Below are positions 1 to 64,000 of a DNA stretch of 64,000 nucleotides, piece by piece. The stretch is from assembly GCF_988242995.1 (NCBI RefSeq), contig NZ_OZ547043.1. One strand, 5' to 3'. The notes under the pieces are model-generated. The model made no database searches, had not been told where the DNA came from, and saw only the letters and a list, made by a program, of their open reading frames with translations. The number at the start of each line of letters is the position of its first letter. The first letter of the stretch is position 1. The position numbers and the translations under genes are program-made.

Positions 1-43
1 TGTGCTTTACGCCGCCATTAACCCGGCTATCAGGTACAAGTAA
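1..43 (+). CDS. gsiC: 3' end of glutathione ABC transporter permease GsiC (partial, runs off window start)
   Basis: Open frame ending ...[16 protein letters not shown] at 41-43 immediately upstream of gsiD; synteny with gsiABCD operon. Confidence 0.5.
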
Positions 44-45
44 GG

Positions 46-957
46 ATGCGACTATTTAACTGGCGACGTCAGGCGGCGTTAAACGCCATGCCACTGGTCA
101 AACCTGACCAGGTACGTACACCGTGGCATGAATTCTGGCGACGATTTCGCCGTCAGCATATGGCGATGACCGCCGCATTATTCGTTATTTTATTGATTGT
201 AGTGGCCATTTTTGCACGCTGGATCGCTCCCTATGACGCCGAAAATTATTTCGATTATGACAATCTGAATAACGGACCTTCTTTGCAGCACTGGTTTGGC
301 GTTGATTCACTGGGGCGTGACATTTTCAGCCGTGTCCTGGTTGGTGCACAAATCTCGCTGGCGGCGGGCGTGTTTGCCGTGTTTATCGGTGCGGCGATCG
401 GGACGTTGCTGGGCTTGCTGGCTGGATATTATGAAGGCTGGTGGGATCGGCTGATCATGCGCATTTGCGATGTGCTGTTTGCCTTCCCGGGTATTTTACT
501 GGCGATCGCTGTTGTTGCGGTGTTGGGAAGCGGCATTGCTAACGTGATTATTGCAGTCGCCATTTTTTCCATCCCCGCGTTTGCCCGACTGGTGCGCGGC
601 AACACGCTGGTGTTGAAACAGCAAACCTTTATTGAGTCAGCACGCAGTATTGGTGCCAGCGATATGACCATTTTATTGCGTCATATCTTGCCCGGGACCG
701 TCTCGTCTATCGTGGTGTTTTTCACCATGCGCATCGGTACCTCGATTATCTCTGCCGCCAGCCTGTCATTTCTCGGCCTCGGTGCGCAGCCGCCGACACC
801 AGAGTGGGGAGCAATGCTCAATGAGGCACGAGCGGATATGGTTATCGCGCCGCATGTCGCTATTTTTCCGGCCCTGGCTATTTTTCTGACTGTACTGGCG
901 TTCAATTTGTTGGGTGATGGTTTACGCGATGCGCTGGATCCGAAAATTAAAGGATAG
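46..957 (+). CDS. gsiD: glutathione ABC transporter permease GsiD
   Basis: 303-aa ORF; sequence matches my recollection of K-12 GsiD (YliD) full length; ABC permease hydrophobic profile. Confidence 0.93.
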
Positions 958-1134
958 TTACGTTTGAATATTGCTTGAAAGGGTAATCACCTCACAGGAA
1001 ATTATTGCCCTAAGCAAGTGTTGTAACTTTCTGCTGATTTTGTAGAATCGGGTAATTTGGTTAAAAAGCCGCAGCAAGGGACTGTTTTTGCAGCGGCACA
1101 GCGTTCAGACAGTTATTTTGTTAAATGTATTAAC

Positions 1135-3483
1135 ATGCTGAGTTTATACGAAAAGATAAAGATAAGGCTGATAATTTTATTTTTATTGGCAGCACTGTCA
1201 TTTATTGGCCTTTTTTTCATCATTAACTATCAACTGGTATCGGAACGCGCGGTAAAACGTGCCGATAGCCGCTTTGAACTTATTCAGAAAAACGTTGGCT
1301 ATTTCTTTAAAGATATTGAACGTTCGGCCCTGACATTAAAGGACTCACTGTATTTATTAAAAAATACAGAGGAGATTCAACGCGCTGTGATCCTTAAAAT
1401 GGAAATGATGCCATTTTTAGACTCGGTGGGACTGGTACTTGATGATAATAAATATTATCTCTTTTCGCGGAGGGCGAATGATAAAATCGTTGTTTATCAT
1501 CAGGAAGAAGTAAATGGACCGCTTGTCGACGAGTCAGGGCGGGTTATTTTTGCCGATTTTAATCCATCGAAACGACCATGGTCGGTGGCTTCAGATGACT
1601 CTAACAACAGCTGGAATCCGGCCTACAATTGCTTTGATCGTCCGGGTAAAAAATGTATCTCTTTTACGCTACGCATCAACGGCAAAGATCACGATTTGTT
1701 AGCGGTGGATAAAATACATGTCGATTTAAACTGGCGATATCTGAACGAGTATCTTGATCAAATCAGCGCTAATGATGAAGTTCTATTTTTGAAACAAGGC
1801 CATGAGATCATTGCCAAGAATCAACTCGCGCGTGAAAAACTGATTATTTATAATAGCGAAGGTAATTATAATATTATTGATTCTGTCGATACTGAATATA
1901 TTGAAAAAACATCAGCGGTGCCAAACAACGCATTATTCGAAATCTATTTTTATTATCCTGGCGGTAATTTATTGAACGCATCAGATAAACTTTTTTATCT
2001 GCCGTTTGCTTTCATTATTATCGTATTGCTGGTGGTTTATTTAATGACCACTCGTGTGTTCCGTCGGCAATTTTCTGAAATGACCGAGCTGGTTAATACG
2101 CTGGCGTTTTTGCCCGACTCAACGGATCAGATCGAGGCTCTGAAAATTCGCGAAGGCGATGCGAAAGAGATTATCAGCATCAAAAATTCGATCGCGGAAA
2201 TGAAAGATGCTGAAATTGAACGGGCAAATAAATTGCTCTCGCTGATCTCTTACGATCAGGAAAGCGGTTTTATTAAAAATATGGCGATTATTGAGTCCAA
2301 CAATAATCAGTATCTGGCTGTGGGGATCATCAAACTGTGTGGTCTGGAAGCTGTGGAAGCGGTGTTTGGTGTTGATGAACGCAATAAAATCGTCAGGAAA
2401 TTGTGTCAGCGAATTGCCGAGAAATATGCGCAATGCTGCGATATCGTGACATTTAATGCCGATCTCTATTTACTCCTGTGCCGGGAAAATGTACAGACGT
2501 TTACCCGTAAGATAGCGACGGTAAACGATTTTGACAGCAGTTTTGGCTACCGCAATCTGCGCATCCATAAGTCTGCTATTTGTGAACCTTTGCAGGGGGA
2601 AAACGCCTGGAGTTACGCAGAAAAGCTGAAACTGGCGATTTCCAGTATCCGCAACCATATGTTCTCAGAGTTTATTTTCTGTGATGACGCGAAACTCAAC
2701 GAAATAGAAGAGAATATCTGGATTGCGCGTAATATTCGCCATGCAATGGAAATTGGCGAACTATTCCTCGTCTATCAACCGATCGTTGATATTAACACCC
2801 GCGCCATTCTGGGCGCGGAGGCGTTGTGCCGTTGGGTGTCTGCGGAGCGGGGGATCATTTCACCGCTAAAGTTCATTACCATTGCTGAAGATATCGGGTT
2901 TATCAATGAGCTGGGTTATCAGATTATTAAAACGGCAATGGGTGAATTCAGACATTTTAGTCAGCGTGCGTCGCTGAAGGATGATTTCTTACTGCATATT
3001 AATGTTTCGCCCTGGCAGTTAAACGAACCACACTTTCATGAGCGTTTTACCACCATCATGGAAGAAAATGGCCTGAAGGCGAACAGCCTCTGTGTTGAGA
3101 TCACTGAAACCGTGATCGAGCGAATTAATGAACATTTTTATCTCAATATTGAACAACTGCGTAAACAAGGAGTACGGATATCGATTGATGACTTTGGCAC
3201 CGGTTTGTCAAACCTGAAACGTTTTTATGAAATTAATCCAGATAGCATAAAGGTGGACTCACAATTTACCGGCGATATTTTCGGTACTGCGGGAAAAATT
3301 GTGCGCATTATTTTCGATCTGGCACGCTATAACCGGATCCCGGTGATTGCGGAAGGCGTAGAGAGCGAAGACGTTGCGCGCGAATTAATCAAATTAGGAT
3401 GTGTTCAGGCTCAGGGGTATCTGTACCAGAAACCCATGCCGTTCTCCGCCTGGGATAAAAGTGGAAAATTAGTAAAAGAGTAG
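1135..3483 (+). CDS. pdeI: c-di-GMP phosphodiesterase PdeI (YliE), membrane-anchored EAL-domain protein
   Basis: ORF track 1057-3483 trimmed to ATG at 1135 ([12 protein letters not shown]...) giving 782 aa as in K-12; N-terminal TM helix, C-terminal EAL-type region (…ELGYQ…, …DDFGTG…). Confidence 0.9.
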
Positions 3484-3490
3484 TTTACGT

Positions 3491-4819
3491 ATGTCCAGAA
3501 TCAATAAGTTCGTACTTACAGTCAGTCTGCTGATTTTTATCATGATTTCAGCAGTTGCCTGCGGGATCTACACTCAAATGGTAAAGGAACGGGTGTATGG
3601 CCTGAAACAGTCCGTTATTGATACTGCTTTTGCGGTGGCAAATATTGCTGAATATCGGCGTAGCGTGGCAATTGATCTCATCAACACGCTAAACCCCACG
3701 GAGGAACAGCTGTTGGTTGGTTTGCGCACAGCTTACGCCGACTCGGTTTCACCCTCTTATTTGTACGATGTCGGTCCTTATCTGATTTCCAGTGACGAAT
3801 GTATTCAGGTAAAGGAGTTCGAGAAAAATTATTGTGCAGATATTATGCAGATTGTGAAGTATCGACATGTCAAAAATACAGGGTTTATCTCTTTTGACGG
3901 TAAAACCTTCGTCTATTACCTCTATCCGGTAACTCATAATCGTAGTCTGATATTTTTGCTTGGTCTGGAGCGTTTTTCTTTACTGTCAAAATCGCTGGCG
4001 ATGGATAGCGAGAACCTGATGTTCTCTCTGTTTAAGAACGGTAAACCGGTGACCGGTGATGAATATAATGCTAAAAACGCCATCTTCACCGTTTCGGAAG
4101 CGATGGAGCACTTCGCCTATTTGCCGACCGGATTGTACGTATTTGCGTATAAAAAAGATGTTTATTTGCGGGTCTGTACATTGATTATTTTCTTTGCCGC
4201 ATTGGTGGCAGTGATATCGGGTGTCAGTTGCCTCTATCTGGTACGCAGAGTGATTAATCGTGGTATTGTGGAGAAAGAAGCCATCATTAATAACCATTTT
4301 GAACGCGTACTGGATGGCGGGCTTTTCTTTTCAGCTGCCGATGTCAAAAAACTCTACAGTTTGTATAACTCGGCGTTCCTGGATGACCTGACCAAAGCAA
4401 TGGGCAGAAAATCCTTTGACGAAGATTTAAAAGCGCTGCCGGAAAAAGGCGGTTATTTGTGCCTGTTTGACGTCGATAAATTCAAAAACATCAACGACAC
4501 CTTCGGTCATTTGCTGGGCGATGAAGTGTTGATGAAAGTGGTGAAAATCCTTAAATCACAGATCCCCGTAGATAAAGGTAAAGTCTACCGCTTCGGCGGT
4601 GACGAATTTGCGGTGATTTATACGGGTGGAACGCTGGAAGAGTTGCTATCGATTCTAAAAGAAATTGTTCATTTCCAGGTGGGAAGCATTAATTTAAGCA
4701 CCAGTATCGGTGTAGCGCATTCAAATGAATGTACTACCGTTGAACGCTTGAAAATGCTGGCGGATGAGCGGCTGTATAAGAGTAAGAAAAACGGCAGGGC
4801 GCAGATTAGCTGGCAGTAG
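3491..4819 (+). CDS. dgcI: diguanylate cyclase DgcI (YliF), membrane GGDEF protein
   Basis: 442-aa ORF, N-terminal TM segments, C-terminal GGDEF-like region (RFGGDEF at ...[14 protein letters not shown]). Confidence 0.9.
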
Positions 4820-4888
4820 AATTAGAATAGTGTTAGTACCCCTTAATCAAGGGGTACTAATGAATGTGGTAAATCATTTGCAAACATT

Positions 4889-5218
4889 TTACTTTGCAAA
4901 AACTTCCGGCCCTTTTATTGCCAATGTATTCAAAATACGTAATGCCGGGCCGCTCGGTTTTATTTCATTACGTTCCCATTTCGAGACACTTTCTTTTGAC
5001 ATTCCCATTGTATGTGCCAGCACGGATTGTGACATGCCGTATCGGGTGCGGATGGCTTTGATCTCTTCACCCGTCATTGATTTGACTTTGGCTATACGGG
5101 CGCTGACTTCACGAGCTTTGACCATGACGGCAATGGCATCAACTTCACTATCAGACATCAGGCCCAGTGCATTCAGTTCCTTTGCATCTTCCAGCATCAT
5201 TTGTAATTTATCGCTCAT
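4889..5218 (-). CDS. XRE-family helix-turn-helix antitoxin (HigA-like)
   Basis: 109-aa ORF with HTH segment (IRTRYGMSQSVLAHTMGMSKESVSKWERNEIKPSGPALRILN); lies downstream of and overlaps the toxin ORF by 11 bp; this locus is not in K-12 gene order (yliF and rimO are adjacent b-numbers). Confidence 0.8.
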   Translation of the reverse strand: MSDKLQMMLEDAKELNALGLMSDSEVDAIAVMVKAREVSARIAKVKSMTGEEIKAIRTRYGMSQSVLAHTMGMSKESVSKWERNEIKPSGPALRILNTLAIKGPEVFAK

Positions 5219-5594
5219 TTTTCACCTCAATCAAAAAGCCAGTTTCGATCAAATCCTCTATTTGCTTATTGCTAAAGGCCAGAAATGCATTTGCCATTTT
5301 TTTGTAGGCCGCCAGTTCATCATCTTCGATTTCTTTGGTTCCTTTACTGCTTAGACCACTCTTGGACCAACCATCATAAAAAAACACATGATTTGCTGAT
5401 TTAAAAAAGATAATTGTTCTGGCTCCACCACTCTTTCCTTGTTGGAGGGGTAAACGTTTTTTGATGACACCGCTACCTAAATCAGCCTCCCATATGCCCT
5501 GCATCACTTCTTCAGCGGCAGCCATGAGAACTTTATCGTGAATACCAAGTTTTTTCGTGCTTTGGCTGAATCGTCTTGCCTTATACACACCCAT
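5208..5594 (-). CDS. RelE/ParE-superfamily toxin (HigB/Gp49-like)
   Basis: 128-aa ORF, toxin-first arrangement, motif ...KRLPLQQGKSGGARTIIFF...FFYDGWSKS... typical of Gp49/HigB-like toxins; SD AAGGATGG ~8 nt upstream of ATG. Confidence 0.75.
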   Translation of the reverse strand: MGVYKARRFSQSTKKLGIHDKVLMAAAEEVMQGIWEADLGSGVIKKRLPLQQGKSGGARTIIFFKSANHVFFYDGWSKSGLSSKGTKEIEDDELAAYKKMANAFLAFSNKQIEDLIETGFLIEVKNER

Positions 5595-5609
5595 ACATCC
5601 ATCCTTGTG

Positions 5610-5635
5610 GTAATGTTTACTATAGTAACCATTAC
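5610..5635 (-). promoter_or_regulatory. Imperfect 26-bp palindrome (12-bp arms) just upstream of the toxin start; candidate TA operator overlapping promoter
   Basis: gtaatgtttact-at-agtaaccattac read directly; position 15-40 bp upstream of toxin ATG; TA operons are typically autoregulated via such operators. Confidence 0.45.
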
Positions 5636-5819
5636 GCTTATTTCAAGTAATTGCGATCAAAACTTTAATTTGGTGTGAAAAAGTGAGAGTTGCCTCGAGT
5701 ACGATTCATTTTTCTCGATTTATGCGTCAGGGGATTTTGTGCGTAAGGGTAGGACATCGGGAAGGGCAGCAGAGGCAGATCGAAGAACAATATCCTTGTT
5801 AGATCTGCCTTAAGATTAA

Positions 5820-7145
5820 TTAAACCCGGCTACCCCACAAATCGTACTCATCGGCGTGCTCGACTTTCACACGCAGGATATCACCCGGCTTAACGTTGGT
5901 TTCACCATTGAGATAAACCGCGCCGTCGATTTCCGGTGCATCTGCCATGCTGCGACCAATCGCGCCTTCTTCGTCCACTTCGTCGATAATCACCAGAATT
6001 TCACGGCCCACTTTCTCTTGCAGGCGCTCGGCGGAAATCTGCTGCTGCAGCTGCATGAAACGGTTCCAGCGTTCTTCTTTCACTTCTTCCGGAACCTGGT
6101 CAGGCAGGGCATTGGCGTCTGCACCTTCAACCGGGCTGTATTTAAAGCAGCCAACGCGATCCAGACGCGCTTCTTTCAGGAAGTCGAGTAGCATCTGGAA
6201 ATCTTCTTCCGTCTCGCCAGGGAAGCCGACAATAAAGGTTGAGCGTAGGGTCAGTTCCGGGCAGATTTCGCGCCACTGTTTGATGCGCGCCAGTTGGCGA
6301 TCTACAGAACCCGGACGCTTCATCAGTTTGAGAATGCGCGGGCTGGCGTGCTGCAACGGAATGTCCAGATACGGCAGGATTTTGCCTTCTGCCATCAGTG
6401 GGATGACGTCGTCCACATGCGGATAAGGGTAAACGTAGTGCAGACGTGTCCAGATCCCCAGTTTCGATAACTGTTCGCACAGGCTGACCATGCTGGTTTT
6501 TACCGGCTCGCCGTTGTGGAAGCCAGTACGATGTTTAACATCAACGCCATAGGCGGAAGTATCCTGCGAGATCACCAGAATCTCTTTAACGCCAGCATCT
6601 ACCAGACGTTTCGCTTCACTTAACACTTCGCCAATCGGACGGCTCACCAGGTCGCCGCGCATAGACGGAATAATGCAGAAGGTGCAGCGGTGATTACAGC
6701 CTTCAGAAATTTTCAGATAGGCATAATGACGCGGCGTCAGTTTCACGCCTTGTTCTGGCACCAGGCTCAGGAATGGGTTGTGTTTCGGTTTTGGCACGTA
6801 GTGATGAACGTGCTCCAGAACCTGCTCATAGCTATGAGGCCCGGTGATTTCCAGCACTTTCGGGTGGACTTCGCGGATCTGATCTTCTTTTGCCCCCAGA
6901 CAACCGGTCACAATTACCTTGCCGTTTTCATTCAACGCTTCACCAATGGCTTCCAGTGATTCTTGTACCGCGCTGTCAATAAAGCCGCAGGTGTTGACGA
7001 TCACCATGTCCGCATCGTCATAGCTCGGTACCACGTCATAACCTTCAGTGCGTAGTTCGGTGAGAATACGCTCTGAATCAACAAGGTTTTTCGGACAGCC
7101 AAGGGAAACAAAGCCGATTTTCGGCTGGGGAGTTACTTTGCTCAT
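5820..7145 (-). CDS. rimO: ribosomal protein S12 methylthiotransferase RimO
   Basis: 441-aa ORF, radical-SAM CxxxCxxC ([10 protein letters not shown]) and MTTase N-terminal cysteines; matches K-12 RimO. Confidence 0.95.
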
Positions 7146-7357
7146 AGCTTAAAAAATATTCAGTTACAGGAAAGGTCAGGGCAGGGATTCTACAGAGTTC
7201 TGGATAAAATTTGTATCGCAATCTCATTCGCTGGCGGAGGCGAAGGAAATGTAAATTTTGTTAATTCGGCGTGAAGAATTGATCCTGGACAGCATTTTGC
7301 TCAAAAAATAGCCATACTATTTAATTGCAACAAGGCTGGAAAGAGGAGGATCGAAGT

Positions 7358-7741
7358 ATGTTCGTTGACAGACAGCGAATCGATCTGCTGAACCGGTTGA
7401 TCGACGCACGCGTTGACCTCGCCGCATACGTGCAACTGAGGAAGGCAAAAGGATACATGTCCGTCAGCGAAAGCAATCATCTACGAGATAACTTTTTTAA
7501 ACTGAATCGCGAACTGCACGATAAATCGCTGCGGTTGAATCTTCATCTGGATCAGGAAGAGTGGAGTGCTCTTCATCATGCTGAAGAAGCATTAGCGACA
7601 GCCGCAGTATGTTTGATGAGTGGGCACCATGATTGCCCGACTGTTATTACCGTCAACGCCGATAAGCTTGAAAATTGTCTGATGAGCTTAACGCTGAGTA
7701 TCCAGAGCCTGCAGAAGCACGCCATGCTTGAGAAGGCCTGA
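7358..7741 (+). CDS. bssR: biofilm regulator BssR
   Basis: ORF trimmed to ATG at 7358 (MFVDRQRIDLL...), 127 aa, SD GAGGAGGA upstream. Confidence 0.88.
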   Translation: MFVDRQRIDLLNRLIDARVDLAAYVQLRKAKGYMSVSESNHLRDNFFKLNRELHDKSLRLNLHLDQEEWSALHHAEEALATAAVCLMSGHHDCPTVITVNADKLENCLMSLTLSIQSLQKHAMLEKA

Positions 7742-7851
7742 AAACTAAGGGGGAGAAAGCGTCTCCCCCTTCATGTTTAAGTTTTTGTAAAAATGAATTT
7801 GTTATCTCCTCCACTGACTACGCTTTAAGCCAGAGTCAATCCGGAGGCGTT

Positions 7852-8912
7852 ATGCATCGACAATCCTTTTTCCTTGTGCCCCTTATTTGTCTTTCTTCCG
7901 CTCTCTGGGCGGCTCCTGCAACGGTAAATGTCGAAGTACTGCAGGACAAACTCGACCATCCCTGGGCGCTGGCCTTTTTACCCGACAATCACGGTATGTT
8001 AATCACTCTGCGCGGCGGCGAGTTGCGTCACTGGCAAGCAGGAAAAGGATTATCTGCGCCGCTTTCCGGAGTGCCGGAAGTTTGGGCGCACGGGCAGGGT
8101 GGCCTGCTGGATGTGGTTTTAGCGCCTGATTTTGCTCAGTCTCGCCGCATCTGGTTAAGTTATTCCGAAGTTGGCGATGATGGCAAAGCCGGAACTGCTG
8201 TGGGTTATGGCCGCTTAAGTGATGATCTCTCAAAGGTGACCGACTTCCGCACCGTCTTTCGCCAGATGCCAAAACTGTCTACCGGCAACCATTTTGGCGG
8301 GCGGCTGGTATTCGACGGTAAAGGTTATCTTTTTATTGCTCTGGGCGAAAACAATCAGCGCCCGACGGCGCAGGATCTGAATAAATTACAGGGCAAACTG
8401 GTGCGTCTGACCGACCAGGGCGAAATCCCGGATGATAATCCTTTTATAAAGGAATCCGGTGCGCGCGCCGAGATCTGGTCTTATGGCATTCGTAATCCGC
8501 AAGGAATGGCGATGAAATTAATATCCCGCAAAAAGGCAAAAACTACGGCTGGCCGCTGGCAACCTGGGGAATCAACTATTCAGGCTTTAAGATACCGGAA
8601 GCGAAAGGGGAGATCGTCGCCGGGACCGAGCAACCTGTTTTTTACTGGAAAGATTCGCCCGCCGTGAGCGGCATGGCCTTCTATAACAGCGATAAATTCC
8701 CCCAGTGGCAGCAAAAATTATTTATTGGCGCGCTGAAAGATAAAGATGTCATTGTGATGAGCGTCAACGGCGACAAAGTGACAGAAGATGGCCGTATTTT
8801 AACGGACAGAGGGCAGCGAATTCGTGATGTTCGCACTGGACCCGACGGTTATTTATACGTTCTCACCGACGAGTCCAGTGGGGAATTACTTAAAGTTAGC
8901 CCACGCAATTAG
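7852..8912 (+). pseudogene. yliI: yliI (soluble aldose sugar dehydrogenase) disrupted by frameshift
   Basis: Two overlapping ORFs (7852-8667 and 8664-8912) carry the N- and C-terminal parts of one protein; total span 1061 bp is not a multiple of 3; frame switches just after ...NPQGMAM (~8518). Confidence 0.7.
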
Positions 8913-9535
8913 CTAACGGGAATCATCACCACTTTGCGCACTGCTGGGCGTTCAGTGAGTTGCTGATACCAGCGTTGCAGATTTGGACGCGGTGTCCAGG
9001 TCAGGCCAACGTTAAACAAATTGTAGATGAACGGAGCGATAGCGATATCGCCCACACCAAACTCGTCGCCAGAGAACCATTTTACTTTTGCCAGTTCCGC
9101 ATCGAGCAGGGCAAACAGGGCGTCGCACTCTTTACAACTGGCATCAATGGCGGCCTGATCGCGCTCTTCCGGTGGTGTTCTGACTAATCCCATCAGGATC
9201 CCGCGATGAGCATTACTGAGCGTCTGGTTTGCCCAGTCCATCCATTTTTCTGCTTCCGCACGACGTGCCGGTGAGTCGATCCACAGGCGTTTTTGCCCGT
9301 ACTGTGCCGCCAGATAGCGGACAATGGCGTTTGATTCCCAAAGAATGAGATCACTTTCGTCGTCACGCAACAACGGCACCAGCCCGTTAGGGTTCATCGC
9401 CAGAAAATCAGCATCGTGATTTATCCCAAACTCACGGCCCGCGAGAATTTGCTCATAAGGTAGTTCCAGTTCTTCGAGCGTCAGCAATACTTTTTTTACG
9501 TTGGTTGAATTATTCCGACCCCACAGCGTAATCAT
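8909..9535 (-). CDS. gstB: glutathione S-transferase GstB
   Basis: ORF trimmed to [12 protein letters not shown]..., 208 aa, GST fold motifs. Confidence 0.9.
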
Positions 9536-9781
9536 ACTCACCCCTTTTCCGACAGGCAGCCACAGGCTGAACAGGACTCCGATGGTGAAGTAAAGTTAAC
9601 TTTTAAGCAACAGCTGGCAAAAAAATGACACCAGAAGCAGCGAAGCGGCAGGATATTGCATAAACTTTAAAAACTTTACCAACTTACGGTTTCTTTAAGT
9701 TTGTGTGTGCGTTATTAATCACCGAACTTATCATACGGCGATATAACGTATTTTTTTTGAATGGATACTCGGGTGGCATTT

Positions 9782-10984
9782 ATGACGCAATACTCCTCTC
9801 TCCTTCGTGGTCTTGCAGCGGGTTCTGCATTTTTATTCCTTTTTGCCCCAACGGCATTCGCGGCGGAACAAACCGTTGAAGCGCCGAGCGTGGATGCGCG
9901 TGCATGGATTTTAATGGATTACGCCAGCGGTAAAGTGCTGGCAGAAGGCAATGCGGATGAAAAACTGGACCCCGCGAGCCTGACTAAAATCATGACCAGC
10001 TATGTGGTTGGGCAGGCGCTTAAGGCCGATAAGATTAAACTCACCGATATGGTGACGGTCGGTAAAGATGCCTGGGCGACGGGAAATCCGGCACTGCGTG
10101 GTTCATCGGTAATGTTCCTTAAACCGGGCGATCAGGTTTCAGTGGCAGACCTGAACAAAGGTGTGATTATCCAGTCCGGTAATGACGCCTGTATTGCGCT
10201 GGCCGATTACGTTGCCGGGAGCCAGGAGTCATTTATTGATCTGATGAATGGTTATGCCAAAAAACTGGGTCTGACCAACACTACCTTCCAGACGGTGCAC
10301 GGTCTGGATGCGCCGGGGCAGTTCAGTACCGCGCGCGATATGGCATTGCTGGGTAAAGCATTAATCCACGATGTGCCGGAAGAGTACGCCATTCATAAAG
10401 AGAAAGAGTTCACCTTCAACAAAATTCGACAGCCTAACCGTAACCGTCTGCTATGGAGCAGCAATCTGAATGTTGATGGCATGAAGACAGGAACCACGGC
10501 AGGCGCGGGATATAATCTGGTTGCTTCGGCTACCCAGGGCGATATGCGTTTGATCTCCGTAGTACTGGGTGCGAAAACTGACCGTATCCGTTTTAATGAG
10601 TCTGAGAAATTATTGACCTGGGGTTTCCGCTTCTTTGAAACCGTGACGCCAATTAAACCTGATGCCACCTTTGTGACTCAGCGCGTCTGGTTTGGTGATA
10701 AGAGCGAAGTGAATCTCGGGGCAGGTGAAGCGGGCTCAGTGACCATACCGCGTGGGCAGCTGAAAAACCTGAAAGCGAGCTACACGTTAACGGAACCGCA
10801 GCTTACCGCACCGCTGAAAAAAGGTCAGGTTGTCGGGACCATTGATTTCCAGCTTAACGGTAAATCCATTGAGCAGCGTCCGCTGATCGTGATGGAAAAT
10901 GTGGAAGAGGGCGGATTCTTTGGGCGGATGTGGGATTTCGTTATGATGAAATTCCATCAGTGGTTCGGCAGCTGGTTCTCTTAA
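9782..10984 (+). CDS. dacC: D-alanyl-D-alanine carboxypeptidase DacC (PBP6)
   Basis: ORF trimmed to [10 protein letters not shown]..., signal peptide, SxxK (SLTK), SGN and KTG motifs. Confidence 0.93.
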
Positions 10985-11030
10985 TCTTCTGATAACCGGA
11001 TGGCGCGAAACGTCATCCGGTAATACGTCA

Positions 11031-11789
11031 TTAATACATCAACTTAATACGCTGCGTCTGCGCGTACTTCACATACTCATCTTCCGGGCAACAATCGCTC
11101 ACCACAATATCAAAGCGTTTCAGGTCACCCATGCGTGCCGGACGCACCTTGCCAAATTTACTGTGGTCGACAACCAGCACATGCTTTTGCGCCATCGACA
11201 TGGCCCAGTGTTTTACCGGCAACTCTTCAAGATTAAAACAGGTAGCGCCCTTACTGACATGCACCCCCGCCGCGGAATAAAAAGCGATATCCGGGCAAAA
11301 ATTATTCAGCGTTTGCTGAAAATCGATGGGTTTGAAAATGGCGTTACTGGCGTGAAATTCACCACCGCAAAGAAACGCGCGGCAATGGGGTTTCTCTTTC
11401 AGCGCCAGAAAGGTATTTAGCGAATAACAAACGGCGGTGAAAGGGATTTCATTATCAATCGCTTCAATAATCCACGGTGTGGTGGTGCCACAGTCAAAAA
11501 AGAGGGTCTGATCGGGTTCTACCAGCGTCGCAGCCAGTTTTGCCGCCCGACGTTTTTCTTCCACCAGGCGGGATTTTTGATCGCTTAACAGGTAATGGCT
11601 GGCGCTGCGCGGTTCCAGAACAATATAGCCGCCGAGCAAAACGACGGGCGCACTGTGGTTGTTCAGATCGCGACGAATCGTCATCTCCGAAACCCCAAGC
11701 AGGGCGGCGGCGTCTTTAAGATGTAACTTATCGCTGCGTTTTAATTCTTGCAGCAGCTGCCCGATACGCTCTTCGCGACGTGTTTCCAT
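11031..11789 (-). CDS. deoR: DNA-binding transcriptional repressor DeoR
   Basis: 252-aa ORF, N-terminal HTH, DeoR sugar-binding C-terminus; matches K-12 DeoR. Confidence 0.93.
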   Translation of the reverse strand: METRREERIGQLLQELKRSDKLHLKDAAALLGVSEMTIRRDLNNHSAPVVLLGGYIVLEPRSASHYLLSDQKSRLVEEKRRAAKLAATLVEPDQTLFFDCGTTTPWIIEAIDNEIPFTAVCYSLNTFLALKEKPHCRAFLCGGEFHASNAIFKPIDFQQTLNNFCPDIAFYSAAGVHVSKGATCFNLEELPVKHWAMSMAQKHVLVVDHSKFGKVRPARMGDLKRFDIVVSDCCPEDEYVKYAQTQRIKLMY

Positions 11790-11846
11790 AATCCCTCTGA
11801 ATAGTTATTGAAGCGAGCCGCTCAATACTACACTTTTTAGCAGAGA

Positions 11847-12443
11847 TCAGTCACGCACCCAGCCTTTGCGGATCGGTAATGCAAAACAGAAACGATACCA
11901 CGATTGCAGACGTTGATAGAGTTTATGCCCCATCGCTTGCCAGATAATCTGGGCGCTAAGGCAGCCAATCATACCTGCCAGCAATCCACCGAGCATATCC
12001 AGCGGCCAGTGGACGCCAAGATAAACGCGCGACCAGGCAATGACGACGGCCAGCACCATTAAAAGTGAGCCGGACCACAGGCGATGCCAGCATAAAAATG
12101 CCAGTGCAAAGGTGAAAATCACCGTACCGTGATCGCTCGGGAATGAGTCATCCGCCGCATGATGCAGGAAGTTATAGCCGATGTTTTCGACAAAGGGTCG
12201 GTCGTGCGGAAAAAGATGCCCCATCGTCCAGGACACAAACAGGCTGACCGCCAGCGCGATAGCGATTTTTATGACCAGTTGCCGTTGTGCTGTAACCCCC
12301 CACAGCCAAAGTACCGCGGCCAGCAACGGCACCACGGTAATCAAATCTTTAGCAATAAAAATCGCCAACGAGATCATCCACGGCGCAGAGTCTGGCGTCG
12401 CGTTAATAAGAGAGAATAGAGAGAGATTCAAATTTTCCAGCAT
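11847..12443 (-). CDS. ybjG: undecaprenyl-diphosphate phosphatase YbjG (PAP2 family)
   Basis: ORF trimmed to MLENLNLSLF..., multi-pass membrane, PAP2 motifs (PSDH, SRVYLGVHWPLD). Confidence 0.9.
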   Translation of the reverse strand: MLENLNLSLFSLINATPDSAPWMISLAIFIAKDLITVVPLLAAVLWLWGVTAQRQLVIKIAIALAVSLFVSWTMGHLFPHDRPFVENIGYNFLHHAADDSFPSDHGTVIFTFALAFLCWHRLWSGSLLMVLAVVIAWSRVYLGVHWPLDMLGGLLAGMIGCLSAQIIWQAMGHKLYQRLQSWYRFCFALPIRKGWVRD

Positions 12444-12727
12444 AACTTCCCGACGCAAAGTGATTAAAAGGGAGCCAATACAGGCAAGTCGTTGAGAATA
12501 AAGTGCAGGTTAAACTGGGTAAAGCGGCATCGTCTTATTTCCCTCAAGCGGCCTGTTTACGGTGGGTGATTGTAACGGGCATAGGTTAAATAAAACTTAA
12601 AGAAAGCGTAGCTATACTCGCGATAATGTAAGAATGTGCTTAACCGTGGTTTCAGCTACAAAATTCGCTTTCTCGTTAGCTGCGCTTTTATTAAACTTTG
12701 CGCGATTATTATTGGCGAAGAAATTGC

Positions 12728-13960
12728 ATGCAAAATAAATTAGCTTCCGGTGCCAGGCTTGGACGTCAGGCGTTACTTTTCCCTCTCTGTCTGGTGCTTT
12801 ACGAATTTTCAACCTATATCGGCAACGATATGATTCAACCCGGTATGTTGGCCGTGGTGGAACAATATCAGGCGGGCATTGATTGGGTTCCTACTTCGAT
12901 GACTGCGTATCTGGCGGGCGGGATGTTTTTACAATGGCTCCTGGGGCCGCTGTCGGATCGTATTGGCCGCCGTCCGGTGATGCTGGCGGGAGTGGTGTGG
13001 TTTATCGTCACCTGTCTGGCAATATTACTGGCGCAAAACATTGAACAATTCACCCTGTTGCGCTTCTTGCAGGGCATAAGCCTCTGTTTCATTGGCGCTG
13101 TGGGATACGCCGCAATTCAGGAATCCTTCGAAGAGGCGGTTTGTATCAAGATCACCGCGCTAATGGCGAACGTGGCGCTGATTGCTCCGCTACTTGGTCC
13201 GCTGGTGGGCGCGGCGTGGATCCATGTGCTGCCCTGGGAAGGGATGTTTGTCTTGTTTGCTGCATTGGCAGCGATCTCCTTTTTCGGTCTGCAACGAGCT
13301 ATGCCTGAAACCGCCACGCGTATAGGCGAGAAACTGTCGCTGAAAGAACTCGGTCGTGACTATAAGCTGGTGCTGAAGAACGGCCGCTTTGTGGCGGGGG
13401 CGCTGGCGCTGGGATTCGTTAGCCTGCCGTTGTTGGCGTGGATCGCCCAGTCGCCGATTATCATTATTACCGGTGAGCAGTTGAGCAGCTATGAATATGG
13501 TTTGCTGCAAGTGCCTATTTTCGGGGCGTTAATTGCGGGTAACTTGCTGTTAGCGCGTCTGACCTCGCGCCGCACCGTACGTTCGCTGATTATTATGGGC
13601 GGATGGCCGATTATGATTGGTCTGTTGGTCGCTGCTGCGGCAACGGTTATCTCATCGCACGCGTATTTATGGATGACCGTCGGGTTAAGTATTTATGCTT
13701 TCGGCATTGGTCTGGCGAATGCGGGACTGGTGCGATTAACTCTGTTTGCCAGCGATATGAGTAAAGGTACGGTTTCTGCGGCGATGGGAATGCTGCAAAT
13801 GCTGATCTTTACCGTCGGTATTGAAATCAGCAAACATGCCTGGCTGAACGGGGGCAACGGACTGTTTAATCTCTTCAACCTTGTCAACGGAATTTTGTGG
13901 CTGTTGCTGATGGTTATCTTTTTAAAAGATAAACAGATGGGAAATTCGCACGAAGGATAA
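12728..13960 (+). CDS. mdfA: multidrug efflux MFS transporter MdfA (Cmr)
   Basis: ORF trimmed to [14 protein letters not shown]..., 410 aa, 12-TM MFS profile. Confidence 0.93.
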
Positions 13961-14000
13961 AAAAATGCCTGATTGCTTTGTGCGATCAGGCATTCTCAAA

Positions 14001-14285
14001 TTAATGGTGATGGTCGTCAATCTGGTGTTCGATAACCATCCCTTCACCTACGCTGGCAAGATGGCGAACATAAGGATGCGGGCGGTAAGCCGGAGCTGGC
14101 GCGGGAGCCACATAGACGGTTTGCGGCACAGTCGCGACGCTGACCGCTTGTGGAACGCTGACTGAATCAGGAACCACAACCACTTTGTATCCACTCGGCA
14201 CATCGACGGTGACACTTTGCGCCATCGCCACACCAGTAAAGCCCATTAAAAGCGCGCCCAACAGTAGACAATTTTTCATAATCAT
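14001..14285 (-). CDS. ybjH: uncharacterized secreted protein YbjH
   Basis: 94-aa ORF with signal peptide; position between mdfA and ybjI as in K-12. Confidence 0.8.
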   Translation of the reverse strand: MIMKNCLLLGALLMGFTGVAMAQSVTVDVPSGYKVVVVPDSVSVPQAVSVATVPQTVYVAPAPAPAYRPHPYVRHLASVGEGMVIEHQIDDHHH

Positions 14286-14369
14286 TTCGCCTGAAATAAT
14301 GCAGCGGGTTAATTTGCGCGAATTATGCAGCCTTCATTCAGGTATTGTGTTGCCGGGCGTGCTGCCGTT

Positions 14370-15185
14370 TTATTGGTTAAATGGCGCTTCGTGTTTAAGC
14401 ACTTTATCGATCACATCCAGTACGCCTTCACGGTTATTGGAGCCTGCCCGGTATTTTGCCGCTGCGACGACCGCGCTGCCGGCATTTTCCATTGCAAAAC
14501 TAAAGCCTGCCTGACGCAGCATCTCAATATCGTTACCGCCATCGCCAAAGACCACCACTTCGCTGTCGTCTATTCCCCATAATTTCTGCAGTTGGCGAAG
14601 GCCATTGGCTTTATGTACGCCGGGGATAATCAGATCGATACTGCCGTTGCCGGTGTGGACCGGCACCATAATATCGCCGATGGCCTCATGTAATGCTTTT
14701 TGTACTTGTGGAATCAGTTCATCGGAAAGATTCAGACCAAACTTAAAGAAGATATCTTCTAAGTTGTCAAAGTTATCGACGTATTCCAGACGGTGATAAT
14801 ACATTTCCGCCACCGTTTTCATGGCATCGTCATATTTTTTGAGGGTATAGGCGCTATTTTTTCCGCAGGCAATAATTTCCACTTCCGGGCGCGTCAGCAA
14901 ATGTTCCACGACAGTAGCAAACGCATCCTTCGACAGCTCGCCATTAAAAACATCTTTGCCTTCGCTCACTACCCAGCCGCCGTTTTCAGCCACAAAGGCT
15001 ATTTCATTAGCAATTTCCGGAAAGAAAGAGATCAACTGATAATATTGATTCCCGCTGGCGACCACAAAGCGAATGCCTTGTGCTTTCATTTGCTGATACT
15101 GAGCCATAAACCGCTCACGGTTATAGGTTTTTTGATCGCTTAAGAAAGTACCATCCATGTCTACCGCAATTAATTTAATGCTCAT
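14370..15185 (-). CDS. ybjI: HAD-family (Cof-like) phosphatase YbjI, 5-amino-6-(5-phospho-D-ribitylamino)uracil phosphatase
   Basis: HAD motif I DMDGT near N-terminus, motif IV GDGGNDIEM; 271 aa from second Met. Confidence 0.9.
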   Translation of the reverse strand: MSIKLIAVDMDGTFLSDQKTYNRERFMAQYQQMKAQGIRFVVASGNQYYQLISFFPEIANEIAFVAENGGWVVSEGKDVFNGELSKDAFATVVEHLLTRPEVEIIACGKNSAYTLKKYDDAMKTVAEMYYHRLEYVDNFDNLEDIFFKFGLNLSDELIPQVQKALHEAIGDIMVPVHTGNGSIDLIIPGVHKANGLRQLQKLWGIDDSEVVVFGDGGNDIEMLRQAGFSFAMENAGSAVVAAAKYRAGSNNREGVLDVIDKVLKHEAPFNQ

Positions 15186-16393
15186 CAACTATTCTCCATC
15201 GCCGTCTGCGTTTTGGTATCGGGTTTGGCGACGGCTTTCGCGACAATAGCCGCGAGAATAACCAGCGCCAGTACAACCAGCATTGCACTACGTAATCCAT
15301 AATGTTCGCCGAGATAGCCCAGCAGTGGCGGCCCGACGAGGAAAGCCAGATAACCGGTCGTTGCTACCACACTGACGCGGGTTGGTGCATCGGGGCCGGT
15401 ATCGCTGGCGGCAGAAATGGTCAGCGGGAAGCCCAGCGAGGCACCCAGTCCCCAAAGTACAACAGACACCCCAGCGACCCAGGCGCTATCGACAAAAATA
15501 ATCAGCCCAATACCCAACGCTCCCATTAGTGCACTGGCCCGAACCACGGCAACGCGACTGTAACGGTCGATGAACCAACCGCCGGTAAAGCGTCCAACAG
15601 TCATCCCCAGGGTAAAACCGGCATAAATCAGCGAGCCGGAAGTAGGGCTAAAACCGTGACCGTCAACCATTAATAAGGGTAACCAGTCGTTGGCAGAACC
15701 TTCGGCAAAGGCCATCGCCAGCACCACAACACCAATCAGCAGCAACTGGATATCGCGATAAAAAGGTACGCCTTTTTCACCATGCTGGGTGCCATCGGCA
15801 GCATTTTTGCCCGTACCGTCAGGGATTGCCTGAATGGCGATATAAATAGGCGCGATGCCTACCAGCGCCGCCAATAAAATGTGCACCGTTGCCGGAACGC
15901 CAAAGGCCGTCAGTGCCATCCCGACACCAGCGCCTGCCAGCGTGCCCAGGCTATAAAAACCGTGCATCATCGGCAAAACCGTCTTATTCATTTCTCGCTC
16001 AACGGCAGCACCTTCAACGTTTATCGCCACTTCCGCAGAACCAAAACTTGCCCCAAAGACGCCGAGGCCAACCGCGAAGAGCAGGGGCGATGTCAGCCAG
16101 AGTGCCAGACTTAGTATCATCATCCCGATCAATGCGCAGGACATCGTGACCAGGATGACATTACGCGTCCCAAAGCGTTTCACTAACCACGCCGAGCAGA
16201 GAATACCGCTCATTGAACCGATCGACAGACCAAAGAGGACTCCGCCCATTTCAGCGATCGAAACAGAAAGAATATCGCGGATAGCAGGCGTACGGGTTGC
16301 CCAGGACGCCATTAACAGGCCCGGCAAAAAGAAGAACATAAACAGCGCCCAGGTTCGGCGTTTCAATGCATTACGTGAAGAATTTACGGTCAT
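15185..16393 (-). CDS. ybjJ: MFS transporter YbjJ
   Basis: 402-aa hydrophobic ORF, MFS-like; synteny. Confidence 0.88.
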
Positions 16394-16476
16394 AGATCAC
16401 GTCAAAATAAGAAGAGGGAAGACAACATTAGCAAGGTTGTGTACATTTGTACACAATTGCAGAGAGAGGAAATGAC

Positions 16477-17013
16477 ATGCGTCGCGCTAACGATCCGCAA
16501 CGGCGAGAAAAAATTATCCAGGCCACGCTGGAGGCGGTGAAACTTTACGGAATACATGCTGTTACGCACCGCAAAATTGCTACCCTTGCCGGGGTACCGT
16601 TGGGGTCGATGACCTACTATTTTTCAGGAATTGATGAGTTGTTGCTGGAGGCGTTCAGCAGTTTTACTGAGATCATGTCCCGGCAATATCAGGCATTTTT
16701 TAGCGATGTTAGTGATGCTCAAGGCGCATGCCAGGCTATCACCGATATGATCTACAGCTCACAGGTTGCAACGCCGGATAACATGGAGCTGATGTACCAG
16801 CTCTACGCGCTGGCTAGCCGAAAACCGCTATTAAAAACGGTAATGCAAAACTGGATGCAGCGCAGTCAGCAAACGCTCGAACAATGGTTTGAACCCGGAA
16901 CCGCCCGCGCGCTTGATGCGTTTATTGAGGGGATGACGCTGCATTTTGTCACCGACCGTAAGCCGCTATCGCGCGAGGAGATTTTGAGGATGGTTGAGAG
17001 GGTTGCAGGGTAG
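16477..17013 (+). CDS. rcdA: TetR-family transcriptional regulator RcdA (YbjK)
   Basis: ORF trimmed to [16 protein letters not shown]..., 178 aa, N-terminal TetR HTH. Confidence 0.9.
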
Positions 17014-17032
17014 TAGATAAATTATAGGCAAC

Positions 17033-17111
17033 AAAAAACCCACCAACCTTGAACCGAAATGGCGGGGTTGATGGGCTCCACAAAATGGGGACATCAAAGA
17101 AAAGCAGTGGC
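17033..17111 (-). ncRNA. rybB: sigma-E-dependent small RNA RybB
   Basis: Reverse complement reads GCCACTGCTTTTCTTTGATGTCCCCATTTTGTGGAGCCCATCAACCCCGCCATTTCGGTTCAAGGTTGGTGGGTTTTTT, matching the RybB sequence as I recall it, with terminal hairpin and U-tract; located between rcdA and ybjL as in K-12. Confidence 0.88.
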
Positions 17112-17117
17112 ACTAAT

Positions 17118-17150
17118 TAAGACTGATGCCCTGCGGAAAAGTTCTGCGGT
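17118..17150 (-). promoter_or_regulatory. sigma-E type promoter of rybB (-35 GAACTT, -10 TCAGTCT-like)
   Basis: On minus strand: ...cagAACTTttccgcagggcatcagTCTtaattagtg immediately upstream of RybB +1; resembles the sigma-E consensus GGAACTT-N16-TCAAA. Confidence 0.5.
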
Positions 17151-17187
17151 TGTGCAAAAAAATTTCATTTTCAGGGCAACTTCAGTT

Positions 17188-18873
17188 TTATCCTAATCCT
17201 GGCCATACCATGACGATGATTGTCCCTGCCAGCGTCAGCAGGACGTTGGCGATTGCGTAAGTGCCCGCATAGCCCAGCGCCGGGATATTACTGCGAGCTG
17301 TATCACTGATGATCTCCATTGCCGGCGCGCAGGTGCGTGCGCCCATCATTGCGCCGAACAACAGTGCGCGGTTCATTCGCAATACATAAGCACCGAACAA
17401 GAAGCAGATAACCACTGGCACCAGACTGACAATCAATCCGGCAATCAACATCTGACCGCCAATCGCGCCCAGGCCGTTATTAATACCGCTACCAGCGCTC
17501 AGACCAACGCCTGCCATAAACACCATCAAGCCGAACTCCTTCACCATGCTTAATGCGCCCTGCGGAATGTAACCGAAGGTCGGGTGGTTAGCACGCATAA
17601 AGCCCAGCATAATTCCGGCGAATAACAACCCGGCAGCGTTTCCCATGCCGAAACTGAATGTGCTGAACTGGAAGGTGATCATCCCGATCATCAGCCCAAT
17701 AACAAAGAAGGCGCAGAATGCCAGCAAGTCAGTGACCTGGCTGTGAATCGAGATAAAGCCGATGCGATCGGCGATGGTTTTTACGCGACGGGCATCGCCG
17801 CTGACTTGTAAAACGTCACCTTTGTTAAGCACGACGTTGTCATCAATCGGCATCTCAATCTGGCTACGAATGACGCGGTTAAGGAAGCAACCGTGATCGG
17901 TCAACTTCAGTTGTGCCAGGCGTTTGCCAACAGCGTTATGGTTTTTAACGACCACTTCTTCAGTGACGATACGCATGTCGAGAAGGTCACGATCGAAAAC
18001 TTCTTTGCCATTACGGAAGCTGGGATCGAGTCGGGCGTGGGCGTCGGGGTAGCCTACCAACGCTATTTCATCGCCCATTTGTAGCACGGCATCACCGTCT
18101 GGATTTGCCAGAATCCCGTTACGCCGAATACGTTCAATGTAGCAGCCGGTTTGTCGATAAATACCCAGTTCACGCAGATTTTTGCCGTCGGTCCAGGCTA
18201 CCAGCTCCGGGCCGACGCGGTAGGCGCGGATCACCGGCAAATAAACCTTACGGTTGGCATCTGTGTCCAGGCCACGTTCGCGGGCGATTTGCTGGGCGCT
18301 GGTCTGTAAGTCCTGATGCTGCAATTTCGGCAAGTAACGCGCACCAACAATCAAACTCACCAGACCGATTAAATAGGTTAAGGCATACCCGAGGCTCAGA
18401 TTATCCAGTGCCAGTGAGAGCTGCCTGCTTTCCATGCCGGAATGACGCAGTGTATCGCCAGCACCGACCAAAACCGGTGTTGACGTCATAGAGCCTGCTA
18501 ACATACCGGCCGTCAGGCCAATATCCCAGCCAAACAGCTTACCTAACCCTAAGGCGATCACCAGCGCACTGCCAACCATCACCAGTGCTAACATTAGGTA
18601 ATTTTTCCCATCGCGAAAAAAAATGGAAAAAAAGTTCGGTCCGGCTTCGACCCCGACGCAGAAAATAAACAGCATAAAGCCAAGATTAAGCGCGTCGGTG
18701 TTAATGCTGAAATGTTGTTGGCCTAATAACAGCGATACGACTAAAACGCCAATGGAATTACCCAGTTGGATCGAACCAAGTCGTAATTTCCCGAGACATA
18801 GCCCAAGCGCGAGGACCACAAATAATAACAGAATGTAATTCCCATTTAACAATTCGGCGACGTTTATATTCAC
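17188..18873 (-). CDS. ybjL: putative transport protein YbjL (AAE-family transporter with tandem TrkA-C domains)
   Basis: 561-aa ORF, membrane domains flanking soluble central region; matches K-12 YbjL. Confidence 0.92.
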
Positions 18874-19142
18874 GGAGGCTAACTTCTTGTTTACTAGTAA
18901 GCTGTTGAAAGAAATGGTAATTTACGATAATGTTTTTTACCAGAATTCAGGGCGCAGATTCATTCAGCGCACCTAAACGATAGTAAAGTAACAATATATT
19001 TTACTAGTGTAATCACATTAGGTATCAACGGCTATATGAATTGCGTTGGCCTATATTAGCATGGAATGCGAAGCGGCTTTATCTTACTGAACGCCACACT
19101 GGCGAAAAATGTGTTCGATAGACGCAGTGTCAGGAGGAACGA

Positions 19143-19520
19143 GTGAAACATAAACAACGTTGGGCGGGGGCAATCTGCTGTTTTGTCCTCTTCATTGTGG
19201 TGTGCCTTTTTCTGGCGACGCACATGAAAGGCGCTTTTCGGGCTGCCGGGCATCCTGAAATCGGCTTGCTGTTTTTCATTCTTCCTGGAGCAGTTGCCAG
19301 CTTCTTTTCACAGCGTAGAGAAGTCCTGAAACCTCTGTTTGGCGCAATGCTGGCGGCACCCTGTTCAATGCTTATTATGCGGCTGTTTTTTTCACCGACC
19401 CGCTCATTCTGGCAAGAGCTGGCATGGTTACTAAGCGCGGTGTTCTGGTGTGCGCTGGGGGCACTGTGTTTCTTATTTATCAGTAGTTTGTTTAAACCAC
19501 AGCACAGAAAAAATCAGTAA
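19143..19520 (+). CDS. ybjM: inner membrane protein YbjM
   Basis: 125-aa hydrophobic ORF, GTG start preceded by GGAGG. Confidence 0.8.
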   Translation: MKHKQRWAGAICCFVLFIVVCLFLATHMKGAFRAAGHPEIGLLFFILPGAVASFFSQRREVLKPLFGAMLAAPCSMLIMRLFFSPTRSFWQELAWLLSAVFWCALGALCFLFISSLFKPQHRKNQ

Positions 19521-19549
19521 AGCCCTCAACGCGAGGGCTTGTCAGACGA

Positions 19550-19807
19550 TCAGGCGTCCAGATTTTCTTTCACCCATGCAGCAAAATCGGTATAGCCGCC
19601 GATATGTTGCTGATCGACAAAAATCTGCGGCACGGTTTCTACGGGTTTACCTGCCTTTTGTTGTAGATCTTCTTTAGTGATCCCTTCCGCACGAATATCT
19701 ACATACTGATACTGAAAATCATCGCGTTCATTGCTCAATTTCTCAGCCAGATCTTTTGCACGCACACAGTAAGGGCAACCCGGACGACCAAAAATAACGG
19801 TTTGCAT
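19550..19807 (-). CDS. grxA: glutaredoxin 1
   Basis: ORF trimmed to MQTVIFGRPGCPYC..., 85 aa, CPYC active site. Confidence 0.95.
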   Translation of the reverse strand: MQTVIFGRPGCPYCVRAKDLAEKLSNERDDFQYQYVDIRAEGITKEDLQQKAGKPVETVPQIFVDQQHIGGYTDFAAWVKENLDA

Positions 19808-19966
19808 TATTTCTCTCCTCATAGATTTATGCCTGTAATGATCACGCTAAAATGTATTCGCTGAAAGTAGGTTTAACCTGTTGCATTAATTGCTAAAAGC
19901 TATAACTGTTAAACACAATACAGTGAAAAGTTTTAGACTGAAGGCTCACTTTGCAGAGGGAAGCGT

Positions 19967-20254
19967 ATGCGCGCGATCGGTAAATTGCCTAAAAGCGTGT
20001 TGATACTGGAATTTATCGGAATGATGTTGCTGGCGGTGGCGCTGCTGTCGGTAAGCGACTCCCTGTCGCTGCCTGAGCTATTTTCTCGGCCAGAAGTGCA
20101 GATTCTGATGATTTTTCTCGGTGTTTTGCTCATGCTTCCCGCTGCGGTGGTGGTTATTTTTCAGGTGGCAAAACGTCTTGCCCCACAGCTGATGAACCGT
20201 CCACCGCAATATTCACGTTCAGAAAGAGAAAAAGATAATGACGCCAACCATTGA
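19967..20254 (+). CDS. ybjC: small membrane protein YbjC
   Basis: 95-aa ORF, two TM helices; overlaps nfsA start as in the ybjC-nfsA-rimK-ybjN cluster. Confidence 0.82.
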   Translation: MRAIGKLPKSVLILEFIGMMLLAVALLSVSDSLSLPELFSRPEVQILMIFLGVLLMLPAAVVVIFQVAKRLAPQLMNRPPQYSRSEREKDNDANH

Positions 20255-20960
20255 ACTTATTTGTGGCCATCGCTCCATTCGCCATTTCACTGATGAACCC
20301 ATTTCCGAAGCGCAGCGTGAGGCGATTATTAACAGCGCCCGTGCGACGTCCAGTTCCAGTTTTTTGCAGTGCAGTAGCATTATTCGCATTACCGACAAAG
20401 CGTTACGTGATGAACTGGTGACGCTGACCGGCGGGCAAAAACACGTAGCGCAAGCGGCGGAGTTCTGGGTGTTCTGTGCCGACTTTAACCGCCATTTACA
20501 GATCTGTCCGGATGCACAACTTGGCCTGGCGGAACAACTGTTGCTCGGTGTCGTTGATACGGCAATGATGGCGCAGAATGCATTAACCGCAGCGGAATCG
20601 CTGGGATTGGGCGGGGTATATATCGGCGGCCTGCGCAATAATATTGAAGCGGTGACGGAACTTCTGAAATTACCGCAGCATGTTCTGCCGCTGTTTGGGC
20701 TGTGCCTTGGCTGGCCTGCGGATAATCCAGATCTGAAGCCGCGTTTACCGGCCTCCATTTTGGTGCATGAAAACAGCTATCAACCGCTGGATAAAGACGC
20801 ACTGGCGCAGTATGACGAACAACTGGCGGAATATTACCTCACCCGTGGCAGCAATAATCGCCGGGATACCTGGAGCGATCATATCCGCCGAACAATCATT
20901 AAAGAAAGCCGCCCATTTATTCTGGATTATTTGCACAAACAGGGTTGGGCGACGCGCTAA
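20238..20960 (+). CDS. nfsA: oxygen-insensitive NADPH nitroreductase NfsA
   Basis: 240-aa ORF matching K-12 NfsA (MTPTIELICGHRSIRHF...). Confidence 0.95.
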   Translation: MTPTIELICGHRSIRHFTDEPISEAQREAIINSARATSSSSFLQCSSIIRITDKALRDELVTLTGGQKHVAQAAEFWVFCADFNRHLQICPDAQLGLAEQLLLGVVDTAMMAQNALTAAESLGLGGVYIGGLRNNIEAVTELLKLPQHVLPLFGLCLGWPADNPDLKPRLPASILVHENSYQPLDKDALAQYDEQLAEYYLTRGSNNRRDTWSDHIRRTIIKESRPFILDYLHKQGWATR

Positions 20961-21020
20961 AACCGCCACATCGATGTATGATACGCGGGCTTTTGACCAG
21001 GTCTGACAGAGAGGTGCAGG

Positions 21021-21923
21021 GTGAAAATTGCCATATTGTCCCGGGATGGAACGCTCTATTCGTGTAAGCGGCTGCGTGAAGCCGCTATACAGCGCGGTCA
21101 CCTGGTTGAAATTCTTGATCCGCTTTCTTGCTACATGAACATAAATCCTGCGGCGTCTTCTATTCACTACAAAGGCCGCAAGTTACCCCATTTTGACGCA
21201 GTGATCCCGCGTATTGGCACCGCCATTACCTTTTATGGGACGGCGGCACTGCGCCAGTTCGAGATGCTGGGGAGCTATCCGCTCAATGAGTCGGTCGCCA
21301 TTGCCCGGGCGCGTGACAAATTGCGTTCCATGCAACTGCTGGCGCGTCAGGGCATCGACCTGCCTGTCACGGGCATTGCGCATTCGCCGGATGATACCAG
21401 CGATTTAATCGACATGGTCGGTGGTGCGCCGCTGGTGGTCAAGCTGGTTGAAGGCACGCAGGGAATTGGTGTCGTGCTGGCGGAGACGCGCCAGGCGGCG
21501 GAAAGCGTGATTGACGCTTTCCGCGGTCTGAACGCGCATATTCTGGTGCAGGAATATATCAAAGAGGCGCAAGGGTGCGATATCCGCTGTCTGGTTGTTG
21601 GCGATGAAGTGGTCGCTGCGATTGAACGGCGGGCGAAAGAGGGCGATTTTCGTTCCAATTTGCATCGTGGCGGCGCGGCAAGCGTCGCCAGTATCACACC
21701 ACAGGAGCGTGAAATCGCGATAAAAGCCGCGCGAACGATGGCGCTGGACGTTGCTGGTGTGGATATTCTGCGTGCTAATCGCGGGCCGTTGGTGATGGAA
21801 GTGAATGCGTCGCCGGGGCTGGAAGGAATAGAAAAAACCACCGGTATCGACATCGCGGGTAAAATGATCCGCTGGATCGAACGCCACGCTACGACAGAAT
21901 ATTGCCTGAAAACGGGTGGTTAG
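21021..21923 (+). CDS. rimK: ribosomal protein S6 glutamate ligase RimK (ATP-grasp)
   Basis: 300-aa ORF, ATP-grasp motifs; matches K-12 RimK. Confidence 0.95.
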
Positions 21924-22010
21924 TCGCAATCACATTACTGATCATGGTTTTGCCTGCGCTTTTTGCGTAAGCTGTGCCGGTCTTTTTATCGAAAGAGGTT
22001 GTACAAAATT

Positions 22011-22487
22011 ATGACATCGCTGGTCGTTCCTGGTCTGGATACGCTGCGTCAATGGCTCGATGACCTGGGGATGAGTTTTTTTGAATGTGATAACTGTCAG
22101 GCTCTGCATCTGCCCCATATGCAGAATTTCGACGGTGTCTTTGATGCCAAAATCGATCTGATCGATAACACGATCCTGTTTTCTGCCATGGCGGAAGTCC
22201 GACCTTCAGCCGTATTGCCCCTGGCGGCAGATTTATCTGCCATCAATGCCAGTTCGCTGACCGTGAAAGCATTTCTTGATATGCAGGATGATAATCTGCC
22301 AAAGCTGGTGGTTTGCCAGTCTTTATCCGTTATGCAGGGCGTAACCTATGAGCAGTTTGCATGGTTCGTGCGTCAGAGCGAAGAGCAGATTTCGATGGTC
22401 ATTCTTGAAGCTAATGCCCATCAACTGCTGTTACCGACTGACGATGAAGGGCAAAACAACGTTACCGAAAACTATTTCCTCCACTGA
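22011..22487 (+). CDS. ybjN: YbjN (putative sensory transduction regulator family)
   Basis: ORF trimmed to MTSLVVPGLDTLRQW..., 158 aa. Confidence 0.88.
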   Translation: MTSLVVPGLDTLRQWLDDLGMSFFECDNCQALHLPHMQNFDGVFDAKIDLIDNTILFSAMAEVRPSAVLPLAADLSAINASSLTVKAFLDMQDDNLPKLVVCQSLSVMQGVTYEQFAWFVRQSEEQISMVILEANAHQLLLPTDDEGQNNVTENYFLH

Positions 22488-22837
22488 TAACTCCTTTCGA
22501 GTACGCAGTCGCTGCCGCAGTGACTGCGTGCTGCAAAATTATCTGCTGTTTTTAACCTTTTCTTAAAGATTATTTCACTTCTCTTGTGCCGATTTGGCTT
22601 TATCACATAGAGCAAATACGCATAAAAATTTGTTAAATACCGTTTTTTAATCCGAGCTATAGTCTCAAACCCTGGCTAAAGTTATTCTTGCGATGCTTTT
22701 ATATAGCGAGCAGTGCTGGCCGGGAGAGAGTTCTCTTTTCTTACACCGCGCCGATAAAAAATATGCACGTTTATTGCATATCTTTCAGTGTGACAACTTT
22801 TGTTCGTTTGTTAACGAACTTTCAGAAGGAAAGAGAT

Positions 22838-23950
22838 ATGACCGCCTTAAATAAAAAATGGCTATCGGGTCTGGTTGCGGGTGCTCTGATGGCCGTCTCT
22901 GTCGGCACGCTCGCGGCTGAACAAAAAACACTCCACATTTATAACTGGTCTGATTATATCGCCCCGGACACGGTGGCCAATTTTGAAAAAGAAACCGGTA
23001 TTAAAGTCGTCTACGATGTTTTCGACTCTAACGAAGTACTGGAAGGCAAATTAATGGCGGGTAGCACCGGCTTTGACCTGGTGGTGCCGTCAGCAAGCTT
23101 TCTTGAACGCCAGTTGACTGCGGGAGTTTTCCAGCCGCTGGATAAAAGCAAATTGCCGGAGTGGAAGAATCTCGACCCGGAACTGCTGAAGTTGGTTGCC
23201 AAACACGACCCGGATAATAAATTTGCTATGCCCTATATGTGGGCGACAACCGGGATTGGCTATAACGTCGATAAAGTCAAAGCGGTGCTGGGCGAAAACG
23301 CGCCCGTCGATAGCTGGGACTTGATCCTCAAACCTGAAAATCTGGAAAAACTGAAAAGCTGCGGCGTCTCTTTCCTTGATGCACCGGAAGAAGTGTTTGC
23401 TACCGTGCTGAATTATCTCGGCAAAGATCCCAACAGCACTAAAGCGGATGATTACACCGGACCGGCAACCGATCTGCTGTTAAAGCTGCGCCCGAACATT
23501 CGTTATTTCCATTCATCTCAATACATTAACGACCTGGCAAACGGCGATATTTGCGTCGCTATCGGCTGGGCAGGTGATGTCTGGCAGGCGTCAAACCGCG
23601 CGAAGGAAGCGAAGAATGGCGTTAATGTCTCGTTCTCGATTCCGAAAGAAGGGGCGATGGCGTTCTTTGATGTCTTCGCCATGCCTGCGGATGCCAAAAA
23701 TAAAGACGAAGCCTATCAGTTCCTGAATTACCTGCTGCGCCCGGATGTGGTGGCGCATATTTCCGACCATGTGTTCTATGCCAACGCGAACAAAGAAGCT
23801 ACGCCGCTGGTAAGCGCGGAAGTGCGTGATAATCCAGGGATTTATCCTCCGGCGGACGTTCGTGCGAAGTTGTTCACTCTGAAAGTGCAGGATCCAAAAA
23901 TAGACCGTGTGCGCACCCGCGCGTGGACCAAAGTGAAGAGCGGAAAATAA
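22838..23950 (+). CDS. potF: putrescine ABC transporter periplasmic binding protein PotF
   Basis: ORF track 22688-23950 trimmed to ATG at 22838 (MTALNKKWLSGLVAG..., signal peptide), 370 aa. Confidence 0.93.
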   Translation: MTALNKKWLSGLVAGALMAVSVGTLAAEQKTLHIYNWSDYIAPDTVANFEKETGIKVVYDVFDSNEVLEGKLMAGSTGFDLVVPSASFLERQLTAGVFQPLDKSKLPEWKNLDPELLKLVAKHDPDNKFAMPYMWATTGIGYNVDKVKAVLGENAPVDSWDLILKPENLEKLKSCGVSFLDAPEEVFATVLNYLGKDPNSTKADDYTGPATDLLLKLRPNIRYFHSSQYINDLANGDICVAIGWAGDVWQASNRAKEAKNGVNVSFSIPKEGAMAFFDVFAMPADAKNKDEAYQFLNYLLRPDVVAHISDHVFYANANKEATPLVSAEVRDNPGIYPPADVRAKLFTLKVQDPKIDRVRTRAWTKVKSGK

Positions 23951-24044
23951 TCCGCAGTCGTAGATGCCGGACGGGCGCACCACGCCCGCCGGCAATTCGC
24001 ACCATTATGGTGCGCTTGCACACATTCAATGCCGGAGAGCAGCC

Positions 24045-25178
24045 GTGAATGACGCTATCCCTCGCCCGCAGGCGAAAACCCGTAAGGCGCTGACGCCGCT
24101 ATTAGAAATCCGTAATCTGACTAAATCTTACGATGGTCAGCATGCGGTCGATGATGTCAGCCTGACCATCTATAAAGGCGAAATCTTCGCGCTGCTGGGC
24201 GCATCCGGCTGTGGCAAGTCCACGCTGCTGCGTATGCTGGCAGGTTTCGAACAACCTTCTGCCGGGCAGATTATGCTCGATGGCGTCGATTTGTCACAGG
24301 TTCCGCCTTACCTGCGCCCCATCAATATGATGTTTCAGTCTTACGCGCTGTTTCCGCATATGACCGTGGAACAGAACATCGCTTTTGGCCTGAAACAGGA
24401 CAAACTACCGAAAGCGGAAATTGCCAGCCGGGTCAATGAGATGCTCGGCCTGGTGCATATGCAGGAGTTCGCCAAACGCAAACCGCATCAGCTTTCCGGC
24501 GGTCAGCGACAGCGTGTGGCACTGGCCCGAAGCCTTGCCAAGCGCCCGAAACTATTACTGCTCGATGAGCCTATGGGCGCGCTGGATAAAAAGCTGCGTG
24601 ACCGGATGCAGCTTGAAGTGGTGGATATTCTGGAGCGTGTCGGTGTGACCTGCGTGATGGTTACTCACGATCAGGAAGAGGCGATGACCATGGCGGGGCG
24701 CATCGCCATTATGAATCGTGGGAAATTTGTCCAGATTGGCGAACCGGAAGAGATCTATGAGCATCCGACCACCCGCTATAGCGCTGAATTTATTGGCTCG
24801 GTTAATGTCTTTGAATGTGTACTCAAAGAGCGCCAGGAAGATGGTCTGGTGCTTTATTCGCCGGGGCTGGTGCATCCACTGAAAGTCGATGTAGATGCTT
24901 CGGTGGTCGATAACGTGCCGGTGCATGTGGCGCTTCGCCCGGAAAAAATCATGCTTTGCGATCAACCGCCTGCTGACGGCTACAATTTTGCGGTGGGGGA
25001 GGTGATACACATTGCCTATCTCGGCGATCTTTCGGTGTATCACGTTCGTCTGAAAAGTGGGCAAATGATTAGCGCCCAGCTACAAAACGCCCATCGTCAT
25101 CGTAAAGGGTTACCGACCTGGGGCGATGAAGTGCGTTTGTGCTGGGAAGTGGACAGCTGTGTGGTGCTGACGGTTTAA
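24045..25178 (+). CDS. potG: putrescine ABC transporter ATP-binding protein PotG
   Basis: Trimmed to GTG at 24045 (MNDAIPRPQ...), 377 aa; Walker A GASGCGKST, signature LSGGQRQR. Confidence 0.92.
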   Translation: MNDAIPRPQAKTRKALTPLLEIRNLTKSYDGQHAVDDVSLTIYKGEIFALLGASGCGKSTLLRMLAGFEQPSAGQIMLDGVDLSQVPPYLRPINMMFQSYALFPHMTVEQNIAFGLKQDKLPKAEIASRVNEMLGLVHMQEFAKRKPHQLSGGQRQRVALARSLAKRPKLLLLDEPMGALDKKLRDRMQLEVVDILERVGVTCVMVTHDQEEAMTMAGRIAIMNRGKFVQIGEPEEIYEHPTTRYSAEFIGSVNVFECVLKERQEDGLVLYSPGLVHPLKVDVDASVVDNVPVHVALRPEKIMLCDQPPADGYNFAVGEVIHIAYLGDLSVYHVRLKSGQMISAQLQNAHRHRKGLPTWGDEVRLCWEVDSCVVLTV

Positions 25179-25187
25179 GGAGCAAAA

Positions 25188-26141
25188 ATGAGTACACTTG
25201 AACCTGCTGCCCAGTCGAAACCGCCGGGCGGATTTAAGCTGTGGTTGTCGCAGCTGCAAATGAAGCATGGGCGCAAACTGGTGATTGCGCTGCCGTATAT
25301 CTGGCTAATCCTGCTGTTTCTGCTGCCATTTCTGATTGTCTTTAAAATAAGCCTGGCGGAGATGGCGCGCGCTATTCCACCTTATACCGAACTGATGGAG
25401 TGGGCTGACGGGCAACTTTCCATCACTCTTAATCTCGGTAATTTCCTGCAACTGACCGACGATCCGCTCTATTTCGATGCTTATCTCCAGTCGTTACAGG
25501 TGGCGGCGATTTCGACTATTTGCTGTTTACTGATCGGCTATCCGCTGGCGTGGGCGGTGGCGCACAGTAAGCCTTCGACCCGTAATATCTTATTACTACT
25601 GGTGATCCTGCCGTCGTGGACCTCGTTTCTGATTCGTGTCTACGCCTGGATGGGAATATTAAAAAATAACGGCGTGCTGAATAACTTTCTGCTGTGGCTG
25701 GGGGTTATCGATCAACCGCTGACAATTCTTCATACCAATCTGGCCGTTTATATCGGCATTGTTTACGCCTACGTGCCGTTTATGGTGCTGCCGATTTATA
25801 CCGCGTTGATTCGTATTGATTATTCGCTGGTGGAAGCAGCACTGGATCTCGGTGCACGACCGCTGAAAACGTTCTTTACTGTGATCGTGCCGCTGACCAA
25901 AGGGGGGATTATTGCCGGATCGATGCTGGTATTTATCCCGGCTGTGGGCGAGTTTGTGATCCCGGAACTGCTCGGTGGCCCGGACAGCATCATGATCGGG
26001 CGCGTGCTGTGGCAGGAGTTCTTTAACAACCGCGACTGGCCGGTGGCCTCGGCGGTAGCGATCATCATGTTGCTGCTGCTAATTGTGCCGATAATGTGGT
26101 TCCACAAACACCAGCAAAAAAGCGTGGGAGAACACGGATGA
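25188..26141 (+). CDS. potH: putrescine ABC transporter permease PotH
   Basis: 317-aa membrane ORF; matches K-12 PotH. Confidence 0.93.
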   Translation: MSTLEPAAQSKPPGGFKLWLSQLQMKHGRKLVIALPYIWLILLFLLPFLIVFKISLAEMARAIPPYTELMEWADGQLSITLNLGNFLQLTDDPLYFDAYLQSLQVAAISTICCLLIGYPLAWAVAHSKPSTRNILLLLVILPSWTSFLIRVYAWMGILKNNGVLNNFLLWLGVIDQPLTILHTNLAVYIGIVYAYVPFMVLPIYTALIRIDYSLVEAALDLGARPLKTFFTVIVPLTKGGIIAGSMLVFIPAVGEFVIPELLGGPDSIMIGRVLWQEFFNNRDWPVASAVAIIMLLLLIVPIMWFHKHQQKSVGEHG

Positions 26142-26983
26142 ATAATTTACCGGTAGTTCGTTCGCCCTGGCGGATTGTGATTTTGCTGCTGGGCTTCACC
26201 TTTCTCTACGCGCCAATGCTGATGCTGGTGATCTATTCATTCAACAGCTCGAAGCTGGTGACGGTGTGGGCCGGCTGGTCAACGCGCTGGTATGGCGAAT
26301 TATTGCGCGATGACGCGATGATGAGTGCGGTTGGTTTAAGCCTGACAATTGCGGCCTGTGCGGCGACGGCGGCGGCGATCCTCGGGACGATTGCGGCGGT
26401 GGTGCTGGTGCGCTTTGGCAGGTTTCGCGGATCAAATGGTTTTGCCTTTATGATCACCGCGCCGCTGGTGATGCCAGATGTCATCACGGGCTTGTCGCTA
26501 TTGTTGTTATTCGTCGCGCTTGCTCATGCCATTGGCTGGCCTGCGGACCGCGGTATGCTCACCATCTGGCTGGCGCATGTCACTTTCTGTACGGCTTATG
26601 TGGCAGTCGTTATTTCGTCGCGTCTGCGGGAACTGGATAGCTCGATAGAAGAAGCAGCGATGGATCTTGGTGCGACGCCACTGAAAGTGTTTTTCGTCAT
26701 TACGCTACCGATGATCATGCCCGCGATCATTTCTGGCTGGTTACTGGCTTTTACTTTGTCGCTTGATGATCTGGTTATCGCCAGCTTTGTTTCCGGGCCG
26801 GGAGCCACCACGTTACCGATGCTGGTCTTTTCCAGCGTGCGGATGGGGGTGAATCCGGAAATCAACGCCCTGGCAACATTGATCCTCGGTGCGGTCGGAA
26901 TTGTCGGATTTATCGCCTGGTATCTGATGGCTCGCGCAGAAAAACAGCGGATACGCGACATCCAGCGTGCAAGACGTGGCTGA
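26138..26983 (+). CDS. potI: putrescine ABC transporter permease PotI
   Basis: Trimmed to MNNLPVVRSP..., ATGA overlap with potH stop; 281 aa. Confidence 0.93.
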   Translation: MNNLPVVRSPWRIVILLLGFTFLYAPMLMLVIYSFNSSKLVTVWAGWSTRWYGELLRDDAMMSAVGLSLTIAACAATAAAILGTIAAVVLVRFGRFRGSNGFAFMITAPLVMPDVITGLSLLLLFVALAHAIGWPADRGMLTIWLAHVTFCTAYVAVVISSRLRELDSSIEEAAMDLGATPLKVFFVITLPMIMPAIISGWLLAFTLSLDDLVIASFVSGPGATTLPMLVFSSVRMGVNPEINALATLILGAVGIVGFIAWYLMARAEKQRIRDIQRARRG

Positions 26984-27042
26984 AGACACTAAAATTTGCC
27001 AACCTGGCTACATAATGCCGCGCATGTCGCGGCATTGTTTTC

Positions 27043-27531
27043 ATGGAAGACGAAACGTTGGGATTTTTTAAGAAAACATCTTCATCTCATGCTCGCCTGA
27101 ATGTGCCTGCGCTGGTGCAGGTGGCGGCGCTCGCCATTATTATGATCCGTGGCCTCGACGTGCTGATGATTTTCAATACGCTGGGCGTGCGCGGTATTGG
27201 CGAGTTCATTCATCGCAGCGTACAAACCTGGAGTCTAACGCTGGTCTTTTTAAGCAGTCTGGTGTTGGTTTTTATTGAGATCTGGTGTGCGTTTTCACTG
27301 GTGAAAGGGCGTCGCTGGGCGCGCTGGCTGTATCTGTTGACACAAATCACGGCCGCAAGTTACTTGTGGGCGGCTTCGCTGGGGTATGGTTATCCGGAGC
27401 TGTTCAGCATTCCCGGTGAATCAAAACGTGAAATCTTCCATAGCCTGATGCTGCAGAAGCTGCCGGATATGCTCATCCTGATGCTGCTGTTCGTTCCCTC
27501 GACCAGTCGGCGGTTCTTCCAGTTGCAATAA
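27043..27531 (+). CDS. ybjO: inner membrane protein YbjO
   Basis: 162-aa hydrophobic ORF; synteny. Confidence 0.85.
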   Translation: MEDETLGFFKKTSSSHARLNVPALVQVAALAIIMIRGLDVLMIFNTLGVRGIGEFIHRSVQTWSLTLVFLSSLVLVFIEIWCAFSLVKGRRWARWLYLLTQITAASYLWAASLGYGYPELFSIPGESKREIFHSLMLQKLPDMLILMLLFVPSTSRRFFQLQ

Positions 27532-27571
27532 TGTGTATAATCGTCGCCCCTGATGATGTGAAGGTCAATGT

Positions 27572-28699
27572 ATGCAGTGCGCACTTTACGACGCGGGTCG
27601 CTGTCGTTCCTGTCAGTGGATAACGCAGCCGATTCCAGAGCAACTCTCCGCTAAAACCGCCGATCTTAAAAATCTGCTCGCCGACTTTCCGGTTGAGGAA
27701 TGGTGCGCGCCGGTGTCAGGCCCGGAACAAGGGTTTCGTAATAAAGCCAAAATGGTGGTGAGTGGTAGCGTTGAAAAAACACTGCTCGGTATGCTGCATC
27801 GAGACGGCACACCAGAAGACCTTTGTGACTGCCCGCTTTATCCTGACTCATTTGCGCCCGTTTTTGCGGCGCTAAAACCGTTTATCGCCCGAGCGGGGTT
27901 AACGCCCTACAACGTGGCGCGTAAGCGTGGCGAACTGAAATACATTCTGCTGACTGAAAGCCAGAGCGATGGCGGCATGATGCTGCGCTTTGTACTGCGT
28001 TCTGATACCAAGCTGGCGCAACTGCGTAAGGCGCTGCCGTGGTTACAGGAACAACTACCGCAGCTGAAAGTTATTACCGTCAATATTCAGCCGGTACATA
28101 TGGCGATTATGGAAGGGGAGACGGAGATCTACCTGACTGAACAACAGGCGCTGGCAGAGCGTTTTAATGACGTACCGCTGTGGATCCGTCCGCAAAGTTT
28201 CTTCCAGACTAATCCGGCGGTCGCCAGCCAGTTGTACGCCACCGCGCGCGACTGGGTACGACAGCTGCCGGTTAAACATATGTGGGATCTGTTCTGCGGC
28301 GTGGGGGGCTTTGGTTTACACTGCGCGACGCCTGACATGCAGTTAACCGGGATCGAAATTGCACCAGAGGCCATTGCCTGTGCGAAGCAGTCAGCCGCTG
28401 AACTGGGCTTAACGCGTTTGCAATTTCAGGCGCTGGACTCCACTCAGTTTGCCACCGCCCAGGGGGAAGTGCCTGAGCTGGTGCTGGTTAACCCGCCGCG
28501 CCGCGGCATTGGTAAACCGCTGTGTGATTATCTCTCAACGATGGCACCGCGTTTTATTATCTACTCCAGCTGTAACGCCCAAACCATGGCGAAAGATATC
28601 CGCGAACTGCCAGGTTACCGCATCGAACGGGTACAGCTTTTTGATATGTTCCCGCACACCGCGCACTATGAAGTGCTGACGCTGCTGGTGAAGCAATAA
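27572..28699 (+). CDS. rlmC: 23S rRNA (uracil747-C5)-methyltransferase RlmC (RumB)
   Basis: 375-aa ORF; N-terminal Cys cluster (CxxxxxxCRSC), SAM-dependent MTase motifs. Confidence 0.93.
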
Positions 28700-28722
28700 A
28701 AAAGCCGCAGGTGCGGCTTTCT
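28698..28722. terminator. bidirectional intrinsic terminator between convergent rlmC and artJ
   Basis: aaaaAGCCGCAggTGCGGCTttct: 7-bp perfect stem flanked by A-run and T-run. Confidence 0.7.
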
Positions 28723-28727
28723 GAATC

Positions 28728-29459
28728 TTACTGCGGGAACCACTGGTCATTGATTTTCTGATATGTACCGTCAGCTTTAATTGCTGCCAGCGCATTATTC
28801 AGTTTTTCCAGCAGAGCTTTGTTATCCGGACGTACAGCGATACCCAGGCCGGTGCCGAAGTACTGCGGATCGGTCACTTTCTCAGTCGCAACGCCCAGTT
28901 GTGGATTGGTTTTCAGCCATTCGTTTACCACCGCTGTGTCACCAAATACCCCATCAATACGACCATTTTTCAGGTCGATAAAGGCATTCTGATAACTGTC
29001 ATAGGAGACAGTTTTCACTTCCGGGTGCTGATCCTGAATATATTTCTGGTGCGTGGTGCCGTTTTCCATCCCAATACGTTTGCCTTTCAGATCGGCAAAC
29101 GTTTTGTAGGTATCTTTTTTGGCAATCACGACGGCTGAGTTTTCATAGTAGGGCGTGGTAAAAGATACCTGTTTGCTACGCTCCGGGGTGATATCCATAC
29201 CGGAGATTACGGCGTCATATTTTCTGAATTTCAGTGACGGGATCAGGCTGTCGAACGCGTGATTAGTAAAAGTACATTCTGCCTGCATTTGTTTGCACAA
29301 GGCTTTTGCCAGATCGATATCAAAGCCGACAATCTCATTATTAGCACCTATAGATTCAAAGGGTGGATAGGTGGCTGAAACGCCAAAATTGATTTTCTCT
29401 GCGGCAGAAGCACCGAAAGTAAAGGAAGCAAGTAAAGCGGCAAGAACTAACTTTTTCAT
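28728..29459 (-). CDS. artJ: arginine ABC transporter periplasmic binding protein ArtJ
   Basis: ORF trimmed to MKKLVLAALLASF..., 243 aa, signal peptide; paralog of artI. Confidence 0.93.
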   Translation of the reverse strand: MKKLVLAALLASFTFGASAAEKINFGVSATYPPFESIGANNEIVGFDIDLAKALCKQMQAECTFTNHAFDSLIPSLKFRKYDAVISGMDITPERSKQVSFTTPYYENSAVVIAKKDTYKTFADLKGKRIGMENGTTHQKYIQDQHPEVKTVSYDSYQNAFIDLKNGRIDGVFGDTAVVNEWLKTNPQLGVATEKVTDPQYFGTGLGIAVRPDNKALLEKLNNALAAIKADGTYQKINDQWFPQ

Positions 29460-29519
29460 GATGGAACTCCCGTCTGTCAATCTTATGATTTTTGGCCGTG
29501 TCTGCGGCATGGGATAACA

Positions 29520-29570
29520 ATGCCATCAAGTGAATTTATATGCAATAAATATGATTAAATAATTTACATG
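29520..29570 (-). promoter_or_regulatory. artJ promoter region with AT-rich ARG-box-like repeats (candidate ArgR operator)
   Basis: tgaatttatatgcaataaatatgattaaataatttacatga resembles tandem ARG boxes; ArgR control of artJ is established. Confidence 0.4.
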
Positions 29571-29571
29571 A

Positions 29572-29609
29572 AATAAAAAAAGACGGACAACTTAGTGGGT
29601 TGTCCGTCT
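29572..29609 (-). terminator. intrinsic terminator of artPIQM operon
   Basis: 11-bp perfect stem AGACGGACAAC / GTTGTCCGTCT with 7-nt loop, followed (in transcript direction) by U-run. Confidence 0.75.
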
Positions 29610-29634
29610 TCATTATAAGAATTTATGCACTATG

Positions 29635-29672
29635 CAGGTCGGGTAAGACGTCCACGACGCATCCGGCATCAG
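29635..29672. repeat. REP (repetitive extragenic palindromic) element downstream of artM
   Basis: Minus-strand reads CTGATGCCGGATGCGTCGTGGACGTCTTACCCGACCTG, close to the REP consensus GCCGGATGCGGCG...CTTATCCGGCCTAC. Confidence 0.6.
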
Positions 29673-29684
29673 CACGAAGCCACA

Positions 29685-30353
29685 TTAATTCCGCCGTTCG
29701 AATGCCAGTGCTTTGCGCTCGATCAGACGCATCATCAGCGTCAGCAGACCGTTAACAATCAGGTAAATAATCCCTGCCGCACCGAACACCATGACATCGT
29801 AGGTGCGTCCGTACAACAACTGGCTATATCCCATCACTTCCATCAGCGTAATGGTGTAAGCCAGAGAGGTACTTTTGAACACCAGCACCACTTCGTTGGA
29901 ATAAGAAGAGAGCGAGCGTTTAAAGGCATACGGCAGCAGGATCGCCAGCGTATCTTTTTTGCTCATTCCCAGAGCGCTACAGGACTGCCACTGACCTTCC
30001 GGGATCGCACGAATTGCACCGTAAAACAGCTGCGTGGTATATGCTGCACTGTTCAGCGACAACGCAATCAGTGCGCATAACCACGGTTCTGACAACAGAT
30101 GCCACAGTGCCGGATACTTCTGCAACGTTGGGAACTGGCCCGGCCCGTAATAAATCAGGAAGATCTGCACCAGCAGCGGCGTACCGGTAAACAGCGTGAT
30201 ATAACCCCGCACCAGCCACACCAGCACCGGCGTTTTCAGCGTCAGGATGATGGTAAAAATCAACGCCAGAATCAGTGCCACAATCAGCGAGGCAACGGTT
30301 AGCGTCAAGCTGGTGTGCAGCCCTTTCATCAGTTCGGGTAAATACTCAAACAT
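29685..30353 (-). CDS. artM: arginine ABC transporter permease ArtM
   Basis: 222-aa membrane ORF matching K-12 ArtM. Confidence 0.93.
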   Translation of the reverse strand: MFEYLPELMKGLHTSLTLTVASLIVALILALIFTIILTLKTPVLVWLVRGYITLFTGTPLLVQIFLIYYGPGQFPTLQKYPALWHLLSEPWLCALIALSLNSAAYTTQLFYGAIRAIPEGQWQSCSALGMSKKDTLAILLPYAFKRSLSSYSNEVVLVFKSTSLAYTITLMEVMGYSQLLYGRTYDVMVFGAAGIIYLIVNGLLTLMMRLIERKALAFERRN

Positions 30354-31069
30354 TAGCTGGGCCTCCGCTCAAAACGTGTCGCGCGCAGGTCAATGCGTTT
30401 GAGAATGTACTGACTGAGCAGGGTGATCACCAGGTAAATCGCCGCCGCCACAATGTACCAGGTAAATGGTTCCTGGGTACGGGTAGCGATGCTTTTGGTT
30501 TGTAGCATTAAATCATTCACACTAATCAAACTGACCAGCGCGGTATCTTTCAGCAGCACCAGCCACTGGTTACCGAGACCAGGCAGCGCATGACGCCACA
30601 TCTGCGGCATCACCAGACGGAAAAAGATAGCCGATTTCGACAGCCCCAGCGCCTGGCCGGATTCCCACTGACCCATCGGCACCGCTTTCAACGCGCCGCG
30701 CAGCGTTTGCGAGGCATAGGCGGCATACAGCAGCGACAGAGCGATGACACCACAAAGGAACGGGCTAACGTCGAAGTTCTCAATGTCCATCTGCACCGGG
30801 ATCTGCACGAACCCAAGATTGATAGTGAAGCCATCCGAAAGCGTCAGCAGCAGCTGCGAGGAGCCAAAATAGATAAACAGCACCACCAGAATTTCTGGCA
30901 GGCCACGCAGAATGGTTACCAGCGCTGAACCTGCCCACGCGACAGGACGCCATTTTGCCGACTCCCATACCGCAAAGAACATCGCCAGCGCCAGCCCGAC
31001 AATCAATGCACAAACGGCAAGGCCGACGGTCATCCCGGCGGCGCTTGCTAAAGGAAAAAATTCATTCAT
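30353..31069 (-). CDS. artQ: arginine ABC transporter permease ArtQ
   Basis: 238-aa membrane ORF; stop/start coupled to artM. Confidence 0.93.
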
Positions 31070-31075
31070 CAGGAA

Positions 31076-31807
31076 TTACTTCTGGAACCATTTGTTATAG
31101 ATGGTTTCGTAAGTGCCATCTTTCTTCACTTTTTCCAGCGCAGTGTTGAGTTTCTGCTGCAGTTCAGTGTTGCCCTGACGTACCGCGATGCCGAGGCCAG
31201 TACCGAAATAATCTTTATCGGTCACTTTATCGCCCACTGCCGCCAGTTTCGGGTTGTCTTTCAGCCACTCGGTGACCACTGCAGTGTCACCGAATACGCT
31301 GTCGATACGACCGTTTTGCAGATCCAGTTTTGCGTTCTGGTAGCTGTCATACGGAACGGTGGTGATTTCCGGGTGCTTATCCATAATGAACTTCTGGTGT
31401 GTCGTCCCGTTCTGAACGCCGACTTTTTTGCCTTTCAGCTGATCAACACTGGTGTATTTGCCTTGCTGACCCACAAACAGGGCAGAGTTGTCATAGTACG
31501 GCGTGGTAAACAGCACCTGCTTTTCACGCTCCGGAGTGATATCCATGCCCGCCATCACTGCTTCTACGCGACGGAATTTCAGGCTTGGGATCAGGCTGTC
31601 AAACGCCTGGTTAGAGAAAGTACAGGTTGCATCAATCTCTTTACACAGTGCCTGTGCCAGGTCGACGTCAAAACCAACGATCTGGTTGTTTGCATCAATC
31701 GATTCAAACGGAGGATAGGAGGCTTCGGTAGCAAAACGAATAGTTTCGGCAGCTGTGGCGGAAAGACTAAAACCTGCAATTAACGCGGCAATCAGAACTT
31801 TTTTCAT
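31076..31807 (-). CDS. artI: arginine ABC transporter periplasmic binding protein ArtI
   Basis: 243-aa ORF with signal peptide, paralogous to ArtJ. Confidence 0.93.
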   Translation of the reverse strand: MKKVLIAALIAGFSLSATAAETIRFATEASYPPFESIDANNQIVGFDVDLAQALCKEIDATCTFSNQAFDSLIPSLKFRRVEAVMAGMDITPEREKQVLFTTPYYDNSALFVGQQGKYTSVDQLKGKKVGVQNGTTHQKFIMDKHPEITTVPYDSYQNAKLDLQNGRIDSVFGDTAVVTEWLKDNPKLAAVGDKVTDKDYFGTGLGIAVRQGNTELQQKLNTALEKVKKDGTYETIYNKWFQK

Positions 31808-31824
31808 TGTTGTTATCCCGAATA

Positions 31825-32553
31825 TTAGTGAGAGAGATAGTTTTTAAATGCTTCGGTTTGCGGCTCGGTAAAGCAGCTCGCGTCGCCTTGTTCTACGATA
31901 TGACCGTTTTCCATATACACTACTCGGCTGGCGGTTTTACGCGCCACTTCAACTTCGTGGGTGACGATCACCTGGGTAATATTCGTTTCTGCCAACTCAC
32001 GAATGATGCTGACGATTTGTGCCGTAATTTCCGGGTCCAGTGCGGCGGTCGGTTCATCGAACAGCAGTACCTGCGGTTCCATCATCAACGCACGGGCAAT
32101 AGCAACACGCTGCTGCTGACCACCAGAAAGATGCAGCGGGTAACGATCGCTATAAGGTTTGAGACGCAGACGTTCCAGCAGTTTTTCTGCACGGGTCAGC
32201 GCCTGATCTTTGCTCAACCCCAGTACACGGCAGGGCGCTTCAATCAGGTTTTGCTGCACGGTCAGATGCGGCCACAGGTTGTATTGCTGAAACACCATGC
32301 CAACGTTACGACGCAAATCGCGAATCGCTTTGTCAGAGGGTGTTTTGGTGAAATCGAAATGGTTGCCTGCAATGTTGAGCGTACCGGAGCGCGGCATCTC
32401 AAGCAGATTGAGTACACGCAGCAGCGAGCTTTTACCCGCGCCGCTGGGGCCAAGTAACACCAGCGTTTCGCCCTGTGGGCAATCCAGCGTGATATCGAAC
32501 AGCGCCTGATGCGCGCCGTAGAAGCAATTAATGCCGTTTAATTGAATACTCAT
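31825..32553 (-). CDS. artP: arginine ABC transporter ATP-binding protein ArtP
   Basis: ORF track extended to 32652; trimmed to [13 protein letters not shown]..., 242 aa; Walker [18 protein letters not shown]. Confidence 0.92.
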
Positions 32554-32770
32554 TGACACTCGTATACTGGCAGTCTGATAGCTATTGAGGTCGAAGATAG
32601 TACCTTTGACAGAATAATTATGCAATATTTCTGCTTTAAAAGTTAAAAGCAAAGCGCATTATTCAATAAACATAGCACAAAATAACGGGGGCGGTGGTCG
32701 GCGAGCATAAATGTCGGCATTCCTCACGAAATGCCGGACAATTTACGGGGTTTATTGGTTGATCAAGGCG

Positions 32771-33286
32771 TTAGCGATTCTCGATGGACTGACGGAGCGT
32801 ACCCGCTGTGGCATGAACGCTACCGCCTAAGTAGCGCACATCGTCGATGACCCAACACTGGCCTTCCTGAATCATTAACACTTCATCCTGCCAGCCCTGG
32901 TCACCCTGTTTGAGATCCACGCGCAATGGAATGTTACGGGCATCACGATTAGGGATAGTCGATGCACTGGCAACGTGGGCGCTGTCTGGCAAGGTGGTTC
33001 GACTGGAGAACGGATCGCTGCTTAACAATTCACGATGACTGTTATCGCGGCTGGCATCGCTAAGTAGGGTTGCCAGTTTGTCACTCAAATAGGGGCGCAG
33101 GGCGGTAATGTCATTGCTGCGATGTTGAATGCGGTAGTCATAGAATTGTTGAGCCACGCTGTCAGGGCCACCCTGGACACAGGAACCGGTGCGGGGGCCG
33201 TTATCTTTATAAGCTGGCGTGACGGTGGTACAGGCACTCAGCAGCAGTGCACATGGAATAAGTAGAGATAGTGAACGGTAGCGCAT
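32771..33286 (-). CDS. ybjP: lipoprotein YbjP
   Basis: Lipobox LLSAC near N-terminus; 171 aa from MRYRSLSLL... Confidence 0.88.
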   Translation of the reverse strand: MRYRSLSLLIPCALLLSACTTVTPAYKDNGPRTGSCVQGGPDSVAQQFYDYRIQHRSNDITALRPYLSDKLATLLSDASRDNSHRELLSSDPFSSRTTLPDSAHVASASTIPNRDARNIPLRVDLKQGDQGWQDEVLMIQEGQCWVIDDVRYLGGSVHATAGTLRQSIENR

Positions 33287-33921
33287 AATCATTTCCTTAT
33301 TAGCTTGCTGTCTGTGTCACACTACGACCAAACACTATCAGATTATTTAATACATTGTTTTTAGTACAATTCTGAAACAATCTGAACACCTGATTAGGTT
33401 TGAGTCCATTGCTGGCTACCCACTCAAGGTTGCTCGTAGCTGACTTACTTAAATTACCCAAACAATAGACAGTGTAAACCATTTGTGAGGTTGAGCGTGT
33501 TATATGGCTGAAATGATCATTTAAGGTAAATATGATAGTTCTGAAATGGCGGGATAAATCCTCCTGTAGAGGTTAAGAGCATCTGCAAGAAGCCAGTTTC
33601 ACATTTATAACGCGTGATAAATGAACGCGGTTATTGTCTAATCATTACAGAATTTTTCACATGCAATAAGAGATCCTGCGATTAAGATGATTGCTAAAAT
33701 TACATTGTATTTTTGAAAATGAGCGAAATTTGATAGTCCCAGCTTTGACTTTTGATAATATTATATATGCTACAGTTGTGGGTAAAGAATTTAAGCTAAT
33801 GAGTTTGAGCGAAGAATAAATCAAACTGTATCAGTGTTTCGTTAATTAATATGAGTATAAATGCGTTGTGCTTTTATAATAATAAAGCACGAGGAGTTCA
33901 GAGGAATATCTTTTCCCTTGG

Positions 33922-46178: not shown

Positions 46179-46620
46179 GAAAACCCAGTCCTTGCAAAGA
46201 TGAAGTCGAAATGCGCGATGACACACTACTGAAAGCGGAAGGACGAGTAAAGTTGCAATTAAAAGGAAATGTTATGCATAAGGATCGGTAGGGTATTCAT
46301 TTTCATTTAAAGATATTCTTGCGCTTTAATTACAAACCGCACCGGTGTTGGTGGCGTCAAAATCGCCGAGGCGTTCCCTGAAGGCCGGGGCAGCCCACAT
46401 GGATGTGGGCTGAGGGCGCGTTTTACAGGGATGTTACCTCGCGCCCGACCCGGTAGCCGCAAGGGATAAGTCGAGGGCACCGCGCAGCGGCGATTGGCCG
46501 CCCCCTGCGCGCTCCCTGCGCCAGTGACTATATGTGGCTTAACACATCAAGGAGCGCAACAGGAAGATGAATCAATATATTTAAAAAAGGCCTGACATTG
46601 CGCCAGGCCTTCTGCGTTAA

Positions 46621-47316
46621 TTAATTACGTTTTTCCAGCAGGGTCCGGTAAATCAGACCACCGATAATACCGCCGACAATTGGCACCACCCAGAAGAACC
46701 ACAGTTGTTCTAATGCCCAGCCGCCCTGGAAGATAGCAACCGCGGTGCTGCGCGCCGGGTTAACAGAAGTGTTAGTCACCGGAATACTGATTAAGTGAAT
46801 CAGGGTTAAGGCCAGACCAATAGCGATCGGCGCAAAACCAGCAGGAGCGAATTTGTCGGTTGCGCCGTGGATCACCAGCAGGAAACCTGCACTCAATACC
46901 AGTTCAACTACCAGCGCGGAAAGCATGGAATAACCGCCTGGCGAATGCTCGCCATAACCGTTAGAAGCAAAACCGCTGGCTGCCGCGTCAAAACCCGTTT
47001 TACCACTGGCAATTAAATACAGCAGCGCCGCCGCAACAATACCGCCGACAACCTGGGCAATTACGTAGCCAACGACTTCTTTTGCCGGGAAACGTCCGCC
47101 AGCCCATAAACCAATAGTGACCGCCGGGTTAAAATGACCACCAGAAATATGACCAACAGCAAAGGCCATCGTCAGAACGGTCAGACCGAATGCCAGCGCC
47201 ACGCCGGCAAAACCAATGCCTAATTCCGGGAAGCCTGCGGCCAGTACGGCACTACCACAGCCACCAAAAACAAGCCAGAAAGTACCAAAACATTCAGCTG
47301 CTAATTTTCTGAACAT
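46621..47316 (-). CDS. aqpZ: aquaporin Z
   Basis: 231 aa from [12 protein letters not shown]...; two NPA motifs (HFNPAV, SVNPAR). Confidence 0.96.
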
Positions 47317-47741
47317 ATCCACCTCAATTAAAAATTGACCCTGTGAAAAATATGGTCGTTTTATAGGGTCGTCGTAAAAAAGTGACGACGGAAATAATGC
47401 GCGGCTATTTTAAAAACGAAGGCAAATCATTCGCCAGATAAATAAATCCAGTAAATTTGATTTAGGGCAACAGCGGGTTGCCCCATATAGTCATTTGTCT
47501 GATTGACAGTGTAGTGCAAGCGAAAGATTTAATCCTTTAGGCGTAATAAAAAATAATTTATCATGCTAATTATTTGATTTTGTTGTTTTTGCAGGCTTAT
47601 CAGCAAGAGGGAGTATAACGCGATTATTCGCTCATTTTTCAGACATTTGCCATGCTTAAATGTGATGTCATCACGTATTAGCAAGGCCTTTCCCGTTATA
47701 CTGCCAGCGTAAAGGATAAGTCACATATTTCTGGAGGGGAT

Positions 47742-49400
47742 ATGATTCTTGAGCGCGTTGAAATTGTGGGTTTTCGCGGTATCAACCGTTTGTCGTTGAT
47801 GCTGGAACAAAACAACGTCCTGATTGGGGAGAACGCGTGGGGTAAATCCAGCTTGCTGGACGCCTTAACCTTGCTGCTATCGCCAGAATCAGATCTCTAC
47901 CATTTTGAGCGCGACGATTTCTGGTTCCCGCCGGGAGATATCAACGGTCGGGAACATCATCTGCATATTATTTTGACCTTCCGCGAATCGCTGCCAGGCC
48001 GACATCGGGTTCGCCGTTATCGGCCGTTGGAAGCGTGCTGGACGCCATGCACTGATGGCTATCACCGTATTTTTTATCGTCTGGAAGGGGAGAGTGCGGA
48101 AGACGGCAGCGTGATGACACTGCGCAGTTTTCTCGATAAAGACGGACATCCGATTGATGTTGAGGATATTAACGATCAGGCACGCCATCTGGTGCGTTTA
48201 ATGCCGGTGCTGCGCTTGCGTGATGCCCGTTTTATGCGCCGTATTCGTAACGGCACGGTGCCAAATGTCCCCAATGTGGAAGTCACCGCGCGCCAGCTCG
48301 ATTTCCTCGCCCGTGAGTTGTCCTCACATCCGCAAAATCTCTCTGATGGACAGATTCGTCAGGGACTTTCCGCAATGGTACAGCTGCTTGAGCATTATTT
48401 CTCTGAGCAGGGGGCCGGACAGGCGCGATATCGTTTAATGCGGCGGCGAGCCAGCAATGAGCAACGAAGCTGGCGCTATCTGGATATCATCAACCGGATG
48501 ATTGACCGACCAGGAGGGCGCTCGTATCGGGTTATTTTGCTCGGCCTGTTTGCTACTTTGTTGCAGGCAAAAGGCACATTGCGACTGGATAAAGACGCCC
48601 GTCCATTGTTGCTGATCGAAGATCCAGAAACCCGTTTACACCCCATTATGCTTTCAGTTGCCTGGCATCTGTTGAATCTTCTGCCATTGCAGCGCATTGC
48701 CACCACCAACTCTGGCGAGCTGCTTTCGTTAACGCCGGTAGAACATGTTTGCCGACTGGTACGTGAGTCCTCGCGCGTTGCCGCCTGGCGTCTGGGGCCG
48801 AGTGGTTTGAGTACCGAAGACAGCCGACGCATCTCTTTCCACATTCGTTTTAATCGTCCGTCATCGCTGTTTGCACGCTGCTGGCTGCTGGTGGAAGGCG
48901 AAACGGAAACCTGGGTTATCAATGAACTGGCGCGTCAGTGCGGACATCATTTTGATGCCGAAGGGATCAAGGTCATTGAGTTTGCCCAGTCCGGGCTAAA
49001 GCCACTGGTTAAATTTGCCCGGCGAATGGGGATTGAATGGCATGTACTGGTCGATGGCGATGAGGCAGGGAAGAAATATGCCGCTACGGTACGCAGCCTG
49101 TTGAATAACGATCGGGAAGCCGAACGAGAACATTTAACGGCGTTACCGGCGCTGGATATGGAACATTTTATGTATCGCCAGGGATTTTCCGATGTGTTCC
49201 ACCGCGTGGCGCAAATCCCGGAAAATGTACCGATGAATCTGCGCAAAATTATCTCGAAAGCGATCCATCGCTCTTCCAAACCCGATCTTGCCATTGAAGT
49301 GGCAATGGAGGCAGGACGTCGTGGTGTGGATTCCGTACCGACGCTGCTGAAAAAAATGTTCTCACGCGTGCTGTGGCTGGCGCGCGGTCGCGCGGATTAA
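47742..49400 (+). CDS. ybjD: OLD-family nuclease YbjD (N-terminal ABC/AAA ATPase, C-terminal TOPRIM)
   Basis: 552-aa ORF; Walker A GENAWGKSSLLDA near residue 30; acidic C-terminal region consistent with TOPRIM (…LLVEGETETWV…, …HVLVDGDEAGKKY…); SD GGAGGGG upstream. Confidence 0.92.
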   Translation: MILERVEIVGFRGINRLSLMLEQNNVLIGENAWGKSSLLDALTLLLSPESDLYHFERDDFWFPPGDINGREHHLHIILTFRESLPGRHRVRRYRPLEACWTPCTDGYHRIFYRLEGESAEDGSVMTLRSFLDKDGHPIDVEDINDQARHLVRLMPVLRLRDARFMRRIRNGTVPNVPNVEVTARQLDFLARELSSHPQNLSDGQIRQGLSAMVQLLEHYFSEQGAGQARYRLMRRRASNEQRSWRYLDIINRMIDRPGGRSYRVILLGLFATLLQAKGTLRLDKDARPLLLIEDPETRLHPIMLSVAWHLLNLLPLQRIATTNSGELLSLTPVEHVCRLVRESSRVAAWRLGPSGLSTEDSRRISFHIRFNRPSSLFARCWLLVEGETETWVINELARQCGHHFDAEGIKVIEFAQSGLKPLVKFARRMGIEWHVLVDGDEAGKKYAATVRSLLNNDREAEREHLTALPALDMEHFMYRQGFSDVFHRVAQIPENVPMNLRKIISKAIHRSSKPDLAIEVAMEAGRRGVDSVPTLLKKMFSRVLWLARGRAD

Positions 49401-50389
49401 CCGCGAAACATCGTGGCCATTTGTGGCTGAATAGCGTCGAGCATCTCATAGCGCCGACGGTATTCAGCCCGTTTTTTACTGGCGATTTCGGCAATCTCTT
49501 TTCGTGCTATCTGTGCCGGAAGGCGGTAATGGCGTTCAGCATCACATACGCCGCCTACCGACTCCCAGAACGCGTTGTAATCAGCATGGATCTTGCCTTC
49601 TTTATCGCGATAACGCAGGCTGCGGTAAATATGTGTTTCATTGCTGACGGCAATGATCTGCTCTACCTGCAAACGTTGGGCAAACAGACAGGCCGCTTCC
49701 ATCACAAGGCGTTTGGGAAATAGCCCGTGGCAGGCTTTCGTCGCATTCTGGATTTCCTGATGTGGAATTTCCCATTTTGCGCCTTGCAGTCCGCCAATAA
49801 ACATTGTTCTTTCCCCCTGATATTCACACAGGGTAAACGTGATCTCTGCCAGAGGAATACCTTCGCTGTTGCGGAACAGGATTGTGCTGTCACCTTCTTT
49901 ATCCATTGAGATCATCATGGTCAGCTCAAGTGTGAACTGCTCGCCGTTTTTGCCTTCCAGCTTCGCCAGTTGCAGCCCGGGGGTATTCAAATATAAGCTG
50001 AATTCTTCCGCCGACATACATCCGCGGAGTAACGCATAATGGTAACGTAACGCCTCCAGCAATTGCTTACGGCTAAGATTCGCCGCAAGGTAAGGGCGAT
50101 GCAGACGCACAGGCAGTCGCGGCTGGCGCGTTAACAACACATTGAGATTAGGCCAGTGGGAAAGTTCGTTCATCCACTCAACGCTTAAACGCGGCATAAT
50201 CAACGAGCGCAGCAAAAATTTCTGGCGAAAACTACGGCGATGCCAGAATTTACCCGGCCGACACTGTCCACGTGCCAGACTAAGAAAAAGTGACAGGCTG
50301 CTGAGAGATTCAGATGGCGTAAAGGTCCGTTCAGTTAGCTGCGACATATTCATGAAATCAATGGTTATACATGACGTCGATTTCACCAT
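49397..50389 (-). CDS. ybjX: VirK-like DUF535 protein YbjX
   Basis: 330-aa ORF; convergent with ybjD with 4-bp overlap; synteny with K-12. Confidence 0.88.
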   Translation of the reverse strand: MVKSTSCITIDFMNMSQLTERTFTPSESLSSLSLFLSLARGQCRPGKFWHRRSFRQKFLLRSLIMPRLSVEWMNELSHWPNLNVLLTRQPRLPVRLHRPYLAANLSRKQLLEALRYHYALLRGCMSAEEFSLYLNTPGLQLAKLEGKNGEQFTLELTMMISMDKEGDSTILFRNSEGIPLAEITFTLCEYQGERTMFIGGLQGAKWEIPHQEIQNATKACHGLFPKRLVMEAACLFAQRLQVEQIIAVSNETHIYRSLRYRDKEGKIHADYNAFWESVGGVCDAERHYRLPAQIARKEIAEIASKKRAEYRRRYEMLDAIQPQMATMFRG

Positions 50390-50444
50390 TGCGTATCTTA
50401 ACCAAACATCAATAGTGTGATTACTAACGTAAATTTTAGGGTTT

Positions 50445-50461
50445 TGTTGATATTTCGTTGA
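50445..50461. promoter_or_regulatory. PhoP-box-like direct repeat in ybjX-macA divergent intergenic region
   Basis: TGTTGA-tattt-CGTTGA resembles the PhoP consensus (T/G)GTTTA-N5-(T/G)GTTTA; PhoP control of macAB and ybjX is established. Confidence 0.35.
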
Positions 50462-50503
50462 AGTTAATGACCCGGATTGGCATATGGAGTATTCAGAATA
50501 TTT

Positions 50504-51619
50504 ATGAAAAAGCGGAAAACCGTGAAGAAGCGTTACGTTATTGCGCTGGTGATAGTCATTGCCGGGCTGATTACGTTATGGAGAATTCTTAACGCACCCG
50601 TGCCGACTTATCAGACGCTGATTGTGCGCCCCGGTGATTTACAGCAAAGCGTGCTGGCGACCGGAAAGCTGGACGCGCTGCGTAAGGTTGATGTGGGCGC
50701 GCAGGTCAGCGGTCAGTTGAAAACGCTGTCGGTGGCGATTGGCGATAAAGTAAAAAAAGACCAGCTTTTAGGGGTTATTGATCCTGAACAGGCTGAAAAC
50801 CAGATTAAGGAGGTGGAAGCAACGCTGATGGAGCTACGCGCGCAGCGGCAGCAGGCGGAAGCGGAGCTGAAACTGGCGCGGGTGACGTATTCCCGTCAGC
50901 AACGTCTTGCACAAACGCAAGCGGTTTCACAGCAGGATCTCGATACCGCCGCGACGGAGATGGCTGTGAAACAGGCGCAAATTGGCACCATTGACGCGCA
51001 AATCAAGCGCAATCAGGCCTCACTCGATACGGCTAAAACCAATCTCGATTACACCCGCATCGTTGCCCCGATGGCCGGGGAAGTCACGCAAATAACCACT
51101 CTGCAAGGCCAGACGGTGATTGCCGCACAACAAGCACCGAACATTCTGACGCTGGCAGATATGAGCACCATGCTGGTAAAAGCGCAGGTTTCTGAAGCGG
51201 ATGTAATCCACCTGAAGCCGGGGCAAAAAGCCTGGTTTACGGTGCTTGGCGATCCACTGACGCGCTACGAGGGGCAAATCAAGGATGTGCTACCGACGCC
51301 GGAAAAGGTTAACGACGCTATTTTCTATTACGCCCGTTTTGAAGTACCCAACCCCAATGGTTTGCTGCGGCTGGATATGACCGCGCAAGTGCATATTCAG
51401 CTCACCGATGTGAAAAATGTGCTGACGATCCCTCTGTCGGCGTTAGGCGATCCGGTTGGCGATAATCGTTATAAAGTCAAATTGTTGCGTAATGGTGAAA
51501 CACGCGAGCGTGAAGTGACGATTGGCGCACGTAACGATACCGATGTTGAGATTGTCAAAGGGCTGGAAGCGGGCGATGAAGTGGTGATTGGTGAGGCCAA
51601 ACCAGGAGCTGCACAATGA
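50504..51619 (+). CDS. macA: macrolide efflux membrane fusion protein MacA
   Basis: Trimmed to [21 protein letters not shown]..., 371 aa. Confidence 0.94.
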
Positions 51620-53562
51620 CGCCCTTGCTCGAATTAAAGGATATTCGTCGCAGCTATCCTGCCGGTGATGAGCAGGTTGAGGTGCTGAAGGGCATCACCC
51701 TCGATATTTATGCTGGTGAGATGGTGGCGATTGTCGGCGCTTCGGGTTCCGGTAAATCGACCCTGATGAATATTCTCGGCTGCCTGGATAAGGCCACCAG
51801 CGGCACCTATCGCGTAGCCGGTCAGGATGTTGCCACTCTGGACGCCGATGCGCTGGCGCAACTGCGCCGCGAGCATTTCGGCTTTATTTTCCAGCGTTAC
51901 CATTTGCTTTCGCATTTAACCGCCGAGCAGAACGTTGAAGTACCCGCCGTCTATGCCGGTCTTGAGCGGAAACAGCGGCTGCTTCGCGCCCAGGAGTTGC
52001 TGCAACGACTGGGGCTGGAAGACCGTACAGAGTATTATCCGGCACAGCTTTCGGGTGGTCAGCAACAGCGCGTCAGCATCGCGCGGGCATTGATGAACGG
52101 CGGTCAGGTAATTCTTGCCGATGAACCGACCGGCGCACTGGACAGCCATTCTGGCGAAGAGGTGATGGCGATCCTGCATCAGCTGCGCGATCGCGGGCAT
52201 ACGGTGATTATCGTTACCCACGATCCGCAGGTCGCTGCTCAGGCCGAGCGGGTGATCGAAATTCGCGACGGCGAAATTGTGCGCAATCCTCCCGCCGTTG
52301 AAAAAGTGAATGTTGCTGGCGGGACGGAACCTGTTGTCAACACGGCCTCTGGCTGGCGGCAATTTGTCAGCGGTTTTAACGAAGCGCTGACGATGGCATG
52401 GAGGGCGCTGGCAGCGAATAAAATGCGTACTTTACTGACCATGCTGGGGATTATTATCGGTATTGCGTCGGTGGTTTCAATTGTCGTGGTGGGCGACGCC
52501 GCCAAACAAATGGTGCTGGCGGATATTCGTTCTATTGGTACGAATACTATTGATGTCTATCCCGGGAAAGATTTTGGCGATGACGATCCGCAATATCAGC
52601 AGGCGCTGAAGTACGATGACTTAATCGCCATCCAAAAACAACCGTGGGTCGCCTCAGCCACACCTGCCGTCTCGCAAAACCTGCGCCTGCGTTATAACAA
52701 TGTTGATGTGGCTGCCAGTGCCAATGGCGTGAGCGGCGATTATTTTAATGTCTATGGCATGACCTTCAGTGAAGGGAACACCTTTAATCAGGAGCAGCTG
52801 AACGGTCGTGCGCAGGTGGTGGTTCTCGACAGTAATACTCGCCGCCAGCTTTTCCCCCATAAAGCAGATGTGGTTGGCGAGGTGATTCTGGTCGGCAATA
52901 TGCCCGCCAGAGTCATTGGTGTGGCGGAAGAAAAACAGTCGATGTTTGGTAGCAGTAAAGTGCTGCGTGTCTGGCTACCTTACAGCACGATGTCCGGGCG
53001 AGTTATGGGCCAGTCGTGGCTCAACTCCATAACTGTCAGGGTGAAAGAAGGATTTGACAGCGCCGAGGCGGAACAGCAACTCACGCGTTTACTTTCACTG
53101 CGCCACGGTAAGAAGGATTTCTTTACCTGGAACATGGACGGCGTCTTGAAAACCGTTGAAAAGACCACACGTACTTTACAACTGTTTCTGACGCTGGTGG
53201 CGGTGATTTCGCTGGTGGTGGGCGGTATTGGTGTAATGAATATTATGCTGGTGTCAGTGACCGAGCGGACGCGGGAAATTGGCATTCGCATGGCTGTAGG
53301 TGCGCGAGCAAGCGATGTTTTGCAACAGTTTCTGATCGAAGCCGTACTGGTTTGCCTGGTCGGTGGCGCGTTGGGAATAACACTGTCACTGTTAATTGCT
53401 TTCACCTTACAGCTTTTCTTACCCGGCTGGGAGATTGGTTTTTCACCGTTGGCGCTGCTGCTGGCGTTTCTCTGCTCGACGGTCACCGGGATTTTATTTG
53501 GCTGGTTACCCGCACGAAATGCGGCACGACTGGATCCAGTAGATGCTCTGGCACGAGAGTAA
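51616..53562 (+). CDS. macB: macrolide export ABC transporter ATPase/permease MacB
   Basis: 648-aa ORF; Walker [10 protein letters not shown], signature LSGGQQQR, C-terminal FtsX-like permease; ATGA overlap with macA. Confidence 0.96.
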
Positions 53563-53572
53563 TTTTTGAGAT

Positions 53573-53603
53573 AAAAATGCCAGCCGATCGGGCTGGCATT
53601 TTG
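53573..53603. terminator. bidirectional intrinsic terminator between convergent macB and cspD
   Basis: aaaaaTGCCAGCCgatcGGCTGGCAttttg: 8-bp stem with A- and T-runs. Confidence 0.75.
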
Positions 53604-53634
53604 CCTTTAGGATGTACACAATGAGACAGAAGAG

Positions 53635-53859
53635 CTATGCGACTGCCGCTTCTACTTCGACGGGCACAATAACACTGGCGTGATTGCCTTTTGGCCCCTG
53701 GTGGACATCAAACTGAACGGATTGTCCAGCTTTTAGCGTTCTGTAACCATCCATCTGAATGGTGGAATAATGAGCGAAAATATCTTCGCCGCCGCCTTCA
53801 GGGCAGATGAAACCAAACCCTTTGGCATTGTTGAACCACTTAACAGTACCCTTTTCCAT
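53635..53859 (-). CDS. cspD: stationary-phase cold-shock-domain protein CspD
   Basis: Trimmed to MEKGTVKWFNNAKGFGFI..., 74 aa; RNP1 motif KGFGFI. Confidence 0.94.
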   Translation of the reverse strand: MEKGTVKWFNNAKGFGFICPEGGGEDIFAHYSTIQMDGYRTLKAGQSVQFDVHQGPKGNHASVIVPVEVEAAVA

Positions 53860-54181
53860 GCTTCGACATCCTTCGCAAATCTTATACAAGTAAGATGGAA
53901 TAAACCGGGGTCAGAGAGGGGGCTGTTCAAAACCTCGCCAACTCTAGAAATACAATTTAGAGAATTAGGGCGAGCCGTCAAGCATTTGACAGGGGCCAGG
54001 GGGCAGGTATGAATCAAAAATTTGAAGCAGTTAACGCTATTGACAGGAATGTGACAGATGTCGCTGATGCCAACGATAGATGATAGTTATCTATCATGTG
54101 GAGTAGATTGGTCAGGCAAATAAGCTCTTGTCAGCGGCAGGGCGTTCTGCCGATAACCGTAACCGAAGATGATAACTGACA

Positions 54182-54502
54182 ATGGGTAAAACGAACGACT
54201 GGCTGGACTTTGATCAACTGGCGGAAGAAAAAGTTCGCGACGCGCTAAAACCGCCATCTATGTATAAAGTGATATTAGTCAATGATGATTACACTCCGAT
54301 GGAGTTTGTTATTGACGTGTTACAAAAATTCTTTTCTTATGATGTAGAACGTGCAACGCAATTGATGCTCGCTGTTCACTACCAGGGGAAGGCCATTTGC
54401 GGAGTCTTTACCGCCGAGGTTGCAGAAACCAAAGTGGCGATGGTGAACAAGTACGCGAGGGAGAATGAGCATCCATTGCTGTGTACGCTAGAAAAAGCCT
54501 GA
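54182..54502 (+). CDS. clpS: ATP-dependent Clp protease adaptor ClpS
   Basis: 106-aa ORF matching ClpS. Confidence 0.96.
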
Positions 54503-54532
54503 ATGCAGGCATAAAAATTGGGGGAGGTGCCT

Positions 54533-56809
54533 ATGCTCAATCAAGAACTGGAACTCAGTTTAAATATGGCTTTCGCCAGAGCGCGCGAGCACCGTCATGA
54601 GTTTATGACCGTCGAGCACTTGTTACTGGCGCTGCTCAGTAACCCATCTGCCCGGGAGGCGCTGGAAGCGTGTTCTGTGGATTTGGTTGCGCTCCGTCAG
54701 GAACTGGAAGCCTTTATTGAACAAACCACACCCGTTCTGCCTGCCAGTGAAGAGGAGCGCGACACACAGCCGACGCTGAGTTTTCAGCGTGTACTGCAAC
54801 GTGCGGTCTTCCATGTCCAGTCCTCCGGTCGCAATGAGGTTACCGGTGCAAACGTTCTGGTCGCTATCTTTAGCGAACAGGAGTCGCAGGCGGCATATCT
54901 GTTGCGTAAACATGAAGTCAGCCGTCTCGATGTGGTGAACTTTATCTCTCATGGCACGCGTAAAGACGAGCCGACACAGTCTTCTGATCCTGGCAGCCAG
55001 CCAAACAGCGAAGAACAAGCTGGTGGGGAGGAACGTATGGAGAATTTCACGACGAACCTGAATCAGCTTGCGCGCGTGGGCGGAATCGACCCACTGATTG
55101 GTCGTGAGAAGGAGCTGGAGCGTGCTATTCAGGTTCTCTGCCGTCGCCGTAAAAACAACCCGCTGCTGGTGGGGGAATCTGGTGTCGGTAAAACCGCGAT
55201 TGCGGAAGGTCTTGCCTGGCGAATTGTTCAGGGTGATGTGCCGGAAGTGATGGCTGACTGTACGATTTACTCTCTCGATATCGGTTCTCTGTTAGCGGGC
55301 ACAAAATATCGCGGCGACTTTGAAAAACGTTTTAAAGCGTTGCTCAAGCAGCTGGAGCAGGACACTAACAGCATCCTGTTTATTGATGAGATCCACACCA
55401 TTATCGGTGCGGGTGCAGCGTCTGGTGGTCAGGTCGATGCGGCTAACCTGATCAAACCGTTGCTCTCCAGCGGTAAAATTCGCGTAATTGGTTCGACAAC
55501 CTATCAGGAGTTCAGCAACATTTTCGAGAAAGACCGTGCTTTGGCGCGTCGCTTCCAGAAAATTGATATTACTGAACCGTCGATCGAAGAAACTGTTCAA
55601 ATCATCAACGGCCTGAAACCGAAGTATGAAGCGCACCACGATGTGCGTTATACCGCAAAAGCGGTGCGTGCAGCGGTAGAGCTGGCGGTGAAATACATTA
55701 ACGATCGTCATCTGCCGGATAAAGCCATTGACGTCATCGACGAAGCGGGCGCTCGCGCACGCCTGATGCCGGTAAGCAAACGCAAGAAAACCGTTAATGT
55801 GGCGGATATTGAGTCCGTGGTGGCCCGTATTGCGCGCATTCCAGAGAAGAGTGTTTCTCAGAGTGACCGCGATACCCTGAAAAACCTCGGCGATCGCCTG
55901 AAAATGCTGGTCTTCGGTCAGGATAAAGCCATTGAGGCGCTGACTGAAGCCATTAAGATGGCGCGTGCAGGTTTAGGTCACGAACATAAACCGGTCGGTT
56001 CGTTCCTGTTTGCCGGCCCTACCGGGGTCGGGAAAACAGAGGTGACGGTACAGCTTTCGAAAGCTTTGGGCATTGAGCTTCTGCGCTTTGATATGTCCGA
56101 GTATATGGAACGCCATACCGTCAGCCGTCTGATTGGTGCGCCTCCGGGATACGTTGGTTTTGATCAGGGCGGTTTGCTGACTGATGCGGTCATCAAGCAT
56201 CCACATGCGGTGCTGCTGCTGGACGAAATCGAGAAAGCGCACCCGGACGTGTTCAATATTCTGTTGCAGGTGATGGACAACGGTACGCTGACCGATAACA
56301 ACGGACGCAAAGCGGACTTCCGTAACGTGGTATTGGTGATGACCACCAACGCTGGGGTACGAGAAACTGAGCGCAAATCCATTGGTCTTATCCACCAGGA
56401 CAACAGCACCGATGCGATGGAAGAGATCAAGAAGATCTTTACGCCGGAGTTTCGTAACCGTCTCGACAACATTATCTGGTTCGATCATCTCTCCACCGAC
56501 GTGATCCATCAGGTAGTGGATAAATTCATCGTCGAGTTGCAGGTTCAGTTGGATCAGAAAGGTGTTTCTCTGGAAGTGAGCCAGGAAGCGCGTAACTGGC
56601 TGGCCGAGAAAGGTTACGACCGGGCAATGGGCGCACGTCCGATGGCGCGTGTCATCCAGGACAACCTGAAAAAACCGCTCGCCAACGAACTGTTGTTTGG
56701 TTCGCTGGTGGACGGCGGTCAGGTGACGGTTGCGCTGGATAAAGAGAAAAATGAGCTGACTTATGGATTCCAGAGTGCACAAAAGCACAAGGCGGAAGCA
56801 GCGCATTAA
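54533..56809 (+). CDS. clpA: ATP-dependent Clp protease ATP-binding subunit ClpA
   Basis: Trimmed to [14 protein letters not shown]..., 758 aa; two AAA+ modules ([16 protein letters not shown]). Confidence 0.96.
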
Positions 56810-56823
56810 TCTGATTGTCAGGT

Positions 56824-56860
56824 AGGTTGGTGAAGTCCGTAATCTCGAAAGAGGTTACGG
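56824..56860 (+). terminator. clpA intrinsic terminator
   Basis: AGTCCGTAATCTC-gaaa-GAGGTTACGGACT followed by TTTTT. Confidence 0.75.
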
Positions 56861-57021
56861 ACTTTTTGTTTGTAGGCTGGGGCGGTGAAAACCCTATTTT
56901 TGGAGGTGAAGGTAAGTTGTTGATAATTAATGGTGCTGGAAGGTAAGAATAAAAAAGGGTGGCAGCAGGAAAATGAGATGGTTTTGCTTTATTAATAACG
57001 GACTAAACGTGTAGTATTTGA

Positions 57022-57109
57022 GTTCACTGCCGTACAGGCAGCTTAGAAAGCCAACCGAAAGAAAAACTCGATTTTTATACCGTTCACTGCCGTACAGGCA
57101 GATAAAATG
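57022..57109 (+). CRISPR. orphan type I-F CRISPR remnant: two 28-bp repeats flanking one 32-bp spacer
   Basis: Repeat 1 GTTCACTGCCGTACAGGCAGCTTAGAAA (57022-57049) matches the E. coli/Yersinia I-F repeat; spacer gccaaccgaaagaaaaactcgatttttatacc (57050-57081); repeat 2 GTTCACTGCCGTACAGGCAGataaaatg (57082-57109) degenerate at 3' end; AT-rich leader-like sequence upstream; no cas genes in window. Confidence 0.82.
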
Positions 57110-57508
57110 CGAAAAAAAACTCGTACTTTCGTACGAGCTTTTCTTTAAATATGGCGGTGAGGGGGGATTGACTCGCTTCGCTCGCCCTGCGGGCAGCCCA
57201 CTCACTGCGTTCGTGGTCTGTCCAACTGGCTGCGCCAGTTGTCGAACCCCGGTAGGGGCTTCTCATCCCCCTTGGAGTGCAATATGCGAAAAAAAAGCTC
57301 GCACTTTCGTACGAGCTCTTCTTTGAATATGGCGGTGAGGGGGGGATTGACTCGCTTCGCTCGCCCTGCGGGCAGCCCACTCACTGTGTTCGTGGTCTGT
57401 CCAACTGGCTGCGCCAGTTGTCGAACCCCGGTCGGGGCTTCTCATCCCCCTTGGAGTGCAATATGCGAAAAAAAAGCTCGCACTTTCGTACGAGCTCTTC
57501 TTTGAATA
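57110..57508. repeat. tandem ~179-bp direct repeats (2 full units plus a partial third) each containing a tRNA-Ser 3'-end fragment and a terminator hairpin, abutting serW
   Basis: TGGCGGTGAGGGGGGATT recurs at ~57152, ~57332 and 57509 (the last is the intact tRNA 3' end); each copy is preceded by the hairpin + A-run terminator gcgaaaaaaaaGCTCGCACtttcGTACGAGC; units are ~98% identical. Confidence 0.85.

Positions 57509-64000: not shown

Follow-up and report, generated by a model that had tools for sequence, protein, structure and literature searches.

A single-spacer type I-F CRISPR array without cas genes between clpA and serW of Escherichia coli and its probable target, csy3

Introduction

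Why would a bacterial chromosome keep a CRISPR array of one spacer with no cas genes beside it, and against what could such a spacer be directed? The question is raised by a stretch of Escherichia coli DNA of 64,000 nucleotides (below, the window, or the 64-kb window), in which a short type I-F array lies between clpA and serW. The clpA–infA interval is, as an earlier note on this DNA had stated, the location of the I-F locus in the literature (PMC3903273), and strains UTI89 and B7A do carry the locus there. A one-spacer, cas-less I-F array is carried between clpA and serW by most E. coli, and an anti-CRISPR hypothesis for such orphan arrays, in which cognate cas genes arriving on a mobile element are turned against themselves by the resident crRNA, was put forward by Touchon and Rocha in 2010 (PMC2886076). 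The array considered here is very probably the orphan I-F array of the E. coli CRISPR-III locus, bearing one anti-cas spacer derived from csy3. It is known as CRISPR4.1-2 in the Mojica nomenclature and as CRISPR3 in the work of Touchon and Rocha.

Structure of the array and its leader

A repeat finder detected a 20-mer, GTTCACTGCCGTACAGGCAG, in two copies (57022-57041 and 57082-57101) with a start-to-start distance of 60 nt. These are its only two sites in the 64-kb window even when up to three mismatches are allowed, against a chance expectation of 0.01. The first copy is extended by CTTAGAAA into the complete 28-nt I-F repeat GTTCACTGCCGTACAGGCAGCTTAGAAA (repeat 1, 57022-57049, plus strand), while the second is followed by ATAAAATG to form the terminal repeat (57082-57109, plus strand), in which degeneracy is limited to the last 8 nt, the first 20 nt with the Cas6f hairpin having remained intact. 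Between them lies the single 32-nt spacer, GCCAACCGAAAGAAAAACTCGATTTTTATACC (57050-57081, plus strand). The 60-nt period with a 32-nt spacer is thus regular, albeit in an array of the smallest possible size (two repeats, one spacer), and the repeat carries the Cas6f stem-loop CUGCC-GUACA-GGCAG. The Rfam family CRISPR-DR4 (RF01317, gathering threshold 35) matches repeat 1 on the plus strand at 50.1 bits (E 3.3e-10) and the terminal repeat, on the same strand, at 29.7 bits. A chance repeat, a REP element, or a terminator as the source of the 20-mer pair is ruled out by the Rfam score and by the identity to bona fide I-F repeats, since repeat 1 is the same as the array repeats of UTI89.

Both 5-bp repeat hairpins are present in the predicted minimum-free-energy fold of the region 57010-57150 (z-score -3.4). 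Cas6f cleaves at the 3′ base of the repeat stem, and from this cleavage site a template for a 60-nt mature crRNA can be predicted at 57042-57101 (plus strand), consisting of an 8-nt 5′ handle CUUAGAAA, the 32-nt spacer, and a 20-nt 3′ hairpin. All structural elements needed for one crRNA are in place, namely a leader, an intact 5′ handle supplied by repeat 1, a spacer, and an intact hairpin supplied by the terminal repeat.

The leader occupies 156 nt (56866-57021, plus strand) and begins just 3′ of the intrinsic terminator of clpA, a hairpin followed by a T-run that was found at 56832-56865 (plus strand) both by a terminator scan and as an inverted repeat. It is AT-rich, with 38.5% G+C versus 50.1% in the window, and aligns both to the leader that precedes the clpA-proximal array in UTI89, an I-F-positive strain, and to the orphan array interval of K-12, the last ~100 nt being the best conserved. 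The array thus has the usual type I-F frame of AT-rich leader DNA on one side and a degenerate repeat at the far end. The strict scan for sigma-70 promoters gave none on the plus strand of the leader, and the relaxed scan gave weak candidates only, such as TTGATA-19-AAGAAT at 56920. Immediately 3′ of the terminal repeat, as in K-12, the terminator scan places a bidirectional terminator hairpin (57112-57145, both strands), which is common to the array on the plus strand and the serW transcript on the minus strand. Constitutive expression of native orphan arrays is attributed to Almendros et al. 2016 in the summaries of that work given by PMC5972030 and PMC8616872.

The earlier note had described the locus as an exact 28-bp I-F repeat, a 32-bp spacer, and a 3′-degenerate terminal repeat behind an AT-rich leader-like stretch. 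All these elements hold: the repeat is identical to those of both UTI89 and B7A, the degeneracy is confined to the last 8 nt, and the leader is homologous to that of UTI89. As to the extent given there, 56871-57109, its end on the plus strand is exact, whereas its start falls a few bases past the clpA terminator.

Genomic context and the absence of cas genes

The left boundary of the CRISPR-III locus is clpA (54533-56809, plus strand), whose 758-aa product is 100% identical to ClpA of K-12. The right boundary is serW, which encodes tRNA-Ser(GGA) on the minus strand (57509-57596; predicted by ARAGORN, and scored by the Rfam tRNA family at 53.8 bits), followed by infA (57850-58068, minus strand), again identical to its K-12 counterpart. 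DNA homologous to this interval is found in 5,425 of the 5,426 complete E. coli genomes.

Searches of the window with the six I-F Cas proteins of UTI89 (tblastn) and with the DNA of the cas operon (blastn) revealed no I-F cas genes in the 64 kb, as the earlier reading of the letters had also held. Beyond chance, only two regions were hit: the spacer (57022-57084, by csy3 residues 285-299) and the shared terminator of serW. The adjacent cas1f, cas2-3f, csy1-3, and cas6f that would make up a type I-F system are thus missing from the window, and the clpA–serW/infA site in it is free of I-F cas genes. It is this lack that makes the locus an orphan array and not a CRISPR-Cas system, and the presence of such an array confirms the origin of the window from an E. 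coli lineage that is cas-F-negative. A remnant of a second array was also looked for on the serW–infA side, and none was found; the stretch there is 108 nt long in the window versus 698 nt of leader and array in UTI89.

The DNA between the array and serW has a peculiarity of its own. Positions 57107-57527, between the CRISPR terminal repeat and serW, hold 2.4 tandem copies of a 179-nt unit that are 97% alike, each unit opening with the terminal ~19 nt of serW (TGGCGGTGAGGGGGGGATT) and closing with a copy of the serW terminator. On the minus strand, RtT-like units at 57152-57285 and 57330-57464 are scored by the Rfam RtT RNA family at 38.2 and 41.6 bits, slightly below its gathering threshold of 45. 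In Rfam, RtT RNA is the repeat of the tyrT operon, and the annotation pipeline PGAP puts the label “RtT sRNA” at this interval in other strains. The 179-nt units are a serW-linked analogue of the 178-bp tyrT repeats. Their copy number varies: there are none in K-12 and O157:H7, two in the window, and about three in strain 7/2, as judged from the spacing. A literature search on serW-linked RtT-like repeats found nothing.

The repeats and the array also meet. Tandem Repeats Finder sets the start of the tandem array at 57107, within the CRISPR terminal repeat, and the degenerate tail of that repeat with its flank (ATAAAATGCGAAAAAAAA, 57102-57123) resembles the end of an RtT-like 179-nt unit (GCAATATGCGAAAAAAAA, 57280-57301). 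The “degenerate” 8 nt may hence be the native sequence downstream of serW that abuts a 20-nt half repeat.

Target of the spacer

A search of the 5,426 complete E. coli genomes (blastn) with GCCAACCGAAAGAAAAACTCGATTTTTATACC led to csy3 (cas7f), the gene for the backbone of the I-F Cascade. Among the matches listed, those in E. coli are of two kinds: copies of the array itself, intergenic and unannotated, and csy3 of I-F-positive strains. The latter gene was the only near-full-length target among these matches, each time with an I-F PAM. The csy3 gene is carried by 241 of the 5,426 genomes, in 201 of them at no less than 99% identity to the UTI89 allele and in 39 at ~94.5% (B7A type). The spacer matches the UTI89-type allele at 30 of 32 positions (mismatches at 2 and 23) and the B7A-type allele likewise at 30 of 32 (mismatches at 26 and 29). 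The alleles of E. whittamii and Escherichia sp. E1V33 both agree at 31 of 32 positions, with a mismatch at position 2; they came from a codon-degenerate scan of species-representative genomes that yielded eight csy3 loci, 31/32 being the best match. In csy3 of more distant genera, 25-28 of the 32 positions agree.

In every species, the mismatches between the spacer and csy3 fall only on positions 2, 5, 8, and so on up to 32, which are the third-codon sites of csy3. All of them are synonymous and leave the encoded peptide A-C-R-Q-P-K-E-K-L-D-F-Y-T-L-L unchanged. The protospacer is preceded on its 5′ side by TGCC in six of the six Escherichia csy3 sequences examined; read on the target strand, the CC is a leader-proximal GG, the I-F PAM of E. 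coli, and with the third base the flank becomes GGC. The I-F PAM definition, as well as the ability of the GGC motif to support interference in E. coli LF82, is given in PMC3506596. The spacer thus matches an I-F cas gene of related strains next to the CC/GG PAM. Since the mismatches are all at wobble sites and the peptide is unchanged, the spacer is a true fragment of the coding sequence of csy3, and it derives from an allele near, but not identical to, those sampled.

An allele matching at 32 of 32 positions was found neither in an exact-pattern scan of 100,044 species-representative genomes outside array contexts nor among the E. coli matches listed, so the efficacy of the spacer on real alleles hinges on mismatch tolerance. 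A text search of the literature for GCCAACCGAAAGAAAAACTCGATTTTTATACC found no paper.

Other targets were considered as well, a check of the spacer against phages, plasmids, and the host having been proposed at the outset. Searches (blastn) of 50,697 phage and 72,556 plasmid records gave chance-level partial matches (E about 1-10), and one other match in the plasmid records was due to a chromosome misfiled as a plasmid. As to a self-target in the host, the window has no second copy of the spacer at up to three mismatches, and the sampled carriers have one site per genome: in 20 of 20 sampled genomes with the spacer in the array (exact or as a one-base variant), it was the sole match, and hence these genomes have no csy3. 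The check thus ended with csy3 and its correct PAM instead of a phage, plasmid, or self target.

The same results bear on the proposal that the array serves some other cellular role, either as a regulatory RNA or through co-option by a system with compatible repeats (for instance, an I-F3 transposon or a variant I-F system on a plasmid). Non-immune functions have been proposed for orphan arrays elsewhere (PMC8616872), co-option of host arrays by CRISPR-associated transposons is described in PMC11300857, and the array converges on the serW terminator, so that the array and serW transcripts could overlap at the tail of the latter. However, no second match of the spacer exists in the sampled carriers or in the window, which leaves no resident target to regulate; the targets of the spacer are csy3 only, and nothing in the window points to a partner system. 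A role of this kind therefore seems extremely improbable to us.

Spread and variants of the array

Of the 5,426 complete E. coli genomes, 252 carry the 88-nt repeat–spacer–repeat unit of the window unchanged and ~217 more carry it with differences of 1-4 bases, whereas the identity of the whole interval falls to 85-93% in most E. coli genomes. These comparisons show that the functional parts of the array are strongly conserved relative to the surrounding interval.

This conservation is to be set against the reading of the array as a neutral fossil of autoimmunity, according to which an ancestor with a complete I-F system captured a spacer from its own csy3, self-targeting then favored loss of the cas operon, and the inert two-repeat array persisted because it is small and located between essential genes. 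In PMC2886076, this scenario is attributed to Diez-Villasenor et al. 2010, and it is mentioned in PMC8616872. It accounts for a spacer that comes from the cognate cas gene in a locus from which the cas genes are gone, and it is in line with the lack of a perfectly matching target in the 100,044 species-representative genomes and of a clear promoter in the scans. The stem of the terminal repeat, intact in the window, is moreover damaged in K-12, phylogroup B1, and Shigella by a stem-breaking G-to-A change, which hints that the array can decay. Nevertheless, repeat 1, the spacer, and the 20-nt hairpin remain identical or 1-4 bases off across the genomes counted above while the interval around them diverges; the arrays are reported, in PMC5972030 and PMC8616872, to be expressed and active against incoming cas operons; and Touchon and Rocha (PMC2886076) give three arguments against simple inertia. 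On balance, the inert fossil is an unlikely explanation of the array, and we favor the anti-cas one. A self-targeting origin and a present-day anti-cas function are, however, compatible and not mutually exclusive.

Three variants of the array spacer were seen: C2/A5 in the window, T2/A5 in strains TR01 and 100416, and C2/G5 in ETEC6334. The T2/A5 variant matches the csy3 allele of E. whittamii at 32 of 32 positions. Both variable sites correspond to synonymous third-codon positions of csy3, and the alternative bases occur in natural csy3 genes: C2 in the B7A type, T2 in the UTI89 type and in E. whittamii, and G5 in other genera. Such a wobble pattern hints at repeated capture of one PAM-flanked protospacer in recurrent failed invasions, which it would fit better than the drift of a dead array; it is built on two variable sites only, with a chance probability of ~0.1. 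That the spacer is re-sampled from, or kept in step with, the circulating csy3 alleles instead of being a frozen relic is accordingly a tentative idea, and a rather doubtful one.

TR01 (record L015, 701-787) and 100416 (record L018) represent a minor lineage, in which the T2 variant is accompanied by a change of G1 to A in repeat 1 and by two C-to-T changes that affect the stem of the terminal repeat (CTGCT...GGTAG). The latter turn G-C pairs into G-U wobbles, so that the RNA hairpin is kept. TR01 is labelled O157:H7, yet it is without the cas1f-type spacer of typical O157:H7.

Proposed mode of action and origin

How might an array without cas genes act? It is presumed from the literature to be transcribed from the leader, the transcript remaining unprocessed and inert as long as neither Cas6f nor the Csy complex is there. 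If an I-F cas operon arrived by a mobile element or by recombination, the incoming Cas6f would cut the resident transcript, and the Csy complex would be loaded with the crRNA. The loaded complex would then bind the incoming DNA at its csy3 protospacer, and this DNA would be degraded by Cas2-3. Were interference weakened by mismatches, the csy3 target would instead prime the acquisition of further spacers. In either case, an active I-F system would be unable to establish itself in the lineage.

The seed of type I-F consists of positions 1-5, 7, and 8, and mismatched targets prime. Judged by the alignments, the B7A-type csy3 should be the best-targeted E. coli allele for this spacer because both of its mismatches (26, 29) lie distally and leave the seed intact. 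For csy3 of the UTI89 and E. whittamii types, priming or weakened interference is expected to be more likely because of the seed mismatch at position 2.

Both branches of this scheme have published counterparts. According to the accounts of Almendros et al. 2016 (Nat Microbiol 1:16081) in PMC5972030 and PMC8616872, two reviews from the Mojica group, orphan arrays interfere with plasmids bearing the I-F cas set, and targeting by them drives primed acquisition of further spacers.

As to the origin of the array, the earlier note, whose interpretation of the locus is supported, used the word “remnant”, which stands for one of two published evolutionary readings. In the other, given by Touchon and Rocha (PMC2886076), the cas-less array is ancestral and cas genes were acquired later. 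The present data fit both.

The orphan I-F array is a textbook case of a CRISPR array directed against its own cas genes, and arrays of this kind may help to explain the rarity of active I-F systems in most E. coli. The detail added here is that a common spacer variant, identical in those 252 complete genomes, is a fragment of csy3 whose best seed match in E. coli is the B1-type (B7A) allele.

Comparison with known arrays

In UTI89 and B7A, the interval is organized as clpA, leader, array, cas1f, cas3f, csy1, csy2, csy3, cas6f, serW, (leader, array), infA. The repeats beside cas1f–cas6f in these strains are identical to repeat 1 of the window, and the clpA-side leader of complete loci, taken from UTI89, is homologous to the window leader at 85-90% as estimated by eye. 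Complete I-F loci (phylogroups B2/B1: UTI89, LF82, B7A) have 32-nt spacers and flanking genes as in the window. They differ in having 8-14 or more spacers versus one and a different terminal repeat (ending in TATTCACA). Between serW and infA they further possess an additional array preceded by a leader, both of which the window lacks.

Two features of the UTI89 record (L001) were observed in the course of this comparison. Just 3′ of the cas3f stop, within the 330-nt cas3f–csy1 intergenic region, 18 nt (8579-8596; AGCTGCCTGTACGGCAGT) are exactly the reverse complement of the core of the I-F repeat; this element is absent from the window and might represent a terminator hairpin or else an antisense element that resembles the repeat. 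In addition, csy2 (10203-11126) contains an internal stop and bears a pseudogene annotation; unless the stop is an assembly error, this record may encode an inactive I-F effector.

The single-spacer mini-arrays of phages and plasmids show the same architecture as the window array, with a spacer between a complete and a truncated or degenerate repeat and with Cas proteins supplied in trans. Unlike them, the array of the window is chromosomal, occupies a core-genome position, and is directed at the effector gene of the very system to which it belongs, not at a competing element.

Closer to the window is the locus of K-12, which has the same layout of a full repeat, a 32-nt spacer, and a terminal repeat ending in ATAAAATG, with the same junction into the serW terminator. 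The K-12 spacer is different, however: TTCACAGGTAACATACTCCACCCGCCCACCAT is derived from cas1f, which it matches behind CC at 30 of 32 positions in UTI89 and 29 of 32 in B7A, whereas that of the window is csy3-derived. The spacer of typical O157:H7 is a one-base variant of the K-12 cas1f spacer. The two 179-nt RtT-like repeats between the array and serW further distinguish the window from K-12.

The published orphan CRISPR4 arrays share with the window the clpA–serW site, the 28-nt repeat, and the terminal repeat GTTCACTGCCGTACAGGCAGATAAAATG. The latter is letter-for-letter that of E. fergusonii, O157:H7, CFT073, 536, E2348/69, and IAI39 in Table S5 of Touchon and Rocha (PMC2886076). Like the window, these arrays have one spacer against an I-F cas gene, with a CC/GG PAM, in the absence of the cognate cas genes; the targets named in the text of that paper are Cas1, Cas3, and Csy2 (PMC2886076). 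The array described here is thus already known, and nothing essential sets it apart from the published orphan anti-cas arrays, to which only two small additions are made here: the csy3 target found for the spacer of the window, and the pattern of wobble sites among the variants of this spacer.
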